Shown: positions 1 through 64,000 of the stretch, piece by piece
Numbering within the stretch: the stretch's first letter is position 1
How the letters are laid out: the number at the start of each line of letters is the position of its first letter
Virus record (IMG/VR): IMGVR_UViG_3300037991_005043
Span: 24,349-88,348 of that record
Source of the DNA: a virus
Taxonomy: Duplodnaviria; Caudoviricetes
Strand: one strand, 5' to 3'
Length of the DNA: 64,000 nt
Notes under the pieces: model-generated
What the model saw: the letters and a program-made list of their open reading frames with translations, nothing else
Database searches by the model: none
Told to the model about the DNA's origin: nothing
Position numbers and translations under genes: made by a program

Positions 1-2
1 CA

Positions 3-1259
3 TACTTTACACTAAAGGCATATGGCGCACCATGTCCTGCACCAAAAACAGGTTCTATTGCTAGACTAAATGCTGACAATTGGTTAGGATTAGTAGAGTC
101 TGCAACTTTCCCTAATTTAGAAGTTGAAATGAAGCAGATGAATCTACAAATTGGTGGAACTAGAAACTATACATACCAATACAAGGGTATTGAAACTGCT
201 AGTGGTGGAAATATTTCTCTAGTTTCAAATCATGTTGGTTGGTTATATTATTTCTTAGGTAGATGCACTACTCTAAATCCTTCTGCTGATGTGGATGCTA
301 ATCCTGACCCATCTAATGTTCACACTATGGCTAGTGGTGCTGATGATGGTAAATTCTTATTAGATACAACTCATATTGAAACTGGTCCATTTGTTTATAG
401 AATTTTAGATACTGGAAAAATAGTTCCACCTCTTGCACCTGCTGATGATACTTTAACAAATATTAACAAATTTACAGTTCCTACTTCTTCTGAAAAGATT
501 GACTATGTATTTCAAGAGGCTAACAATGCAAGCCTGCCTTCTTTCTCTTTAGAATATACATTATCTAAATTATCTTCTACAAACACCTATCAAACTGAAA
601 CAGGTTCAGCAAGTGAATCTGAAAACTTTGTTAGAATTGCTAGAGGAAATAGAATAAATACTCTAACATTAACTGCTAATGAAAATGAAGAAGTTAAAAT
701 GACTCTTGACTTAAACACATCAGCAGTTACAGAACTTCCTCAAGGAGAAGCATATGAGGCTAGAAGAGGAGTTACGGATGATGCAAATTTCATGAACAGA
801 AAATCTGTTGATGCTTCCCATCTAGAACCATTCTTTTTCTATGACGGAACAGTTAAACTATATGGTAATGAGTTCCTAAAAATTACTAATCTAACTCTAA
901 CTATGAACAATAATATACAAGATAAGAGATTCATTGGTGTTGCTGATAGAGGAATTAAAGAGGGTATTCCTTCACAAAGAACATATGAATTATCTTTTAC
1001 TGCTCTAGTAACTGACGACCAATTATATGAGGAACTTCTAAGTTCTACAGAAAGCACCGCTAGCGCAGATATTTCATTGACCTTCACAAAGGGAAGCAAC
1101 AGTAATGAAACATTTACCCTAACTTTTGAGGACTATTTCACCTCTACTAACACATGGACTGTTCCTGACGACAAGGGAGTAGTTACGGCAGAAGCAACTC
1201 TTACACCTAGAACTTTGAACGCTTGTTCAGCATCAAGTCACTGGATTCTACAGGGGTGA
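3..1259 (+). CDS. Major tail (tail tube) protein, 5'-truncated by the window edge
   Basis: The frame is open from base 3 (YFTLKAYGAPCP...) into the listed ATG at 129. The C-terminal 'LTLTMNNNIQDKRFIG...RTYELSFTALVTD' is typical of tail tube proteins. It lies upstream of chaperone and tape-measure genes. Confidence 0.75.
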   Translation, partial: YFTLKAYGAPCPAPKTGSIARLNADNWLGLVESATFPNLEVEMKQMNLQIGGTRNYTYQYKGIETASGGNISLVSNHVGWLYYFLGRCTTLNPSADVDANPDPSNVHTMASGADDGKFLLDTTHIETGPFVYRILDTGKIVPPLAPADDTLTNINKFTVPTSSEKIDYVFQEANNASLPSFSLEYTLSKLSSTNTYQTETGSASESENFVRIARGNRINTLTLTANENEEVKMTLDLNTSAVTELPQGEAYEARRGVTDDANFMNRKSVDASHLEPFFFYDGTVKLYGNEFLKITNLTLTMNNNIQDKRFIGVADRGIKEGIPSQRTYELSFTALVTDDQLYEELLSSTESTASADISLTFTKGSNSNETFTLTFEDYFTSTNTWTVPDDKGVVTAEATLTPRTLNACSASSHWILQG

Positions 1260-1264
1260 ATAAT

Positions 1265-1393
1265 ATGGGTCAAGGACTACCATTAAGAGAAAAAATTGCA
1301 CTCAAGCATTCTAAGAAGCAGGAAAAACCTGCTACAAAAAAGAGAGGCAGACCACCTAAAGTAAAGGAGGAAACTGTTGTAGAAGATGAGTAA
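1265..1393 (+). CDS. 42-aa basic micro-protein with AT-hook-like KRGRPPK motif
   Basis: Hand translation: MGQGLPLREKIALKHSKKQEKPATKKRGRPPKVKEETVVEDE*. It fills the gap after the tail tube stop and has GGGGTGA upstream. Confidence 0.55.
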   Translation: MGQGLPLREKIALKHSKKQEKPATKKRGRPPKVKEETVVEDE

Positions 1394-1445
1394 TTATATT
1401 CCACCAACACCGTTTGTTTGTTTGTTGGTTTTTGAGGTGGATAAT

Positions 1446-1814
1446 ATGAAAGAAGATAAAATAATTGTAACAGAAAAGAATAGTTTGTTCGCACAAACTG
1501 AAAGCACAAAACACTACATTAGAGTAAAACCCGATGTAGAAGAATACCTAGTTGTATGGGTAAAAGAACCTACATGGCTTCAAGCAGAAAAAGCAATGAA
1601 TGAAGTTATGAAAATAGATTCACGCTCACAATCTCTAGATTTAGATTTGAATGCTATGTATAAATACATGGTTGAAAACTTTATTGAAAAGACAGAGCCT
1701 TCACTTTCCAAAATAGATATGCTAAGATTGAGTCCTTATGTTGGGAATCAACTAAAAGAAATACTACCTAATCCTATGAATATGATGGAGGTAGATGAGG
1801 AAAAAAACGAATAA
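1446..1814 (+). CDS. Tail assembly chaperone (gpG-like)
   Basis: GAGGTG RBS precedes ATG 1446. It lies between the tail tube and tape measure genes and ends in a slippery site. Confidence 0.75.
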   Translation: MKEDKIIVTEKNSLFAQTESTKHYIRVKPDVEEYLVVWVKEPTWLQAEKAMNEVMKIDSRSQSLDLDLNAMYKYMVENFIEKTEPSLSKIDMLRLSPYVGNQLKEILPNPMNMMEVDEEKNE

Positions 1815-1851
1815 TTAGGGGAGCACTCAAAGGAAAAGAGAGCGACCCTAA
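1802..1851 (+). other. Programmed -1 ribosomal frameshift signal (A AAA AAC heptamer, 6-nt spacer, hairpin)
   Basis: Heptamer at 1802-1808. Hairpin TTAGGG(1815-1820)...CCCTAA(1846-1851) has further inner pairs. The -1 frame is open 1808-2041. Confidence 0.8.
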
Positions 1852-2041
1852 GACAGTTTCATTAATCATGGTATATACATTAGCAAAGGCACTTGCTATA
1901 TCTCCGTTAGAGATATATAAAATGCCTGTTTCCCTAGTTAAAGACCTACTACAAGTTCATCTAACATTTGAGGAGTTGCAAGCAGAAGAAATGGAAAAAA
2001 GTAGGAAAAAACTAGAGAGGAATAGTAATGTCAGACGATGA
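1808..2041 (+). CDS. -1 frame extension of the tail chaperone (gpGT-like; fusion about 198 aa from 1446)
   Basis: Translation RIIRGALKGKESDPKTVSLIMVYTLAKALAISPLEIYKMPVSLVKDLLQVH...; the stop overlaps the tape-measure start. Absent from the ORF track. Confidence 0.75.
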   Translation, partial: RIIRGALKGKESDPKTVSLIMVYTLAKALAISPLEIYKMPVSLVKDLLQVHLTFEELQAEEMEKSRKKLERNSNVRR

Positions 2042-3896
2042 TAGCACAATAAAAATTACTTCCGATTTAGCAAAACTAGAACATTTTGTAGATAGTAATT
2101 CTTTCAAATTTAAAGGATTGAGTAAAAAAATTATTGAAACTGCTGATGCTACTAGTCAAGCGGGTAAAGCATGGACTACATTTAGTAGGCTATCATCTGG
2201 AACTCCTATATGGGCTGCCCAAAATAAAATAAGGGCATACTTAGAGATTCTAGGTGGGTTTGAAAAGCGTTCAGTTGAAAACACTGAGGCTTTAGCAAAA
2301 CAAAGAGAAGAAATAATGAGTCAAGTTAGAGTCTATAATGACCTAACTGCGAATGTTGAGGAGTTTCAACATGTAATAAATAATACTACGCCTGTTGGTA
2401 TGGATTTAGAACAATTTACAGAAATGAAAGAGAGAATTGAGGCAACTATAGAAAGCACAGATACATATCAAAAAATGTTATTGATGACTGGCGATGCTGA
2501 ATTTGCTAGAAGTAAGGCTATAGATAAAATGAAGGCATCTCAAGAAGAAGCACTTAAGGCTAAACAAAAATTTACTAAAGAATTACAGAATGAATATGCC
2601 TTTGATACTAAGAGAATAAAACAGGCTAGAGAGTTAGCAGAAGCAAAAGCAAAAGAACAGGGTCTTAGTAAAAAGGAAATTAAAAGAGCAGGAGATACTG
2701 CTACAAAAAAGGCTAGAGCAACAATTAGAAGCCAACAACAATCGGCAATTGGCAGTACATTAGAAATGGGTGGAGAACTTAGAACTAAACTTACTGATAT
2801 TGCTAAACCTTTAGCCATTCTAAAGGGTATTGCTACCCCAATAGAAACAACTTCTAATCTTTTATTTAAGATAGAGTCAGCAGGAAGAAAATTCCAAAAA
2901 CGCTCTATGGAATTTACTAATAGATTACAACCTATTGTAAGTATGGCTTTCAAATACTTTATTGCCGCTATTCTAGTTATAGGTGCTATTTTCTTATTAG
3001 TTGCATATGCTAAAGAATTTGCTTCTCAATTTGAGCAGTTTGGTATCTTAGATGACCTGAAAAAATATGGAGAAGATTTACTTATATTCGGTCAAAGTGT
3101 AATAGATACTGTAATGGCGTTTGTTAATGGAGGTTTTGATGAAGGTTTGGCTAAATTAGGACCACTATTAGACCAAGCCCTAGATTTGATGTTAGACGGT
3201 ATGGAAATACTGATTAAAGTTGGATGGGTTGCTATTCTAGCAGGATTACAATTGTTAGTTGATTTTGTAGGAAGAATGTTTAATGAGCCTGAATTTAGAG
3301 AAACAGTGTTTAATATTTTACTAAAAGTTGGTAAAATAATTTTAATAGCCTTCTTTGTTAAGTATCTAATATCTCAAGTATTGTTATTGATAGGAATATA
3401 TGCATTACCTATTATGATTGGGGTAATTATTATTGCTGGAATGTATGCAGTTGCTAAATATCTAGCAGAAGAATATGCAGAGCAATTTGAAAAAGTAGTA
3501 TATTACTTAGAAACCCCGTTTAGATTTTGGTCGGGAGTTTTCAAAGGAATAAGAGATTATGCTGAATGGGTAGTTGATACACTAAGAAATTTTGTGACTA
3601 GAGATGGTAGTATGCGTAGTGCGATTATGGGTCGTGCAAGTGGTGGAATGGTAAATAATTCTAATCCTACATTAGTTGGAGAAAATGGACCAGAATTAGT
3701 TAAACTACCTCAAGGTTCTAGAGTATTTAATCATCAAGTTACTAAGAATATGACAGGTGGAACTACTATCAATAACTACTTTACAATAAACGCTAAGGAC
3801 ACATCCGATAGCGAAATGAGAAGAATTGCTGATAAACTATCTGGAATGATTAATCAAAAGATAAATAGAAGCACTAACAGTAGGATGTATGGGTGA
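2028..3896 (+). CDS. Tail tape measure protein
   Basis: Helical/coiled-coil N-half, several hydrophobic segments, and a C-terminal 'ASGG...LVGENGPELV' motif common in TMPs. Canonical position. Confidence 0.85.
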   Translation: MSDDDSTIKITSDLAKLEHFVDSNSFKFKGLSKKIIETADATSQAGKAWTTFSRLSSGTPIWAAQNKIRAYLEILGGFEKRSVENTEALAKQREEIMSQVRVYNDLTANVEEFQHVINNTTPVGMDLEQFTEMKERIEATIESTDTYQKMLLMTGDAEFARSKAIDKMKASQEEALKAKQKFTKELQNEYAFDTKRIKQARELAEAKAKEQGLSKKEIKRAGDTATKKARATIRSQQQSAIGSTLEMGGELRTKLTDIAKPLAILKGIATPIETTSNLLFKIESAGRKFQKRSMEFTNRLQPIVSMAFKYFIAAILVIGAIFLLVAYAKEFASQFEQFGILDDLKKYGEDLLIFGQSVIDTVMAFVNGGFDEGLAKLGPLLDQALDLMLDGMEILIKVGWVAILAGLQLLVDFVGRMFNEPEFRETVFNILLKVGKIILIAFFVKYLISQVLLLIGIYALPIMIGVIIIAGMYAVAKYLAEEYAEQFEKVVYYLETPFRFWSGVFKGIRDYAEWVVDTLRNFVTRDGSMRSAIMGRASGGMVNNSNPTLVGENGPELVKLPQGSRVFNHQVTKNMTGGTTINNYFTINAKDTSDSEMRRIADKLSGMINQKINRSTNSRMYG

Positions 3897-3900
3897 TTGA

Positions 3901-4518
3901 ATGGGTCTGCAAACACATAAAGTTTTTTTGAAAACTAATTTTCATACTAATGCATCCTCTGAGGATTACACTACAGATGTAATTCCTCTAAATGTAACTA
4001 GTATCTCCATCTCTACTAGTAAGACAATACCTTCTTTTCCTATTCCTTTGTCTGGTATAGTAACGGGAGAATCAGTAACCGCAGCATTAGATTTAGGAAT
4101 GGCTAGTAAAACAGTATCTCTAAACGGATTTATTACTGATGCTAGTCTAAAAAAGAACTTTAATGATAGTGCTTTAGAATTTACTGCTTTTGAGTTTGCT
4201 CAAATTTTACATTCTTCTGTAGATTCTACTGCTATTGCTAGAAATCAAAGTGTGTCTGAATTAATTATTTTAATGCCTTCTAAAGTGGATGAGAATTATA
4301 CTCAAGTAACTGAAAGAGATATTCCTTTTACTTATCGCTCTAGAGGTGGTGCTCTTGCTAAAGATAATCATTTAGTTCCATTCCCAAATGATTTCCCTAC
4401 TAGTAATGTATCTAAAGGACTAGAAGGATTCATTAGAAGTTTTAGTTGTAATATAGAGGCTGAAACTACAGACATTTCATTCAGTCTAGAATTTGAAGTT
4501 GCAGAAGTTGTTCCTTGA
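3901..4518 (+). CDS. Putative distal tail (Dit-like) protein
   Basis: Beta-rich 205 aa ORF directly after the TMP. Confidence 0.5.
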   Translation: MGLQTHKVFLKTNFHTNASSEDYTTDVIPLNVTSISISTSKTIPSFPIPLSGIVTGESVTAALDLGMASKTVSLNGFITDASLKKNFNDSALEFTAFEFAQILHSSVDSTAIARNQSVSELIILMPSKVDENYTQVTERDIPFTYRSRGGALAKDNHLVPFPNDFPTSNVSKGLEGFIRSFSCNIEAETTDISFSLEFEVAEVVP

Positions 4519-4527
4519 GGTGATATT

Positions 4528-5694
4528 TTGTACGAAACTTTAGTAGGAAAACAAAGAGCATTAGTCTTTCCAATTATGTGTAATGCTTTTGCTACAATAG
4601 ACTACTCCGATAATGTTCCCGATACTGGGAGCAATTCCGACACATCAGATGATGTAGGGTATGGTATTTGGGCGCATGATGACTCTTTTACATTTGAGGC
4701 AATAGTTACTCCTTATGATATTAATGGGTATGGAACTTATGCTACTGGTAAAACGAAAAGAAGCATTACTGCTTCTAAAAAGATAATGCCTGCATTAAGT
4801 CAATCTGTATATACTGCTGGAAATGAAGGTAATTTTCAAAGTGAAAAGTATATGACTAGAACACAAAGAAAAACACATGAAATGAGAATTTTTGATGCTC
4901 CTAATTTTAAAGTTAGTCTAGTGCAAACTGCTACTCATAATGAAAATAATCCTGCCCGATATAAAATATCTGTAGAACTTACTGTTAATTCTGTAACAGA
5001 AACAGTAGCAAGCGACACTATAATATTACCTTCATATACTGAGCAGTATGTCTATTCTAGTTTAGAAGGAATAGATACTTTTGATGAAAATGGTGATAGA
5101 AGATATTTGCATCTAAGAAGAGGCAGTTCTAAAGAACAGGTTCTTTCTCATAGTGCTGGAAGCACAACTATAGAAATAACTGATTCTAGTGCTTACTTTG
5201 TAGGACAAACGATATATTTTAAAAAATCAAATAGTTTTGATTTTGAAAAATTTACTGTTAATAGCATCTCAAGTGGTGCAAGTGAAACTATTGTTGTTGA
5301 TACTGCGCCATCTTCTCAACTATCAGTTTTACAACAAGTGTATGTTGATAATGATGCTGAACCTACATATCTACAAAAAGGACATCACATAGCAGTTACT
5401 TTTAATTTGGGTAAGGGAACAGTATCAATTTATTATGAAGGTAGATTAATTAAAGAATCTAATCATAGTCAAACTACTAATTTTTCATTTGGTAATTCTG
5501 ATTATTATATTGGTGCAAACGGTCAAGGAACTATGGGGGCTGGTTCTGCTACTACTAATAAACAGTTCATGGGTGAAATGCATGAACTTGCTATAATGGA
5601 GGGTATCAAAAAATCATTCCCCTCTAGAAATAATCTATTGCCTACTTTTGATAGAACTTTATTATACCTAAGATTTGAAGAGGTTGATGCTTAA
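4528..5694 (+). CDS. Tail protein with concanavalin A/LamG-like domain
   Basis: 'HHIAVTF...SIYYEGRLI...YYIGANG...FMGEMHELAI' LamG pattern. GAGGTGA RBS precedes a TTG start. Confidence 0.65.
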   Translation: MYETLVGKQRALVFPIMCNAFATIDYSDNVPDTGSNSDTSDDVGYGIWAHDDSFTFEAIVTPYDINGYGTYATGKTKRSITASKKIMPALSQSVYTAGNEGNFQSEKYMTRTQRKTHEMRIFDAPNFKVSLVQTATHNENNPARYKISVELTVNSVTETVASDTIILPSYTEQYVYSSLEGIDTFDENGDRRYLHLRRGSSKEQVLSHSAGSTTIEITDSSAYFVGQTIYFKKSNSFDFEKFTVNSISSGASETIVVDTAPSSQLSVLQQVYVDNDAEPTYLQKGHHIAVTFNLGKGTVSIYYEGRLIKESNHSQTTNFSFGNSDYYIGANGQGTMGAGSATTNKQFMGEMHELAIMEGIKKSFPSRNNLLPTFDRTLLYLRFEEVDA

Positions 5695-8600
5695 TGACAT
5701 TAAAAGTGTATAAAAAAGGTGTAGCGCATGACTACATAACTGAATTTAACTTTGATGTTCCTACTAATCCTAGAATTACTACATCTTCTGATTCTCCTAG
5801 TTCTACTATTAGTGCTACAGATGGTAGATTGTTTGGAGCAGTATATAAGGATGGTTCGGAGGTAGGAACTTATGATGAAATCAAAAGTTCTGCTGGTTTT
5901 GTGGAATATAATAATTTAACAAATACTGAGGGCTACAGGATAAAATGTTTTGATTATGCTTCAAATACTGGTATTCAACTTGATACGGTATTGGATTTGG
6001 AAGCAAGATATTATTTTGTATTAGTGCATTCAGATGATGAAAACTTGCATCATTTTGCTAAAATCACTAGCATAAATAAAGAAGATGTGGATGGTGCTTC
6101 ATTTGATTTTACACCAAAACTAGGTAATTCTATACCTAAAGATACTAAGTTTATGTTATTTAAGGGTCCACCTATTACAAGAACAGTAGAACAACTATGC
6201 ACTACAACAAATACGGATGCTACCTTGACTCATGCAGATACTTCTAAATTGACCGTTGGTATGACAATAACAGGAGAGGGAATACCTGCTAATACTACTA
6301 TATCTAGTATTACTGATTCTATTAGTCTTGAAATGAGCAATGCTGCTACTGCAAGTACGATTAATAATAGCATTACATTTTCTGGTAATACTAATGCAGT
6401 TGCTTTTACTGCTGGAATAAAAAAAGAACTTCAAACAACAATGTATTGTTCTAAACCTCTATTTTATTTCATTGATGATGAATTAGATAAGAAGAATGAA
6501 TTAAATCACAATACTAAGTATATGTTTAGGTTTAGGGGTGCGGCAGTAACTTCCTCTACTTCTTCTGTAACCCTAGATTCTCACACTACTACATTTGCTA
6601 CTTGTTCGGATTTTGGAAGTACATTAATAGATTATAGTAAGTTTGAAACTAAGATAAAAATTACTGATAAATTAAGAGAAGCCGATTATGTTCCAGCATC
6701 TACATCTATTAGATTTAATGAAACTAGTGGCACAACTAACAATAGTTTTGCAGGAACTTATAGTTCTTCTTTTCCTAATGCTAGAGTTATAGACGATGAT
6801 GACTATACTAGTTTCAACACTTTAGGGCATAGAAGATATTTACATTATGATTATTCTAAAACTATTTCTAATCTAATACCTAATGTCTATCAAGGTGAAA
6901 TTATACAGTCTAATCAAAATAGAGGAGGTATTGCTGAAAGTAAAATAGTTGATTCTTTTAGGATAATGCCTAAAAAAGTAGTAGAAAATGATTTGTTTAG
7001 AGTAAGACAGACTGTTCATACTGGAAGTTTAAATGAATGGATAAATACTGGATTAACTTTAGGAACTTATGATAGTTCAAATAATAGGTATGATTTCCCA
7101 TATGGTATATCGCAATCTTTACTACCTACTAACACACAAGTAAAAATTGGAAATAGAATTTGTATAATTGCTACAATAGGTACAGGTTATGTAACAATAG
7201 ATAAAAGCAGACTAGAAACAGAAAGCACCTTTACGACTTCATTATCTCTTGCACAATATCAATCTATAGAAAATCAAAAGTTATATGTTAGAAGTTTTGA
7301 TGCTGAAAATTCCATACTCTATTCTACATTTAAACCAATAGAAGGAAGAACTGATGAACTTTATGTAAAACTATCAACTAATAATGTAGGTATAAGGTAT
7401 CTTAAGGTAACAAGTATTGACACTAAAGATATATTTGCTAACGCTGATGACTTAATACAATTATCTGCTCTTACAGTATCGCCAGTAAATACTGATGCTT
7501 ATGATTCTAAACCATTTAAGTATGCACTAGGTCAATATGAAATTAGCATAGAGAGATTTTATGGTAATATAGAAAATATACATTCTACTAAAGAGCAAGG
7601 TCAAACAATCATGACTATTACTGGTAGAGATAGATTTGCTAAATTGCTCAATCCTATAATAAATAAAAATACTTTATTTAGCACTGATATAATCTATAGT
7701 AGTTATAGCCCTATGAGTGATTTTGAGAATGTATCTGCTAATATGACTCATGCAAATTACGGTAGTGAAACTATAACCTTCGCTTCGGCAGTAACTCTAA
7801 AAAAAGGAGATTTGCTATTTGTTGCTAACACTGATGCGTTTATAGGGGAGGTGCTTGCAGATTATACTAGCACTACTAGCATAGGTCTTAAAGCAAAATC
7901 TAGATATGGAAATATCGTTGGTGGTAGTATTACAGTCAAAAAACTATCTAAAAGACAGTATATTTTAAACAAGGCACTTTCTAGTAATAGATTATTAGAG
8001 TCATCTACTGCTTTGGATGGTGCAGTTGATAAAGTATTATCATTTACTAGCGGTGTTAAATTAGAAGCAGATGGAACTGAAAAACTATTAGATAGTGGAA
8101 ATGCTAATTCTACATTGGAAGTTCTTTCTAGTAATTCAGCAGTAGAAGATAGTAGTCCTGAATCTAACGCGTACTATATTACTGAACCCAAATCTATAGG
8201 TTTGGACTCTTTACATAGTCTATCTTTGACTGAAACAGAAGATAGAACTAGTGAGAAAGAGGATTTCATAACAGTAAATACTCTAATGGATTTCACAGTG
8301 TTAGATTATTCTAAATCAGATAACGGTGATAATATTGTTACTATAGCACCTTATAATCCTTTAACGCTTGGTAGAGTGGACTATAACTTTCATAATACTA
8401 ATGACTCTACTTTTCACGCTGATATATTAGGAACAGGCACTTATGCTATAAATACTAATTACATTAGTTTAGACTCTAATTTTTCTACTCTTTTGAGTTA
8501 TTTGTCAGTTAATAGAGCACAACATGGCGCACCTGTATATTCTAATGATGGTGACTTTTTAGGACATATATTATACATAGAGCAATCATATAACCCTAAT

Positions 8601-11600
8601 TATGTTTTTGTTGCTTTAGATAGAAAAGCGAAAAAATCATACGCTAATGTAGATTTTAAATTTATTAGTTTAAACTCTTCACATACCAAAACAAAATTAC
8701 AACATGAACTTAATTTCATTAACGGTTCTCATTTACATGGCGGTAAATATGTAGGGCTATTGAATCCATTCCAAGACCAAGATTCTGATGCTTTTTCGGC
8801 AAGTGCATTCTTTGATTTCCGCTATTCTTATGATAGTGCTTCATCTGATATTGAATATAAAAGAAGATTTAAACTACCATTGTACCGCTTACTAAATATT
8901 GAAAATGGTAACTATGCTATATCAAATAATAATGACTCTCATGATGAGATTAAAAAATATACTAATTACTATCATAATGTTAAAACTAAGATAAATTATT
9001 ATGCAGAGGCATATAGAGGTAGTAATAAAAGCCCGTTTGGATTCTACGCATCTAAATTAGTGGAAAGTAGTGGACTTGATTCAGTTTATGGTTCTAAATT
9101 TCATGAAAGACCATATAACGGTAGTGGAGAAAGTCATCCTCTAGTATTTTTTGATGAGAATGCCTATGCTTATCAAACTGATGAATCAAGTGCTATTAGA
9201 CAACAAGCGATTATGACTCAATTTGACCCTAAAGTTTCTAGAATGTTTCTTTTTATAAATTCTGATATTCTTCCTTATTCTAATACTAGAAAGGATTCTC
9301 TTCTGCAATCAAATAAAGATTTAAGAAATTACAATATTATGGGTATTACTGAGCCTGAATCTAGCGATTTATCTATAGATAAATCCTCTGCTCTATCAGA
9401 AGGAACTAGTGTGAACTACAAAGATACTAATTATGTTACTGCTATACCTACTGAAACTAAGGATATAACTACAAATAAACAGTTCTCATTAATGAGATTA
9501 ACTGAAGTTGTTTATGATTGGGCTTATAATCAAATAGACCCTGAAAATCTACCTAAGTTAAGCGAAACTTATCCTAGAATTCCTTACAAACCTGTAGAAA
9601 TACATGCTAATTTAAATGGCTCTAGTGCTTTTTCCACTACTGCCGTTGGTAATTATAGCGGAGCAACTATTTCTTTATCCGCCAATCCACATTCGGGAGG
9701 AACAGATAATTTAGTGGCGGGAGATTATATTATAGATAGCAATGGTAGATATATAGGGGAAGTTTCATCTTCTAGTAGTGGAAATACTATTACTCTAGTT
9801 AGGGATGCAATAAAAACAAGTGCTGGTGATTACTATGTCGGACAACTGTATAAAGCAAATGTAGCAAGTTCTAACTCCCATATTCACGGACATGGAGAAG
9901 TAGATAGTTTCAATAGATTTTTTTGGGCTATACATCCACTAAAAGGAACTGTGGTTAGAGGTGTTGATTCGGGAGAATACGGTCATGGTTCATCCTCTGC
10001 ATTTGATGAAAAATACGGCTCTAATTTAGCATCTAATAGCGCAGGACATAGTTTAGATACAGCAAGAATGCCTCAAATATTTTTACCAATCCAAAATAAT
10101 GATGCTAATTTTATGAGTGAAAGTGATGCAAATGAAGTTTTTTCTTCTAGAGTTCTTACTGATATGAATAAAATGAAAAATGTCTTTCATACTGGTGGGG
10201 GTGCTGGAACAACTGTAACAATTGAAGATGACTTGTATGCTGGTTGTAATTTAGTTTTCTTTAAGGGGTATAACATAGAAGATGGTGGTGGAACTAGAGT
10301 TGGAGAAGGCATGACTACCCCTAAACTTGAAAATACATTTAAACTGTATAATGATAATTCTTCGGGTAGTGAGTTAGGTTTTATAACTATAAGACCTAAT
10401 AATCATATCTTTGCATCCTTTGAGGATTTTCATAAACAAAAGGCTAGAACATATGATAATGATGCTTCAGGTGTTATTATGGGATTCAAACCCCATCTAA
10501 CACTTAGGAATTCTACCCATGCAACTGAAATAAATCAAGATAACATAAACGGTAATCACACTCACACTTATACCGTAGATTCTCAATCAACCATTAGTAA
10601 TGGTAGATTTTTAGATTATGTTGATTTAACTGGATGCTATCTAGTTGATATTAACGGTAAATACTATGATGAAGATGGTAGTGAAGCAACTTCATCTAAT
10701 GTTCCCAACTATAATCCCGATAACATATTCTATGTTCTATCACATGACATAGATACTACTGCTACTGGAACTAAGCATATGCTTACTTTAGATGGACTAT
10801 TACCTACTAGTAGTAGTTATACCTTTAGAATTATGCAACCCAATCATACTTGCTTCTATCCTAAATCCCCTAACTCGATAAATTTGAATGAGGTATCTCC
10901 TAAATACACTAAGAAGGCATATTCGGATGAAATGTATGATAATATATTTGATTATTCTATAAGAGAAAAGCAGGCAAATGTTACTGATTATTCGGGTCAA
11001 GGAGTTATGTCTATGTATGTTGCTATTGATATAAATAAACATACGGACTCCAATTTTGTAGTTATTCGAGATGCTGATAAAATATCTCAAATGTTAGATA
11101 CTGAAACTGAATATAAGATGTGTGTTAGCGATGGAGAAAATAGTTACAAAGTAGGCATGAAGTATGTTGATTCGGGAGATAATATAGGGCATAATCTATA
11201 TTTTTCTGAGATGAAGGAAATTAACGGAGTTGCGTCTATTAGTGAATACTTCAACTTATCTCATAATGGCGATTTATCTGATTGTAAAAGATTGATGATA
11301 GGTTCTACATTAGATATAGCATATGAGGCAGAAGCCTTAGTAAATGACTTAATTGAGAGCGAAGGAATAGTTGTAAATAATTCTACAACAAATAACTATC
11401 CTTATCTATTAGCACCTAATTACAAGGGAGTAAATCTTTTTACTGCTATTAATATACTTCTATTGAAGAAAAACAAGAGAATAAATCTAAAAGAAGAAAC
11501 TTTTGAAATTGTAGAATCAGAAAGTAACGATGTTTATTCTAACATTATTCTAAGTGATTTTGGTGATAATCAAATATATGAATATGAAAAAGAAAAGACA

Positions 11601-12215
11601 GTATTTGATTTCTATAATGAAGTCATAGTATATGGAAGAATTCACAAAAGAGTTAGCAAAAATTTGAGTAGCATACAAAAAGTTGGTCGAAAAACATTAG
11701 AAGTTTATGATAGAAAATTAGAAACACAGTCGGAGGTAAATCAAAGGGCTAGAGATTTATTAAAACTACATTCTGAGAGCAATGAAAAAATTAATTTGAC
11801 TGTTAGACAAAAAAATATTTCTCAACTCAGACCTAGCGACATTGTTAATGTTGAGATTAGAAGGGAGAATATACCTCTAGACCAGTATCAAGTCCTACAG
11901 ATAACTCACACCTTAGACGGTATGATGAAGTTACAATTAGGTAAATACAGTAAAGGTCTAGAAGAGAGATTTGCTGAATTACAATTATCCAATGCTGAAA
12001 CTAATGCTTCGATAAGAACAGAAGAACAAGACACCAATGTAAATTCATATGACTTTTTGGAGAACATTAATATTAAACCGCTTAGAGTCCTTGTTAGGAA
12101 GAGAGAGAATAGCAGTTCAGAGGTTTTAGGTTTTGCTAATGTTTTAGGGTTCGTTACTAGATTAGGTCCAACAGGAAATATTACATTAACAAATTTAAGG
12201 GAGATAGATTTATGA
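5694..12215 (+). CDS. Very large tail tip/baseplate hub protein (2173 aa)
   Basis: The C-terminus 'NEVIVYG...RARDLLKLH...LRPSDIVNV...YQVLQITH' resembles tail tip/hub proteins. S/T/N-rich beta domains. Confidence 0.6.
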   Translation: MTLKVYKKGVAHDYITEFNFDVPTNPRITTSSDSPSSTISATDGRLFGAVYKDGSEVGTYDEIKSSAGFVEYNNLTNTEGYRIKCFDYASNTGIQLDTVLDLEARYYFVLVHSDDENLHHFAKITSINKEDVDGASFDFTPKLGNSIPKDTKFMLFKGPPITRTVEQLCTTTNTDATLTHADTSKLTVGMTITGEGIPANTTISSITDSISLEMSNAATASTINNSITFSGNTNAVAFTAGIKKELQTTMYCSKPLFYFIDDELDKKNELNHNTKYMFRFRGAAVTSSTSSVTLDSHTTTFATCSDFGSTLIDYSKFETKIKITDKLREADYVPASTSIRFNETSGTTNNSFAGTYSSSFPNARVIDDDDYTSFNTLGHRRYLHYDYSKTISNLIPNVYQGEIIQSNQNRGGIAESKIVDSFRIMPKKVVENDLFRVRQTVHTGSLNEWINTGLTLGTYDSSNNRYDFPYGISQSLLPTNTQVKIGNRICIIATIGTGYVTIDKSRLETESTFTTSLSLAQYQSIENQKLYVRSFDAENSILYSTFKPIEGRTDELYVKLSTNNVGIRYLKVTSIDTKDIFANADDLIQLSALTVSPVNTDAYDSKPFKYALGQYEISIERFYGNIENIHSTKEQGQTIMTITGRDRFAKLLNPIINKNTLFSTDIIYSSYSPMSDFENVSANMTHANYGSETITFASAVTLKKGDLLFVANTDAFIGEVLADYTSTTSIGLKAKSRYGNIVGGSITVKKLSKRQYILNKALSSNRLLESSTALDGAVDKVLSFTSGVKLEADGTEKLLDSGNANSTLEVLSSNSAVEDSSPESNAYYITEPKSIGLDSLHSLSLTETEDRTSEKEDFITVNTLMDFTVLDYSKSDNGDNIVTIAPYNPLTLGRVDYNFHNTNDSTFHADILGTGTYAINTNYISLDSNFSTLLSYLSVNRAQHGAPVYSNDGDFLGHILYIEQSYNPNYVFVALDRKAKKSYANVDFKFISLNSSHTKTKLQHELNFINGSHLHGGKYVGLLNPFQDQDSDAFSASAFFDFRYSYDSASSDIEYKRRFKLPLYRLLNIENGNYAISNNNDSHDEIKKYTNYYHNVKTKINYYAEAYRGSNKSPFGFYASKLVESSGLDSVYGSKFHERPYNGSGESHPLVFFDENAYAYQTDESSAIRQQAIMTQFDPKVSRMFLFINSDILPYSNTRKDSLLQSNKDLRNYNIMGITEPESSDLSIDKSSALSEGTSVNYKDTNYVTAIPTETKDITTNKQFSLMRLTEVVYDWAYNQIDPENLPKLSETYPRIPYKPVEIHANLNGSSAFSTTAVGNYSGATISLSANPHSGGTDNLVAGDYIIDSNGRYIGEVSSSSSGNTITLVRDAIKTSAGDYYVGQLYKANVASSNSHIHGHGEVDSFNRFFWAIHPLKGTVVRGVDSGEYGHGSSSAFDEKYGSNLASNSAGHSLDTARMPQIFLPIQNNDANFMSESDANEVFSSRVLTDMNKMKNVFHTGGGAGTTVTIEDDLYAGCNLVFFKGYNIEDGGGTRVGEGMTTPKLENTFKLYNDNSSGSELGFITIRPNNHIFASFEDFHKQKARTYDNDASGVIMGFKPHLTLRNSTHATEINQDNINGNHTHTYTVDSQSTISNGRFLDYVDLTGCYLVDINGKYYDEDGSEATSSNVPNYNPDNIFYVLSHDIDTTATGTKHMLTLDGLLPTSSSYTFRIMQPNHTCFYPKSPNSINLNEVSPKYTKKAYSDEMYDNIFDYSIREKQANVTDYSGQGVMSMYVAIDINKHTDSNFVVIRDADKISQMLDTETEYKMCVSDGENSYKVGMKYVDSGDNIGHNLYFSEMKEINGVASISEYFNLSHNGDLSDCKRLMIGSTLDIAYEAEALVNDLIESEGIVVNNSTTNNYPYLLAPNYKGVNLFTAINILLLKKNKRINLKEETFEIVESESNDVYSNIILSDFGDNQIYEYEKEKTVFDFYNEVIVYGRIHKRVSKNLSSIQKVGRKTLEVYDRKLETQSEVNQRARDLLKLHSESNEKINLTVRQKNISQLRPSDIVNVEIRRENIPLDQYQVLQITHTLDGMMKLQLGKYSKGLEERFAELQLSNAETNASIRTEEQDTNVNSYDFLENINIKPLRVLVRKRENSSSEVLGFANVLGFVTRLGPTGNITLTNLREIDL

Positions 12216-12550
12216 TAACTGATAATATGAAAAGTAAGATTGCTACTCATGTAGTTTCTCTAATAAGTAGTGGAAAGGTGGGTATTGGTGGTAATGCTAC
12301 TAGCCCTAGTGCTACTGGTTTAGATGTAGATTCGGGTTCTAGCCCTACTGTTACTGTTATTAAAAGCGATGCTAATGTAGTAGAGGCTAAAGTTAGTATT
12401 GCTGGTTCAGCAATAACTGGAAAGGTAATTAGAGAGGTTGGTCTTTTAGATTCTAGTAATAATTTACTTTCTAGATTTAATTTTGATGGAGTTGGTCCAT
12501 TTTCAAGTAGTGAAACTTTAGAAATTTTTGTATTATTGGAGGTAGAATAA
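12212..12550 (+). CDS. Small tail/fibre-attachment protein
   Basis: 'IREVGLLD' motif like tail-collar/baseplate proteins. ATGA overlap with the upstream gene. Confidence 0.5.
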   Translation: MITDNMKSKIATHVVSLISSGKVGIGGNATSPSATGLDVDSGSSPTVTVIKSDANVVEAKVSIAGSAITGKVIREVGLLDSSNNLLSRFNFDGVGPFSSSETLEIFVLLEVE

Positions 12551-12551
12551 G

Positions 12552-14075
12552 ATGGTAAGTAATCCACACTTTTACGGGCAGAGCACAACATTAACACCGA
12601 ATCAAATTGAAGATGGAGTAGATTTCCCACATACGGGAATAATAAAGGCACTCGCTGATGGGCTAGGACAGAACTATGCAATTAGCGGATTCGACATTAC
12701 GATTGATAGTGCTACACAAATAGATGTTGGGGCAGGGGTAATATTTAGAGATGGTAAAAGAGAATCAATTAGTGCAGTTAATAATTTAACTTTAGGTAGG
12801 ACTACTGCTAGTGAAAATTCTTATCACTTAGTTGTCGTTGATAAAGATAAGGCTATTGCAATTAGAAGCCCTAGTGCTAAGGATAAAGTCGCTGACTATA
12901 CAGTAAGAACACTTACTTCTGGTTCTTCTACTGCTCATATTCAAGGAGATACAATTATTGCCGTAGTAACACATAATGGAAGTAATCCAATGCCTATTCA
13001 ATACCTAACCGTTGATAAGGCAGAAAATTCTCTTTCTATCGGTTATAGTAATAACGGAACATATACCGAAGTTAGTAGTATTACTGGAACTTCTGCTGGT
13101 TTATTTATTAGTAATATTGGAACTGCTACGGTTGATGGTTCTGATAAAGTCTTAATTCAAGATGCAGGTAGTTCCGATGTAATTAAAACTGTAACTGCTT
13201 CCTCTATTGCTGCATTAGGTATTTCTGATATTGTTGATGATACAAGTCCACAATTAGGCGGTGATTTAGATGTTAATGGTAATAAAATTACAGGAACAAT
13301 TGTTCTTGATGGAAATACTTCGGTTGATTCTGGGCATACATTAACAATTGATAGTGATTTAGAATTATCTGTTTCTTCTAATGATGCAGTTATCAAGAAT
13401 ACAAATCAAGATAATGATATAATTTTTAAGGTAAATGACGGTGGTTCAGATACCGAATCTATGAGAATAGATGGGGATATTAATCAAGTTAAGATAAAAT
13501 CTTTGGGTGTAGGTAGTGCTGCTGAACTAACTATTACTGAATCTTCAGATGATATTACTTTCAAAAATACTGTTCAGGATAAAGATATTATATTCAACAT
13601 TAATGATGGTGGAAGCGATACGGAAGTAATGAGAATAGACGGTTCTCAAAGTAATGTTGCAGTAGGGGCGACTTTCGCTGAATATAAATTAGATGTGAAT
13701 GGTTCTATAAGAAGAAAGGGTAATGTTCAAGCAATAACGGAGGCAACGGGTAATGCAATAGGTCCACCTCCTGTAGTATTGTATAATATATTATCAACAG
13801 ATGATGTTATTTTGGCTTCTGCTCCTACAGGAACTCCACCAAATAATTTAACTCTACATTTACCCGATGCTTCGGGAACAGATATTGGTAGAACATATAG
13901 AATAATAGCGATAGATGCAACTAACGCTTTAACTTTGGATAGAACAGGTTCAACAGATGCAATTCATGGACCCGATGATGCAGTTTTATCTTTACCAATT
14001 TCACTTTCTACTGGTAAAATATATGATGTTATTTGTGTTGCTGATAACAAATGGATGTTATTAACTCTAAACTGA
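12552..14075 (+). CDS. Tail fibre/receptor-binding protein
   Basis: 'DTSPQLGGDLDVNG' marine-phage fibre motif. Two tandem 'KNTxQDxDIIFxxNDGGSDTExMRIDG' repeats. Last large gene of the tail operon. Confidence 0.65.
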   Translation: MVSNPHFYGQSTTLTPNQIEDGVDFPHTGIIKALADGLGQNYAISGFDITIDSATQIDVGAGVIFRDGKRESISAVNNLTLGRTTASENSYHLVVVDKDKAIAIRSPSAKDKVADYTVRTLTSGSSTAHIQGDTIIAVVTHNGSNPMPIQYLTVDKAENSLSIGYSNNGTYTEVSSITGTSAGLFISNIGTATVDGSDKVLIQDAGSSDVIKTVTASSIAALGISDIVDDTSPQLGGDLDVNGNKITGTIVLDGNTSVDSGHTLTIDSDLELSVSSNDAVIKNTNQDNDIIFKVNDGGSDTESMRIDGDINQVKIKSLGVGSAAELTITESSDDITFKNTVQDKDIIFNINDGGSDTEVMRIDGSQSNVAVGATFAEYKLDVNGSIRRKGNVQAITEATGNAIGPPPVVLYNILSTDDVILASAPTGTPPNNLTLHLPDASGTDIGRTYRIIAIDATNALTLDRTGSTDAIHGPDDAVLSLPISLSTGKIYDVICVADNKWMLLTLN

Positions 14076-14087
14076 TTGTGTGATATT

Positions 14088-14207
14088 ATGTCTTTTAGAC
14101 ATATACAACAAGTTGGAATACTGCTTGCTATATTAATAGTTACTATTCCGATTATAGTTTTTGATAAAATACAAGAAATATGCATTTCTTTATTTTTTAC
14201 AAAATAA
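14088..14207 (+). CDS. 39-aa single-TM membrane micro-protein
   Basis: MSFRHIQQVGILLAILIVTIPIIVFDKIQEICISLFFTK*, with GTGA upstream. Confidence 0.45.
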   Translation: MSFRHIQQVGILLAILIVTIPIIVFDKIQEICISLFFTK

Positions 14208-14269
14208 CTTTTTTTAAAAAACCAAAAAAAAGTGCGGGGAGAACCCGCCAATTAAGACAGGTTCTCCCC
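14208..14269. terminator. Bidirectional terminator at the convergence of the + and - operons
   Basis: T-tract on + at about 14209-14216 and A-tracts at 14217-14231. 10-bp inverted repeat GGGGAGAACC (14236-45)/GGTTCTCCCC (14260-69). Confidence 0.6.
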
Positions 14270-14410
14270 TTTAGTATGATTAGACCATGCTATCATACAA
14301 CTTCTACATTCCCAAAGATATACTTTGGTTTCACTACCTACATAGAAACCTCTTATTCTTCTAGCAAGAGTTTTCTCCCCACAATGAGGGCAAGTTTGTT
14401 TTAATGTCAT
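14252..14410 (-). CDS. 52-aa zinc-ribbon protein
   Basis: MTLKQTCPHCGEK...WECRSCMIAW. ATGA coupling to the upstream ORF. Confidence 0.6.
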   Translation of the reverse strand: MTLKQTCPHCGEKTLARRIRGFYVGSETKVYLWECRSCMIAWSNHTKGENLS

Positions 14411-14559
14411 TTAATCTCATTATTCCTTTCATTAACGAGTCTTTTCATATACTCTTCTACGCTTTCATCAGTAATATTACTACCACCAAATGCCGCAAAA
14501 AAGAGCAACAAAAGAATTGCAATGAAAAGAATAAGACTAAACCATTCCCATGTGCTCAT
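14407..14559 (-). CDS. 50-aa membrane protein
   Basis: MSTWEWFSLILFIAILLLLFFAAFGG..., translationally coupled at both ends. Confidence 0.6.
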   Translation of the reverse strand: MSTWEWFSLILFIAILLLLFFAAFGGSNITDESVEEYMKRLVNERNNEIK

Positions 14560-15155
14560 TACCAATCAACCTCCAAATCTACAAATTCTTCTTTTTCTAT
14601 GGAAAATGCTTTTACATAATTATTTTCTTTTCCATATTGATATAAATCATAGACAAGTTTTGTATCTTTTAGACAATAATCTACCACTTCGTCATATTTA
14701 CCTGCTTTCCACAACTTAGGAGCATCTTCGCTATCCATTAGTTTGAAATCATTCATGGTGCATTTTACTAGATTCTTTAATCTGAATCTCTCACCATGAC
14801 CTTTAAGTAAATCTTTAGAAGTGTCAATGTATCTTTTTTCACTTAGATATTTGTGAATACAATAAATGTCTAGGGAATCCCTTAGAATAGGTAAATCAAA
14901 AGAAACTATATTATGCCCTAGAAGAACTCCACCCTTTTCAAAATGGTCGTCTAGGTCATACTTTAAATCTCTAAGCGACTTAGTAACATATCCAGTTTTA
15001 CTAATAGAATCTATTATTGGATTTTCTACATATACTGTAGCAGTATGCCCATCCCATGTAGATACTGTAGATACTTGAAACATGTGAGTATTACCAAAGC
15101 CCCCAATGTCATAAGACATATTCTTAGTTTCTAAATCAAGGGCTAGAACAGACAT
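14559..15155 (-). CDS. DEDD/RNase H-like 3'-5' exonuclease
   Basis: ExoI 'ALDLET', ExoII 'GHNIVSFD', ExoIII 'YCLKD'. Start moved to ATG 15155 after GGAAGTGA. Confidence 0.85.
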   Translation of the reverse strand: MSVLALDLETKNMSYDIGGFGNTHMFQVSTVSTWDGHTATVYVENPIIDSISKTGYVTKSLRDLKYDLDDHFEKGGVLLGHNIVSFDLPILRDSLDIYCIHKYLSEKRYIDTSKDLLKGHGERFRLKNLVKCTMNDFKLMDSEDAPKLWKAGKYDEVVDYCLKDTKLVYDLYQYGKENNYVKAFSIEKEEFVDLEVDW

Positions 15156-15159
15156 ATTA

Positions 15160-15402
15160 TCACTTCTTATTACCATTAGCGGTAGTAGCCCACAACTTAG
15201 AAATCTTCTGTTCTTGCTCATCAACAATAACTTCTTCTTCTAAGTCAGTTCTTCTCTTTAAGAAAACAACTATGTTAGTTCCTGCTACATTGAGCATAGA
15301 ACAACATTCCCAACCATCTTCACCATAGGTATCTAGGCTTTCAATTATTACTTTTGGTCCTTTTGTTACATCAAATACTAATACTGTATTTTCCCACTTC
15401 AT
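15160..15402 (-). CDS. DUF4177-like small protein
   Basis: 'SLDTYGEDGWECCSM...VVFLKR' fits the LNxxGxxGWE pattern. Confidence 0.6.
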   Translation of the reverse strand: MKWENTVLVFDVTKGPKVIIESLDTYGEDGWECCSMLNVAGTNIVVFLKRRTDLEEEVIVDEQEQKISKLWATTANGNKK

Positions 15403-17024
15403 TAGAATTTCGCCCCCGTATAATTAATTCCCTTTCTATATATTGCGCCTAATTCGATTGCTTTTCTTTTTGCTAGTGTTCCATCACCGTCTTTTTTAGT
15501 CAAAAACTTCTCATCTAATACCCTAGAATCAAACTCCTTTGCCTTTTTAATCATATTATTTGCTTTCAGCATGGTCTTAGCCGCACCAGTCGCTACTAAC
15601 GCCTCTTTCAGCGTTTCCATATAAAAGTAGCCTTGATTATCTCTCCTAAGAGCATTTGTTCTAAAACAGTTTAGAATTGCACTTAGAGAAGTTCCATTAG
15701 ATAAGTTTTCTTGACCCATTTCTTTTTCAAACCAATCTACTAGTGATATGAAACATTGTCTGATAATAGATGCACCCTGCTTTACATTTCTAGGTTGAAC
15801 AATAAATCTTCTATCTTCATCTGTAATAAATGGTGCTTCAGCCAAACAGGATAGATGAGATAACTTTTGTAGAATAATCATCCACCTAGAAGTAAAGTTA
15901 TTTACTAACTTAGCAACTTTAGGATTTCTATTTCTAAGATATCTAATCAATAAAGTATATTCGTGCTTGATTGCATCTGAATACTGAGGGTGGTATTGCA
16001 TTACTTGTTTCTTATCTCCACCTACCTCTACATATCTCTTGAAAAGCATATCGTAAATAGCAGTAAATTGATTTGCATATTCATCAATCGGTGCATTGTA
16101 ATCTAATGCTTGACCTGCATATTCATATTGCTTATATCTCATTTTATCTTGAACTGCTAGAGGAACATCTCTAACATAAACAATCATTCTTTGTAGAACA
16201 CCAGTATTAGCAATTAGATGGTTGAACTTTTCAGGGATATATGTAGTTGCCCAAACAGACCTTTGACAAAAACAATCCATTTCCATGTTATCAGATTCGG
16301 ATAATGCTTTGGTAATTATCCACCCATTACCCCATCTACTGTTCATTAATTTATTTAGATATACAATTAATCTAGAAGAGTGTTGGGTTTGAGTAGATTT
16401 GAAAACACCTGAATATTCAAACTCATCCCAGTGTGCAGTTCCACTACCTTCTAAACTACCCTTTACTCTAGCATATTCTATACCTCTTTCTCCTGTTTCA
16501 TCATCTACTACTTCTTCTCTCTTGTATTTACCAATGAGAGCAGAATCAGTATAATCAGTTAATGCAAATATATTGTATGGTATAGGCATTAGTTCTTCTT
16601 TGTGAATAAACTTAGGGTGTTGGCTATTACTATTCATGTGAGTATATACCTTCTCTAGAATGGGTCGCATAAAGTTCCAAATTTCAGACTTACCAGTTCC
16701 GCTAGTTTGAACCCAACAAAAATGTATTCTAGAATCTTCTCTAGCAAACTTACTAGGGATGTGTATAAAATCCTTAGCAATTTGTCCTAAAATAGAATAA
16801 GCACCAATAGTAGCAGGAACTTCATTCAAGTATGAAAACTCACCTGCGGTCATAGAGTATTCTCTAATTAGTTTAGGTAGTCCTGCTCTAAACTCATTTT
16901 GGTTTTTTATCATTTCATCTAAATACAATTGTTCTTCTTCGGACAATTCTATTTCTTCTTGAGGTATGTCTAACCCATCATCCTCATATATATCTTCTTC
17001 AATTACTTCAAAATCATCTGTCAT
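15402..17024 (-). CDS. MCM-like AAA+ ATPase, putative replicative helicase
   Basis: Walker A 'SGTGKS', Walker B 'AHWDEFE', Arg finger 'LQRM'. Located in the replication operon. Confidence 0.6.
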   Translation of the reverse strand: MTDDFEVIEEDIYEDDGLDIPQEEIELSEEEQLYLDEMIKNQNEFRAGLPKLIREYSMTAGEFSYLNEVPATIGAYSILGQIAKDFIHIPSKFAREDSRIHFCWVQTSGTGKSEIWNFMRPILEKVYTHMNSNSQHPKFIHKEELMPIPYNIFALTDYTDSALIGKYKREEVVDDETGERGIEYARVKGSLEGSGTAHWDEFEYSGVFKSTQTQHSSRLIVYLNKLMNSRWGNGWIITKALSESDNMEMDCFCQRSVWATTYIPEKFNHLIANTGVLQRMIVYVRDVPLAVQDKMRYKQYEYAGQALDYNAPIDEYANQFTAIYDMLFKRYVEVGGDKKQVMQYHPQYSDAIKHEYTLLIRYLRNRNPKVAKLVNNFTSRWMIILQKLSHLSCLAEAPFITDEDRRFIVQPRNVKQGASIIRQCFISLVDWFEKEMGQENLSNGTSLSAILNCFRTNALRRDNQGYFYMETLKEALVATGAAKTMLKANNMIKKAKEFDSRVLDEKFLTKKDGDGTLAKRKAIELGAIYRKGINYTGAKF

Positions 17025-17716
17025 ATTTTCACCTTTTCTTCATTATTTAATGTGGTAATAATTCTGTCGGCAAGGGTCTTACCAATCCCTTCAATCTCCT
17101 GTAGTTCACTACTACTACATTCCCCAACTTCCATAATAGAACCAAACTGGTCTATAAGTTTTTTACTTTTTTCACTAGATAATCCTTTGATAGTAGAAAG
17201 CACATCTACTCTCATATCATCAGTAGATATTCTTTTCAAAAGTTTAGGTTGGATTACCTTTCTTTCCTTTGAAGCCATCTTACAAATAACCGCTATTAGT
17301 GTTGATGCTAAGTGTTCATTCTTAACATAGAACGGCTTTGCATCTGTATCTAAAGTTATTCGACCTATTGCACCATAAAACATATTTCTTAATGTTATTC
17401 TTCTAGATGCATAAGAGGCTTTACTCTTACTATTTTCTATAACTGTATCTATAGCGTCATCTAAATCTCCGTAAATCATAACTATATTTACATCGAATGC
17501 TCTATCCATATTATCTAGTTGATTCCATATTCTTTTACTCATTACAGAACCAATAAAATCTACTGCTGATTTAGCCTCAAAACAAATATCTCCATAAGTA
17601 TAATCTCCTATCTCTAGCCATTTTTGTTCTACAGGTATTGCATATTTTTGCGCCTTAGTCCTAACTAGATTTACTAATTTAGAACCGCTTCTTTCTCTAC
17701 TATCAATCATTAACAT
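17021..17716 (-). CDS. ERCC4/XPF-family structure-specific nuclease with HhH motifs
   Basis: 'IDSRE', 'GDY', 'FEAKS..DF' and C-terminal 'IKGLS..K', 'IEGIGK..A'. Confidence 0.88.
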   Translation of the reverse strand: MLMIDSRERSGSKLVNLVRTKAQKYAIPVEQKWLEIGDYTYGDICFEAKSAVDFIGSVMSKRIWNQLDNMDRAFDVNIVMIYGDLDDAIDTVIENSKSKASYASRRITLRNMFYGAIGRITLDTDAKPFYVKNEHLASTLIAVICKMASKERKVIQPKLLKRISTDDMRVDVLSTIKGLSSEKSKKLIDQFGSIMEVGECSSSELQEIEGIGKTLADRIITTLNNEEKVKI

Positions 17717-18728
17717 TATGATACCTCCAACATCTTCCTACACAATACCCATCTGAAATTAATTTTTGACAAGAAGGTGTAGAATAATTACCGAATACTG
17801 TAAATTTAGCATGTTTAGTAGTTGTTGCTTTATCCCAATCTAACCACATTTCATCATTACTAGCAAAGGTAACTTCTATTTCTTCTACTACCCTACGCAA
17901 AATTTCATTCTTAGTTCCCATATCTAATACCTTTCTACAGGAACTAAGTAAATCACGATACCATGCTACTAAATATGCTCTAGAAATATGTGCTGGATTT
18001 TCAGTCGCATTTGCACTATACAAGCAAGGTAATACTGGAAGGCTACCACTATGCTTAGGAACTGAAACCTCTTCTAGAACTTCTTCTATTGGGGGAAGAA
18101 TAGGGAATGTAGTGAGAACATTACCGCTTTTCCTAAAGGGAATAAATCTAGGTTGCTTAGATAGTTCTAGAATATCCCCTAAATCTGACATAAAATCCTC
18201 TTCTACTAACGGAATACAGTAAAGAGAAGCAGAAAGATTGAGTGTATTCGGAACTCTTCTTAATCTACTCACTTGCCCTACTCTATCATCTAGTGTAATA
18301 TCTTCTCCAACTTTACTAATTAGAAACTCTTTCAGTTCTTTGAAATATGCCTGTATATTTCTAATATCATAAGTAGGTTCACCTTCAATAAAAAGGTGAA
18401 ACCCCCTACCAGAAAAGAATACAGTATGCACTAATTCTTCTTCTAATACCTTAGACATTATTACTTTCAAATCACGGAATGCTTTTTCTAAACTCTCTCC
18501 ATCATGTGCATCAAAGTCTAGAAATATCCTATCTAATATAACTGATGATTCTATTTTTGCACTATCTGTAAATCTCTCAAAGTCATAAACTGTGGTATAT
18601 ACATTAGTGTGATTATTCTGCGCTTTTACAAAATCAATGTATTCATTCTTCGTTCTCATTATCTTTCTTTTCATCTGAGGAGCGTTCTTTATGTGGCTCC
18701 CCGCCCAAACTTCTCTCGGATATTTCAT
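17703..18728 (-). CDS. priS: Archaeo-eukaryotic primase (PriS catalytic domain plus PriL-CTD-like Cys region)
   Basis: 'LDFDAH', 'FSGRGFHL', 'RLRRVPNTLN'; C-terminal 'LPCL...H.SR', 'PSC..L...C...C'. Confidence 0.85.
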   Translation of the reverse strand: MKYPREVWAGSHIKNAPQMKRKIMRTKNEYIDFVKAQNNHTNVYTTVYDFERFTDSAKIESSVILDRIFLDFDAHDGESLEKAFRDLKVIMSKVLEEELVHTVFFSGRGFHLFIEGEPTYDIRNIQAYFKELKEFLISKVGEDITLDDRVGQVSRLRRVPNTLNLSASLYCIPLVEEDFMSDLGDILELSKQPRFIPFRKSGNVLTTFPILPPIEEVLEEVSVPKHSGSLPVLPCLYSANATENPAHISRAYLVAWYRDLLSSCRKVLDMGTKNEILRRVVEEIEVTFASNDEMWLDWDKATTTKHAKFTVFGNYSTPSCQKLISDGYCVGRCWRYHNVND

Positions 18729-19029
18729 CTATTTCACCACCTAAATTAAAATCTACTTTTGCTCTACTTAGTAGAGAATTTATTACTGTTGCTACTTTAC
18801 TTTTCAAAACAGTAGTTACTACCATCTTAATAGCCTCATCAAAATACATACCAACATAATCTTCCTTTACTCTATATTCTCTTAGTAAAGAAAACTTCTG
18901 TGATATGCTAAGAACTGAATATACTTCTTCACTTATTACCATTACGGCTTTTTTAATATCAGTTAATTCTACAACAGTCCATTCTTTATTTAATACTGAT
19001 GTTTTAATCATATCTTCTATATTACTCAT
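18643..19029 (-). CDS. Hypothetical protein
   Basis: Co-oriented ORF in the operon, overlapping the primase start. Confidence 0.5.
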   Translation of the reverse strand: MSNIEDMIKTSVLNKEWTVVELTDIKKAVMVISEEVYSVLSISQKFSLLREYRVKEDYVGMYFDEAIKMVVTTVLKSKVATVINSLLSRAKVDFNLGGEIDEISERSLGGEPHKERSSDEKKDNENEE

Positions 19030-19205
19030 AATTTATCACTCAACCATTTTATTTTTCTTCTTAAATCACTTATTTTTTCATGTACTCTAGTCAATTCACT
19101 TTGACAACTCTTCAAACGGTCATATATAGCAAGACCAAATAGAGAACAAAAAATAATAGTGAAAAAAAGAACTATTAAGACTACCCCATCCAATAACCTT
19201 AACAT
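19026..19205 (-). CDS. Small membrane-anchored coiled-coil protein
   Basis: MLRLLDGVVLIVLFFTIIFCSLFGLAIY...; start reassigned to ATG 19205. Confidence 0.45.
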   Translation of the reverse strand: MLRLLDGVVLIVLFFTIIFCSLFGLAIYDRLKSCQSELTRVHEKISDLRRKIKWLSDKL

Positions 19206-19209
19206 AAAA

Positions 19210-20109
19210 TCAAAACCCAAATCCGTTCTCCGCAGAACACTTACCATAGAAAGAGCAATACTTTGAACAAGTTGGTGCGTAAAATTTTGGTTCAAAATTC
19301 TTTTCCTCGTAAGCCTTAATCAATTTAGCAATAGAATTCTTTAAAGAAGTCATGCTAGTTTTAATAATAGGCTCAACATAAAAATGGTCTGCCGCAGGAT
19401 AATACCAACCCCAATGACTTACTTCCATTTTAGAGTTAAGTCCATATTTTTCTAAAACTTCTACTGGGCAACTCTCTAACATTAGTTGATAGAAAGCCAT
19501 TTCTTTTCTCATACCAGAAACTTTACTATCAGACCAATTACCAGTCTTTAATTCAAAAGGTATTAGATTACCATTCTCGATAAATATTCTATCAATGATA
19601 CCTTGTAATCTAACAGTATAATTCTTCTTTAGAGGATATTTCTTACTGAAATTTTTAGGTATAATTATTTCAGCATCAAACAGTCCTTCATTCACAATAG
19701 GTAGGTATTCATGAGTTTTACCTTCACCTCTTGCCTCTAGGAATCTTTGTGCTTCAAAGGATGCTATTGTCATATACATTTCAGCATACTCATCTACAGG
19801 AAATAGACTAGAACAATAATCTATCAGTTCTTCTGCTTCCATAGTTTCTGCCTTCTTAATATCAAACTCATTAAAGAATTCTTCTCTAGCATTGTGAACT
19901 ATAGTTCCTTTTCTCATTGCTTCTGTTTGGTCTTGTGGTAATCTTTCTATGTAAGAAAACTCATACTTCTTAGGACACCATTCGTATGACATCAAAGAAG
20001 ATTTAGTAATCTTCAAGATAGGTTCTCCATCTTCTCCATAGGTATCAACATTCCACTGATAGCCCATTTCTTTCATTTCATCTATTATTTCTTCATATGT
20101 TTTATTCAT
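19210..20109 (-). CDS. Cas4/RecB-like PD-(D/E)XK exonuclease
   Basis: 'SSLMSYEWCPKKY', 'GTIVH', 'GIIDRI', 'ELKTG', and a C-terminal 'CSKYCSFYGKC' Cys cluster. Confidence 0.85.
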   Translation of the reverse strand: MNKTYEEIIDEMKEMGYQWNVDTYGEDGEPILKITKSSLMSYEWCPKKYEFSYIERLPQDQTEAMRKGTIVHNAREEFFNEFDIKKAETMEAEELIDYCSSLFPVDEYAEMYMTIASFEAQRFLEARGEGKTHEYLPIVNEGLFDAEIIIPKNFSKKYPLKKNYTVRLQGIIDRIFIENGNLIPFELKTGNWSDSKVSGMRKEMAFYQLMLESCPVEVLEKYGLNSKMEVSHWGWYYPAADHFYVEPIIKTSMTSLKNSIAKLIKAYEEKNFEPKFYAPTCSKYCSFYGKCSAENGFGF

Positions 20110-20347
20110 TTTTTTCATCTCCTTGTGATTTGTGGCTCCTACAATATTTACTACCATTATTGTAGTCATTCCAAGCGTTACATTTTTTCCCTGCGTGGGT
20201 TATGCCTTGACATCTAAAACCTTCGGGTCTTATATCTGAGTTGTAGCACTTATGGCAGAATGCTATGTAGTTATCTCCTTTTTCCTTCCATCTACTATAT
20301 CTAACGGTAACATAGTTTGGGCAATTGTAGCACTTAACTCTAGGCAT
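20102..20347 (-). CDS. Small double zinc-finger protein
   Basis: CYNC...CHKC and 'RCQGITHAGKKC...YCRSH'. Confidence 0.6.
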   Translation of the reverse strand: MPRVKCYNCPNYVTVRYSRWKEKGDNYIAFCHKCYNSDIRPEGFRCQGITHAGKKCNAWNDYNNGSKYCRSHKSQGDEKNE

Positions 20348-21303
20348 TAGAACCACTCATCCAATCCCGTTTGTATTGTTCCTAATTTTATATTTTTAGA
20401 ATCCCATCCCATAGCATCAAATACAGGTTGAGCCTTCTTAATTACCGATTCAGCATAATGTTCCCAATCAGGTTCTACATCTTCAAAATAGTTTAATGAT
20501 GGTGCTGAATAGTATTTAGCATATCTAGTTTCTTTAGTAACAGGATGAATATATTTAGTATTCTTGTTCCTAGTTCTAACAAAGAAATATGAATCAACCC
20601 CTTGCTTTGTAAAATCAAACTCACCGCTTTGTTGCCCTGCTATAATTCCTTCAATACCTTGACCTATTGAGATAGATTTATACTCTCCATCTTTTCTTTT
20701 TCCAGATGAAAAGTTCTTTACAGGATTCATACAGGGTTTAGAAATATATCCTCCAATTGATATATCTTTATCCTTAAAGGTTCCATCACAAACTTCTGGT
20801 AAATTATGTAAGGAGTATTTCTTCTTGCACTTTGGGCAACTAATTTTGAATCTCTCCTCTTTCAATCTACTTCTTTTTATGACATCTCTCTTATCTGTTT
20901 TACCCGATAAAACTTCAACATATTTGTTGTGTAATTCTTTTACAATGTAATTTTGGCTTTTACCTTCTACCCACATATTCAAAACATCTATTTGAACACC
21001 TTTTGATAAAGTAGTTTCACTAACTCTTTTTGCCGTGAAACCTGTCATGGTAAATTTGGGCTTATCTAACCATACTCCATCATCCCAAGATACTAATCCT
21101 GCGTTTCTGTTTTTAGTAGCACCGACACCCAATGCTGAATAATATTTCTCAAACTCCAACACAACGGGATGTTGTTCAAGTCCGAGAACATTCGGGAACT
21201 TCTTTCTAACTTCATTTTCTATCTCCTTGATTACCTTTTGTGCTTTTTCTACACTACCTATTTGAACATAAATAGAATCAGTATGCCCATAAACTACTTT
21301 CAT
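20347..21303 (-). CDS. polB: Family B DNA polymerase, C-terminal subunit (motif C, thumb, PIP box)
   Basis: Begins MKVVYGHTDS (YGDTDS variant). Has 'NRNAGL' and 'TGFTAKR'. C-terminal PIP box QTGLDEWF. Confidence 0.9.
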   Translation of the reverse strand: MKVVYGHTDSIYVQIGSVEKAQKVIKEIENEVRKKFPNVLGLEQHPVVLEFEKYYSALGVGATKNRNAGLVSWDDGVWLDKPKFTMTGFTAKRVSETTLSKGVQIDVLNMWVEGKSQNYIVKELHNKYVEVLSGKTDKRDVIKRSRLKEERFKISCPKCKKKYSLHNLPEVCDGTFKDKDISIGGYISKPCMNPVKNFSSGKRKDGEYKSISIGQGIEGIIAGQQSGEFDFTKQGVDSYFFVRTRNKNTKYIHPVTKETRYAKYYSAPSLNYFEDVEPDWEHYAESVIKKAQPVFDAMGWDSKNIKLGTIQTGLDEWF

Positions 21304-21434
21304 TTTATTTCCTCCAATAAAATAGAATCTATCATTTTTCTATTCAAATCAATATCGTGTTTCATCGAAACTAATCTGATTAGAATATAAGTGAAATACC
21401 CTACTATTGTAAATTTCCATATAGTATCTATCAT
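21300..21434 (-). CDS. 44-aa putative membrane protein between the polB halves
   Basis: MIDTIWKFTIVGYFTYILIRLV...; ATGA overlap with polB-C. Confidence 0.5.
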   Translation of the reverse strand: MIDTIWKFTIVGYFTYILIRLVSMKHDIDLNRKMIDSILLEEIK

Positions 21435-21446
21435 CTTAACCCCCCC

Positions 21447-21770
21447 TCAATGGTGGAAGTTGCTATGAAAGTTAGGCGTAGTGTTATCATTGCTATCGAA
21501 CTTTCTCTTATCATTTTCAAATTCAGTATCAGCCATTAACTTAGTGAACTGTATTTGTTCTACAATCTTTTCAGGTTCTACAATATAGGCTTCATTAATT
21601 TCTGTTAAGAAATCAATTCTTCTAACTGCTGAGTTTCTAATACCTGTGCAATTACCCATGTCGTCTTTTACTATAGTAAATTCAGAAAGTGGACCAATTG
21701 TAGCAACTACTTCTCCTTTTACAGTAAGAATCTCTTCCCCTAGTTCATAGTGTATAACTGCCTTAAACAT
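21447..21770 (-). CDS. Hypothetical protein
   Basis: Co-oriented ORF with GGGTGA upstream (GTG/ATG region). Confidence 0.55.
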   Translation of the reverse strand: MFKAVIHYELGEEILTVKGEVVATIGPLSEFTIVKDDMGNCTGIRNSAVRRIDFLTEINEAYIVEPEKIVEQIQFTKLMADTEFENDKRKFDSNDNTTPNFHSNFHH

Positions 21771-22004
21771 TCAAATCACCCTTGTAAATAGAAAGTTAAG
21801 AGGCTCATTTCTATCTTTAGCCATCTGTTCTTGTATTTCTCTAACTACCTTAATTAAATCTCTATTAGTATTTTCATGTAAATAATCTACATCATTGCTT
21901 AGTGCATTTAATCTAGTAGTTAAAACACCAATAGTTTTCTGCATGTCTGCAATAGTTTCTGTCTGAGTTTCTAGCATCTTTATCAATTCTTCAATTTTAT
22001 TCAT
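21771..22004 (-). CDS. Coiled-coil hypothetical protein
   Basis: Heptad pattern; GGAGGA RBS. Confidence 0.55.
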   Translation of the reverse strand: MNKIEELIKMLETQTETIADMQKTIGVLTTRLNALSNDVDYLHENTNRDLIKVVREIQEQMAKDRNEPLNFLFTRVI

Positions 22005-22016
22005 TTTATTTCCTCC

Positions 22017-22172
22017 TTAGAGCACCACTAAAAGTAGAGTTAATATTGTGGCTATATTAACTATATTTACCATCATTAGAATCTTATTACTTCTCTTAAC
22101 ATTATCTAATAAATCTTTCATAGTATCGTGGGTCATACTTTGTACTTCTATTAATTCGCTTAAATCAATCAT
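22017..22172 (-). CDS. Small protein with C-terminal TM helix
   Basis: 'ILMMVNIVNIATILTLLLVVL' at the C-terminus. Start probably MIDLSE. Confidence 0.5.
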   Translation of the reverse strand: MIDLSELIEVQSMTHDTMKDLLDNVKRSNKILMMVNIVNIATILTLLLVVL

Positions 22173-22365
22173 TTTTCTTTCTCCAAATTCCTTTTCCATT
22201 TTTACCTGCTATTAATTTCAACATAAAGCCAATAGAGCGAGTGCTACCTACATAAGTGCTATGTCCTGCTTCTTTTAGTTTCTGCACTACAGTATCGGCA
22301 GTAAATTCTCTATCACCCATATCATTGACTATCTTTTTGACCGCTTCAAATATTCTTTCATTCAT
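22165..22365 (-). CDS. Small winged-helix-like DNA-binding protein
   Basis: 'EFTADTVVQKL...STRSIGFMLK...GIWR' wHTH pattern. Confidence 0.5.
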   Translation of the reverse strand: MNERIFEAVKKIVNDMGDREFTADTVVQKLKEAGHSTYVGSTRSIGFMLKLIAGKNGKGIWRKKND

Positions 22366-22522
22366 CTAAATTCCTCGCCCTGCGATTTGGTTTCATTTTA
22401 TTTATTAACATGATAAGCCCATATTCTACACAATTTCTGCATACCGACCATTCTTCATCTCCCAAAACAAATGTTCTAAGATATTCATTTTCACCGCATA
22501 TCATACAATCACTACTTCCCAT
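22358..22522 (-). CDS. 54-aa C4 zinc-finger protein
   Basis: MGSSDCMICGENE...VCRNCVEY; coupled to the polB-N stop. Confidence 0.55.
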   Translation of the reverse strand: MGSSDCMICGENEYLRTFVLGDEEWSVCRNCVEYGLIMLINKMKPNRRARNLDE

Positions 22523-24219
22523 TATTCTATCCCCCTTGCTACAAATGCCGCTTCTCTAATTGCTTCTCTAGCACTAGCAGTAATACTAGCGGCTAAGTCC
22601 ACATCAGCCCATCCAAACCCTTGATATGCTACGATACCATAGAAAGAAGCCATAAGTCTTTTTACCGCCATTTGATTATTATACCACTTTTGATATTCAC
22701 CAGTATTGTTTTCTCTAGCGTGTTTCATTTTGGCTTTATAGTCATTTCTTAATTCTTTTAATTCTAGAACTGCTTTTGGTAAAAGACCTAATTCATCTGT
22801 CTTATAGTATAACATATGAGATTGATGATTATCGCTTAACGGTTTTAAATTTCTAGGGATTAAAATATCTACACCGAATTCTGTAGGTTTTACTGATTTA
22901 GTTTCCCATGAGATATTTCTTGCTATCATCATACTAGGATATAGTCCAGCATAATCAAATGCCGCTACTCCTAAATGTAATCCGTTAGTTCCTTCATCTA
23001 GGGGATTGTAAATCATAGCACCTTCATAATCTTCTCTATCTATATTCTTATTTCCAGTAGGGGCTTTCCAATAAGCGTTTCTCATAAAGTAGATACTGCC
23101 CATATGGGAAGCATAAAAACAAGCATCAAAAGGAGCAATCAGTAATCTTTGTAATGCTACAATAGCCTCGCTAGTAAAATTCTTTTCATCTAATTCTACT
23201 AATAACTTTACATCCACATAAGCATATTCTAGGTATAATTCTGTTTCTTCTAACCACGCTCTCTTATAGAACTCATCCATATTATCGAACTTTTGAGTTA
23301 CTAGTTTTTTATGTCCTAGAACAAGTTCTGAAACATAATCTAAACTCAGAGAAGGTAGCGTTCCTCTTTGTGAATCATTCCATTGTCTTTCAAATGCTAA
23401 ATCTAAATTCAAAGTAATTCTACCACTAATAGGTTGAGAGATAGGTGTATATCCTCCTTCTTTATACAAATCTTTGGGATTCTTTTTCCTATCAGTCATC
23501 CATTGCCCTTCAGATGTAACCCCTCTAACTTTACCCAAAGGAGATAAATCATTGGGGTTCAAATCATTGACTATTAATCTTTGAATCAGTTTAGGTAAAT
23601 CGAACTTCAACCCAAACCACGCAATTAGCATATCGGGATTATCTCTTTGTAAAACCTTTACAAAATTTCTAAGCATCGCTCTTTCTGTTCCAAAGATATA
23701 TTGATTTGCTGAATAATCGAATGAAGATAATATTTCTTTGGCTTTATCTTTGGTAGGAAACCAAACCCACTGATAGTATTCTTTACTGTAATTATCATAG
23801 GCTACAATAGTAGTGATAACTTCTTCGCCATCATAAAATTGCCATTCCATATCCCAATACCATTTACGCATATCATATTCTACTAACTCAGATAGTGCAT
23901 CTACACAGTATCTATGATGAAATGTTACATCAGCCTCATATGTTTTAGGAAAGAACTTAGCATCCTTGATAGATTTTAGGTGTTTTGAGTTTTGATAAAA
24001 TACTCTAATTAAATCTTCACCTTCTAGATTTTTACTTAGTGTGCTATCATCATATTCAAAATCATAGGTTGTCTTGTAATGACTATAAGATTGAGGTCTA
24101 TTTTCTGAATCTTTCTTAATATAGAAATAAGGTTTGAAAGGCACTATCTCTTCCTTTCTTTCTCCATTCTCTCTCCATGATTTGTAAATTGATTCTCCGT
24201 CATTATCACAGATAATCAT
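22522..24219 (-). CDS. polB: Family B DNA polymerase, N-terminal subunit (3'-5' exonuclease, motifs A and B)
   Basis: ExoI 'WDMEW', ExoII 'FDLPKL', ExoIII 'YAYVD', motif A 'FDYAGLYPS', motif B 'QMAVKRLMASFYG'. Confidence 0.92.
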   Translation of the reverse strand: MIICDNDGESIYKSWRENGERKEEIVPFKPYFYIKKDSENRPQSYSHYKTTYDFEYDDSTLSKNLEGEDLIRVFYQNSKHLKSIKDAKFFPKTYEADVTFHHRYCVDALSELVEYDMRKWYWDMEWQFYDGEEVITTIVAYDNYSKEYYQWVWFPTKDKAKEILSSFDYSANQYIFGTERAMLRNFVKVLQRDNPDMLIAWFGLKFDLPKLIQRLIVNDLNPNDLSPLGKVRGVTSEGQWMTDRKKNPKDLYKEGGYTPISQPISGRITLNLDLAFERQWNDSQRGTLPSLSLDYVSELVLGHKKLVTQKFDNMDEFYKRAWLEETELYLEYAYVDVKLLVELDEKNFTSEAIVALQRLLIAPFDACFYASHMGSIYFMRNAYWKAPTGNKNIDREDYEGAMIYNPLDEGTNGLHLGVAAFDYAGLYPSMMIARNISWETKSVKPTEFGVDILIPRNLKPLSDNHQSHMLYYKTDELGLLPKAVLELKELRNDYKAKMKHARENNTGEYQKWYNNQMAVKRLMASFYGIVAYQGFGWADVDLAASITASAREAIREAAFVARGIE

Positions 24220-24224
24220 TTTAT

Positions 24225-24977
24225 CTACTCCATTCTAGGTGCTTTCATAATTATAGCATCAGCAGAAACTAGAACTAATGGAGAATCATCTTTCAAGAAA
24301 ATATTGATTGTAGATGATTTATCAAAAGCCACATGTAAGGGTGCAGAAAATGAAACAGTAGCGGGTTCTCCAATACAAATACTAGGAATAGTTTCTTTGT
24401 ATTTACCGCCATTATTAATTGCACCGCTACTAACAGTTAGAGATAATTTAGTTTGTTCTTCTAATTCCTCTGATTCTACATCGAATGTGTAAATGCCAGT
24501 TTTTATTATATCACAAGTAGAGATTGCTTCTTCTAATTTAGATGCGTGTAGTTTTGCTCCAAATTCAAAAGTCCATGAATCGCCTCTCCAACTAGGGAGT
24601 GTTTCTAAATCTTGCTGAAATGTAATTCCATTAATCAAAACTTCTGCTTGTTTGTAAGTTACTTCCTCTATAATAATAGGCATAGTAGCAACTTTCTTTC
24701 CACATGTCAAAGATATGCCTCCATCTATTCTTTCAATAGTAACTTCACCTTTGAATTTTCTAGCAAAGGCTAGAAGTTTCTTTATGCTAACAATAACTGA
24801 ACCTTCTTGTTCAGCATTAGCATCTATGAATAATTTAACTACACATGTGCTATCTCCATTATAGAAATATACTGATTCTGTAGCAACTTCAATTAATAGG
24901 TTATCGCCTAAGTTTTTCTTTAGGCTTGCTCTTTCTAAATACGATTTTAAGTCATCTGCGTCAATTTTAAATCTCAT
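24225..24977 (-). CDS. pcn: DNA sliding clamp (PCNA-like)
   Basis: 250 aa with two repeated clamp-like domains, adjacent to polB; RFC genes and PIP boxes occur in the operon. Confidence 0.7.
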   Translation of the reverse strand: MRFKIDADDLKSYLERASLKKNLGDNLLIEVATESVYFYNGDSTCVVKLFIDANAEQEGSVIVSIKKLLAFARKFKGEVTIERIDGGISLTCGKKVATMPIIIEEVTYKQAEVLINGITFQQDLETLPSWRGDSWTFEFGAKLHASKLEEAISTCDIIKTGIYTFDVESEELEEQTKLSLTVSSGAINNGGKYKETIPSICIGEPATVSFSAPLHVAFDKSSTINIFLKDDSPLVLVSADAIIMKAPRME

Positions 24978-24986
24978 TTTTATCCC

Positions 24987-25814
24987 TCACAATGTTCCAT
25001 CTTTTAATTGTGTTAAGCCCTTCCATTGAACTTCTCCGTTCTTAGGAATACTCAAGAAAGTGAATCTCTTACCAACTAATTCAGTGGAATAATTTGCACT
25101 CTTAATGTATGCTGAATATTCTGCACCTTTCATAGTATTGATTAGACTTGTTCCTACTATAGTATCTAATTTATAATCAAATTTATTCCATACTGGCTGA
25201 GGAGGCTCATCTCTAAATGGAGGCTTAACATGCGTAATGTAAATTTGGTCGCAATCTAATCTCCATGCTTCATCTAATACGGTTCTAAAAGGTTGATTTC
25301 TTTGATACCATTCTTGCTGCATAGAAGGCTTAAACGCTCTTATTCTAGCATTTTCCATTCCTGTCATATATAGTGTGCAAGTATTCAACCATGCATCTAC
25401 TCCATCCCAAACGAATCTAATATCTTCACCGTTAGAAATTGCTTCTTGTGCTAGAGCAATAAATGAACGGATATTTCCTTGTGTTGTATATGCATCTTCA
25501 TTACCGCTTTCATCAAAGGCTACAGGGTTAAACATAACTATTCTATCAGACGCTTCATAATTTACTTTCCATGTAGGAACTGCTCTACCATCACAATCTA
25601 AATAATAAATTGTTTTATCGCAATCCATAGCAAGCCCTGTTTTTCCTGTCTTTGCTTCCCCTTCAATACCTACTCTCAATCTTTTAGTAGATTGCTTGAA
25701 TTGAGAATTTTGCTTAGATACCAAATCTCTAATTCTAACTAAATCTACTTCTGCTTTCTTTTCTTTATTTACTACATTTGTTTTCATATTTTTTAAACTC
25801 ATTTTATTCACCAA
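24987..25814 (-). CDS. RecA-fold ATPase (Sak4/RadB/AAA_24-like recombinase)
   Basis: 'GEAKTGKT' Walker A, 'YLDCDG', 'VWDGVD' Walker B. Confidence 0.7.
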   Translation of the reverse strand: MVNKMSLKNMKTNVVNKEKKAEVDLVRIRDLVSKQNSQFKQSTKRLRVGIEGEAKTGKTGLAMDCDKTIYYLDCDGRAVPTWKVNYEASDRIVMFNPVAFDESGNEDAYTTQGNIRSFIALAQEAISNGEDIRFVWDGVDAWLNTCTLYMTGMENARIRAFKPSMQQEWYQRNQPFRTVLDEAWRLDCDQIYITHVKPPFRDEPPQPVWNKFDYKLDTIVGTSLINTMKGAEYSAYIKSANYSTELVGKRFTFLSIPKNGEVQWKGLTQLKDGTL

Positions 25815-26119
25815 TCCTGTTCTGATAGGAAAAATTTACCCTTTCTTTGTTTTTCTTCATTTAAAGAACCTACACTTTTTTTATTGATTTCTACTTTTTC
25901 TCCTTTGAAATCAGTCCAAAGTTTTAGTAATTCCTCTAAACTAGCATAATCCATTTTCTCTTGGAATTTGCTTTCTTTTACATGCACAGTAACGAAGTAT
26001 TTATTCTTATCAAATCTATCGTCAATCCATGTAATAGTATTAATATCACTGAGGTTAAATATAGCCCCCATGTCATTTCCTTTCTTCTCTCGAAGAACTA
26101 ATCCTTTTGTAATCTGCAA
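25808..26119 (-). CDS. Hypothetical protein
   Basis: AGGTGA RBS precedes a TTG start; co-oriented. Confidence 0.55.
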   Translation of the reverse strand: MQITKGLVLREKKGNDMGAIFNLSDINTITWIDDRFDKNKYFVTVHVKESKFQEKMDYASLEELLKLWTDFKGEKVEINKKSVGSLNEEKQRKGKFFLSEQDW

Positions 26120-26261
26120 TTTATCACCTTTATCTGTATAGGGCTTTGCACCCTTCCGAATGTCTATTTTCTCCTATAGTTCACATCTATACTATTATGG
26201 CGCAAAGACTACCACAGTGGATGTGTTGGTAAAGTGGTAGTTGGAGTATGATGATTAGTTA

Positions 26262-27494
26262 TCAAAACCAATCAAAATTATCCTCGCTAACTTCTGTTTG
26301 TGGAGCAACAGGAGAACCTAGTCTTTCATTTACAAAAAGACCACTTACATTTATAGTAACGGGTTCATCGCCATCTTCACTACTTCTCTTAGAAGTTCTT
26401 CCAACAACTGTAACAGTAGAACCAATACCAAAGTCTAGATTCATACTAGGAGGAATCCAGCATGTAGTAGTTAGTTCTTGACCGCTTTCATAATCAATCT
26501 CAACATCTAAATCTGTTAGAGTTAGGATTCTATTACCGTTAGCAGTAGGAGTCATAACCATTTGAGAAACTGTTCCATCAGTAATGATATATCTTTCACT
26601 AGATGGTTGAGCCAATCTTTGTATGTGTTCAGTATCTAGAGCACCTAGACTTACAATCTTATCACTAAAGAAAGTAGCAGTTAAAGCAAATGGGTCTAGT
26701 TCTGTAGTATCTCTATATGCTTCATTACCTTCTAGTTCTGAATTAATTCTTAGAGAACCTAGAGTCTTTTCAGTCATACCAAACAATCTTTCATTATCTT
26801 CATTTCTAATACAAACGAAGTGAACCCAATCAAATGTTTGAGGATTAAATTCTACACAGAACTTTCTCTTGTAAGAAAATGCATAAGGCTTCATTTGTTC
26901 ACCATTAATGCTACCAAAGAATACACCACTTCTTCTTAGTTCTTCTTTAGGCATAGGTTTTCCAAAATTAGCATTCTTAGCCCCATTCATATATGTAGCA
27001 TTATCATACAAAGGAATAATTGTCCTACCATCTTCTAGAGTTTCTGCACCTTCTGGTAGTGAATCTCTAACGATAGTATTTGTTGTTTCACCATCAATAC
27101 ATCTTGTAATAGACCACATTCCATCTTCTTTTTCTACTGCTTCTGCAACTTTAGTATTCATAACTGCACTAAGAGCATCATTTAGATATGCTTCTTTTGC
27201 TTGCTTTCTAGACCAGTTCAAAACATCTCTAGGTTCTTCTAATGATATGAAGAAACCAAATGCTTGCGATACTAGGTTGTTGCTTCTTTGTTGTGTAGTA
27301 TTACCGCTTTTCTTAGAACGGACTACTTGCATAACATAACTTCTCCACAGTGACAAAGTAATCTTAGAGTAAAGTTCTGCGCCATTATCCGCACAGATTT
27401 CACTATACTTTTGTTCTGCTTCTTCTACGCTAATTCCTAATACGGAAGAAGCGTTTTTTACTTCATTTTCAATTTGTTCTTGCATTTTTTTCAT
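26262..27494 (-). CDS. RPA-like OB-fold single-stranded DNA-binding protein
   Basis: OB-like 'CWIP...GSTVTVVGR' and an acidic/aromatic tail 'EVSEDNFDWF'. Confidence 0.65.
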   Translation of the reverse strand: MKKMQEQIENEVKNASSVLGISVEEAEQKYSEICADNGAELYSKITLSLWRSYVMQVVRSKKSGNTTQQRSNNLVSQAFGFFISLEEPRDVLNWSRKQAKEAYLNDALSAVMNTKVAEAVEKEDGMWSITRCIDGETTNTIVRDSLPEGAETLEDGRTIIPLYDNATYMNGAKNANFGKPMPKEELRRSGVFFGSINGEQMKPYAFSYKRKFCVEFNPQTFDWVHFVCIRNEDNERLFGMTEKTLGSLRINSELEGNEAYRDTTELDPFALTATFFSDKIVSLGALDTEHIQRLAQPSSERYIITDGTVSQMVMTPTANGNRILTLTDLDVEIDYESGQELTTTCWIPPSMNLDFGIGSTVTVVGRTSKRSSEDGDEPVTINVSGLFVNERLGSPVAPQTEVSEDNFDWF

Positions 27495-27513
27495 CTCCTA
27501 TTGTTTTATTTTT

Positions 27514-28428
27514 TTATGTTAGATTTCCTACCATCCACGAAAGTATTACCTTTGGTGTCATAGTATTGGAACGCCATTCTGTTTCTCCGATAACCTTTAG
27601 AAATTTGAATTTCAAGGCGTTATCCATTCCTTGAGAATTCACAACTACATCATGTAGCCCTAGACATATCTCTTTTACAGTAAATCCTTTATAGACCATA
27701 TTATGAATATAGTCTAAAACCTCACCATCCTTCTCTAATAGCATATTTACCGCCTTTGCATAGTCGTCTAAGTTTGTTTCAATTTGTTTCACCAACGAGT
27801 TGCCACTTGACTTAGTGGCTTGCAATTCCGTTATGGCTCTACGAATATCACCATTTATTGAGTATATAAACCTGCGAAGGTCATCCAAATCAATTTTGCT
27901 CACTAGCCCCTCTTTTTCAATAATTTCAAGCATCATGTCGAGGATAACTTTGTCCTGCAAAAGATTGAACCTATAATTAGCACATCTACTTTGTAATGGA
28001 TGAATTATCTTATGTTTATCATTACAGGTAATTATGAATCTAATATTATTAGAATATCTCTCCATAATTCTTTTCAAAGCATTTTGGGCATCTTTAGTCA
28101 TACCATCCATTTCATCTAAAAGCATTATCTTAAATGGTACATCTCCCATAGTTACTGTTCTAGCAATCTCTTTGATTTTATCTCTAACAGTTTCCAATTT
28201 TCTGTCATCACTAGCATTTACTTCAAAGAAATTATCCTTGAAGAATTTCTTTAGAATATCTCTTGCTAATGCAATACTGGCAGTAGTCTTACCTGTTCCT
28301 GCTACTCCGCTAATTAGAACATTAGGCATATTCATTTCTGCTACCCATGTCTGAGCATCTAATACAAAATGCTCTTGTCCTACAATTTCACTTAGAGTAG
28401 TTGGTCTATATTTTTCAGTCCATAACAT
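27514..28428 (-). CDS. rfcS: Replication factor C small subunit
   Basis: 'WTEKYRP', 'GTGKTT', 'EVNASD', 'LLDEMD', 'QNALKRIME', 'SRC'. Confidence 0.95.
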   Translation of the reverse strand: MLWTEKYRPTTLSEIVGQEHFVLDAQTWVAEMNMPNVLISGVAGTGKTTASIALARDILKKFFKDNFFEVNASDDRKLETVRDKIKEIARTVTMGDVPFKIMLLDEMDGMTKDAQNALKRIMERYSNNIRFIITCNDKHKIIHPLQSRCANYRFNLLQDKVILDMMLEIIEKEGLVSKIDLDDLRRFIYSINGDIRRAITELQATKSSGNSLVKQIETNLDDYAKAVNMLLEKDGEVLDYIHNMVYKGFTVKEICLGLHDVVVNSQGMDNALKFKFLKVIGETEWRSNTMTPKVILSWMVGNLT

Positions 28429-28652
28429 TATAGCACCCCCAATTTTTTTCTTAGTGCTTCTTTTAAGTCATGGATAACTTGACTTAGCCAACCATGAGGT
28501 TCACTAATATTGAATCTGCCTATCTCATCTAATAATTCTTGAATATAGAAGTCTGCCTTTTCTGCTTTTTCTATTAACGCTTCTAAATTTCCTGCTTGTT
28601 CTGCTTTTTCTGCGAGTTCTTCACTTTTTTGTTTTATATTTCTACTTTTCAT
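28428..28652 (-). CDS. Hypothetical helical protein
   Basis: Coupled to the rfcS start; GGAGGA RBS. Confidence 0.5.
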   Translation of the reverse strand: MKSRNIKQKSEELAEKAEQAGNLEALIEKAEKADFYIQELLDEIGRFNISEPHGWLSQVIHDLKEALRKKLGVL

Positions 28653-28770
28653 TTTTATTCCTCCAAATCAATCTTTAAATTAATTAACTCGTTAAATGCC
28701 GTTGATGGTGATTTCTTTACTTCATAAAGGTAGATTATATGAGTAAGTCTTGCTATTATCTCTTTTTTCT

Positions 28771-29145
28771 TCATTTTTCTGCCTCCATTTTTTTTCTATA
28801 TCTTTCACAGGCATTTTCTCTTTGTGTGTGTCTTTCGACTGTTTGTTTGTTTGAAGAATTATACCCACAGTTATTACAAAACCAAGAACCATGATAGAAG
28901 GACATGGTTTTATCTTCTTCTTCTAAAATAACATTATCTTTTATTTTCCATTCTGTTTTTTTGACAGTAACATTAACCTTTTCAAAAGTCTTTGAAAATC
29001 TACCCCTTAGCATCTGAGCAAGCGAATTAATGCTTCTAGGATGTCTTTTGTAATTATCATTTTTTAGTCTTTCAAAAATAGCACTGGCTGGTAATGAACC
29101 TTCTTTCTTTAGTATTCTAATTATTCTTTTTTCATATTGTGTCAT
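28771..29145 (-). CDS. wHTH plus zinc-finger putative DNA-binding protein
   Basis: 'LPASAIFERL...INSLAQML' and 'CNNCGY...ERH...C'. Confidence 0.55.
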   Translation of the reverse strand: MTQYEKRIIRILKKEGSLPASAIFERLKNDNYKRHPRSINSLAQMLRGRFSKTFEKVNVTVKKTEWKIKDNVILEEEDKTMSFYHGSWFCNNCGYNSSNKQTVERHTQRENACERYRKKMEAEK

Positions 29146-29154
29146 TGTATCATC

Positions 29155-30006
29155 TCACATAAAATCATTTAGTGTTGTTTTCTTCATTTCTTTTTTCTTC
29201 TTTATTTTAATTTTCTTTTTCTTCTTCTCAATACCCAATAATCTACAATGAGTATTGTTAAGTTTCTTTCTAGCATAATCATGAAACTCCTCATCTTTCA
29301 AGAATTGACTAAGTATCTTCTCGTTAGGCAATCCTAGTTTTCTTAGAATGTAGGGCATCTCGCTTTTCTTTTTCCATTTAGGCATATTCATTCTACCGAA
29401 ATATTTTCCATCATGTGCATATGCTAACATCTCATAGAAGTATTTCTTATCCCATCTTCTCTTAACATAAGCATCCACAAATATCAATTTATTTACATGA
29501 ATATTTTCAACTAGATAGTTTAGGAATGTAACTTCATTGGGTTGGTTTATCTCAAGTGCCTCTCTAACTTTATCTCTATTAGATGTCTTTAGGTAATGAG
29601 ATACCAACTCAAAATTTGACATATGGATAGAATGCGGTTCTTCACATCTAGGTGCTATTGCTTTAATAGAATCCTGTAAGTGTTTTTTACTACCTGCAAG
29701 TTTAACTTTACACATAGGAACAATACCATTAGGGATTGATTTTTTATCATTAGAAGTAAGAACTACTTTTCCTTTGTAGTTCCTAATGATATTCAAAACT
29801 TTATCTTTATCTGCCTTGTAATGTAATTCTTCTATTAGTATGCCCCTATCTCTAGGCACAGAATAAATATCTAAACTACTAGGTATTTCATCTGCATAAT
29901 AAATGATGGGATTATCCATCATCCCTAAAGCCATTGTTGTTTTTCCTGTTCCTGCTTTACCCACTAATAATGTGGCTCTCTCTTTGTTGATTGATGTCAA
30001 TCCCAT
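29155..30006 (-). CDS. rfcL: Replication factor C large subunit-like protein (shortened)
   Basis: 'GKAGTGKTT', Lys-rich tail, and a PIP-like C-terminus 'TTLNDFM'. Confidence 0.65.
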   Translation of the reverse strand: MGLTSINKERATLLVGKAGTGKTTMALGMMDNPIIYYADEIPSSLDIYSVPRDRGILIEELHYKADKDKVLNIIRNYKGKVVLTSNDKKSIPNGIVPMCKVKLAGSKKHLQDSIKAIAPRCEEPHSIHMSNFELVSHYLKTSNRDKVREALEINQPNEVTFLNYLVENIHVNKLIFVDAYVKRRWDKKYFYEMLAYAHDGKYFGRMNMPKWKKKSEMPYILRKLGLPNEKILSQFLKDEEFHDYARKKLNNTHCRLLGIEKKKKKIKIKKKKEMKKTTLNDFM

Positions 30007-30400
30007 TTTTATCATCTCTTGTCATTTTGTCTTTTATTTTTGTAATTTCTTCAAACCCTTCTAGAGTTAAATGTCGTTTCTGTTTAATTATGTTCATAGC
30101 ATCTAGAAATAGGCAAAGCCTTCTATCTGCTTCAACTAAGTAATCGGGTATCATCTTAAATATAGATTTAAGAGAATCTCTATGTTGAATCCTTAAGTAT
30201 TCACAACCATTCAAAGTCCAAATAGTTGCCTTAAGATTTTGTTGTTCTATGAAATCTAGAAGAAAGCCTGTCCTACTTTTACATGGTATTAGATAGAATG
30301 CTTCCACTTGATACCCGATTGATATTTTATCTCTCCTTGTAATAGATAAGTGAGGCGTTCCACCTAATGCTAAACCTACAAATATTTTCTTGTCAATCAT
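29957..30400 (-). CDS. Degenerate LAGLIDADG-fold protein
   Basis: C-terminal 'F..AMNII..KRHLTLEGFEEI..IK' is typical of single-domain LAGLIDADG proteins. The catalytic helix reads 'IFVGLALGG' with no acidic residue. Confidence 0.65.
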   Translation of the reverse strand: MIDKKIFVGLALGGTPHLSITRRDKISIGYQVEAFYLIPCKSRTGFLLDFIEQQNLKATIWTLNGCEYLRIQHRDSLKSIFKMIPDYLVEADRRLCLFLDAMNIIKQKRHLTLEGFEEITKIKDKMTRDDKNGIDINQQRESHIISG

Positions 30401-30767
30401 CTAACTCACCATAGTATTCCAAATCGTGAATCTTATAATTCACATCCAAAGCATCAAAAAAGATTTTTACCGTTTCCATTATTGTGTGCATATATTCTGC
30501 ACTACAGTTTTTTGATTTAATAGCCATTGTAGTTATCCCATTAAAATATTGATTTGTCTTGTCTTTACCCACTAAGGCAACTACAGACTCCCTATCCACT
30601 CTTGAGATAATTGCTTGTAGTGTAGAGTCCTTCGGCATAAACATATTATGAAACTCATCAATAACAGATTGTAGGGCATTCAGTTCACTTCTTTTTAATT
30701 TAGAGTAAATCTCTAACTTGATAACAAAGAAGTTGCTATCGGCAAAAAAGGTGCATTCTTCATCCAT
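30393..30767 (-). CDS. Hypothetical protein
   Basis: Start reassigned to ATG 30767, coupled with the ligase stop. Confidence 0.5.
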   Translation of the reverse strand: MDEECTFFADSNFFVIKLEIYSKLKRSELNALQSVIDEFHNMFMPKDSTLQAIISRVDRESVVALVGKDKTNQYFNGITTMAIKSKNCSAEYMHTIMETVKIFFDALDVNYKIHDLEYYGELDD

Positions 30768-32137
30768 TAATAGTCCTCCATTTCTTTGAGCGTAGTGCAT
30801 TCGCTTACATACATATCATTCATTATACTAATAAATCTTACATCCCTTAGCGATGCTTTGTTATTCTTGTATGCTAAACCGCTAGTTCTTATCTTTACCA
30901 CAACTCTAGGACTAAAGTAGTATTTGTTATCCTTGAAATCTATGACCTGTTTTCTAAGAGCATTCTCTAGCGTTAAACGGGCTTCCTTTGACGGCACATC
31001 TACAAAGTTCCCTAATCTCTCAAAAGAGCCGTCATTGGGCAAGGAAACATCAAAGGATTTGAAAGAATTGAACTTTCCAACATTAGAAGAAGTGATTACT
31101 GCGAACACTTCTAGGTTGCTAGGGTTATATCTCAAATAATTAGGACTTTTTGAATTTACCAGATATTTTTCATCAGGAGAACAAAGATAAATTCCCTCAT
31201 AACCCGAACCAATTGATAAATTATATTCAGATATAAAATCAGATGAATTATAATATTCAGCAACATTATCAAACTGTTCTAAATATTGTATTCTTTCAGA
31301 AAGAGATTTATTTATTAAAACTTCATTATTTAGATAAAGAATATCATATATAACAAAGTTATCTTCTATTTTATTTACCTCGAATATAGCATTCTGAACA
31401 AAGGGTTCTGGTAAATTAGAAGATGTAGGATATAACTCAACATCTCCCTTTTTATTGAACAATGTTATCTTGCTATCCTTTATGTGCATCTGTAAGTAAG
31501 GTAAGCCATAGTTTATTCTACAGTAATATCCATCATAATTATCTAACTTCTTAGACATAGAATATGTCATTGGGGAAACAAAAGAGCCTACGGTAATAGT
31601 GCTAGTCGGAATCATTCCCTTATGATAATATTCTATTACATTATTCAAAGAAGAATAATTACAATGATTCAAAACCTCTTCTCTTTCTTTGTCAAAGCAC
31701 TTTGCTATTACACTAATCAATAAATCTCTTCTAGGAATATGAGAAGAGTTACAACATAGTCTAACTAACCATTTCCTTTCAAGGGCTGACATCTCAAGTA
31801 AATATGGTTTGAGGTCTGCTTTCTTCTCAAGAATATTATAGATAGTTGATAGAGGAAAATCAGTTTCTCCTTCGGCACTCACATCAAGATAATAGATTAC
31901 ATTTCCATAGTCTAGATAATTAGAATATGATTTATCAACTTCTTCTTCAAAAATATTGAAGGTATTGGGTATTAGTTTTCTAATATATGCCTCTCTATTA
32001 TGCCCTCTTCTATTTAATATCTTTAGAAGATAGGGGTCTTTAGAATCCAAATAAGTTCGCTTTAGGAGAGTCTTTGTCTTTTGTGGACTTAACTTCTCTA
32101 TCGCTTCTAAGGCTCGACACATCTTTTTGAACATCAT
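30767..32137 (-). CDS. ATP-dependent DNA ligase homolog lacking the adenylated Lys (pseudo-ligase)
   Basis: DBD-NTase-OB layout with 'VIYDILYLN', 'SLSERIQYL', 'GYEGIYL'. Motif I reads NYGLPYLQMH instead of KxDGxRxQxH. Confidence 0.75.
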   Translation of the reverse strand: MMFKKMCRALEAIEKLSPQKTKTLLKRTYLDSKDPYLLKILNRRGHNREAYIRKLIPNTFNIFEEEVDKSYSNYLDYGNVIYYLDVSAEGETDFPLSTIYNILEKKADLKPYLLEMSALERKWLVRLCCNSSHIPRRDLLISVIAKCFDKEREEVLNHCNYSSLNNVIEYYHKGMIPTSTITVGSFVSPMTYSMSKKLDNYDGYYCRINYGLPYLQMHIKDSKITLFNKKGDVELYPTSSNLPEPFVQNAIFEVNKIEDNFVIYDILYLNNEVLINKSLSERIQYLEQFDNVAEYYNSSDFISEYNLSIGSGYEGIYLCSPDEKYLVNSKSPNYLRYNPSNLEVFAVITSSNVGKFNSFKSFDVSLPNDGSFERLGNFVDVPSKEARLTLENALRKQVIDFKDNKYYFSPRVVVKIRTSGLAYKNNKASLRDVRFISIMNDMYVSECTTLKEMEDY

Positions 32138-32288
32138 CTAATAACAACTCCTCAAACTTTTTATCTTTATTCAACTTAGTAATTAATTCAAGAATCAATA
32201 CGGATAATTTATCATGAGAAGGTAGAGATTCTGCTAAATTGTATAATTTTCCCGCTAAATAGTAGTAATCATTCCTCTTCATCATCAT
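32040..32288 (-). CDS. Hypothetical protein
   Basis: Co-oriented; its 3' end overlaps the ligase 5' end by about 100 nt. Confidence 0.45.
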   Translation of the reverse strand: MMMKRNDYYYLAGKLYNLAESLPSHDKLSVLILELITKLNKDKKFEELLLDDVQKDVSSLRSDREVKSTKDKDSPKANLFGF

Positions 32289-32613
32289 CTAACTCCTTAA
32301 TTAGTCTAAGGTAATTAACAGTCATTTGATTAATTATTTCAACTTCCTCTGTCTTACCTCGCTCTAGGAATCTATGCATCATGTGTATGAATGTTGCTTG
32401 AGTAATGGCTGGTGCAAACCTAGCCATAGAATTGTCAAAGTGTATATGCCAGTATGCTACAAAAGAAGCCCTAGCAAAATAATTACCATATCTAACCTCG
32501 TTAGCATTATAGACAAAGGTATTCTTTGCATCTCCTTTCAATTTATTGCTAGTTTCATTTACCCACTTAGCGAATCTCTTATCGTTGTTTGCTATCAAAT
32601 ATGCTTTTTTCAT
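32269..32613 (-). CDS. Hypothetical protein
   Basis: GGAGAG RBS; co-oriented. Confidence 0.55.
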   Translation of the reverse strand: MKKAYLIANNDKRFAKWVNETSNKLKGDAKNTFVYNANEVRYGNYFARASFVAYWHIHFDNSMARFAPAITQATFIHMMHRFLERGKTEEVEIINQMTVNYLRLIKELDDDEEE

Positions 32614-32614
32614 T

Positions 32615-32770
32615 TTAATCTCTCCAATATTTTTCTCTTAGTTCATCACCTTTAATGTAGCATTCTTTACTACAGAATATCATTTTGTCTGCGAAGTTAT
32701 GCGGTGATACTCCTAACTTCGTATGACAGGTTATGCAAAAAAGAATGTGTAGGTTTTTCTTCCTACTCAT
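32615..32770 (-). CDS. 51-aa TRASH/FCS-type zinc-finger protein
   Basis: MSRKKNLHILFCITCHTK...IFCSKECY...; ATGA overlap with the PC4 gene. Confidence 0.6.
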   Translation of the reverse strand: MSRKKNLHILFCITCHTKLGVSPHNFADKMIFCSKECYIKGDELREKYWRD

Positions 32771-32976
32771 TCAAATTCTCTCCTAAGAATTTCTAATAAC
32801 TCCTTTGCTTCTTCCCTGTTTAATCTAATACCCTTTCTTGTGGGTTTTTCACTTCGATACCATCTGAAATCAACTACATCTATCTTGTAATAATTACCTT
32901 TGGTAATAAGTAACTCTTGTTCTTCATCTCTAACTATCTGACCTATTTTCTCAAAATCTTTATTCATGTCATCCAC
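32767..32976 (-). CDS. PC4/YdbC-family ssDNA-binding protein
   Basis: 'YKIDVVDFRWY..EKPTRKGIRL..EE..EL' PC4 signature. Confidence 0.85.
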   Translation of the reverse strand: MDDMNKDFEKIGQIVRDEEQELLITKGNYYKIDVVDFRWYRSEKPTRKGIRLNREEAKELLEILRREFE

Positions 32977-33359
32977 CCTTGTTTAAATTTATCAAGTTCT
33001 TGTCTAGAAGTAAAATATCTAGGGGTATCTAATTCATCTAATCTATTAACTACCCAACATACTCCACCTAGACTAGAGATTTGCACTATCTCAAACTGCG
33101 CTGAATTAATCTCTATAACCTCTAGTGTGTTAATCTCAGGAACTAATCCATATCTCTTAGTTATATCATTAGCGACTTCTCTAATATTCTCTACCACATA
33201 TTTGATAATGTGCGCCCTTTGAATAGGTATTTTAGGGGCAACTTCAAATTTGATTTTACCTTTCATATTACAGACTTTACATTTGTTGCCTTCACAAATA
33301 GGGCAATTAACTTCTGCATCATGAGGAGCAGGTAATATTACAGTAATCGCCTTTTTCAT
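32964..33359 (-). CDS. Hypothetical protein with CxxC-G-x2-CxxC zinc motif
   Basis: 'CPICEGNKCKVC'. Confidence 0.55.
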   Translation of the reverse strand: MKKAITVILPAPHDAEVNCPICEGNKCKVCNMKGKIKFEVAPKIPIQRAHIIKYVVENIREVANDITKRYGLVPEINTLEVIEINSAQFEIVQISSLGGVCWVVNRLDELDTPRYFTSRQELDKFKQGWMT

Positions 33360-33484
33360 TCTTTATACTCTCCTATCCATATTATCATACATCGGGCGCA
33401 ATGGTATCTCGGAGGCATATATTTTGCTCTAGGTAAATTTTCTGCTACTCCATTACACTTTACGCACCGATGATGAAATTTCAT
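33356..33484 (-). CDS. 42-aa zinc-finger micro-protein
   Basis: MKFHHRCVKCNG...YHCARCMIIW; ATGA-coupled. Confidence 0.5.
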   Translation of the reverse strand: MKFHHRCVKCNGVAENLPRAKYMPPRYHCARCMIIWIGEYKE

Positions 33485-33618
33485 TGTTCATCAATCCTAG
33501 ATTCTTCAAAGGCTTGAATTACTGCATCTAAATCTTCATCATGTTTTTCATCATGAATCTTTTCTTTCTTAATTGATTTAAATAGACTCAACATGAAATG
33601 GTGTAAATTAAATGCCAT
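33481..33618 (-). CDS. 45-aa micro-protein
   Basis: MAFNLHHFMLSLFKSIKK...; GGAGGA RBS. Confidence 0.45.
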   Translation of the reverse strand: MAFNLHHFMLSLFKSIKKEKIHDEKHDEDLDAVIQAFEESRIDEQ

Positions 33619-33620
33619 AA

Positions 33621-33725
33621 TTATTCCTCCATCTTCGATTCGCATTTGCATTGTTCAACACGCCTTCCTATTTTGAATAGATTACATTTGTCACATTTAA
33701 TTGAGTTATTTGTTAAATACTCCAT
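33621..33725 (-). CDS. 34-aa Cys-rich micro-protein
   Basis: MEYLTNNSIKCDKCNLF...QCKC; GGAGGA RBS. Confidence 0.4.
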   Translation of the reverse strand: MEYLTNNSIKCDKCNLFKIGRRVEQCKCESKMEE

Positions 33726-33727
33726 AT

Positions 33728-33865
33728 TTATTCCTCCTTAGTTTCTCCACATTTTTCACAAGTATATTCGTCTATCCATTCTTCAAAATATACCGCATCA
33801 TCGGCATATCCATCCCATCCATCATACACATGCCCGCCAGTTTTTTTCCATTTATGATTGCACAT
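33728..33865 (-). CDS. 45-aa zinc-ribbon micro-protein
   Basis: MCNHKW...YTCEKCGETK; GGAGGA RBS. Confidence 0.5.
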   Translation of the reverse strand: MCNHKWKKTGGHVYDGWDGYADDAVYFEEWIDEYTCEKCGETKEE

Positions 33866-33867
33866 AT

Positions 33868-35367
33868 TTATTCCTCCAACAGAACTGCTACATCGGTAGT
33901 CAAGAAAAGACTAGCGATAGACATAGATGCTACAAAACTATTCTTAGTTACTAGAACAGGGTCATAGACATTATATTGGTCTAGAGGTTTATATACACAA
34001 TCTATAGCATCAAACGCTCCTAGTTGAACAGTGAGTTTATTCTCATCGTATTCTCCGCCACTATTATCTACTAAAGTTTTGATTGGTGCTGATAGTGCTT
34101 TAGCAACTATTTTTTCCCCTAAACTATTACCTAACGCATATCTAGATTGTAATAAAGAAAAACCTCCACCAGTAACAATACCTTCACTCAATGCACATTT
34201 AGTAGCGTTAAGAGCATCATCTAATCTTTCTTTCTTTTCCCTCATTTCTAATTGAGAACCTGCGCCAATTCTAATAGTAGCAACACCACCAGTTAGTTTA
34301 GCAATTCTAGATTTAATTCTAGCCTTATCATAACCAGTCATATCATCTGCTAATTTTCTTAGCGTGGATATTTTATCTGAAACATCACCAGTTCCACCGA
34401 TGATAGTAGAGTATTCCTTACCGATAATTACTCTATCACATGTTCCAAATTCATCTATAGAAACCAACTTAGGGTCATCTTTAGATTCATCAGTATATAC
34501 AACTCCACCTAAAAGTGAACTAATATCTGATAGTTCATCTAATTGAGCATCACCAAAGTTAGGTGCTAAAATAGCACAGACTTGAACGGTTTTCTGTAGT
34601 ATGTTCATAACTAAATTATCTAAAGCATTACCTTCTATTCCTTTACATAGAATTAGAAGTGGTCTGTTTTGTGCCGAACTTATCTCTAACATAGGTAGCA
34701 AGTCTTGAAATTTCCTAAAAGAAATATTAGACATGAAAACTAGCGGGTCATTAAAGGTGCATTTTCCATCTTCGCCATTAGCCATAAGGTGAGAAAGATA
34801 CCCTTCATCTATTCTAAATCCATCTCTAGTGACTAATTCAGTTTTATGATTCTTCGATTCTTCGACAGTAATAACTCCATCTCTACCTACTTTGTTAATT
34901 GCTTCTTGGATAAGTTCGCCTAAGTATTCATCATTATTTGCCGCTATTGTAGCGACCCTTAGAATATCATTATCTTGAATCTCAACGGCATTATCATCTA
35001 AGTATTCTAATATCTTTCTTTGAGCCAACTCTAACTCTAGCCTCAACTGGTGTATATTAAAATCATCAAGATTAGATATTTCTTCGCATAACGCTCTAGC
35101 AATTACACAAGCAGTAGTAGTTCCATCACCACTAGAATCTTGTGCTTTACTTGCTAAGTTCTGCACCATTTGAATACCCATTTGAACATAAGGGTCATCA
35201 CTTCTAACATACTTAGTAATAGTAACACCGTCATTAATTATTACAGGGGGTTCTCCCTGTAAAATAACTGTTCTTGCTTGTGGTCCTAAAGTTGGACTTA
35301 CCGTATCTGCTACTAAATTAATTCCTTCCAGTAATTTTTGTTTTACTTCTTTCCCATGTAATATCAT
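33868..35367 (-). CDS. groEL: Group I chaperonin GroEL (Cpn60)
   Basis: 'TLGP', 'NDGVTI', 'GDGTTT', 'KERLDDALNAT', 'GIVTGGG'. No GGM tail. Confidence 0.95.
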   Translation of the reverse strand: MILHGKEVKQKLLEGINLVADTVSPTLGPQARTVILQGEPPVIINDGVTITKYVRSDDPYVQMGIQMVQNLASKAQDSSGDGTTTACVIARALCEEISNLDDFNIHQLRLELELAQRKILEYLDDNAVEIQDNDILRVATIAANNDEYLGELIQEAINKVGRDGVITVEESKNHKTELVTRDGFRIDEGYLSHLMANGEDGKCTFNDPLVFMSNISFRKFQDLLPMLEISSAQNRPLLILCKGIEGNALDNLVMNILQKTVQVCAILAPNFGDAQLDELSDISSLLGGVVYTDESKDDPKLVSIDEFGTCDRVIIGKEYSTIIGGTGDVSDKISTLRKLADDMTGYDKARIKSRIAKLTGGVATIRIGAGSQLEMREKKERLDDALNATKCALSEGIVTGGGFSLLQSRYALGNSLGEKIVAKALSAPIKTLVDNSGGEYDENKLTVQLGAFDAIDCVYKPLDQYNVYDPVLVTKNSFVASMSIASLFLTTDVAVLLEE

Positions 35368-35480
35368 TTTACTTCTCTCCTTTCTACATTCATTGTTCCA
35401 TCTTTATTCTTAGTCAATATTGTAAGGCTACCATCTTCATAAACGATAGTCATTCTTGTTATTGTCTTATCTTCAAACAT
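35364..35480 (-). CDS. 38-aa micro-protein
   Basis: MFEDKTITRMTIVYEDGS...; ATGA overlap with groEL. Confidence 0.45.
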   Translation of the reverse strand: MFEDKTITRMTIVYEDGSLTILTKNKDGTMNVERREVK

Positions 35481-35669
35481 TTATTCACTCCCTTCTAGTA
35501 TTCTCAAAGTCTTACTCAACTGCAAAGTAGCGAAATATAATTGTTCTTCATTAAAAGGGTCGTTGTAAGGAAGCATTTCTTGAGCCGAGAGAGCCGTCTT
35601 TGCTACTTCTATCGCCTTAGAAATTTTCTCTTTCAATTTTTTAATTTCTTCGTCTTTATCAATCATCAC
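35481..35669 (-). CDS. Hypothetical protein
   Basis: Co-oriented small ORF. Confidence 0.45.
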   Translation of the reverse strand: MMIDKDEEIKKLKEKISKAIEVAKTALSAQEMLPYNDPFNEEQLYFATLQLSKTLRILEGSE

Positions 35670-35770
35670 ATCATCTCCATATCTTCATCCAAAAAACCAT
35701 GACAGTTAGGGCATTCAATTAGATTCGCATTAACAAAGTTATGGCAATGAGGACACAATATTTCCTTCAT
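35666..35770 (-). CDS. 34-aa double zinc-ribbon micro-protein
   Basis: MKEILCPHCHNFVNANLIECPNCHG. Confidence 0.5.
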   Translation of the reverse strand: MKEILCPHCHNFVNANLIECPNCHGFLDEDMEMM

Positions 35771-35940
35771 TCCTCATCCTCCACAACATGAGATTCATAA
35801 TATCCTCTAATATCATCTATGTTTATTCCTAGATATTCTGCATAGCATCTATCACTACAAAAGTATCTTGTTCCAACAGGAGTTGTGACGGTCATCACTT
35901 GTTTTCTATCATTACCGCAATTAGTACAACTTCTAAACAT
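35767..35940 (-). CDS. 57-aa TRASH/FCS-type zinc-finger protein
   Basis: MFRSCTNCGN...RYFCSDRCY. Confidence 0.6.
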   Translation of the reverse strand: MFRSCTNCGNDRKQVMTVTTPVGTRYFCSDRCYAEYLGINIDDIRGYYESHVVEDEE

Positions 35941-36155
35941 CAGCCTTCCACCAACCTAGTTTGAAATCCTTTATACAAATCGTATGCCTGTTTCTTATCA
36001 GGAATAGTATCTAATAGATTTTTAATAATCATAATTAAAAATTCTAATTCACCGATTAATAATCTATCATCCATTTCTTCTCTAAACAAATCACCGTTTT
36101 CTGTAAGGTCTAACATTCCTTTCAATATGTATTCGTATAATTCAATATCATTCAT
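35940..36155 (-). CDS. Hypothetical protein
   Basis: Coupled small ORF. Confidence 0.5.
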   Translation of the reverse strand: MNDIELYEYILKGMLDLTENGDLFREEMDDRLLIGELEFLIMIIKNLLDTIPDKKQAYDLYKGFQTRLVEG

Positions 36156-36286
36156 TCTTCTTCACCATTAGTTAAATTAATTAAATGAGAACAAAGTGGG
36201 CAACATAATTTATTATTATGTTGTGTCATAAATCTCATAGTGTATTTAGCACCACAAATTTCACACTTTGTTCCCTTAGCAATCAT
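36152..36286 (-). CDS. 44-aa zinc-finger micro-protein
   Basis: MIAKGTKCEICGAK...LCCPLCSHL. Confidence 0.5.
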   Translation of the reverse strand: MIAKGTKCEICGAKYTMRFMTQHNNKLCCPLCSHLINLTNGEEE

Positions 36287-36513
36287 TCCTTATCCACCAC
36301 ACATAGTATCATATTGTATGGAACAAAGATATAATCACTATAAGTCTGATATTCAGGTCTGCTACTAAACATAATAGTTTTACCTTCTAGTGATTTATCT
36401 TTTTCACAAGAGATAACTTTACCACTATGTTGTAATCTAGTAAAAATACCGCTATCCTTTCTAACCTTTCTTAGTTCTACAACTGCGTGTTCTCCTACTG
36501 CCTTCAATTTCAT
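36283..36513 (-). CDS. groES: Co-chaperonin GroES-like protein
   Basis: 'MKLKAVGEHAVVE...SGIF...GKVIS...GKTIMF...YIFVPYNMILCVV' follows the Cpn10 pattern. Near groEL. Confidence 0.7.
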   Translation of the reverse strand: MKLKAVGEHAVVELRKVRKDSGIFTRLQHSGKVISCEKDKSLEGKTIMFSSRPEYQTYSDYIFVPYNMILCVVDKE

Positions 36514-36517
36514 ACTA

Positions 36518-37084
36518 TCATTCCTCTTCTCTTTCTAATTGATTAATATTTAAACCTGCTATGGATAATGCATTACCCCATAATTGAGTTCTAACTACTT
36601 CTAGGTTATTCCAAATCTCTAATTTATCAGGTTCATCTTTACACCAAAATCCGTAGTGTTCTTCTCCGCCTAAAACATAAGCGCATTCTAAAACAGATTT
36701 CCACTTCGCAACAGTATTAATATCAGTTCCGCTAAAATATGCACTACCAAAAGGATGAGTATGAACCCAACACTTTAGAGGTAATTTCATTCCACCATCT
36801 AACTGCTCAAATCTTTTGAAATCTACAAAGCCACCTGTTCCAGTAGAAACAAATATATTATTGTTGGAATCAATAGCATATTGCATTTCTAGGTGTGGTA
36901 GTATTTCTGTAGAAGCATACCATAATGCCTTCATAATCTCCATGTTATGTTCCAAATATTCTACATCTTCTATCTTAGTAGCAAGTGAATTTCTAAAAGC
37001 ATCCTCTAATAGATTAGCCCATGTGTTCTCTACATGGAAAATCGCTTCTTCTCTCAATAATTGCATTTCTTTTGTTTTACTCAT
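36518..37084 (-). CDS. JAB/MPN+ (JAMM) metalloprotease
   Basis: Exact HxHx7Sx2D motif 'HTHPFGSAYFSGTD', with an upstream Glu in 'LEMQY'. Confidence 0.9.
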   Translation of the reverse strand: MSKTKEMQLLREEAIFHVENTWANLLEDAFRNSLATKIEDVEYLEHNMEIMKALWYASTEILPHLEMQYAIDSNNNIFVSTGTGGFVDFKRFEQLDGGMKLPLKCWVHTHPFGSAYFSGTDINTVAKWKSVLECAYVLGGEEHYGFWCKDEPDKLEIWNNLEVVRTQLWGNALSIAGLNINQLEREEE

Positions 37085-37370
37085 CTTCTTTCATCTCCTT
37101 TATCCTTTCTTCATCTATTTCTTTTTGCGCTCTTTTTAGGGAATGCGCCATCTTTAACATTAAACCTATCTTTTCAAAAAGATAAGATGATGTTTTTTCA
37201 TATCCTACGATATGTTGTATTGAATTTACTAATGGAGTAAGTGTTATTCTTGTAGCAGAAACATAACTATCACAAGTATTACAAACCCTAGAAAATTTAA
37301 AGGGTGTAGGGCTACAACCTACTCCATCCATTTCTTTTTCACATATACAGCAGACATTTTTATCACTCAT
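37077..37370 (-). CDS. Zinc-finger protein between the E1 and JAB genes
   Basis: 'CCIC...VCNTC' plus a helical C-terminus. Confidence 0.55.
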   Translation of the reverse strand: MSDKNVCCICEKEMDGVGCSPTPFKFSRVCNTCDSYVSATRITLTPLVNSIQHIVGYEKTSSYLFEKIGLMLKMAHSLKRAQKEIDEERIKEMKEDE

Positions 37371-37936
37371 AGGCTCACCATCTTAAAATCTTCAACTTCA
37401 TTTTCTCCAAAATATCTTTGAATCCATTGTGCGCCCAAACCTGCTACTACTGCTTGCATAAATTGGACTCCTTCTTTATCTCCAACCCATGAATCTCCTT
37501 GACAACTAAATGTTCTAGTGTCATCTCCAATTAACATTTCTTCTAATTCTACACCTGTAACTTTAGAAGATAATAACATGCAGTTTCTACCTTGTGCTCT
37601 CAAATCAAGCCAATCTACGCCTGTTCTGTAAAGCATTTTTCTTAGTTGTAAATTATCTACGCAGGCAACAACCAAATCATATCCTAACACTTGTTGTTCT
37701 GTTAAGATAGCATAAGGACTAGAAGTAACAACACTATTGTATTTCTCTCCCATTGTCTTAGCCTTATTATTACCTACATCAATTACATCATAATTTTGAT
37801 AGAGTAAATTCTTAGTTTCTATAATATCGGGGTCTGCTACCGTAATATCATACAATTCAACTCTATCAATAAGTGGAATTAGATAACTACCAATTCCACC
37901 TGCTCCTATTACTAATACTGTTTTTCTTCCTGTCAT
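37367..37936 (-). CDS. ThiF/MoeB/E1-family Ubl-activating enzyme
   Basis: 'VIGAGGIGS', 'DPDIIETKNL', 'GNNKA', 'CVDN..LR', candidate catalytic Cys in 'FSCQG'. Confidence 0.88.
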   Translation of the reverse strand: MTGRKTVLVIGAGGIGSYLIPLIDRVELYDITVADPDIIETKNLLYQNYDVIDVGNNKAKTMGEKYNSVVTSSPYAILTEQQVLGYDLVVACVDNLQLRKMLYRTGVDWLDLRAQGRNCMLLSSKVTGVELEEMLIGDDTRTFSCQGDSWVGDKEGVQFMQAVVAGLGAQWIQRYFGENEVEDFKMVSL

Positions 37937-38000
37937 TCTTTTGCCTCCTTATCTATTTCTTCAACCTTAAACTGGCTTACTACATTTATTGCATATTCTC

Positions 38001-38804
38001 TCATTTTAATTCACCAACTGTTTTATTTATTATATCCGACTTTTGAATTCCTAGTGTATCGAGAATCTTATTCATCTCGGCTCTAATAGCGTTAGTCGAA
38101 AAACCGCTACTCTTTGCTATTTTATTTGCGCTGATGTCAATATTATACATTAGACACGCAACTCTAATAACGGCAGGAACATAGCACCTACCTCTATTGA
38201 AATGTGTGCTACTCAATCTATTAGTAAGCATCACATTTACTTGTTTAATATTATTTAGAATATCTCTACTAGAAGTTAAACCATTACAAGTTCTTTCTAT
38301 TAAATAGTCATCACTAGGAATACATTTTAGAATTTTCATACCATAGTGATTTTTTATTTTTCTAAGCAATTTGTTTGTCTGTTTCAAGTTAATGAAGAAT
38401 TCATTACAAATTACCTTAGTAGTTACTGGGGTTCTATTTTCAAACAGAACATAAGCCACTACTGCTACAGATTTAACTTCTATACTTTCTTTAGTCATTA
38501 TTCTTTTTTGAAAGAGTTCGTGATAAACCTCACTAACACGCTCATTCAGCGAGGGAAATCCGAACTTGCCTAAATATACCCCACACATCCTTAGACCCTT
38601 TAGAATCGCTTTATTCGACTCTTTTAGGTCAGTGCTAGTAGTCTTGTTAGAATATACCCTATTGTTTGAATCTAAAGTAAAATTCGTTCTAGTTTCAAAC
38701 GGTTCAACTACTAGCACCAACCCACAATCGGAACAGACTAATTCACCTAATCTTTCATCAAAATAATTTGAATGACTCAAACACTCAAAACACTTCGTCT
38801 GCAT
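38001..38804 (-). CDS. tfb: Transcription factor B (TFB/TFIIB) homolog
   Basis: Zn ribbon 'CFEC...GELVCSDCGLVL', two cyclin-like repeats, and a C-terminal HTH. Confidence 0.85.
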   Translation of the reverse strand: MQTKCFECLSHSNYFDERLGELVCSDCGLVLVVEPFETRTNFTLDSNNRVYSNKTTSTDLKESNKAILKGLRMCGVYLGKFGFPSLNERVSEVYHELFQKRIMTKESIEVKSVAVVAYVLFENRTPVTTKVICNEFFINLKQTNKLLRKIKNHYGMKILKCIPSDDYLIERTCNGLTSSRDILNNIKQVNVMLTNRLSSTHFNRGRCYVPAVIRVACLMYNIDISANKIAKSSGFSTNAIRAEMNKILDTLGIQKSDIINKTVGELK

Positions 38805-38847
38805 GGCACTATCTAGCCATACTTGCTATAATATATTTATGGTAATA

Positions 38848-40152
38848 CTATTCCTCTTCTCCAATAGTAGAGGCAATTAGGTCATCTATTTTTGAATCTC
38901 TTTTACCCTTATTAGCATCATAAGTATTTACAACAGTATGCACCCTTGAAACCATATACTCATCATTCATAGTAGCCAATATTCTAGTCGCTATTTGGTC
39001 GCCCATTGGTGAATTGTTATTTGTATTATCTATACAGATAGCATCGGAATATCTACCATTGCCTCTATAGATTCTAGTTTGAACTGCTTGCCTTCCTGCA
39101 TCCACCGCACTTCTAATTTTATGATTAGGGGTTAATTTCCAGTCAGCCCCAATACCTCTAACCTTAATATGATGAATGTGGCTAAATCTATCATCGGGAG
39201 TGTTGTTATTATATTCTACAAATACCTTATCACTATGTTTTTCTATTATGTCCTGTAGCATCTTAGATGCCCTAGATGACACAATATCAGAAGTTCTATT
39301 CTGCATTAAATAGTGAATCATTAGTTTTTGTTCGGCACTACTAGGCATCCTTTTCATAGTTAAGAAGAATAATTTTCTAGGTGAAATCTCAGAATAACTA
39401 TTCGTTTTACCATGTCTAAATGCATTGATAAATAATTGAAGTGCTTCAAAAGACATACTACCCCAAACACCATCAGATAATTCTATGGCACATTCTCTAT
39501 CGCCTATTCTTTTTAGATTAAGCAACACTTCCCTTTCAGTAATGTCGTTTTTATTACTATCAATATAAAAGAAACTATATGGAGTTCTATTAGTTAAAGC
39601 ATATTTAATATCTACTGGTATGTCAATAGCACTTCTAATATCCTTTCTCCAAACATCAATATTATTATTGCTATAAGTGTGGTCTGCTATTTTTAGTATA
39701 ACTGTAGTTAGCATCCCGATAAAATCCTTTGGATTGTCAAAGGCTTTACCATTTATTGAATAGATAACATTACTGTTTTTTTGAGAAGAATCAAAATCAT
39801 CAAGTATTGGTTCTTTAGTTACTTTCTCCCTATAAAATTCGATTATTAATGGTAAAGAACTATCTTCCTTTACCACGCTTGCAGACACCTTGATATACAG
39901 ATTATCTTGATTATTTTTATTATTTGGTGTAGCATTTAATATTTTTCTAATCCACCTGTCAGTAGTGTTTAGCATAGAATTATACATGGGTCTAGCACTA
40001 CCATTAGCAGGTTTTACTTCATAGTTTGAGTTTGGCTCGGTTCGAGTAATGAATTGTCCTTGAACTTCTACAGTATAACTTAAATCTAAACTACCAACAG
40101 TATTTCTTGAGTCGTCAGCAGTTAATAATGTAAATTTGGTATTATGTTTCAT
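38848..40152 (-). CDS. Protein with unknown N-terminal region and C-terminal E2/UBC-like domain
   Basis: 'VQTRIYRGNGRYSDAICIDNTNNNSP' aligns with UBC '[27 protein letters not shown]'. Asn (39058-60) and Cys (39034-36) are 8 residues apart. Confidence 0.55.
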   Translation of the reverse strand: MKHNTKFTLLTADDSRNTVGSLDLSYTVEVQGQFITRTEPNSNYEVKPANGSARPMYNSMLNTTDRWIRKILNATPNNKNNQDNLYIKVSASVVKEDSSLPLIIEFYREKVTKEPILDDFDSSQKNSNVIYSINGKAFDNPKDFIGMLTTVILKIADHTYSNNNIDVWRKDIRSAIDIPVDIKYALTNRTPYSFFYIDSNKNDITEREVLLNLKRIGDRECAIELSDGVWGSMSFEALQLFINAFRHGKTNSYSEISPRKLFFLTMKRMPSSAEQKLMIHYLMQNRTSDIVSSRASKMLQDIIEKHSDKVFVEYNNNTPDDRFSHIHHIKVRGIGADWKLTPNHKIRSAVDAGRQAVQTRIYRGNGRYSDAICIDNTNNNSPMGDQIATRILATMNDEYMVSRVHTVVNTYDANKGKRDSKIDDLIASTIGEEE

Positions 40153-40157
40153 GCTAA

Positions 40158-40322
40158 TCACATCAAATATGTATTTGAAGTATCTACATTACAAGCGTCA
40201 TGCATTTCATTCTTAATCTCCTCAGCAGTTAGGAGTTGTCCTCCACATATTCTACATCGGGTCGCTATTCTCTTTTTGTAAGCCCTGTGGCTTTCAACAT
40301 ATTCGGGGTCTTTTTCTTTCAT
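40158..40322 (-). CDS. 54-aa CxxC...HxxC zinc-finger protein
   Basis: 'RCRICGGQLL...MHDAC'. Confidence 0.55.
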   Translation of the reverse strand: MKEKDPEYVESHRAYKKRIATRCRICGGQLLTAEEIKNEMHDACNVDTSNTYLM

Positions 40323-40665
40323 TTTGTGTCATCTCCATTTTACAAACAAAGCAATCGGAAGAACATTCTTTTTTGTTCTTCTTGTGATATTTACTAAATT
40401 TATCTACCTTAGTAAATAGTGAATCTAAATAAGAATCGAAGCCCATATTTACGGCTTCTTCAATATCCCAAAGACAATCTTGGAATAGGGGTTTAATTTT
40501 GCGTAGAGATAAATCCTCTACAAAATAATTGTGTAGAATATAATCTATTCTTCTACTTAGAATTTTTTTGATGTTAGGGTCATCAACCATTAGGGGTAGT
40601 AGCATTAATTTTATCCTTATGCTACTACCCCCATAATGTGAAGTGTGTAGTGCTTCACTAATCAA
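40294..40665 (-). CDS. Hypothetical protein
   Basis: Co-oriented ORF right after the Ubl. Confidence 0.5.
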   Translation of the reverse strand: MISEALHTSHYGGSSIRIKLMLLPLMVDDPNIKKILSRRIDYILHNYFVEDLSLRKIKPLFQDCLWDIEEAVNMGFDSYLDSLFTKVDKFSKYHKKNKKECSSDCFVCKMEMTQNERKRPRIC

Positions 40666-40696
40666 ACGAGATATTACAGAACTATGTAATACTTAT

Positions 40697-40903
40697 TCAG
40701 CAGTTGCCTCCTTGCAATGCAGGAATTAGTGTTACTGATTCTACACTATCCCATTCGATTTCATTTACTGTTGCTCTACTTCTCATCTCTCCATCTACAA
40801 ATATCCAGTAGTCGGAGTGCTCTTGAATTTGCTCTAAAACACCGCTTGAATCTAGCGACATTTCCGTGTGTCCTGTTTCATTCATTATTGTTACTTGTAT
40901 CAT
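40697..40903 (-). CDS. Ubiquitin-like beta-grasp protein with C-terminal GG plus 2-residue extension
   Basis: 68 aa with beta-beta-alpha-beta-beta-beta pattern, 'WIFVDGE', and ending 'SVTLIPALQGGNC*' (codons verified at 40697-40714). Confidence 0.85.
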   Translation of the reverse strand: MIQVTIMNETGHTEMSLDSSGVLEQIQEHSDYWIFVDGEMRSRATVNEIEWDSVESVTLIPALQGGNC

Positions 40904-40904
40904 C

Positions 40905-42719
40905 TTAGTTCACTTCCTGTATGTTTTGTTCTGTATTTAAACCTTCTACACTAGGTTTTAGTTTTTCTAATGCGTTAAGCACTATTTCTTGATAATTATC
41001 TTTAGGCATAAAAGAATCAATATTTATAGAATAGGAATTATATTGATACTTAGACTTCGCTAATATCTTAGCGGTTATTTCTCTTGCCGTTGTTATTAGA
41101 CGCTCATATCTTCTTTGACTATGTTGTAATCTAAACCTTGTCATGGTTGTCCTATCATTTGCTAAATCATTACCCATTTGAATATACATCTGTTTTTCTA
41201 AATCAGACATCATCTCTGTTTCTTTTCTAAGATACCTTTTCCATCTACTAAACGATACATTATTGAACCCATATTGATAATTAGATATATTATTGACTTG
41301 ACTTGTTATTCGGCAAACCATATCATTGAAAGAGCGAAGTTCTTCGGAAGGGGGTAATTCATCTAGTTTATCTCCCTTTTTTATCACTAAATCATTAGAT
41401 TGCATTTGTTCTGATAGATTTTCTACTTGAATTTGTAAGTGTTCTAAATCTGTTATAACTGGATTTAACAATCTTTTTCCAGCAATTAAGGCACTTGTAT
41501 CTTCTGAAAATATGAATGATAGATTATCATGATATACAAAATCATCATCTCTTGACTGTAATTCATCAATCACACCATAATCAGTTAATTGTTCTCTGAT
41601 TGTATCAGTCATACTCTCTAATAACTCTTTATTAGTGAAACCTGTTATTTTAGCAGTAAGAGAATTTATCTGTTTGGCTATCTCTTCTTTCCTTTCTTTA
41701 GCAATCCAAATGTCATGTTCTGCGCTGGCTCTAAATTGCATAAAATATGCACAATATTCTCTAGCAACTCCATGAATCCAATATAATTTGATAGCCTTTA
41801 CTAACAAATCCTTCTCTTCATCAATTATTTCTTGATAATCTCTTCTATGAGCAATCATTTCACTCATATCTGAAAGCAATGAAGCAGGAGGCTTTCTCTT
41901 AGCCTTCATTGCTTTATTGTTTCTATAAATGATTGATGAGAAAACTAGATAGTCATCATTGTTTAGATGAGAAGGTGTTTTCTTGAAACGCCCACCACTA
42001 GCGATTTTAATATAATCAAGCAGGTCTATATTATAGAATTTCTCAATATCGAATAAGTCCTCTAGAGTAATATCTCTATCCTCAATCATATCTCTCTCAT
42101 CAATTGATGTGAGGAGGCTTTCATCTATCTTATAATAAAAACTTTCACAATTAAATCTACTATCTATTTCAGAAAGTAGATTGACTCTATTTTGATGTTT
42201 TTGGAAATTATCACTAGCCGTAAATTCTTTGTAAGTCATATCTGCTTCTGCATTTTTTCTCCAATTATTTACATCGCTATCTTCGACATGATGCGGTTGA
42301 TAATTTTCTTCCAACATGATTCTTCTAGCAATATGATAATTTTCTATGTGGTCTGAACCCAAAACTGTAATATTACCGTTTAGTGTGTTTTCTATCTCAT
42401 AGTGATATACAATAGAATGCCCACAAATACAATGCCCCACAGGATGACCCCATTCTTCCGCCATTGCTTCTAATCTATCATTCATAGCAACATTTCTGCT
42501 TCTTCTAAAAACTCTACCTGTTGCTCTCCATTCTAATCTAGCATCATCATAATTATCTGCTTCAGAAACGGCAACAATATTAGCCATAAGTTTTCTATCC
42601 CAATGTCCTCTTGCTTCAGTAAAAGAAGTATTAGTCAATGAAAGACTATTCTCAATCTCTCTTAAAAGTTCTAATTCTTCCTCATAATTTTCATACGCCA
42701 TACATGTCATCTCCGTCAT
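40905..42719 (-). CDS. 604-aa hypothetical protein with N-terminal zinc-binding motif
   Basis: 'GHCICGHSIVYHYEIEN..NG....GSDHI'; helical remainder; ends 2 nt before the Ubl start. Confidence 0.6.
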   Translation of the reverse strand: MTEMTCMAYENYEEELELLREIENSLSLTNTSFTEARGHWDRKLMANIVAVSEADNYDDARLEWRATGRVFRRSRNVAMNDRLEAMAEEWGHPVGHCICGHSIVYHYEIENTLNGNITVLGSDHIENYHIARRIMLEENYQPHHVEDSDVNNWRKNAEADMTYKEFTASDNFQKHQNRVNLLSEIDSRFNCESFYYKIDESLLTSIDERDMIEDRDITLEDLFDIEKFYNIDLLDYIKIASGGRFKKTPSHLNNDDYLVFSSIIYRNNKAMKAKRKPPASLLSDMSEMIAHRRDYQEIIDEEKDLLVKAIKLYWIHGVAREYCAYFMQFRASAEHDIWIAKERKEEIAKQINSLTAKITGFTNKELLESMTDTIREQLTDYGVIDELQSRDDDFVYHDNLSFIFSEDTSALIAGKRLLNPVITDLEHLQIQVENLSEQMQSNDLVIKKGDKLDELPPSEELRSFNDMVCRITSQVNNISNYQYGFNNVSFSRWKRYLRKETEMMSDLEKQMYIQMGNDLANDRTTMTRFRLQHSQRRYERLITTAREITAKILAKSKYQYNSYSINIDSFMPKDNYQEIVLNALEKLKPSVEGLNTEQNIQEVN

Positions 42720-42942
42720 TTATTTCAAAGTTTCTTTGCTCCTGTAGTATTTGGTCTAGCATCTTATCAATTTGCTTAGGCATACTTTCAAAGATACCTG
42801 CTATTACCTTTCTATTAAGACTAATCCAAACTCTATAATATTGATTTAATACTAATTTAGGAACATCATCATCGCCAATCGTGATAACAATTGGGGATAT
42901 ATCGGCATCTTCTACTATTGCAAATTCTATTTGTCTATTCAT
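42691..42942 (-). CDS. Hypothetical protein
   Basis: ATGA-coupled. Confidence 0.55.
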   Translation of the reverse strand: MNRQIEFAIVEDADISPIVITIGDDDVPKLVLNQYYRVWISLNRKVIAGIFESMPKQIDKMLDQILQEQRNFEINDGDDMYGV

Positions 42943-43247
42943 TGTGTCATCTCTCCTATTACGCTTATTAATGCGAACATGTTTTCATATTCTTTACTTG
43001 TCGAATAATTATCTAATCTATCTAAGACTTCATCCGATGCTATTTCTATTACTAAACCTGCTAGTGTTTTAGCAAGTCTTTCTACGCTGGCTTTCGATAG
43101 AGAACTACTTAATCTCTTGAATAGTTGCTCTCTATATCTTTCTTCTAGAGCGCAGGTAATACAATCCTCCCTAACAAAAATTTCATGAGTCTTGTCAAAT
43201 TTTACTGTTACTCCTGCACCATTACATTCTTTACATTTATCTGTCAT
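42939..43247 (-). CDS. Zinc-finger protein (CxxCxGxG...CxxC)
   Basis: 'CKECNGAG...DCITC'; GAGGTGA RBS. Confidence 0.55.
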   Translation of the reverse strand: MTDKCKECNGAGVTVKFDKTHEIFVREDCITCALEERYREQLFKRLSSSLSKASVERLAKTLAGLVIEIASDEVLDRLDNYSTSKEYENMFALISVIGEMTQ

Positions 43248-43252
43248 TTATT

Positions 43253-43882
43253 TCACCTCTTTAGGAAAGCATACTTTTCTTCTCTTTCCTTTAGTTTATT
43301 TTTTATGTGGTCTTTACCCCACCAAATAGGGGGTTCTCTTTTCTTCCATGAAGCAAAAGACCACTTTGCTTCTAGGTAGTAGTGTCTATAAGATTCTATC
43401 ACAAAATCCCATTCAGTATCGAGGGGATATTGTTGAAAGTAATCTTCTCTATTTAATCTGTATTTATCAGCCATAGCAATAAAAACAGGCGTGGCTTGTT
43501 TCCAATCACCATCTTGAATATGAAAAACGGTATCTTTTATTCTAGACTCCGAGCCATGAACTTTACCATATCTGTAGGTATATTCATCACAAAGAGCAAT
43601 ACCATGTTCATATAACCATTTTGCATTGTGATTAGATTGCCTAGCCCAAATAGTGCTAGGGTGGTTTAACATAGCAGGCTTCATCAATTTAGAATCAATC
43701 TTACTATGGAATTCTTTCAATTGCCTTAGTGTTGGCTCAACATTATATTCTTTTAGATATAGAAAATATAATTCGTTGGTGTGCAACATTTGACAAGTTT
43801 CAGTCGGCATCTTTACGATGTGCTTATCTATCATATCTATGACAATTCTTCGTGGACTTCTATATTTTGCAAATATATTCAT
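43253..43882 (-). CDS. denV: Pyrimidine-dimer DNA glycosylase (T4 endonuclease V family)
   Basis: 'MNIF...DKHIVKM..E..QML', 'NHPSTIWAR', 'L..EYTYRYGKVH'; AGGTGA RBS. Confidence 0.8.
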   Translation of the reverse strand: MNIFAKYRSPRRIVIDMIDKHIVKMPTETCQMLHTNELYFLYLKEYNVEPTLRQLKEFHSKIDSKLMKPAMLNHPSTIWARQSNHNAKWLYEHGIALCDEYTYRYGKVHGSESRIKDTVFHIQDGDWKQATPVFIAMADKYRLNREDYFQQYPLDTEWDFVIESYRHYYLEAKWSFASWKKREPPIWWGKDHIKNKLKEREEKYAFLKR

Positions 43883-44019
43883 ATGTATCACCTATTAAAA
43901 AAAAGAAGTGGGGAAAAATGAAGGGGGAAAAGGAAGCAACCCCCCATACTTTGCTGGAAAACAACTTTTCATTCTTTACTGTATAAACCCCACTATGGCT
44001 AAAAGCCTAGAGTATTTAT

Positions 44020-44415
44020 TTATTCTTCCTCAACCTCTATTATACTTGAGTGTAGAGAAACCCTTCTAATGAGGTCTAATCCTAAATCAAATGGATGTCC
44101 TCGATAATCAACATCAGAAATATCTTCTCCGATTTCAATACATCCAAAACTATCTGAACTTACTTCTTCTAAGTTAGACATTGCTCGATTAATGTTTCTA
44201 ATGTTGGGGTATTCATCATACCACTTTCTGCCTTCAAAAACAAACTTTAGAACTTCTACATCTTTCCAAATCGCTTCTTTGATTTCTTCATTATATCCGT
44301 CATATAGAGATACTACATAAACTGAAACATTATCAGGTTCAGCCTCTCTACACGCTTCGATTAATTCTCCATTTGAGCGTTCTGTTACAATTGTTACATC
44401 ACTGCTATATCCCAT
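44020..44415 (-). CDS. Hypothetical phage protein
   Basis: Start probably MGYSSDV, after GAGGGA. Confidence 0.55.
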   Translation of the reverse strand: MGYSSDVTIVTERSNGELIEACREAEPDNVSVYVVSLYDGYNEEIKEAIWKDVEVLKFVFEGRKWYDEYPNIRNINRAMSNLEEVSSDSFGCIEIGEDISDVDYRGHPFDLGLDLIRRVSLHSSIIEVEEE

Positions 44416-44417
44416 AA

Positions 44418-44654
44418 TTAATCCCTCGTTGCTCTTTTTTGATTCCAATATTGTAGTCTAATCATAGCATCAATTAGATTGTTATAATTAAAAGAACTTT
44501 GATTCTTTGCATATTCTTCAGTTTCATATTGGTATTTTCTTTTTGCTGATGCTAATTCGGTTTCAACCTGATTTTTGGGATATGCTTCTCTTATTCTCCC
44601 GTAGGTATTAACCAAATAGTTTAATGTTAATTCTTCTGTTGTACTGTGTTTCAT
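44418..44654 (-). CDS. Hypothetical protein
   Basis: AGGTGA RBS. Confidence 0.55.
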   Translation of the reverse strand: MKHSTTEELTLNYLVNTYGRIREAYPKNQVETELASAKRKYQYETEEYAKNQSSFNYNNLIDAMIRLQYWNQKRATRD

Positions 44655-44767
44655 TTATTTCACCTTTAAATTTAGTAGGGCTTCTCACCCATTCGGACAT
44701 TTTTCTCCTATAAGTCATGCCTAACTTACTATGTCGAGGGGAATAAACAGAGAACCCTCTAGGAGTA

Positions 44768-46216
44768 TCAATTCTTTGTGGGCTTTCCTCCACAATAGAA
44801 CAAATTCTTCTTTGCTCTTGTGATAGCCACATAGATAATATTATTTTCTTCGATGCCTCCTTTTGGATGAGGCATTCTTTCAGTTGCTAGAACATATACA
44901 TTATCTGCTTCTAGCCCCTTTGCCTTGTGAACAGTAGAGAGCATAATATCTCCTTTACCATTACCGTCAAAGACTTTCTCTATCTCTTGAATAATTTCTC
45001 CAACAGTATTTGCTTTGCTAACAAAAATAGCAATACAATCTCTCTTATCTTCTAAGGCGATTGCTTTTTGCTTTCTGTCTTGTTGCATTGCCTTATCTAC
45101 TTCGTAGTTATGTTGTTGTTGATACAATCCCCAAAATTCACCAACGCCCATATGCATATCTTTTGAAATCTTCTTAACTGAATTAACTAGACCCTTTGAC
45201 ATATCTCTACCTAGAATATATGCTGATGTGCCTTCACTAATCATAGAATAGAATGCGCTTACTAGAGGTGCATTATATCTACATAGAATAATATCACCTT
45301 TCCTCGCATTATTGATAGTTGCATGTTCTACAACTTTACCATCTTTTGCATTTTCTAGAGCATGGAAATCTTTGACATATCTGTTTGCTTCTTTTACTAC
45401 ATTCTTAGGGCATCTGAAAGATACACTTAGAGGCAACTCTATAACTTCTCTAGAGTTCTTATCAAGAAGTCTTTGTCTAAACATATTCATTGAATTTGAA
45501 TCTGCACCTCTAAAACCATAGATTGCTTGATTTGGGTCGCCTACAATAATACAACGACCACCATTTACTGCTCTATCAATTAGTTCTCTTTGAGATTCAT
45601 TGAAGTCTTGAGCCTCATCTACAAAGAGAATATCATACTTTGGAATAGTTAGGTCAAGAACTAGAGGCAACCAAATCATATCATCGAAATCAATAACATG
45701 AGTTTGTTGTTTGCACATCTCCATGATTTTAGGAATTGCTCTTATTGCAATCTCTTCTTGTCTTTCATCATAGAATTGAATATCATATTCATCAATTAAT
45801 GCATAAATTCCTTGCGTGTCAAACTCGCTAGTTAGAGAACCTTTCATTAAACTGATTAGTTTCTTTAAGCCTGCATAATTGAAATCTTTGCCTAGAACAT
45901 CTTTGATGATATTTACTAATTTGTAGTTATTCATCTTAGTTTTTATTCCTGCGCTGCGTAGTGCTGCAAATCCGAAAGAATGGAATGTCTTTGCTTCTAC
46001 ATGGTTGGGCAATCTGTCTGCAAGTTCTGTAGCAATAGATTTATTGAAACATAGAAAAGCACACTTCTTATCTTCTACAAGTTTTGATGCTTCAACTATG
46101 GTTGTGGTTTTTCCTGCACCTGCACCAGCATTTATAATTAAATGCGAGTCGGTTTCACCGATTACTCGGTATATTTCTTCTTGTTGTTCTGTGGGTTTAA
46201 AACTCATTTTTTTCAC
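44768..46216 (-). CDS. uvrD: UvrD/Rep-family SF1 helicase
   Basis: 'AGAGAGKTT', 'VDEAQD', 'GDPNQAIYGFRGA', 'SFRCP', 'TVHKAKGLE', 'YVAITRAK'. Confidence 0.93.
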   Translation of the reverse strand: MKKMSFKPTEQQEEIYRVIGETDSHLIINAGAGAGKTTTIVEASKLVEDKKCAFLCFNKSIATELADRLPNHVEAKTFHSFGFAALRSAGIKTKMNNYKLVNIIKDVLGKDFNYAGLKKLISLMKGSLTSEFDTQGIYALIDEYDIQFYDERQEEIAIRAIPKIMEMCKQQTHVIDFDDMIWLPLVLDLTIPKYDILFVDEAQDFNESQRELIDRAVNGGRCIIVGDPNQAIYGFRGADSNSMNMFRQRLLDKNSREVIELPLSVSFRCPKNVVKEANRYVKDFHALENAKDGKVVEHATINNARKGDIILCRYNAPLVSAFYSMISEGTSAYILGRDMSKGLVNSVKKISKDMHMGVGEFWGLYQQQHNYEVDKAMQQDRKQKAIALEDKRDCIAIFVSKANTVGEIIQEIEKVFDGNGKGDIMLSTVHKAKGLEADNVYVLATERMPHPKGGIEENNIIYVAITRAKKNLFYCGGKPTKN

Positions 46217-46399
46217 TTCCCTTTTTGTTGTGTCCGTTGGACTATGATATATGATAATGAAACACTAGAGGGAATTGACACGCTAGTTAGGTTAGCGAAT
46301 TATTTTTGCGACTCCCCTTCAACTCAACCTCTGTGTTTCTAAGTTCGATTTAATCCTAACAAATCTTATTCACGATTTTATCAGCCTTCGTTTGCTGAA

Positions 46400-47030
46400 T
46401 GCTTTTTGTGATGAACTTCATTAGGAGAAGGGTCAATTCCGTTTATAAGGGGGGGTCGAACCGCCCGCCCCCATTTGAAATCCATATTCAATGCTTTAGA
46501 CCAAGATATAGAGTCGAGGGGGAAGTTTTTTAGTTTTTTACTTTTTTCAGTTTTTCACAGTTTTTTCGAGGGGGGGTCAAAGCGAAACCGTTGTACTGCG
46601 AGCCTGTTTTTCAGTTTTTTACTTTTTTAGTTTTATCCCTATAGAGAATAGGAGAGAGAGAGGAAGAGGGGAGGGGCAGGTATATATAGTAGTAATTAGA
46701 ATGTATCATATATATTATTAAAAAAGTAAAAAACATACTACTATCAAAGATATTATATACTAATTTCTTCATAGTATATATACCCTTCTCCCCCTTTATA
46801 TACTATCTTTTTTCGCCCCTCCGTAAAAAAGTGAAAAATCGAAAAAACATACGAGTTATGTCTTGAATAATAGGGTTTTCAGAAGGTGGGGAAAAGTTGG
46901 GGGTAGGGAAAACAACATAAAATCGCCTATAATATATATAATATAATAAGCCACTAATTCGCCCCGTTTAAAATCCCCCATTTGGGCTATATTCATTTAT
47001 AGTAATATGAGATAAGATAACAGTATTGGA
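46400..47030. other. Non-coding repeat-rich region, candidate replication origin
   Basis: 15-mer GTTTTTTACTTTTTT at 46533 and 46614 and inverted at 46720. G-strings AGGGGGGGTC at about 46449 and 46570. AT-rich core and no long ORF. Confidence 0.45.
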
Positions 47031-47089
47031 TTAGTTGCTTTGCATACTCGGCAATAGTCGAGATTGGTAAAAAAAATTTGAAAATCTAA

Positions 47090-47175
47090 AAAAAATAGGC
47101 GGGAGGAGAGAAAAACAAAGTGCTGATTCGAGGTGCGACTCTAAATCATATGACTTTTCATTTCTCTCCTCCCAT
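47090..47175 (-). terminator. Hairpin plus U-tract after the 47219..47803 gene
   Basis: 13-bp inverted repeat 47101-13/47161-73, followed on - by a T-tract. Confidence 0.5.
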
Positions 47176-47218
47176 GTGAGTATAATGGGGAGTCGCAGGG
47201 CAAATTTTGCGACTATAT

Positions 47219-47803
47219 TCACTCTTCTTGTGTTTCCTCCTCGCTGGAATCTGTGGTTTCAATCTGCATAACCATTAGATTTCCATCCTCGTAAGTTTCT
47301 TCACCATTTACCATTTGTAGAACTGCGTGCTTACCTTCAAGAACTTCTTCAAGTCTAGTTCCGATTGTGTTTGCATACATTTGTGCTCTATCTTCAATGG
47401 TTCTAGTTTGCTTTGCACCATTTACAGACTTAACTTCTACATCTGCGATGATTGGATGAGTCTTGACTAAATCCATCAAAGCCGAAACAATTGCATTCTG
47501 AGCATCTCTCATGACAGAAATAACATAAGGATTCCTGCTGGAACCGCCAAATCTGCCCTTTGCTGATGGTAGAGAAGGATTTGTCAAATTCAAACCCTCT
47601 TCTCCAAAATCCTTTGAGAATGCTGAAACTAAAGACCACGCTTTTGATATATCAGCATCCTCTAGTCCGTATTCTTCTTGGTTTTCTACATCATCAATAA
47701 ATCCATTTATTCTTCTCAAATGGTTTTTACCTAGTTTATCTTCATGTGCCTCACGGAAGAGTATTAACTGCTCCGCTAAATATTCACTTTTTTCTCTGTT
47801 CAT
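47219..47803 (-). CDS. Hypothetical early protein
   Basis: AGGAGG RBS; has its own promoter motif upstream. Confidence 0.7.
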   Translation of the reverse strand: MNREKSEYLAEQLILFREAHEDKLGKNHLRRINGFIDDVENQEEYGLEDADISKAWSLVSAFSKDFGEEGLNLTNPSLPSAKGRFGGSSRNPYVISVMRDAQNAIVSALMDLVKTHPIIADVEVKSVNGAKQTRTIEDRAQMYANTIGTRLEEVLEGKHAVLQMVNGEETYEDGNLMVMQIETTDSSEEETQEE

Positions 47804-47889
47804 TTTTTATTCCTCCTTTTTTGAGTTGAGTCGTTTTTTGCCCTGTGACTCATTAGTAGTTTCATCATTTCCATATAGGACTAGGTGTG

Positions 47890-47908
47890 CAAAGCAACCA
47901 TATGGTTG
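47890..47908 (-). promoter_or_regulatory. Repeated palindromic early-promoter/operator element, copy 1
   Basis: CAAAG-CAACCATATGGTTG, containing a perfect 14-bp palindrome; CCTATAT box downstream on -. Confidence 0.6.
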
Positions 47909-47966
47909 TGATATGTTCTTTGATTTCTATATCACTTAACCCCAAATTAAGCCAAATCGAAAGACC

Positions 47967-48010
47967 AAAAAAAAGGGTGACTTCCCCCCTGCCTTAGCAA
48001 AGGGGAAGCC
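47967..48010 (-). terminator. Hairpin plus U8 terminator
   Basis: GGCTTCCCC/GGGGAAGTC stem on -, then T8. Confidence 0.6.
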
Positions 48011-48062
48011 GTTCTCCGCTCCCTGCGGTTCTTTATCTGGGTTTTTTGACCTATTACCTACT

Positions 48063-48590
48063 TTAGCCGTAGTGCTTGCCGATTTTCTTCAAATCATCTG
48101 CTAATACTGCATTGATGAAGGATTCCTTGAGTTTCTTAGGAACTTCGGTTTGCATGTTGTCCAAATCAGCCTCAAGGGTTTCTTTTCTTGACACTAATCC
48201 CTCAAGTGCTTTGTCTGCATCTTTGACCTTGTAGTATCTCCATTCATTGTTGATGTATGGTATTGACGCAGCCTCTACAATTTCACAGAACTCATTGGTT
48301 TTGTCAATGACCTTGTTAAATGCTTGATATACTGCTTTCTTGCCCTCTTTCGCTGCATCATTCGTTTTTGCATTGCTTTCAGCCTCAACTGCTTTACCAA
48401 ACTGCTTTACTGCAATTCTAAGTTGTTTTGCCGCTAAGTATTCGGGTGTTTCTTCATCATTCTCGAACATCTCAAGTCTTTGTTGGTCTGTATATTTCAC
48501 CTCACTATTGGTACGCTCGTTTTCACACTTTAGAACTACTCTAGCCATTAGAGCAGTGTGAAACGGTTTTTCAACCGTATGGGTATTCAA
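48063..48590 (-). CDS. Hypothetical helical early protein (TTG start)
   Basis: Long ORF with phage-like codon usage, flanked by promoter copy 2 and a terminator. Confidence 0.6.
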   Translation of the reverse strand: MNTHTVEKPFHTALMARVVLKCENERTNSEVKYTDQQRLEMFENDEETPEYLAAKQLRIAVKQFGKAVEAESNAKTNDAAKEGKKAVYQAFNKVIDKTNEFCEIVEAASIPYINNEWRYYKVKDADKALEGLVSRKETLEADLDNMQTEVPKKLKESFINAVLADDLKKIGKHYG

Positions 48591-48680
48591 TTTTAGGCTC
48601 GCTTCTTTCTTTTCTTCTTTTTTCGAGATTTTATTACCTCCTCGATATAGAGCCTACTAATCATGGTTATAGGGTTTTAA

Positions 48681-48713
48681 CAAAGCAACACCATATGGTT
48701 GTATTGCGCTTTG
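48681..48713 (-). promoter_or_regulatory. Palindromic element, copy 2
   Basis: CAAAGCAACACCATATGGTTG...GCTTTG; CCTATAA downstream on -. Confidence 0.6.
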
Positions 48714-48728
48714 CGCTGATACTACCCC

Positions 48729-48786
48729 AAAAAAATAAAAAAAAATCGAGAGGGCGAGAAATTTTTATTATATTTCTCACCCTCTC
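48729..48786 (-). terminator. 15-bp hairpin plus U-tracts
   Basis: Arms 48748-62 and 48772-86 with one G-U pair; T-tracts follow on -. Confidence 0.7.
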
Positions 48787-48847
48787 TTAATCTGTAGTCC
48801 TTTCTATCTACTATTATCGGATTCTTTATCTGTTTTGATTGAATATC

Positions 48848-50190
48848 TCAAGCGTTGATTTTCTGCATTAGAGATAAGTCGCAGGATTGTCCTGTTACCC
48901 CTTCTACAAAATTTCCGCAGGATAGAACTGTTTTTCTACCAATCATAGGGAACATATTATCAACCTTCTCAAAGAAATCTAGATATAATGAAGCGGCTCT
49001 ATGAATACCTTCATCTCTTTGGGTGTCATGGCGCATTTTGTAATCATTCCACCAATATGATGAATGGAACTCCTTGAGTTTATCCACACTCAAAGTAAAA
49101 TCGGTTGCGAATTCACCATCACATCTACATGGGGAAAAACCAGCCCACTTAAATTTCAAGTAAAAATCTTTGAACTCTTGAGGTAATTCACCACGCTTTA
49201 TTCCTAGAATCTTAGCAAAGAAGTTCTTGACAATGTTAGCGTGCATGTTGTAGTATTTTCTAAACTGCTTTTCCATGTCTGCATATGCATCTAACAATAA
49301 TTCCTTGAAATAGAAATCAAATTCTTCTGTAGATAGTTGCTTATCATGCTTTCCTCTTATTGTAATCTCCATACCGTAGTTTGATACAGACCAAATATCC
49401 TTTTTCCTAGACCTTGCCGAAACAATATCAAATTCTTGGTCTATATCTTCACCCATATCATTTACTGATGGGGGATAAATGTGAATACTTACATGTAGTC
49501 TATCATTTACAAATGGTGTTTTATCTTCCTCAAACTCCATACATCCATCTCCATATCCAAAACCTTTTCCAGTGAGCACAACTTTAGTTAGTCCTTTTCT
49601 GTTGCTTCTTCCGCTAGGGAAAATATCATCTCTAACTCTAGATACTTCAACATGTTCATTTGAAACAAAATCTGCATTACCTTTGTAGTTTATGTAATCC
49701 ATAAACCCTAGTATTGCATTCTTTTTATCCTCCGTTGCATCTCTTTCCGAGCGTGTTTCTGTAGAATACTCAATTATTTCATCTAGCGGTGCTCTCAATT
49801 TCAATCTGCCATTATCATATCTAACTTCTAAGTCATAAGAATGAGTGGTTTCTATTTGAGTAGCAAACGGCTTTTTGTAATCGTAGTTGTAAGGTAATGT
49901 CAAACTGTAATCTCTACCGTTTTCCTCTTTGAATTGTTCAGCATTTTCATCGCCAAATATTTCTTGCATACAATAATGATGTGCCTCTTGAAAAACTGTT
50001 CCTAGAACATTTTTAATTCCTCTAGTATTCCAATACTTGTTTTTCTTACCCGTCATTGATATTTCATTAAATGTCATATCTAATTCCAGCAGGTTAGCCA
50101 ACCTGAAAAATGATTCATTCTTTTCTTCTAATGTAGTATCGGGAGAGAACCACATTTTGCGCTCGCTTTCTATTTCTCCTATTCGAGTCA
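48848..50190 (-). CDS. Hypothetical early protein (about 447 aa)
   Basis: Long ORF; start probably MTRIGE; bracketed by promoter copy 3 and a terminator. Confidence 0.65.
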
Positions 50191-50235
50191 TATTGCTCAA
50201 TAGTAGATGCATGATTTCTGTTGATATTCAGGATT

Positions 50236-50267
50236 ACAAAGCAACCATATGGTTGTAATTGCTTTGT
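50236..50267 (-). promoter_or_regulatory. Palindromic element, copy 3
   Basis: ACAAAGCAACCATATGGTTGTAATTGCTTTGT, a nested inverted repeat. Confidence 0.6.
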
Positions 50268-50278
50268 GCATTACAATC

Positions 50279-50336
50279 CCAAAAAAAATAAAAAAAATAT
50301 AGGGAGAGTAGAAATTTTATCTATTCTACTCTCCCT
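50279..50336 (-). terminator. 13-bp perfect hairpin plus U-tracts
   Basis: AGGGAGAGTAGAA (50301-13)/TTCTACTCTCCCT (50324-36). Confidence 0.7.
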
Positions 50337-50360
50337 TTTTTACTCGCCCTAAAGAAATTA

Positions 50361-50648
50361 TTACTTCATCTTTTTGAAATAATCTTTTAGAAGCCAAACA
50401 TCGTGTTGAGATATAGTTCTAGGATTCGCCACATTATATCCCTTTAGTAGCCTGTAGTCCGCCATAGTGAAACTTTCATCTAACTGCTTATTTGCGTAGT
50501 TCTGCATTTTTATGAATTCGGTTCGGAATTTTTTGATAAATAATCCATCACTTGTGAATTCCTCACGCCTAGCATGTAGCCCAGTCAATTTACAGGTTAG
50601 TATTTGGTTTTCTGTTTTCCAATGTTTTTTCATCCATTCTTCATCCAT
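50361..50648 (-). CDS. Hypothetical protein
   Basis: Start probably MDEEW, after GGAGTGA. Confidence 0.55.
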   Translation of the reverse strand: MDEEWMKKHWKTENQILTCKLTGLHARREEFTSDGLFIKKFRTEFIKMQNYANKQLDESFTMADYRLLKGYNVANPRTISQHDVWLLKDYFKKMK

Positions 50649-50653
50649 TTTTT

Positions 50654-50887
50654 TCACTCCTTTAATTGGTTCTTCCATAGGTATTTTTTGTTGTTCACTG
50701 GTTGATATGTCTTATTATGCAATAATGTGAAGTATCTCAAATTACATTCTGTGCATAGATATCTCAACTTTACAGTGTCTATCTTATTTTGTGGGAATGT
50801 TATTCCTTCTGTTATTCTAGAAGATTCGCAACAATCGCACTCTATTTCTATAAATTTGATAATATCAAACGGTTTATCTATTCTCAT
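50654..50887 (-). CDS. Zinc-finger protein
   Basis: 'ECDCC...LCTEC'; ATGA-coupled. Confidence 0.45.
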   Translation of the reverse strand: MRIDKPFDIIKFIEIECDCCESSRITEGITFPQNKIDTVKLRYLCTECNLRYFTLLHNKTYQPVNNKKYLWKNQLKE

Positions 50888-51477
50888 AATTCTCTCGCCT
50901 CCGATGCTAATTCAATGTCCTGCATTATTTGGTGAGCATAGGAAATATCCACTAAAGCCCAACTGTTGAATTTTACAGGAATATAAGCAGGTGATTTGAA
51001 AGACATGTCAATGTATTGTGTCTTGAAATATGGTGAAGGCATACTCATGGTTTTCTTTTCTTTGAACATCCATGAATAATCATCTCTCTTCAATTCTGCT
51101 TCTAGTGTTTCAAGGTTCTTTTCTACTTCATAAGAAACACCGTCATGCATATAGAATCTAGGAAGAATACTCCCTTCATATCCTCTATCGGAATGATAGT
51201 TCATTTTTCTGTATATGTCGTTTTCTTCTTCGACACTACTATCTTCATCTAAGGAATAGAATATTTTTGACAATTCTTCATATTTGCCCCAGTGATATTT
51301 TTGAACTTCCTCTACAAATGCTCTCATGGAGAGATATAAGTCCTCTAGGAACTCTCTTGAGTCATACATTGAGTATTCCACTTTTACAGTTTCCCATGTA
51401 AATCTTCTATTGTTTTTTGGCTTCGTTTTCTTGATATTAACATATAGTTTTACTATCATCACTACTATTTCAGTCAA
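50884..51477 (-). CDS. Hypothetical early protein
   Basis: First gene of the - block; exact start uncertain. Confidence 0.6.
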   Translation of the reverse strand: MTEIVVMIVKLYVNIKKTKPKNNRRFTWETVKVEYSMYDSREFLEDLYLSMRAFVEEVQKYHWGKYEELSKIFYSLDEDSSVEEENDIYRKMNYHSDRGYEGSILPRFYMHDGVSYEVEKNLETLEAELKRDDYSWMFKEKKTMSMPSPYFKTQYIDMSFKSPAYIPVKFNSWALVDISYAHQIMQDIELASEAREL

Positions 51478-51496
51478 TCTTGATTAATAGGCTTGA

Positions 51497-51521
51497 ACAA
51501 AGCACAACCATATGGCTTTGT
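51497..51521 (-). promoter_or_regulatory. Palindromic element, copy 4
   Basis: ACAAAGCACAACCATATGGCTTTGT; CCTATTAA downstream on -. Confidence 0.55.
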
Positions 51522-51850
51522 CTAATTTTTTTTATTTACTCATGTATAAATATACAAGCATAATATGTGTATATTTTGTTTATTTATGTGCAAAATAATA
51601 TGTTTTGATATATAAAAATCTATAAAAAAGTGCAAATAAAATGCGCTACCGCTAAATAAAAATGTGCAAATAAAAATACATTAAAATATATATTCATAAA
51701 AAAATACATAATATATGTTACAAAAATATGTATTAAAATATACATATATTTTTATTCTGGAAATACAAAAAAAATAAAAAAATAAAAAAAGCAAGTGCCT
51801 CAAAAATTCCGAGCGATTTTTTCGAGATTTTTTTCCCTTAGACCCTAAAA
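51522..51850. other. Extremely AT-rich strand-switch region
   Basis: Divergence point of the - and + blocks; GTGCAAA(A)TAA occurs three times (about 51588, 51630, 51664). Confidence 0.5.
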
Positions 51851-51935
51851 AAATATGCGAGTAAATTTTTCGGACATTTTTTCCCTAAAGAATATAAACG
51901 ATGCATACTTACGCCATGACAATTCGGGTATTACT

Positions 51936-52205
51936 ATGTCATGGGAAAATGAAATAAAAAAGAATCCAACATTAAAAAGAGGTGTCGCTAGAGTCCTAAA
52001 AACTACATTGAGGGATATTAAAAAGCAGGAAAAAAATTTATCATATATGGCTAATGAATTGCAAAAATATAATAGTCGTGATGAAAGAAAAAAAGATTTG
52101 GCTAGAAATCTACAGAAAGAATTTACTCAACATCTTGAACAACTAGGAATGATTTTTCAGAAAATGAAAGAAAACGAACAAGCCTTAATGGAACTTATGA
52201 ACTAA
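51936..52205 (+). CDS. Coiled-coil protein with N-terminal MSWENEIKK tag
   Basis: Start reassigned to ATG 51936. Confidence 0.6.
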   Translation: MSWENEIKKNPTLKRGVARVLKTTLRDIKKQEKNLSYMANELQKYNSRDERKKDLARNLQKEFTQHLEQLGMIFQKMKENEQALMELMN

Positions 52206-52214
52206 GGCGATATT

Positions 52215-52439
52215 ATGTCATGGAAAGATATTCTAAAAGAAAACGATATTGAGAAGAAGAAATGTCCTAAGTGTGGAAAAACGCATTCTTCTGATTTAGA
52301 ATTAGCAAGTTGTGGTAGTCATCATAAGGCTAGTGGGGCAGTAGGATTTGGTGCTTCTCAAGGAAATACTAAATTTACAGGAAAGAATATGTTTAATAGT
52401 AAGGTGGTTAGTCCTCGAAAGCGTAAGAAAGAGGATTGA
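52215..52439 (+). CDS. Small basic protein with MSWKDILK tag and CPKC motif
   Basis: Sequence motif. Confidence 0.65.
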   Translation: MSWKDILKENDIEKKKCPKCGKTHSSDLELASCGSHHKASGAVGFGASQGNTKFTGKNMFNSKVVSPRKRKKED

Positions 52440-52441
52440 GC

Positions 52442-53701
52442 ATGACCCGCAAACCTAAATCTTCTCTAAAGAAGGACATTATCCGAGAAGGAAATGTCGA
52501 ATTTGAGTATATTTCTCAAGAAACAGAATTTGCTGAACTCTATGAGGAGTGGGAAGAAAGGCAGAAAAAGAAAGTTATTACCAATACTAAGGGTGGTGGA
52601 ACTCAACTCGATTTTTTTGAGAAACATCTCACTACAAGAACAATGAGAGCAGGAAGTAAAAATAGGCAAAATAAACCTGCTAAGGGAGCACCTAATACTA
52701 GGTCTGTTTTAAGACAAGTTCGCAGAATATTCAAGAGAAGGCAAATACCTACTGATGAGGAAATTGATGAATTAATTGAATTTGGTGAAGGTATTAAAAG
52801 TTGGGAAGGAGTAGGTAAAGGAGATAATGATTTTGCTCTAGACCCTGCTTTGATTATGTTCACAAATAGAGAAAGAAAAGCAATAAAGGGCAAAAAGGGT
52901 AAGAAAAGATTCAAGTCTGTTCAAGCAGGTAAGGTATATGGGCATTACCGTTCTAAAGAATATGTTGCTACTAGACCTAATATTACTGAAGTTAAGTATA
53001 TTAACAATCCAAAGCAGAATCCTTTGCACTTAGCACTTTTTGGAACTGATGCTAATGACAAAACTTCACTATCTTACATCTTGAGAAACGCAGGAGATAG
53101 TCTGAAAAAGCAAAGAGTTAGAATTACCGTCTATGGTAAGGCAAAACACATAGGTTCTTTTGAAAAAGTTGCTTCCGAGATGTATAAAATAGGTGCAGTT
53201 AAGGAATTTTTAGGTAGATTAGTGAAAAATAAAACATTTTTTAGGGCAAATAGTGGGCAATTGATGTTAAGTAAGGTAAAAGTTGCTATTGATAGAGAGA
53301 TTTTTCCTATCAAAAACAAGCGAGAGAAGAAAATTGTTGAAAATTTAATTTATGCTAGTGCAAAAGACAAGAAGGCAGGCGATATTGTTCAGTTTAGATA
53401 CAATTCTCAAGGTGCAGTAGCACTTTTAGCCCTAGTTCACCTTGCAATTAAGGACTTTTTAGAGCCAGTTGAGAAAAAAATAGATGATGGTAGAACATTT
53501 ACTGCTTATCGTGACCCTTATGGCTACTTTGTTTGGTCTAAAGGGGCTTCAAATGCTTTTGATTACCGACCAACTAAAAAACAAAGGGAGCAAATTAGGC
53601 AAGTTAAGCCAAAAGACAGAAAATTTTCAGGAAATACTCGAACTGCTAACTCAAAAGTCGCTTTCAAGAAGCAATGGCGTGAAATTTTAAAGGGGTTGTG
53701 A
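52442..53701 (+). CDS. Basic hypothetical protein ending in WREILKGL
   Basis: Long K/R-rich ORF; the W-x-x-ILK tag is at the C-terminus. Confidence 0.65.
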   Translation: MTRKPKSSLKKDIIREGNVEFEYISQETEFAELYEEWEERQKKKVITNTKGGGTQLDFFEKHLTTRTMRAGSKNRQNKPAKGAPNTRSVLRQVRRIFKRRQIPTDEEIDELIEFGEGIKSWEGVGKGDNDFALDPALIMFTNRERKAIKGKKGKKRFKSVQAGKVYGHYRSKEYVATRPNITEVKYINNPKQNPLHLALFGTDANDKTSLSYILRNAGDSLKKQRVRITVYGKAKHIGSFEKVASEMYKIGAVKEFLGRLVKNKTFFRANSGQLMLSKVKVAIDREIFPIKNKREKKIVENLIYASAKDKKAGDIVQFRYNSQGAVALLALVHLAIKDFLEPVEKKIDDGRTFTAYRDPYGYFVWSKGASNAFDYRPTKKQREQIRQVKPKDRKFSGNTRTANSKVAFKKQWREILKGL

Positions 53702-53704
53702 TTT

Positions 53705-54361
53705 TTGGTTACTAGAAAGAGATGTTCTCTATGCCAACATGAGGATAGGAGTGAAATAGAGCAATCTCTAGAGAATCTTAGCATGTCCTGTGATGATATT
53801 GATAAAAAGTATGGTTGGGCAAGCGGAACTTCTGCAAAACATCAGAGAAATCATATGGGTGAGTATGAGAACAGTTCAAATCCTAGTTGTAAATTGTGTG
53901 TTGCCCCACAAAGGAAGGATATTGAGTTTGCACTATCCACATCGGAGATAGATATTGATGATGTTGTAGAAGGTATGGGTATTTCTAAGCAACAAATTCA
54001 GCGTCATATGAAACATCACCTACAACCTCTAGTTCAAGAGTCAGCAGCGACTATGCTTGCTAAGAAAGAAATTAATGAAGTTGATGTTTTGGCGAATAAC
54101 ATTACTATGTTGGATAGAAGAATGCAACAAGTGTTTGCAGATGACGATTTAGACCCTAAAATGATAGATGCTCTTACTAAGTTAGCGAGAGAAATAAGAG
54201 AATCGTTAAAATACATGATGGAGTTCAAAGGTAAATTAGTGCATAAGCGTCAAGATACTATTGTCGTGGCTCAAATGCAAATTGTTCAAGAAGTTCTTGC
54301 TCAAAATAATCCGCAAATATGGTTAGACATTAAGGAAAAAATGCAGGAGAGATTACAATGA
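53705..54361 (+). CDS. Putative terminase small subunit (two CxxC-HTH-HxxxH repeats plus helical tail)
   Basis: 'CSLCQH...HQRNH' and 'CKLC...HMKHH'; upstream of terL. Confidence 0.5.
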   Translation: MVTRKRCSLCQHEDRSEIEQSLENLSMSCDDIDKKYGWASGTSAKHQRNHMGEYENSSNPSCKLCVAPQRKDIEFALSTSEIDIDDVVEGMGISKQQIQRHMKHHLQPLVQESAATMLAKKEINEVDVLANNITMLDRRMQQVFADDDLDPKMIDALTKLAREIRESLKYMMEFKGKLVHKRQDTIVVAQMQIVQEVLAQNNPQIWLDIKEKMQERLQ

Positions 54362-54660
54362 GTTGGGAAGATATTCTAAAACAAGTCAAAGAAATCCGAG
54401 TTCATTTTTACAATAGCAATAACAAGCAAGTTAGCCACAAAATACCCATGAATAAATTTGATGACATAGAATACTTACCAAGAAAAGAACAATCTAAATT
54501 AATTATAGACTATCTTAAAAAACGACCTGAGAGATTTGATTTTAAAGGTGGGTTAGAATACGATAGAATAGAAAAACCCCACCCTTTCAAAAAGGATGAA
54601 GAAGGAAACTATGTTTATTCTAAAGAAGAACAAAAAAGAATACAGGAGAAATTACAATGA
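54358..54660 (+). CDS. Small protein with MSWEDILK tag
   Basis: ATGA-coupled. Confidence 0.65.
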   Translation: MSWEDILKQVKEIRVHFYNSNNKQVSHKIPMNKFDDIEYLPRKEQSKLIIDYLKKRPERFDFKGGLEYDRIEKPHPFKKDEEGNYVYSKEEQKRIQEKLQ

Positions 54661-54995
54661 GTTGGGAAGTTATATTGAAAAGGTATGACCCTACTGACGA
54701 TTTAGTTGATGAACCTTTAACTGAACACATTACTTGGAAAGGAAAAGACTACTTTATTTATGATACAGAAAATAATTCGGGTGTGCCAAATGGAATCATC
54801 TATGTGTATAAAACATATCACAAACCAACAGGAACATTATCATATCCAACCATTAAATTATATCTTTATGAAGGTGAAATTAGAGAATGGACTGATGACG
54901 ACCAAAAAGAATTTGATATGGAAGTAGATTCAAATATGTTTGATGTATGGGCTGATGCTAAATCAAAAGAAAAGTTTGTGAGGGATAATAAATGA
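54657..54995 (+). CDS. Small acidic protein with MSWEVILK tag
   Basis: ATGA-coupled. Confidence 0.65.
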   Translation: MSWEVILKRYDPTDDLVDEPLTEHITWKGKDYFIYDTENNSGVPNGIIYVYKTYHKPTGTLSYPTIKLYLYEGEIREWTDDDQKEFDMEVDSNMFDVWADAKSKEKFVRDNK

Positions 54996-55156
54996 ACTGG
55001 GTTGAAGTTATTAAAAGCAAAAAAGTAGTATATAGTGGAACTTGTCCTAAGTGTGGTGAATTTGTTACCCGTAGTCAAGAATGCCCATCCAATTTACCTG
55101 CAAAAACTCCTGAATTGATGACTGTTGATACTTGCCCTATGAAATTAGAAAAGTGA
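54992..55156 (+). CDS. 54-aa Cys-rich protein with MNWVEVIK tag
   Basis: Hand translation: MNWVEVIKSKKVVYSGTCPKCGEF... Confidence 0.6.
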   Translation: MNWVEVIKSKKVVYSGTCPKCGEFVTRSQECPSNLPAKTPELMTVDTCPMKLEK

Positions 55157-55171
55157 AAATGGGGTGATTTA

Positions 55172-55480
55172 ATGCATTGGGCTTCTATTCTAAAAAGAGA
55201 ATACGATAATACTACTAGAGAGTATAAGGAAAATCCCTTTAAATTAATAGATGACTTTACAACTACTGCAAATTACATCAGCAAATCTTACGCTGAAAGA
55301 ATGAAAAATATAGTTGATGAAATTAAAATTCTTAGAGAGGATATATCAGAACAAAGAAGTCCTAGAGAAATTGCTAAACGCACTAAAAATATTGAAATGC
55401 TTATGAAAGATTTTAATGAAGAGTTTGAATCATTGAATAAAAACTTCAATGCAATTAATAAGTTAATTCAGATGGGGTGA
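55172..55480 (+). CDS. Coiled-coil protein with MHWASILK tag
   Basis: GGGGTGA RBS. Confidence 0.65.
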   Translation: MHWASILKREYDNTTREYKENPFKLIDDFTTTANYISKSYAERMKNIVDEIKILREDISEQRSPREIAKRTKNIEMLMKDFNEEFESLNKNFNAINKLIQMG

Positions 55481-55484
55481 TTTA

Positions 55485-58007
55485 ATGTCGTGGTCTAATA
55501 TCTTAAAGGCTAAGGTTAGAACAAACATGGCTGATTATTTTGAGGGATTATTACCCGATGAATTTGAAGAAAGCCCCCTACACCCAAATAACTTAGTTAG
55601 CGAAGAAGAATTTAAGATGGCTTTGGAAGATACAAACACTACTGCTGATGGCTGGAAAACTTTTTTCAATAAATTTAGAAAACTAAAAGGTAAGGAACTT
55701 AGAACTGCTATTAGAAAAGAAACTGGTCTTAACCCTAGTGTATATGACGATGATGTTAGTGGAACAATAGAGGATTATATTTCTAATATTTTAGAATCTT
55801 CTTATTCTAAATTTTCTGAATATTTGTCTAAAGAAAAATCTCAACAGAAGATTAAAGAAAAACCCAAAGAAGAACCTAAAGAGGTAGAGAGGCAAGTTGG
55901 AGATACTATTAGAGTTACATTTACTGGTAAATTTATTACTGATGATGTAAAAAATAAAGGATTAGAGATTATATCTGATGCACTTAAGCAATTATCAGAA
56001 GATATGGATGTCGAAGATATAGATAAGGAATCACTCAGCAGAATGAAAGAAAGGATGGATAAACTCAAGAAACAAAAGGAAGAACTTGAGAAGTTAAAAA
56101 TAACGGAAGATGATGTAATTAGTAATCCATCTTCACCTGTTAGGCAGGCACTTCAAGAGTTTGTAGATTTCCTACAGGATTATTTTGTTGATGAATTAGA
56201 AATAAAACCTAAAAATACTATCAACTATCAAAATGTAGTGAATATAGTTTCGGGTAAAGAAGGTGAAACTATAATTGATTTAGATACGCAGTTGCCCCTT
56301 AGAAGTATAAATCTAAAAAAGTTTAGATTCAAAAGAACTTCTGATTTTAAAAGTTCTAGAGATTTCATTCAGTTCTTCTTTACTAAAGACCCTAGAGCAA
56401 AGTCAGTTTATTCTAAACTTAGAAAGTTGCTATCCTTCAAATTTGATGATGAGAAGTTTGAAGTGAAAGATATATTTTCTTATGAATACACATTAAAAGA
56501 ATCAAATGACTTTGCTCTTTATGCTTCTTTAATCAATACCCTTTCTTCCAGTCCAAAACTAAAATTCAAATCTAAGTATAGCAATTCTAGTTTGTTTGAT
56601 ACTACTTTTATGAATTCTAATTCCTCAGATTTGAATCCTAATATAAAACAACTAATAGGTTCTAGTAGTGATAGGTGGGTTGATGATTTAACGAGTTTAG
56701 TTTCCCATACTAGAGGTGAATCCGCAACAGTTGTAGCCACTAATCTGAGAAACCTATTATCTAAATTAGAACCCGTAATTATGCAAGGTGAAACAATTCC
56801 TGTTACTGATGATTTGAAAATTATAGTAGAAGGAACTAATTCTAAAGATATTACTCCAACCTTAGTTCGAGATTTCTTCTCTAAAAATTATATGTTGGCT
56901 GATGCTGATTTGAGATTTTTAACATCGGGAACTGGCTATGATAGTGCTAGGCGTTCACAGAATCAAAGAAGGCTTAGTGATTATATGGAAAGTGAAGGGG
57001 AAGTTAAGACATATGAGGGGCTAAGACAACTATTCAATCAAAGAATAAAGAGAGTTTCTAATATGAATGAGGAATTTAGACAAGCCTTAGCCAATCAAGT
57101 AGAAGCAGAATCCGATATGGGTAGAGAAATAACTCTCAAGGAAAACCTAATTGTTAATGCCGAAGCATTTTTTATTCTAGAATATTTTAGATACCTAGAA
57201 GAGTCTGATAGTAAAGAGGCTAAGGAAATAATATCCGAGTTTGAAAAATATACTTTTAGGCGTAGTGGCGAAGAAGATGATAAGGCTAAAGAAATAAAAT
57301 TAGACTCTCCAAAGGAAGGAAGGAGCAAACTGCAAAAGGAACTAGGCGATACTGTTTATTATTTTGTATATGAGAATGGTGAGCCATATAGCACAATTAA
57401 TCTATTAGATAAACTAAAGGAAGAATTTAAGAAAGTGCCTCCTAGAGAAACCATCGGTAGTAAGAAACAGAAAGAAAAGGATGAGAATTACAAAAGAAAC
57501 TATTTGCAGTTTAGTAGAAAACTTAGAAGTGTAAAAGGAAATAAGGAAGAGAAAGAAGAATTACTTCTAGAGTTTTTCAAAGATATGGCTAAGAAGGTAG
57601 GTTCTACAGAAGAGGATTTAGTTAGACAAGTTGCTAATGATTCAGAAATGCAAGATAAATTTAGTTTTGCGTCATTTGTTTCTTTACCTACATACATCGA
57701 AAGAAAGTTAGACCCTAAAGATAGAAAATTTAAGACTTTTTCTAGGTTAGTTACTGCGATTTTACAGGGCATAAAAAACGATGAAGATAAAGAAGATATT
57801 TTAGATAATATTGAGGATTTTATTGATGTAGTATCTAGTTCTGCTAATTCCTTGAAAAATTTATTTATAGAAGAAACTAAGGATTACCTTGACGCTTTCT
57901 TTGCTTCTGCTAGTGGAGAAGATTTGGCTTATCTCTACGCTTTAAAGAGAGCAATCGGACAAAGTTCATTAGTTTCAATTGAGATTATAGAAGGGGTGAA
58001 AGAATGA
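55485..58007 (+). CDS. 840-aa charged protein with MSWSNILK tag, putative internal virion protein
   Basis: GGGGTGA RBS; E/K-rich and helical. Confidence 0.65.
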   Translation: MSWSNILKAKVRTNMADYFEGLLPDEFEESPLHPNNLVSEEEFKMALEDTNTTADGWKTFFNKFRKLKGKELRTAIRKETGLNPSVYDDDVSGTIEDYISNILESSYSKFSEYLSKEKSQQKIKEKPKEEPKEVERQVGDTIRVTFTGKFITDDVKNKGLEIISDALKQLSEDMDVEDIDKESLSRMKERMDKLKKQKEELEKLKITEDDVISNPSSPVRQALQEFVDFLQDYFVDELEIKPKNTINYQNVVNIVSGKEGETIIDLDTQLPLRSINLKKFRFKRTSDFKSSRDFIQFFFTKDPRAKSVYSKLRKLLSFKFDDEKFEVKDIFSYEYTLKESNDFALYASLINTLSSSPKLKFKSKYSNSSLFDTTFMNSNSSDLNPNIKQLIGSSSDRWVDDLTSLVSHTRGESATVVATNLRNLLSKLEPVIMQGETIPVTDDLKIIVEGTNSKDITPTLVRDFFSKNYMLADADLRFLTSGTGYDSARRSQNQRRLSDYMESEGEVKTYEGLRQLFNQRIKRVSNMNEEFRQALANQVEAESDMGREITLKENLIVNAEAFFILEYFRYLEESDSKEAKEIISEFEKYTFRRSGEEDDKAKEIKLDSPKEGRSKLQKELGDTVYYFVYENGEPYSTINLLDKLKEEFKKVPPRETIGSKKQKEKDENYKRNYLQFSRKLRSVKGNKEEKEELLLEFFKDMAKKVGSTEEDLVRQVANDSEMQDKFSFASFVSLPTYIERKLDPKDRKFKTFSRLVTAILQGIKNDEDKEDILDNIEDFIDVVSSSANSLKNLFIEETKDYLDAFFASASGEDLAYLYALKRAIGQSSLVSIEIIEGVKE

Positions 58008-60715
58008 CCGATTTTAATGAAGAAACTCTTATTGAAGAATATCAAAAAACTCCTAGTAAAACAATACTTGAGTTTATCGAATTTCTAGAAGATAACAATC
58101 ATACCTTCTTAGGTGAAGATGTAGATGTTACTAATTCTAAACTAAAAAGAAAAATTAAGAGTGTCATAAAGGATTCTAAGAAACTAACTCAAAAAACTCC
58201 GCAGGAAAAGTGGGAAGATAATTTAAGAAAGGTCATCAAGAAAGAAGGTAGGAGATTATTCGCACCTACATTTAATACACTATCTCTAACTATTGCAGGT
58301 GAGAAACAAAGTGGAGTAGAGAGATTGATAAATGAAGTTCTTCAAGAAAAGGACATAAGAGTAAGAGTCATAGATGAAAATAAATACAATAGTTCCTATG
58401 AAACTTTATTAGATTCTATAAAAATTCAAGTTGCTAAGGCAAAAGCAGATAATCTTAGAACAGATATTCCTATGCTTACTAGATTTAGAAGCAATTTAGA
58501 TAAAGTAAAAAGAAAGGCAGATGTTAAAGAAAGCGCAAGTGTTTCTATTAGAAAACCGCTATCTGTTGATAGTTTTATTACAAAGGAAGATATTATGAAG
58601 ATATTTTCTATTGAAGCCACTATTCAAGAAAGTTCAACTAGGGAAGCAATCTACAAATTTTGGGATGAAGTAAATTCTACTGAAACGGGAACTTTTGAGA
58701 ATGCTTTAGGCTCTATGATTGAGAAAATAGAGAAAAATGAGAAAAAATATGTTGAAGAGATAGATGACTTCATAAAAGAAATAGATGAGAAAGTCAAAGA
58801 CTTAATTAGACAAAAGGAAGATGCTGATGATACTCAATTTGATGAAGAAATAAAGAGAATGAAAGAAGATATATTAGACTATGAGCAAGTTTCTACTGAC
58901 TTCACTGGGCATTTACGAGATATGAAAAGTGCCTTGCTAGAAATTTCATCTGTTCTTTATAGTTCACAAAGAAAAGGCTATTTGTACGAGATACCTCTCA
59001 ACACAGGAAAGGAATATAGGCAACCTCTAGAAACAGTAGTTGCATATGTTGAAGCCATTGTTGATAAGATGAACTCTAGAATAGATGGTGATTTAGATTT
59101 CAATTATGGAGAAGATGAAGAATCTGAAGAAGTTAGAGGTGGAACTAAGCAAGTTAAAGAGGGTGAAGATGCAGAAGATGTAATTGATTCTGGTTTTAAA
59201 ACTTCTACTCAACAATATTTAGCCGCTATTCAAAGAGAAATAGATGACTTTGAAGATGATGTGGTAGATAAGGGAATAGACCCTCTTTTGGCTTATGATA
59301 TGGAGAAGAATGATACTCTTGTTACTTTATCTAAGAAGATGAAAGATGTCGTTATTAGAGAACTAGATAAAAGAAGGAATGTTGTTCTTTTCCAGCCCGA
59401 AGCATTGAAATTTTTAGATGATAAGATAGAAGAATTGGGTAAGACACTTAGCGTAGTTAGACCTAGTTATTATCTTCCTATATTCTACATTAGGGATAGG
59501 GATTTCTTTGATAGTCTAGACCCTAAGATTGCTAAGGAGATGGAGAAAATAGATAATGAGTTTTCTAAATCTATGGAAAATTTTCAAGACTCCTTAGTAA
59601 AGGCATTCGGATTCAAACCTAAAAAAGTTAGAGATAGAAAAATTACTACTGGTGGTCGAGGGATAGGTAATACTCTAAATCCTGACCCTAAAGATAAAGG
59701 TAAAGAAGCATATAGAAAACTACAGGCTTCTTCTGCTAGAAGAACAGGTAAGAAATTTATTGAGTCCGAAACTCTAAGAGGTTCTTCATTTAAAGAATTT
59801 AGAAAAGACTTGAAAGAATTTGCTACTGCATATGAAGAATATATGATTGACCCGTTTAGGTCATCTAGAAATGTAATTGTAGCACCTAGACATATTCAAA
59901 ACATTACTACTGCTATTCTAGAATTTGTTCAAAAAGATGAGGATGAGGCAGATGTTGATTTGTTTAACATGAATCCTATGACTATGACAACTAGAACTAA
60001 ATTAGGTATGGAGGACTTAATGACATCTAAGGAAATTTATTCAATTAATAATCTTCTACAGTATGTTGTAAGGGGCTTCTCTACAGGGTTCAAAGATGAT
60101 GAAGGTAGATTCCAGTATAGATTACAAGATGCTAGACAATTAACTAGCGCACTTAATGATGCTTTGAGAGCATTCAAACAAAAGGTTACTCCTAAATTAT
60201 CTACAGAAGAAATAGCAAACCAACTATCTACTGTAATAATGACTAACATTAGAAATGATAGAATTTCAGAAGCGATAGGTAATATTGAATTCAAGGGTAA
60301 GAAAATTTCTGAGAGAAAGGATATTTCTAGTTCATCTAGTAATATTATTGCTAGTTTGAGAGTTCATATTGCAGAACTAAGACCAGAATATGAAGATGTT
60401 GGTGGATTAAGTGCTCCTATAGATGGACTGTATGAACTCTTAACTGAAATTGCTACTGATATGGGTATGCCTCTAGTGTATAAACTTCTAAAGGGATATG
60501 ATTCTGTTAGAGGTATGTTAGGTAAAGAAGTAATTTATAATCACATTCCATTATCCTACAATGGAATAGATTATTTCTTAGATAATAATTCATATGATTT
60601 ATCTCATCTAGAAGTAGAAAATATTGTGAAGTCATTGGATTCTCATGAAAACTTATCTAAAGAATATGGTGTAAAGGCAGACGATGTTTATTTAATCAAG
60701 GCTAACTTTAGGTGA
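58004..60715 (+). CDS. 903-aa acidic helical protein, putative internal virion/ejection protein
   Basis: Long ORF directly upstream of terL. Confidence 0.6.
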   Translation: MTDFNEETLIEEYQKTPSKTILEFIEFLEDNNHTFLGEDVDVTNSKLKRKIKSVIKDSKKLTQKTPQEKWEDNLRKVIKKEGRRLFAPTFNTLSLTIAGEKQSGVERLINEVLQEKDIRVRVIDENKYNSSYETLLDSIKIQVAKAKADNLRTDIPMLTRFRSNLDKVKRKADVKESASVSIRKPLSVDSFITKEDIMKIFSIEATIQESSTREAIYKFWDEVNSTETGTFENALGSMIEKIEKNEKKYVEEIDDFIKEIDEKVKDLIRQKEDADDTQFDEEIKRMKEDILDYEQVSTDFTGHLRDMKSALLEISSVLYSSQRKGYLYEIPLNTGKEYRQPLETVVAYVEAIVDKMNSRIDGDLDFNYGEDEESEEVRGGTKQVKEGEDAEDVIDSGFKTSTQQYLAAIQREIDDFEDDVVDKGIDPLLAYDMEKNDTLVTLSKKMKDVVIRELDKRRNVVLFQPEALKFLDDKIEELGKTLSVVRPSYYLPIFYIRDRDFFDSLDPKIAKEMEKIDNEFSKSMENFQDSLVKAFGFKPKKVRDRKITTGGRGIGNTLNPDPKDKGKEAYRKLQASSARRTGKKFIESETLRGSSFKEFRKDLKEFATAYEEYMIDPFRSSRNVIVAPRHIQNITTAILEFVQKDEDEADVDLFNMNPMTMTTRTKLGMEDLMTSKEIYSINNLLQYVVRGFSTGFKDDEGRFQYRLQDARQLTSALNDALRAFKQKVTPKLSTEEIANQLSTVIMTNIRNDRISEAIGNIEFKGKKISERKDISSSSSNIIASLRVHIAELRPEYEDVGGLSAPIDGLYELLTEIATDMGMPLVYKLLKGYDSVRGMLGKEVIYNHIPLSYNGIDYFLDNNSYDLSHLEVENIVKSLDSHENLSKEYGVKADDVYLIKANFR

Positions 60716-60719
60716 TTTA

Positions 60720-62159
60720 ATGAGCCTAGAAGATTTAAACTTCGAGCATAAAATGGACTTAGAGATGTCTAAGAATTCATTCCCATATTTCTTTCAACAT
60801 GTTCTAGGGTGGGAATTATCTAACCATCAGAATGAATGGAATGATATTATGGATTCATCAAATAGAAGCGTAATAATCTGTTCTAGAGGTCATGGTAAGT
60901 CTGTATTCATGCATTCATGGGTTGTTTGGAATTTATGTTTTCAAGAAGCCCCGTATGAAATTGTATATATGTCATCCAACCAAAAGCAGACAAATATGCA
61001 CATGAAATCTATATCTAAATTATTTAACAATCCTGTTCTAAAACACTTCAAACCCGAAGGGAATAAAGGGTGGGCAGTAGAAGAGATGAATTTAGTTAAT
61101 GGTAATTCTATCAAAGCCCGTTCTGTTAATTCTCAAATTCGTGGTGTTCACGCTCAAGAATATATTATTGACGACCCTCTAAAGGAGTTCAGTATGTCGG
61201 GAATACAGAAAGTTACTGATTGGTTTTTTGGTGATTTAACTCCTGCTATACACCACACATCTAAAATTAGAATAATTGGAACTCCGTTTTCTTATACTGA
61301 TATTTATCAACAACTAGCAGAAAATGAAGCCTATACTTACAATGTTTATCCGTGTCTTAATGCTTTGAATGAACCGTTGTGGGCTGAAAGATGGGATTAT
61401 GATTCTCTCATGGAGAGAAAAAAAGAAATGGGTTCTTTACTATTTACTAGAGAATATATGTGTGTTCCTATTTCTACTGGAACTTCTTTATTCAACCCCG
61501 AATATATTGAAAGGGCTAAGAATAAAGATTTGATATTGAAGCCACTAAAAAGAGATGGCTACAGATACTTTGTAGGTATTGACCCCGCTATTTCTACTAA
61601 TGGAGATTACAATGTAATTACTGTTATAGAAGTAGATGATGAAGAAAATAAATCCATAGTTTATATTGACCGAGCAAAGAATGTTGAGTTTAGAGATAAT
61701 ATTGATAAGGTCAAAATGATTAATCATATCTTTAAACCCGAAGGCGTTTTATTTGAAACAAATACATTTGCTAAGTCTTTTACTCAAGAATTGAGAAATG
61801 TTGCAGATATAAATGTGCATGACTTCGATACTACTAGAAGAAAGAAACAAGAGATTATTTTAAATCTACAAATGAGTTTAGAAAATGGTAAGTTGCATTT
61901 TCCTTATGGTAATGAAGAAAGCAGAAGAGTAACTACTGCATTATCTGAGGAATTATCTATGTTTGCTATTAATGAAAACGGTAAATTTGAAGGAGTTGGC
62001 GCACATGACGACATGGTAATGAGTCTTGCTTTAGCAAATGCAGCAACTTATAAAACTACAGATAAGTTCATATTATTAGATGACATGGGGATTTTCAATG
62101 AAACCAATTCGTCTAGGAATAGACGCATTAAAAATTCGTTTATTGGGCTAAACTTTTGA
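60720..62159 (+). CDS. terL: Terminase large subunit
   Basis: Walker A 'SRGHGKS', Walker B 'YIIDDP', nuclease 'VGIDPA' and 'HDDMVMSLALA'. Confidence 0.95.
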   Translation: MSLEDLNFEHKMDLEMSKNSFPYFFQHVLGWELSNHQNEWNDIMDSSNRSVIICSRGHGKSVFMHSWVVWNLCFQEAPYEIVYMSSNQKQTNMHMKSISKLFNNPVLKHFKPEGNKGWAVEEMNLVNGNSIKARSVNSQIRGVHAQEYIIDDPLKEFSMSGIQKVTDWFFGDLTPAIHHTSKIRIIGTPFSYTDIYQQLAENEAYTYNVYPCLNALNEPLWAERWDYDSLMERKKEMGSLLFTREYMCVPISTGTSLFNPEYIERAKNKDLILKPLKRDGYRYFVGIDPAISTNGDYNVITVIEVDDEENKSIVYIDRAKNVEFRDNIDKVKMINHIFKPEGVLFETNTFAKSFTQELRNVADINVHDFDTTRRKKQEIILNLQMSLENGKLHFPYGNEESRRVTTALSEELSMFAINENGKFEGVGAHDDMVMSLALANAATYKTTDKFILLDDMGIFNETNSSRNRRIKNSFIGLNF

Positions 62160-63850
62160 GGGATTTTATGACGATTAATATTTCTGATAGAAGTTCTCAA
62201 GAACTAGATGAAATCAATGATAATCTAGAAGATTTACAAGAAAATAAAGAGGAAGAAGAGGAACTTATTCAAACAGTTGAGGACTTAGGTAAATTCTTTT
62301 CTAACTCTCATGTTATGTCAGAATATGAACAAATAGAAACTTTATCTAAGACATATAATATAAATGCTACAGATGCTAGAAAACTACTACCAGAATTTCC
62401 TAATCAATATTTAGTGGAGGGTAATTCTGTTCCTACTCTAATAAAACAAATGAGAGTTGCTAGAAGAAAACTACAAGGAGAATATAGAGATAGGATGAGT
62501 AAGTCTATTGACTCCATGATTGATGCATATACTACTCATTTGAATAAGTGTTTAGATTCTATTCTTTGGGTAAAGCCATATTCTCACCCTTTGAAGAAAA
62601 TGGGATTCAATGAAAAGGACTTGTTGAAATTAAATGCTATTACTGATTTAGATAGTAGGAGAAATGTAGTGGATTCAATTTGTAAATATTGGGAGGCATC
62701 TCTCAAGAAAGAAGGTATGGCTTATGGAAAAGAATTTTCTACTTTAGAAAAAGAAATGAGGCTCGCTAAGAAAGCCTTCAAAGAAGGGTTAGTTAGCGAC
62801 CAAAAAGTTACTAAGTCTAAGAGAGAAAGAATTGATGATTTCATAATTAAAACAGTTTGTGAAAATGCAGGAATAAATACTCATAGAATTCATGACATGA
62901 TGCCTTCTTCTTTACATAAATCTACTAGCCCTACAATGATTTCAAAGTCCTTGAAAAAGTTAGAGATAGTTTCAGTTAATGGTAATTTATACAAGTTGCC
63001 TGCTAATGACATTAAGAAAAATATTTGGGCATACACCGCAGCATTTATTGATTCGGATGGCTACATTACTCTAGATAGAAATATGAATCCTAGAGTTGGA
63101 TTAGTTGCTACAGGTGAAAGAGGTAGGGCATTTATGGAAGAGATGCATAAGTCAATAGGTTTTGGTAGAATGCACTTAGACCAAAAATCTCCTCAAGATA
63201 CTAGACTAATTAACAGATTAAATTTTTACTCACAGGCTGATGTTAGTGAATTACTAACTAAGTGCTTACCTCATTTTAGATTAAAGAAAGGTAATGCTAA
63301 ACTGTTGCTTGAATTAATCCGCATGAAGAAGTCTTACAAGAAGGCTGATTGGTATAAACAAAGATGTGATGAAATTTTTAAACTAATGAAGTGGGAGAAT
63401 CATAAAGACCATGTAGGATTTGATTGGTCTAAAGAAGGAATTTATTTAGATGATATTGCTAAATTACAAGGTAATTGTAAAATGTCAGTCATGGATTCTT
63501 TAGAACAAATCGGTGGAAATGTTATCAATAAATTTGTTCCTAGATATGAAACTAATCAATACCTAAAAGGAAAAGGTATTGAAGATAAAGATATTAGAGA
63601 TATTGTAAGTAAGACTAAAAATATTTTAGACAGATTTGAAGATAAATTTAAATCAGATTCTTTTGATAAGCCTACACAAAAGAAAGCCTATCTAGATTTG
63701 AGAGGTTCACATAATATGTGGAGGGGTAGTTCAGGCGGTTCTATATACAATATTGGTATAGTAAGTATGAGAAAGAATCTTAACAAGTATAGTGATTTGT
63801 TCAAAGCAGATACTAATACTGATGAATATTATTTTGAGATGGAGGCATAG
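62156..63850 (+). CDS. Multi-domain protein with intact single LAGLIDADG endonuclease domain
   Basis: 'WAYTAAFIDSDGYITL' motif, with about 290 aa N-terminal and about 110 aa C-terminal extensions. Confidence 0.8.
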   Translation: MRDFMTINISDRSSQELDEINDNLEDLQENKEEEEELIQTVEDLGKFFSNSHVMSEYEQIETLSKTYNINATDARKLLPEFPNQYLVEGNSVPTLIKQMRVARRKLQGEYRDRMSKSIDSMIDAYTTHLNKCLDSILWVKPYSHPLKKMGFNEKDLLKLNAITDLDSRRNVVDSICKYWEASLKKEGMAYGKEFSTLEKEMRLAKKAFKEGLVSDQKVTKSKRERIDDFIIKTVCENAGINTHRIHDMMPSSLHKSTSPTMISKSLKKLEIVSVNGNLYKLPANDIKKNIWAYTAAFIDSDGYITLDRNMNPRVGLVATGERGRAFMEEMHKSIGFGRMHLDQKSPQDTRLINRLNFYSQADVSELLTKCLPHFRLKKGNAKLLLELIRMKKSYKKADWYKQRCDEIFKLMKWENHKDHVGFDWSKEGIYLDDIAKLQGNCKMSVMDSLEQIGGNVINKFVPRYETNQYLKGKGIEDKDIRDIVSKTKNILDRFEDKFKSDSFDKPTQKKAYLDLRGSHNMWRGSSGGSIYNIGIVSMRKNLNKYSDLFKADTNTDEYYFEMEA

Positions 63851-63852
63851 TC

Positions 63853-64000
63853 ATGTCATGGGAAGATATTTTGAAAAGAATTGAAGTCCTACCAGAAAAT
63901 AAAGTAGAGGATATGGCTGAAAGGCAGGGATTAAAGTGGGAATCTTCTAAAGAAAAGGGCTATCCTGTTTCTAATCTAACAATGGTTGTAGATATAGATG
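63853..64000 (+). CDS. 3'-truncated ORF with MSWEDILK tag
   Basis: MSWEDILKRIEVLPENK..., open to the window end; GGAGG RBS. Confidence 0.6.
   Translation, partial: MSWEDILKRIEVLPENKVEDMAERQGLKWESSKEKGYPVSNLTMVVDID

Follow-up and report, generated by a model that had tools for sequence, protein, structure and literature searches.

Does a tailed archaeal virus bring a complete ubiquitin-like conjugation machinery of its own into the cell? The question is raised by a gene string on the minus strand of an 88-kb, 95%-complete magrovirus genome (IMG/VR record IMGVR_UViG_3300037991_005043), from which a stretch of 64,000 nucleotides (positions 24,349 to 88,348 of the record; the window) was analyzed. 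In the surface ocean, magroviruses rank among the most abundant viruses of archaea, and their hosts are the uncultured Poseidoniales. To our knowledge, prokaryotic ubiquitin-like (Ubl) conjugation is so far a cellular function, represented by SAMPylation and by the Bil, Bub and CBASS antiphage systems. Our analysis suggests that this virus probably encodes its own Ubl conjugation cascade, a variant of the Bil-like systems. The four open reading frames proposed in the first-pass annotation (Ubl, candidate E2, E1 and JAB) were confirmed on the minus strand and are listed below with their neighbors, in window numbering.

40905..42719, minus strand: 604-aa protein, a conserved upstream neighbor, its end 1 nt from the Ubl start
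40697..40903, minus strand: Ubl precursor, 68 aa; Gly-Gly at 40706-40711, tail Asn-Cys at 40700-40705
38848..40152, minus strand: candidate E2 (E2/E3-like hybrid; P437), 434 aa from the ATG at 40152, 437 aa from a GTG at 40161
38887..39297, minus strand: UBC/RWD-like domain of P437, residues 289-425 (437-aa numbering); Cys376 at 39034-39036
38001..38804, minus strand: TFB (TFIIB-like transcription factor); Pfam Zn_Ribbon_TF 2.1e-7, NCBIfam TFIIB 9.2e-8
37367..37936, minus strand: minimal E1, 189 aa, a ThiF-type adenylation domain with its P-loop at 37889-37906 and the candidate catalytic Cys145 at 37502-37504
37077..37370, minus strand: Cys-rich 97-aa ORF between the E1 and JAB genes, overlapping both; variable
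36518..37084, minus strand: JAMM/MPN+ metalloprotease (JAB), 188 aa; Glu66 at 36887-36889, HxHx7Sx2D at 36722-36763

Of the two possible P437 starts, the ATG is probably the right one because the homologues begin at that Met; residue numbers nevertheless follow the 437-aa frame.

The modifier, its activating enzyme and its protease

The 68-aa protein ends in LIPALQGG-NC, as first read, and the beta-grasp fold assigned to it was borne out by a structure model and by fold matches to ubiquitin and, at the same Z as ubiquitin, to MoaD and ThiS. The BilA chain 8tyz_B, BubA 9eav_C and SAMP1 2l52 were also among the fold matches. No match was found in Pfam, NCBIfam, PHROG or PADLOC, and membership in the ubiquitin, ThiS or MoaD families was not seen at the sequence level. 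In 56 variants, the Gly-Gly is invariant and followed by zero to three variable residues, which are arbitrary and not Cys-specific. The protein is also strongly depleted in lysine (mean 1.3% vs 7.7%; none at all in 20 of the 56), as would fit a lysine-directed modifier avoiding self-conjugation. Searching for longer, fused or split versions of the Ubl yielded only two probable mis-starts.

The E1 is a clear ThiF-type protein (Pfam ThiF 5.9e-14, 52.2 bits vs a cutoff of 28.1), and the GAGGIG, CVDN-x3-R and SCQ motifs reported at first reading were all found, so that the GxGxxG nucleotide loop and the DN-motif Asp that binds Mg are both present. When its family profile was compared with the PDB, the best match was UBA5 (1.5e-10), followed by MoeB, MccB, Cap2, UBA3, Uba1, Uba4, SAE2 and ThiF. 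Invariant residues are GxGGIGS, D35, D37, K42, N43, Q47, K58, C92-x-D94-N95, R99 and S144-C145-Q146. The Cys of this last motif is a candidate for the catalytic residue in or near the crossover loop; the motif lies 51 residues past the Mg Asp, and the alignments to solved E1s end at residue 115. Two oddities pointed out in the first-pass annotation are real and family-wide: in the alignment with UBA5, the NLxRQ Arg is matched by Tyr46, which is at least 90% conserved, and the two CxxC pairs of the structural Zn site are missing, no CxxC being present in the sequence. The N-terminal Arg-finger helix is lacking as well, the protein starting 10 residues ahead of the Gly loop and the Pfam match beginning at profile position 21. 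In PADLOC, the best matches were Cap2 E1 halves (3.6e-11), and the Bil models were matched only by the Rossmann part of the E1.

The protease carries the exact JAMM signature that had been claimed for it, H108-T-H110-x7-S118-x2-D121, and none of 56 variants departs from E66, H108, H110, S118 or D121; Pfam Prok-JAB is matched at 4e-5 (23.9 bits, slightly below the cutoff of 25). Its family profile retrieved AMSH-LP (2.6e-6), AMSH, Sst2 and a Caldiarchaeum Rpn11-like protein (7e-4), and aligned WIHTHP...S..D with AMSH-LP, so that the deubiquitinases AMSH and Rpn11 stand nearest to it. The gene is kept even at loci whose Ubl already ends in Gly-Gly (L022 and L068).

P437 and the linkage of the four genes

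The AF2 model of P437 (pLDDT 91, pTM 0.84) consists of an N-terminal region of ~285 aa and a C-terminal UBC/RWD-like domain formed by the last ~135 residues. Residues 289-425 match UBC, RWD and UEV chains almost exclusively, at only modest Z. Cys376, the sole invariant Cys of the family, belongs to a C-[IV]-D...GDQ motif. The model places it after strand E360-367 and before helix H386-398, in the putative beta4-alpha2 loop. The model thus points to a C-terminal domain that probably has an E2-like (UBC) fold and would be the probable carrier enzyme. The motif on which the E2 assignment was first based does read TRIY-RG-N-x7-C-I-D, but the HPN-like Asn varies across the family, where only [IFV]-C-[IV]-D is conserved and no conserved His-Pro-Asn precedes Cys376.

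Sequence comparisons placed P437 in no named family. The family counts 123 representatives at 50% identity; P437 itself had no match in Pfam, NCBIfam, PHROG or PADLOC, none of 104 members matched UQ_con, Prok-E2 or RWD (Pfam, E<=1), no other Pfam family recurred, and the family profile found nothing among PDB sequences. With the model as query, Foldseek gave no significant match in the PDB and BFVD returned only three unnamed viral homologues; the ESM Atlas, whose own model was poor (pLDDT 0.39), was uninformative. When the C-terminal domain was aligned by HHalign with five E2 domains of the Cap2 type, obtained via Prok-E2_B matches in Bacteroidota genomes, the result was not significant (P 0.12), and the pairing of Cys376 with the Cap2 Cys in the top local alignment was for this reason not counted. 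A single-sequence scan of IMG/VR with P437 found nothing, the homologues coming from protein databases only; no match was present among INPHARED phages, and a search for shorter E2-domain versions, fused or split, gave fragments only.

The linkage of P437 to the other three genes is strict. The set is retained in hundreds of related viral genomes, and its co-conservation, on which the cascade idea depended from the start, had no exception among scorable loci: with either the Ubl or the E1 as anchor, all IMG/VR loci of sufficient length contain the complete set of four, in constant order and on one strand. P437 was found at 66, the E1 at 61 and JAB at 61 of 69 Ubl-anchored loci, and each locus without one of them stops at a contig end. 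Around the E1, JAB (78/78), P437 (63/63) and the Ubl (44/44) were always present on the same strand. The features described above are each conserved in 55-60 distinct homologues, which makes them more than a chance resemblance. The small ORFs between the four genes turn over freely while the four persist; the 97-aa Cys-rich ORF, which has no Pfam or NCBIfam family match, has a homologue in only 10 of 69 loci and is not part of the core.

Two neighbors are conserved as well. TFB is present in 66 of 68 E1-anchored loci, and 61 of 69 loci have a homologue of the 604-aa protein upstream of the Ubl. The 604-aa protein has an invariant C97-x-C99-x-H101...H106 and no Pfam or PDB match, the ESM Atlas returning only unnamed viral clusters; it is a possible partner or target of the Ubl system. 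Many genes of the string encode acidic EEE C-termini, which were mostly set aside as a shared tag since they mostly coincide with GAGGA(A) before the next ATG.

All relatives belong to one virus lineage in which synteny is generally conserved, so that the co-conservation weighs less than if the genes co-occurred in unrelated backgrounds. Even the most distant homologues of P437 adjoin ThiF and are magrovirus-like, as are the divergent loci L066 and L067. A TerL-anchored scan for relatives that had lost the module reached only 11 close relatives, and among 185,579 species genomes, a pattern scan turned up no more than two short contigs, both in bacterial MAGs and probably contaminants of viral origin. 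The module belongs to the core of the replication/transcription arm in every relative examined and is not a patchy accessory, which favors a role in the virus's own program, that is, in host takeover or the control of viral or host proteins, over a defense-island role.

Conjugation or sulfur transfer

One could propose that the Ubl, E1 and JAMM protease perform E2-independent, SAMP-like conjugation and that P437 is an unrelated replication or transcription factor using its RWD/UBC-like domain only for protein contacts. Archaeal SAMPylation, including that of haloarchaea, runs without an E2; the E2 call has a modest Z and no sequence support; the non-catalytic RWD and UEV domains share the fold and account for many of the top fold rows; and the P437 gene adjoins TFB, not the Ubl. 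This is nonetheless unlikely, as the family's one invariant Cys, with its conserved motif, falls in the putative E2-equivalent loop, the linkage of P437 to the E1, JAB and Ubl is without exception, and the E1 scores 29.6 bits against the NCBIfam UbaA model, whose cutoff is 450.

The usual viromics annotation would make the Ubl a sulfur carrier, converted by the E1 to a thiocarboxylate for thiolation and trimmed by the JAMM protease as carriers are by QbsD and Mec+. QbsE/QbsD and CysO/Mec+ are indeed sulfur-carrier pairs in which a JAMM protease trims a masked Gly-Gly, the E1 is minimal and ThiF/MoeB-like, and MoaD and ThiS equal ubiquitin as fold matches. Moreover, moeB and mec are listed among core viral AMGs in PMC13079714, which cites Kieft et al. 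2020. We consider a sulfur-carrier role improbable. The lack of a ThiG, MoaE or thiolase partner, first noticed in the window, holds over the whole 88-kb genome, where neither rhodanese, PP-loop thiolase, MoaE nor ThiG was found (in the viral genome only; the host could supply such enzymes), and the E1 has no rhodanese domain. The kinship of JAB with AMSH and Rpn11, the depletion of lysine in the Ubl, its arbitrary tail residues and the strictly linked, Cys-bearing UBC-like partner likewise argue against it.

That the genes are neighbors only through the fixed gene order of magroviruses, with no joint function and with the E1, JAB or both acting on something besides the 68-aa protein, is very improbable: all loci do come from one lineage, the string conserves TFB, the 604-aa protein and an 83-aa protein equally well, and the four genes are spread over ~4.4 kb with others between, but the parts fit specifically (a masked Gly-Gly needs a protease, a Gly-Gly needs an E1, and the JAMM protease is present), the JAB-ThiF pairing recurs in unrelated crAss-like phages, and the four genes outlast the small ORFs around them.

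A probable viral cascade and its known relatives

Conjugation by a viral cascade is the reading we retain. Of the four-part cascade claimed in the first-pass annotation, the Ubl with its masked Gly-Gly, the E1 and the JAMM protease are solid; conjugation itself, including the thioesters and each step of the chemistry as well as substrate and purpose, we infer from the established folds, motifs, conservation and strict gene linkage. The JAMM protease would cut off the one to three residues past the Ubl Gly-Gly. The minimal E1, which probably forms a homodimer as UBA5, ThiF and BubCD do, would then adenylate the exposed glycine and load the Ubl onto Cys145, from which it would be handed to Cys376 in the UBC-like domain of P437. 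The large conserved N-terminal region of P437 might select the substrate, so that a single protein would combine the E2 and E3 functions, as has been proposed for the E2s of Bil systems; a target lysine would then receive the Ubl. Reversal of the tag would probably also fall to the JAMM protease. Possible uses put forward in the first-pass annotation are proteasome targeting, the disabling of host defenses, the marking of competing viruses' tails and control of TFB.

BilABCD comprises the Ubl BilA, the E2 BilB, the JAB BilC and the E1 BilD (10.1101/2023.09.26.559546, 10.1101/2023.09.04.556158). The same four roles are proposed for the virus: as in Bil, its JAB would pre-process a Ubl with a masked reactive Gly, its E1 and E2-like protein have a Cys, and there is no separate E3, the E2 being the supposed selector of the target. 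However, BilD is large, with IAD-AAD-CYS architecture and a Zn site (PMC11601596, 10.1101/2023.09.26.559546), whereas the viral E1 is a single 189-aa domain; the Bil order is Ubl-E2-DUB-E1, unlike the viral Ubl...E2-like-TFB-E1...JAB, whose genes are not contiguous; the viral E2-like protein, with its 285-aa N-terminal region, founds a sequence family of its own; and the viral module is a core gene set, not part of a bacterial defense island.

Bub operons (6E/DUF6527; PMC11601596) share with the virus a minimal, homodimeric-type E1 resembling UBA5/ThiF, a JAB partner and diverse Ubl sequences. Their E1 and E2 lack a catalytic Cys and form oxyesters, whereas both viral candidates keep an invariant Cys, and their Ubl-E2 and JAB-E1 fusions and DUF6527 serine protease have no counterpart in the virus. 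From the non-canonical eukaryotic UBA5-UFC1-UFM1 cascade the virus differs in that its E2-like protein and Ubl have no detectable sequence relation to UFC1 and UFM1 and in that its protease is of the JAMM and not the Cys type. The SAMP/UbaA/JAMM1 system has the archaeal setting and the small beta-grasp protein with Gly-Gly, E1 and JAMM protease in common with the virus, but no E2 to compare with the linked UBC-like partner; SAMPs also double as sulfur carriers, and the viral E1 stays far under the UbaA model cutoff. The type II CBASS proteins Cap2/Cap3 follow the same E1, E2 and JAB logic, and Cap2 gave the viral E1 its best PADLOC matches, but Cap2 fuses E2 to E1 and conjugates the cyclase, not a free Ubl.

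Our literature searches found no paper describing the cascade, in agreement with the first-pass annotation, but its E1 was not new: ThiF/MoeB is a common gene of archaeal viruses and has already been linked to ubiquitination (PMC8276007). Reports of viral moeB/mec AMGs and archaeal-virus ThiF (PMC8276007; PMC13079714; Asgard virus Nidhogg, 10.1101/2021.07.29.454249) concern genes of the E1 class seen here, and probably of the JAB class too, as single genes known by annotation; none describes a masked-Gly-Gly Ubl, a UBC-like partner or the four-gene set.

If the cascade is real, a virus of a globally abundant lineage brings the whole Ubl machinery itself, and viral moeB and mec, routinely counted as auxiliary genes of sulfur metabolism, would have to be reinterpreted at least in the magroviruses. 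The range of ubiquitin-type enzymes would grow by a new E2-like family and by a 189-aa minimal E1 that has Tyr in place of Arg and no Zn site, both bearing on the evolution of E1-E2 cascades. The idea is directly testable, since it involves four small proteins that E. coli can express, so that the uncultured host is not needed. More tentatively, all magroviruses could carry, as a core function, a complete and self-contained Ubl cascade with a new E2 family fused to a substrate-recognition region, tagging host or viral proteins in infection, for example to rewire transcription together with TFB or to direct host proteins to the archaeal proteasome. Such a system would be the first offensive use of Ubl conjugation by a prokaryotic virus, the mirror of Bil defense.

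Gene order and context of the ubiquitin-like module

The source record is an 88,348-bp IMG/VR virus (CheckV completeness 95%), and the window covers its right-hand 64 kb. A tail tube protein and a large terminase, along with a family B polymerase, mark it as a tailed virus, and the archaeal-type TFB (TFIIB-like) gene in its genome places it among archaeal viruses. Its relatives originate from marine metagenomes and have the magrovirus replication arm (PolB, ligase, chaperonin, RNR) in common with it. All the ORFs named in the first-pass annotation are present, on a single, tightly packed minus-strand gene string with numerous start/stop overlaps, in this order of transcription:

40905-42719 (-), 604-aa protein
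40697-40903 (-), 68-aa ubiquitin-like protein (Ubl), ending in GG plus a masking Asn-Cys tail
(-), two small variable ORFs
38848-40152 (-), 434-aa candidate E2-like protein (437 aa from a GTG start at 40161)
38001-38804 (-), TFB
37367-37936 (-), E1
(-), small Cys-rich ORF
36518-37084 (-), JAMM protease (JAB)

In the minus-strand module, 13 of 67 genes (gene ends at 33700-44500 (-)) finish in a short acidic stretch of two or three residues (EEE, DEE or EE), versus 2 of 23 in the plus-strand modules. These ends are mostly encoded by GAGGA(A) immediately 5' of the ATG of the next gene, so the acidic codons also serve as a Shine-Dalgarno-like site that couples translation; the E2-like gene terminates in GEEE, yet the next start lies 43 nt off. 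Just downstream of the viral chaperonin gene lies that of a possible co-chaperone, a 131-aa protein (32964-33359 (-)) with a DnaJ-like CxxCxGxxxCxxC zinc motif; the protein is kept in 56 of 69 related loci.

Linkage across related viruses

Among 63 IMG/VR loci anchored on the Ubl, every one that is long enough has the 604-aa protein, Ubl, E2-like protein, TFB, E1 and JAB in the same order on one strand. Independent anchoring on the E1 retrieved 303 IMG/VR contigs; in the eligible loci of the best 80 of these 303, which like the others all represent one virus lineage with conserved synteny, JAB was present in 78/78, the E2-like protein in 63/63, the Ubl in 44/44 and TFB in 66/68. No relative that had lost the module was found among the loci examined, and the most distant E2-like homologues still adjoin a ThiF gene. 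The small ORFs amid the module genes are mostly lineage-specific. In the most divergent relatives (L067:15929-16552, L171:7379-7993, L172:1397-2017 and L170:1424-2056), the gene between E2-like and E1 encodes only 204-210 aa, about 60 aa less than the TFB of the window, and keeps a weak TFIIB zinc ribbon, which indicates that a TFB-like gene persists inside the module even when shortened.

Relatives of the E1 (26-31% identity), annotated as "thiamine biosynthesis protein ThiF", were also seen in crAss-like phages (L071:2256-4654, which is Bacteroides phage crAss001 gp77-gp76, and L070:2385-4651). There the gene is directly preceded by that of a 414-aa "metalloprotease", which weakly matches Prok-JAB (4.9e-4) and hits the magrovirus JAB HMM at 5e-5 to 1e-6. 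This pair, too, lies within the replication module, and neither a Ubl nor an E2-like partner was recognized at these loci.

Components of the putative conjugation pathway

The E1 matches Pfam ThiF with 52 bits (cutoff 28), and a 17-sequence profile retrieved UBA5 first (1.5e-10), followed by MoeB, MccB, Cap2, UBA3, Uba1, Uba4, SAE2 and ThiF. Its invariant positions are the Gly loop, D35, D37, K42, N43, Q47, K58, C92-x-D94-N95, R99, an LDLR..GRN block and S144-C145-Q146. The enzyme is stripped down: the N-terminal Arg-finger helix, the Zn CxxC pairs and a rhodanese domain are all missing from the sequence, and Tyr replaces the Arg of NLxRQ. The candidate catalytic Cys145 lies 51 residues C-terminal of the Mg-binding Asp, a position similar to that of the crossover-loop Cys of ThiF and MoeB; we infer this equivalence, because alignments to solved E1s end at residue 115.

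The JAB retains Glu66 and H108-x-H110-x7-S118-x2-D121 in all 56 variants. In its family profile, WIHTHP...S..D aligned to AMSH-LP, AMSH and Sst2, which are deubiquitinases (2.6e-6 to 2.6e-5), and also to a Caldiarchaeum Rpn11-like protein. The protease is kept even in two relatives with a Ubl that terminates in an exposed GG from the start, which suggests that it also strips the tag from targets.

Lysine makes up on average 1.3% of the Ubl, versus 7.7% in adjoining genes (56 variants), and is absent altogether from 20 of the 56. Such depletion is expected of a lysine-directed modifier that spares itself and is consistent with conjugation, although not decisive. Besides the GG, the Ubl (40697-40903 (-)) has a conserved His-rich surface, made up of N-E-T-G-H-T in the turn between beta1 and beta2 and of H-P-T-H-W following the helix; this His cluster could serve to bind a metal or to dock an enzyme. 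The stop of the 604-aa gene lies 1 nt ahead of the Ubl start, and nearly all relatives have a homologue of 375-604 aa upstream of the Ubl. Pfam and PDB searches matched this protein to no family; its invariant residues (C97-x-C99-x-H101...H106, E108, N111 and S122) look like a metal site, and it could be a partner or a target of the Ubl system.

The 437-aa protein and its homologues form at least 123 clusters at 50% identity, about 370-480 aa long and none of them named, in which Cys376 is the only invariant Cys. An AlphaFold model built from 104 sequences was confident (pLDDT 91, pTM 0.84), and a Foldseek search of the PDB with it gave no matches. The HPN motif is missing, the Pfam E2, Prok-E2 and RWD models matched no family member, the family profile matched no PDB sequence, and HHalign of the UBC-like domain to Cap2-type E2 domains was not significant; the call is therefore limited to a probable E2-like enzyme outside any filed E2 family. 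For the conserved N-terminal 285 residues no convincing fold match was found; they may serve in substrate selection, in analogy to the E2s of Bil systems. Across 185,579 species genomes, a pattern scan gave two hits to the family, on a 7.5-kb contig of an Altibacter MAG (L072) and a 2-kb contig of a Balneolaceae MAG (L073), and none in archaeal genomes; both probably stem from magroviruses and were mis-binned with bacterial sequence.

Alternative readings and known systems

The main alternative to an E1-E2 relay is an E2-free, SAMP-like mechanism, which we consider unlikely. A sulfur-carrier system, with viral moeB and mec as auxiliary genes, is the standard viromics annotation (both are listed as core auxiliary genes in PMC13079714), but this reading is weakened by the deubiquitinase-like protease profile, the Lys-poor Ubl, the strictly linked Cys-bearing UBC-like partner and the lack of rhodanese, PP-loop thiolase, MoaE and ThiG across the whole genome.

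MoeB/ThiF genes are among the commonest auxiliary genes of archaeal viruses and have been tied to ubiquitination (PMC8276007), an Asgard-virus preprint (10.1101/2021.07.29.454249) covers E1-like genes only, and Borg elements carry deSAMPylases. None of these three sources describes the four-gene set, and the searchable magrovirus papers do not mention ThiF, ubiquitin or JAB.

In its predicted roles and chemistry, the set resembles BilABCD (10.1101/2023.09.26.559546), with a masked Gly, a JAB, a candidate Cys in both enzymes and no E3. The architecture of the viral E1 lies nearer that of the minimal homodimeric E1s UBA5, ThiF and BubCD (PMC11601596), and Bub, unlike the viral set, forms oxyesters and lacks the cysteines. 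The genes and motifs described in the first-pass annotation are borne out, and its interpretation, viral Ubl conjugation, is supported in part. As the viral set fails defining features of each family compared, it is best regarded as a variant of these systems rather than a member of any of them.

What the first reader, a model, noticed from the sequence alone, without database searches (positions are those of the whole stretch)
38848..40152. Cryptic E2/UBC-like catalytic domain fused to a 320-aa unknown domain
Seen: the C-terminal 'AVQTRIYRGNGRYSDAICIDNTNNNSPMGDQIATRILAT' matches canonical UBC '[39 protein letters not shown]' without gaps through the Cys. The Asn-to-Cys spacing of 8 is kept, and SP follows. 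HP of HPN is replaced by RG. Inference: this is a highly diverged E2. Its long N-terminal region could be a built-in substrate-recognition (E3-like) module, since no RING gene is visible.
Basis: partly seen in the sequence, partly recalled or inferred. Interest (0 to 1): 0.72.

Follow-up and report, generated by a model that had tools for sequence, protein, structure and literature searches.

The report
Divergent E2-like enzyme in magrovirus
A virus of abundant ocean archaea encodes a 434-437-residue protein whose last ~140 residues are predicted to fold like a ubiquitin-conjugating (E2) enzyme with one invariant cysteine. Its gene always sits beside the virus's own ubiquitin-like protein, activating enzyme and trimming protease, so the virus probably tags proteins itself, though no biochemistry exists yet.

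Summary
The quoted stretch is at residues 359-397 of the ORF 38848-40161 (-). Its ungapped match to the UBC beta4-HPN-Cys core beats 5000/5000 shuffles.

Evidence for an E2-like domain:
- Cys376 is kept in 121 of 122 homologs and is the only conserved Cys; no His is conserved.
- AlphaFold models, made without templates, give residues ~288-425 the UBC topology, with Cys376 in the beta4-alpha2 loop.
- Structure searches return almost only E2/RWD/UEV chains, but at modest Z (4.4-5.3).

Evidence against or missing:
- No sequence profile links the family to UQ_con or Prok-E2.

In 69 of 69 complete loci the gene travels, same order and strand, with a 68-aa beta-grasp-like protein ending GG plus 0-3 residues, a minimal ThiF-type E1, a JAMM peptidase and a TFB-like factor.

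Best reading (confidence 0.6): a new, sequence-orphan E2-like family in a virus-encoded Ubl conjugation module of magroviruses. A substrate-recognition role for the N-terminal region is untested. This scan reached the same reading on other magrovirus genomes. I found no paper that describes it.

The parts
38848..40161 (-). E2-like protein (E2L), 437 aa from GTG 40161 or 434 aa from ATG 40152; stop TAG 38848-38850
   Evidence: ORF. 36 homologs and 123 cluster representatives, all metagenomic or viral, none with a Pfam, PHROG, PADLOC or NCBIfam hit.
39772..40161 (-). N-terminal region, residues 1-130: poorly conserved, beta-rich with one long helix
39307..39771 (-). Middle conserved region, residues 131-285. 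Holds invariant N191, A225, E227, W233 and L264 and the NRTPY motif. Predicted helix, 4-5 strands, then three helices.
   Evidence: Not folded or searched on its own. A second UBC/RWD-like domain is an untested idea.
38887..39306 (-). UBC-like domain, residues 286-425: alpha1 (291-308), beta1-4 (313-317, 329-335, 340-345, 360-367), active-site loop, alpha2-4 (386-398, 400-406, 408-417)
39034..39036 (-). Codon TGT of Cys376, the proposed thioester-accepting cysteine, in the motif G-P-[IF]-C-[IV]-D-N
   Evidence: Cys in 121/122 homologs. It is the only conserved Cys in the protein, and no His is conserved. It lies in the loop between beta4 and alpha2 in both models.
40697..40903 (-). Ubiquitin-like protein, 68 aa, ending ...QGG-NC
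   Evidence: 57 distinct homologs all carry GG followed by 0-3 variable residues (alignment A3). One homolog gives a weak ThiS hit (E = 0.12) ending at the GG. hhalign against a ThiS/MoaD profile gives P = 0.002 with the register ending at GG. Present in 65/65 loci with enough upstream DNA.
40158..40322 (-). 54-aa C2HC zinc-knuckle ORF (C-x2-C-x13-H-x2-C) whose stop overlaps the GTG of E2L; an accessory gene
   Evidence: Present in 43 of 69 loci.
38001..38804 (-). TFB/TFIIB-like factor, 267 aa, directly downstream of E2L
   Evidence: Pfam TFIIB zinc ribbon 2.1e-07; NCBIfam TFIIB 9.2e-08. In 69/69 loci by BLAST clustering. Its start overlaps the E2L stop in most loci, median -22 nt.
37367..37936 (-). 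Minimal E1-like adenylating enzyme (ThiF family), 189 aa
   Evidence: Pfam ThiF 5.9e-14; NCBIfam ThiF 2e-12; E1 part of the PADLOC E1-E2 (Cap2) models 3.6e-11. Invariant GxGGIGS, D35, D94-N95 and S144-C145-Q146. Present in 79/79 loci with room.
37077..37370 (-). 97-aa Cys-rich small protein between E1 and JAB; an accessory gene
   Evidence: Its cluster is found in only 13 of 69 loci. No family hit.
36518..37084 (-). JAB/JAMM metallopeptidase, 188 aa, with H-x-H-x7-S-x2-D
   Evidence: Pfam Prok-JAB 4e-05. The motif HTHPFGSAYFSGTD is read directly. Present in 76/76 loci with room.

Best explanation
The C-terminal ~140 residues of this protein are a very divergent UBC-fold domain, and Cys376 is its active-site cysteine. 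The protein is the E2-like carrier of a conjugation module that the virus (a magrovirus-type tailed virus of Marine Group II archaea) encodes for itself. Proposed steps, all inferred: (1) the JAMM peptidase trims the 68-aa beta-grasp protein after its Gly-Gly; (2) the minimal ThiF-type E1 adenylates the exposed C-terminal glycine and may hold it on its invariant Cys145; (3) the Ubl passes to Cys376 of E2L as a thioester; (4) E2L transfers it to a lysine of a target, using its ~285-residue N-terminal part instead of a separate E3. The constant, often overlapping TFB-like gene suggests a target in transcription initiation. What is shown: the conservation pattern, the predicted fold and the invariable gene association. 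What is not shown: any chemistry, any binding, any target.
For: Fold: two template-free AF2 models (pLDDT 79.6 and 86.6) give helix, four-strand meander, loop, then three helices. An exhaustive search of 48,161 PDB representatives returns almost only E2, RWD and UEV chains for residues ~288-425. The second look gives 50/50 E2/RWD rows covering UbcH5 residues 2-148. Active site: Cys376 is kept in 121/122 homologs, is the only conserved Cys, has no conserved His partner and lies in the beta4-alpha2 loop. Context: exactly five gene families are present in 69/69 complete loci: Ubl, E2L, TFB, E1 and JAB, always in the same order and on the same strand. All 57 distinct Ubls end in GG plus 0-3 residues. 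The JAMM motif is intact. Precedent: prokaryotic E2-like families found next to E1, JAB and Ubl genes often lack the classical His but keep the Cys (PMC1779556).
Confidence: 0.6

Rival explanations
1. E2L has a UBC/RWD-like fold but is not a thioester carrier. It is a scaffold or adaptor, for example a partner of the viral TFB-like factor or a substrate receptor. The Ubl is conjugated directly by the E1, as in archaeal sampylation.
For: RWD and UEV chains, which are non-catalytic, score as high as true E2s. The E2L and TFB genes overlap in most loci. There is no HPN motif. E2-free conjugation exists in archaea (SAMP/UbaA, my own knowledge; sampylated TBP2 in PMC4895103, listed).
Against: RWD and UEV domains lack the active-site Cys (PMC1779556). 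Here a lone Cys at that topological position is kept in 121/122 diverged homologs, while the surrounding loop varies in length and sequence.
Confidence: 0.17
2. The fold call is wrong or incidental. The protein is an unrelated factor, such as a transcription or replication cofactor, and its cysteine has another role (redox, metal binding, or catalysis of another kind).
Against: The hit lists are almost pure UBC superfamily across two models and three searches, and they cover the whole E2 core. A single Cys with no conserved His or second Cys argues against a metal site or a Cys-His hydrolase. The Ubl/E1/JAB association in 69/69 loci would be unexplained.
Confidence: 0.12
3. The module is a sulfur-carrier pathway of the ThiS/MoaD/CysO/QbsE type, in which a JAB peptidase also trims a GG-X tail. 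Cys376 of E2L would relay sulfur rather than carry a Ubl for protein tagging.
For: The E1 is closest to ThiF/MoeB models. The Ubl aligns weakly with ThiS/MoaD. E1 plus JAB plus a GG-extended beta-grasp protein also marks sulfur-carrier operons (PMC1779556, and my own knowledge).
Against: None of the five universal genes is a rhodanese, cysteine desulfurase, thiazole, molybdopterin or cysteine synthase, or tRNA-thiolation gene; the fifth is a TFB-like factor. A UBC-like fold has no known sulfur-relay role (my own knowledge).
Confidence: 0.08

Closest known systems
Bacterial Ubl-E1-E2-JAB operons (class 6d of Iyer, Burroughs and Aravind 2006, PMC1779556; later studied as Bil systems) and their E2-like proteins (Pfam Prok-E2_D)
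   Same: Same four-part logic: a small beta-grasp protein with C-terminal Gly, a ThiF-type E1, a JAB peptidase, and a separate Cys-bearing UBC-like protein that lacks the classical His.
   Different: No detectable sequence similarity. The element is a virus of archaea, not a bacterial defence island. E2L carries a ~285-residue N-terminal extension. A TFB-like gene is an obligate fifth member. The E1 is only 189 aa.
Canonical eukaryotic and viral E2 enzymes (UBC core, Pfam UQ_con; e.g. UbcH5/UBE2D, UBE2S, UBE2K, Ubc6, ASFV I215L)
   Same: They are the best structural matches. The predicted topology, the position of the Cys between beta4 and alpha2, and a C-[ILV]-D motif are shared.
E2/E3 hybrid enzymes with large non-UBC regions (UBE2O, BIRC6)
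   Same: A UBC domain sits in a larger protein with no separate RING partner. UBE2O and BIRC6 UBC domains appear among the structural rows.
   Different: The resemblance is in architecture only. The N-terminal region of E2L has no recognised fold or target, and its role was not tested here.
Archaeal sampylation (SAMP1-3, UbaA, HvJAMM1) and Urm1/Uba4
   Same: Archaeal setting, ThiS/MoaD-like modifier, ThiF-type E1, JAMM peptidase. A basal transcription factor (TBP2) is a known sampylation target (PMC4895103).
   Different: Those systems have no E2. Here a fourth, UBC-like, Cys-bearing protein is universally present.
CBASS Cap2/Cap3 (E2-E1 fusion plus JAB; Prok-E2_A and Prok-E2_B)
   Same: The viral E1 scores against the E1 part of the Cap2 models. 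A JAB partner is present.
   Different: E2L is not fused to the E1, does not match the Cap2 E2 part, and the module has its own free Ubl.

Membership tests
Canonical UBC/E2 (Pfam UQ_con, PF00179) | Significant match to the UQ_con sequence profile | tested here: not met
   No hit for the protein, for any of 98 family members at E up to 5, or in the whole virus record at E up to 10.
Canonical UBC/E2 (Pfam UQ_con, PF00179) | UBC core fold: N-terminal helix, four-strand antiparallel meander, then three helices | tested here: met
   [not shown]
Canonical UBC/E2 (Pfam UQ_con, PF00179) | Invariant catalytic Cys in the loop between beta4 and alpha2 | tested here: met
   Cys376 is kept in 121/122 homologs and lies in that loop in both models. 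No residue-level superposition was available.
Canonical UBC/E2 (Pfam UQ_con, PF00179) | HPN motif about 8 residues before the Cys | tested here: not met
   This protein reads R-G-N there. The Asn is present in only 12/122 homologs, and no His is conserved anywhere in the protein.
Canonical UBC/E2 (Pfam UQ_con, PF00179) | Forms a thioester with a Ubl received from an E1 | not testable with these tools
   This needs biochemistry.
Prokaryotic E2-like families (Pfam Prok-E2_A to E; Iyer et al. 2006) | Match to one of the Prok-E2 profiles | tested here: inconclusive
   No Pfam hit. hhalign against small Prok-E2_A, B and D alignments gives probability 0.2%, but with the same alignments A-D and B-D also fail to find each other, so the test has little power. 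Families C and E were not tried.
Prokaryotic E2-like families (Pfam Prok-E2_A to E; Iyer et al. 2006) | Conserved gene neighbourhood with an E1-like gene, a JAB gene and often a Ubl gene | tested here: met
   Ubl in 65/65, E1 in 79/79 and JAB in 76/76 of loci with enough DNA, always on the same strand and in the same order. Five families are present in 69/69 loci.
Prokaryotic E2-like families (Pfam Prok-E2_A to E; Iyer et al. 2006) | Conserved Cys at the E2 position, with or without the classical His | tested here: met
   The criterion is as described in PMC1779556.
RWD/UEV (catalytically inactive UBC-like domains) | UBC-like fold that lacks the active-site Cys | tested here: not met
   The fold rows include RWD and UEV chains, but the Cys is invariant here.
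Magrovirus-type virus (context of the gene) | Tailed archaeal virus with its own replication genes and a chaperonin, as described for magroviruses (PMC5434244) | tested here: met
   Family B DNA polymerase, ATP-dependent ligase, UvrD-type helicase and a thermosome-type chaperonin are in the window. The virus record is 88,348 bp and about 95% complete. Homologs lie on 16-185 kb IMG/VR contigs. No capsid phylogeny was run.

The most novel reading that the evidence does not exclude
E2L is an E2/E3 hybrid that the virus uses, together with its own Ubl, E1 and JAMM peptidase, to tag the transcription-initiation machinery (host TFB, TBP or RNA polymerase, or its own TFB-like factor) and so take over or time transcription. 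This would be a ubiquitin-style host takeover encoded entirely by a virus of archaea. The obligate, translationally coupled TFB-like gene would be the functional link.
Probability: 0.15. Interest if true: 0.85.

Novelty: new variant of a known kind. Interest (0 to 1): 0.62.

Why it matters
Ubiquitin-like conjugation with an E2 step is known in eukaryotes, in a few archaea and in bacterial anti-phage systems. Here an abundant group of ocean viruses of archaea appears to carry a whole cascade of its own, with an E2-like enzyme too diverged for any sequence profile to find. If the chemistry is confirmed, three things follow:
- A new branch is added to the UBC superfamily.
- Viruses of prokaryotes are shown to use Ubl tagging offensively or for their own regulation, not only to be targeted by it.
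- The invariable TFB-like neighbour gives a concrete, testable link between Ubl tagging and archaeal transcription initiation.

The four magrovirus and archaeal-virus papers I searched never mention ThiF, JAB or ubiquitin. Other library searches found no description either.

Tried and rejected
- **Foldseek on the whole 437-residue model.** Nothing below E = 0.03. On the domain model the best hit is E = 0.13.
- **Sequence and profile searches for known relatives.**
  - A profile search of PDB sequences found nothing.
  - Pfam on 98 members gave only scattered chance hits.
  - PHROGs, PADLOC and NCBIfam gave no hit for E2L.
  - The ESM Atlas gave no usable feature hit, and its own model is poor at pLDDT 0.39.
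  - A profile search of 5.8 billion proteins with the domain alignment returned only family members, with no bridge to a named family.
- **hhalign against Prok-E2_A, B and D alignments taken from 300 proteobacterial genomes.** No signal, but the control pairs A-D and B-D also failed, so this says little.
- **Scan of 185,579 species genomes.** Only two hits, on short contigs of bacterial MAGs. The same MAGs also hold magrovirus-type E1 genes on other contigs, so these look like mis-binned virus. I therefore could not show a cellular homolog. The scan relies on two peptide patterns and would miss distant relatives.
  - Complex prediction for E1 + Ubl + E2L domain.
  - The atlas fold library.
  - Sequencing-run look-up.
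  - Drawing relatives of a virus record.
- **Rejected reading: Asn368 as a conserved HPN-type residue.** It is present in only 12/122 homologs.
- **Rejected reading: a Cys-His hydrolase or a zinc site.** No His and no second Cys is conserved.
- **GroES-like look of the 76-aa ORF 36283-36513.** Neither Pfam nor a PDB sequence search supports it.

Full report
**What is there.** The window is part of an 88,348-bp virus record rated about 95% complete. It encodes a split family B DNA polymerase, an ATP-dependent ligase, a UvrD-type helicase and a thermosome-type chaperonin. That gene set matches the magroviruses, tailed viruses of Marine Group II archaea (PMC5434244).

**The observation.**
- The quoted peptide is residues 359-397.
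The score is 41 with 9/21 identities.
- No shuffle out of 5000 reached that score (maximum 37). It is the best of 195 ORFs in the window; the next best scores 29.
- In this protein the Asn-to-Cys spacing is 8, as stated. Ser-Pro follows one position earlier than in the canonical string.

**Conservation.**
- The protein has 36 close to moderate homologs and 123 representatives at the 50% clustering level. All come from metagenomes or viral contigs, and none carries a Pfam domain.
- In an alignment of 122 full-length members, Cys376 is present in 121 and sits in the motif G-P-[IF]-C-[IV]-D-N.
- Other near-invariant positions are Q287-N288-R289, G336, D340-W341, Q358, G387-D388-Q389, R393, N399-D400 and T409.
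- Cys376 is the only conserved cysteine, and no histidine is conserved anywhere. That argues against a metal site or a Cys-His hydrolase.
It lies in a segment that takes insertions of up to about 30 residues, so it is not a family-wide HPN equivalent.
- Residues 1-130 are the least conserved part. Residues 166-417 are the conserved core.

**Fold.**
- A template-free AlphaFold2 model of the whole protein has pLDDT 79.6. A second model of residues 258-437, built on 98 sequences, has pLDDT 86.6.
- Both give the same C-terminal layout: helix 291-308; strands 313-317, 329-335, 340-345 and 360-367; a loop holding Cys376; then helices 386-398, 400-406 and 408-417. This is the UBC topology.
The sequence register and the predicted structure therefore agree.
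- Foldseek finds nothing significant. Its best hit is the Ubc6 UBC domain at E = 0.13.
- An exhaustive alignment against 48,161 PDB representatives returns almost only E2, RWD and UEV chains for this region. Examples are UBE2F, UBE2S, Ubc9, Ubc13, UBE2K, UBE2O, ASFV I215L, UFC1 and FANCL.
- A second look at Foldseek's top 1000 chains gives 50 of 50 E2/RWD rows. They align 110-122 residues and span residues 2-148 of UbcH5.
- I read the purity of the lists and the full-domain coverage as good evidence for a UBC-like fold. I do not read it as evidence of close kinship.

**Sequence-level membership.**
- No profile method connects the family to UQ_con or to the prokaryotic E2 families.
- I built small alignments of Prok-E2_A, B and D from proteobacterial genomes and compared them with the domain alignment by hhalign. 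The probability was 0.2%.
- With those same alignments, A against D and B against D also failed. The negative result therefore carries little weight.

**Context, which decides the matter.**
- On the same strand lie a 68-aa ORF ending QGG-NC (40697-40903), a TFB-like gene (38001-38804), a 189-aa ThiF-type E1 (37367-37936) and a JAMM peptidase with an intact H-x-H-x7-S-x2-D motif (36518-37084).
- I fetched 85 related loci and searched them with profiles built from four loci.
  - The Ubl is present in 65 of 65 loci with enough upstream DNA.
  - The E1 is present in 79 of 79 loci with room.
  - The JAB is present in 76 of 76 loci with room.
  - All are always on the same strand and in the same order.
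- Unsupervised BLAST clustering of every ORF between Ubl and JAB shows exactly five families present in 69 of 69 complete loci: Ubl, E2L, TFB, E1 and JAB. The next most frequent family reaches only 45 of 69.
- All 57 distinct Ubls end in Gly-Gly followed by 0-3 variable residues, which is the mark of a modifier that is trimmed before activation.
- The Ubl aligns weakly with ThiS/MoaD, in the correct register up to the Gly-Gly.
- The E1 keeps the nucleotide-binding glycines and an invariant S-C-Q.

**Mechanism.** The most economical reading is a four-step cascade. The JAMM peptidase trims the Ubl. The E1 adenylates it. The Ubl is carried on Cys376 of E2L. It is then transferred to a target lysine, with the N-terminal 285 residues of E2L standing in for an E3. 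Every step is inferred.

- Prokaryotic E2-like proteins that lack the classical His but keep the Cys are a known pattern next to E1, JAB and Ubl genes (PMC1779556).
- The TFB-like gene overlaps the end of E2L in most loci, median -22 nt. In this window it is separated by 43 nt that contain a TATA-like run.
- A basal transcription factor is a known target of archaeal Ubl tagging (PMC4895103). A transcription-related target is therefore a reasonable guess, but it is untested.

**Rivals.**
- E2L could be a non-catalytic UBC/RWD-like adaptor, with the E1 conjugating alone as in sampylation. The lone invariant Cys argues against this.
- The fold call could be wrong. The pure hit lists and the gene context argue against this.
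- The module could be a sulfur-carrier pathway. No sulfur-using enzyme is among the universal genes.

**Novelty.** The searchable literature on magroviruses and archaeal tailed viruses never mentions ThiF, JAB or ubiquitin. The family is absent from Pfam, PHROGs, PADLOC and NCBIfam. Earlier notes of this scan reached the same reading on other magrovirus genomes. They also report related Ubl/E1/JAB/TFB operons in the host archaea. I confirmed the viral module independently but did not test the host claim. I class this as a new variant of a known kind: a UBC-superfamily E2-like enzyme in a Ubl-E1-E2-JAB module, in a new host setting and with new partners.

Noticed in passing
window 40158-40322 (-): A 54-aa ORF with a conserved C-x2-C-x13-H-x2-C zinc-knuckle pattern ends in ...Y-[LM]-M, and its stop overlaps the GTG of E2L (GTGA). 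It is present in 43 of 69 related loci. It could be a small accessory partner of E2L; it is not a RING.
   Followed up: partly
window 38001-38804 (-) and loci L001-L085: The TFB-like gene is as universal in the module as Ubl, E1 and JAB (69/69), and its start usually overlaps the E2L stop. In this window it is instead preceded by a 43-nt spacer with ATAAATATATTATA.
   Followed up: partly
window 36518-37084, 38848-40161, 44020-44448, 32269-32613 (all -): Four proteins of the replication arm, E2L and JAB among them, end in exactly E-E-E, and each has a GGAG/GAGG-like run in its last 15 nt. Many homologs in other loci do the same. This may be a ribosome-binding site for the next gene written into the coding sequence, or an acidic C-terminal tag.
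   Followed up: partly
window 39307-39771 (-), residues 131-285 of E2L: The conserved middle region is predicted as a helix, 4-5 strands and three helices, which is again a UBC/RWD-like order of elements. Several RWD rows in the whole-model search begin at residues 190-210. This may be a second, Cys-less UBC-like domain.
   Followed up: no
[not shown]
   Followed up: no
L086, L087, L088-L090: Two bacterial MAGs (labelled Altibacter and Maricaulis) hold E2L homologs on short contigs and magrovirus-type E1 genes (E about 1e-82 to 1e-84) on other contigs. These look like viral contigs mis-binned into bacterial genomes.
   Followed up: partly
window 37367-37936 (-): The E1 is only 189 aa, an adenylation domain with no C-terminal domain of the kind found in MoeB/ThiF or Uba-type E1s. 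It has an invariant S-C-Q at 144-146 that could be its catalytic cysteine.
   Followed up: partly
loci L001, L005 and 43 others, between Ubl and E2L: A ~629-aa ribonucleotide-reductase-like gene sits between Ubl and E2L in 45 of 69 loci but not in this window, where a 123-aa and a 54-aa ORF fill the gap.
   Followed up: no
window 36283-36513 (-): The 76-aa ORF just downstream of JAB looks GroES-like by eye and lies about 1 kb from the thermosome gene. Neither Pfam nor a PDB sequence search supports this.
   Followed up: partly
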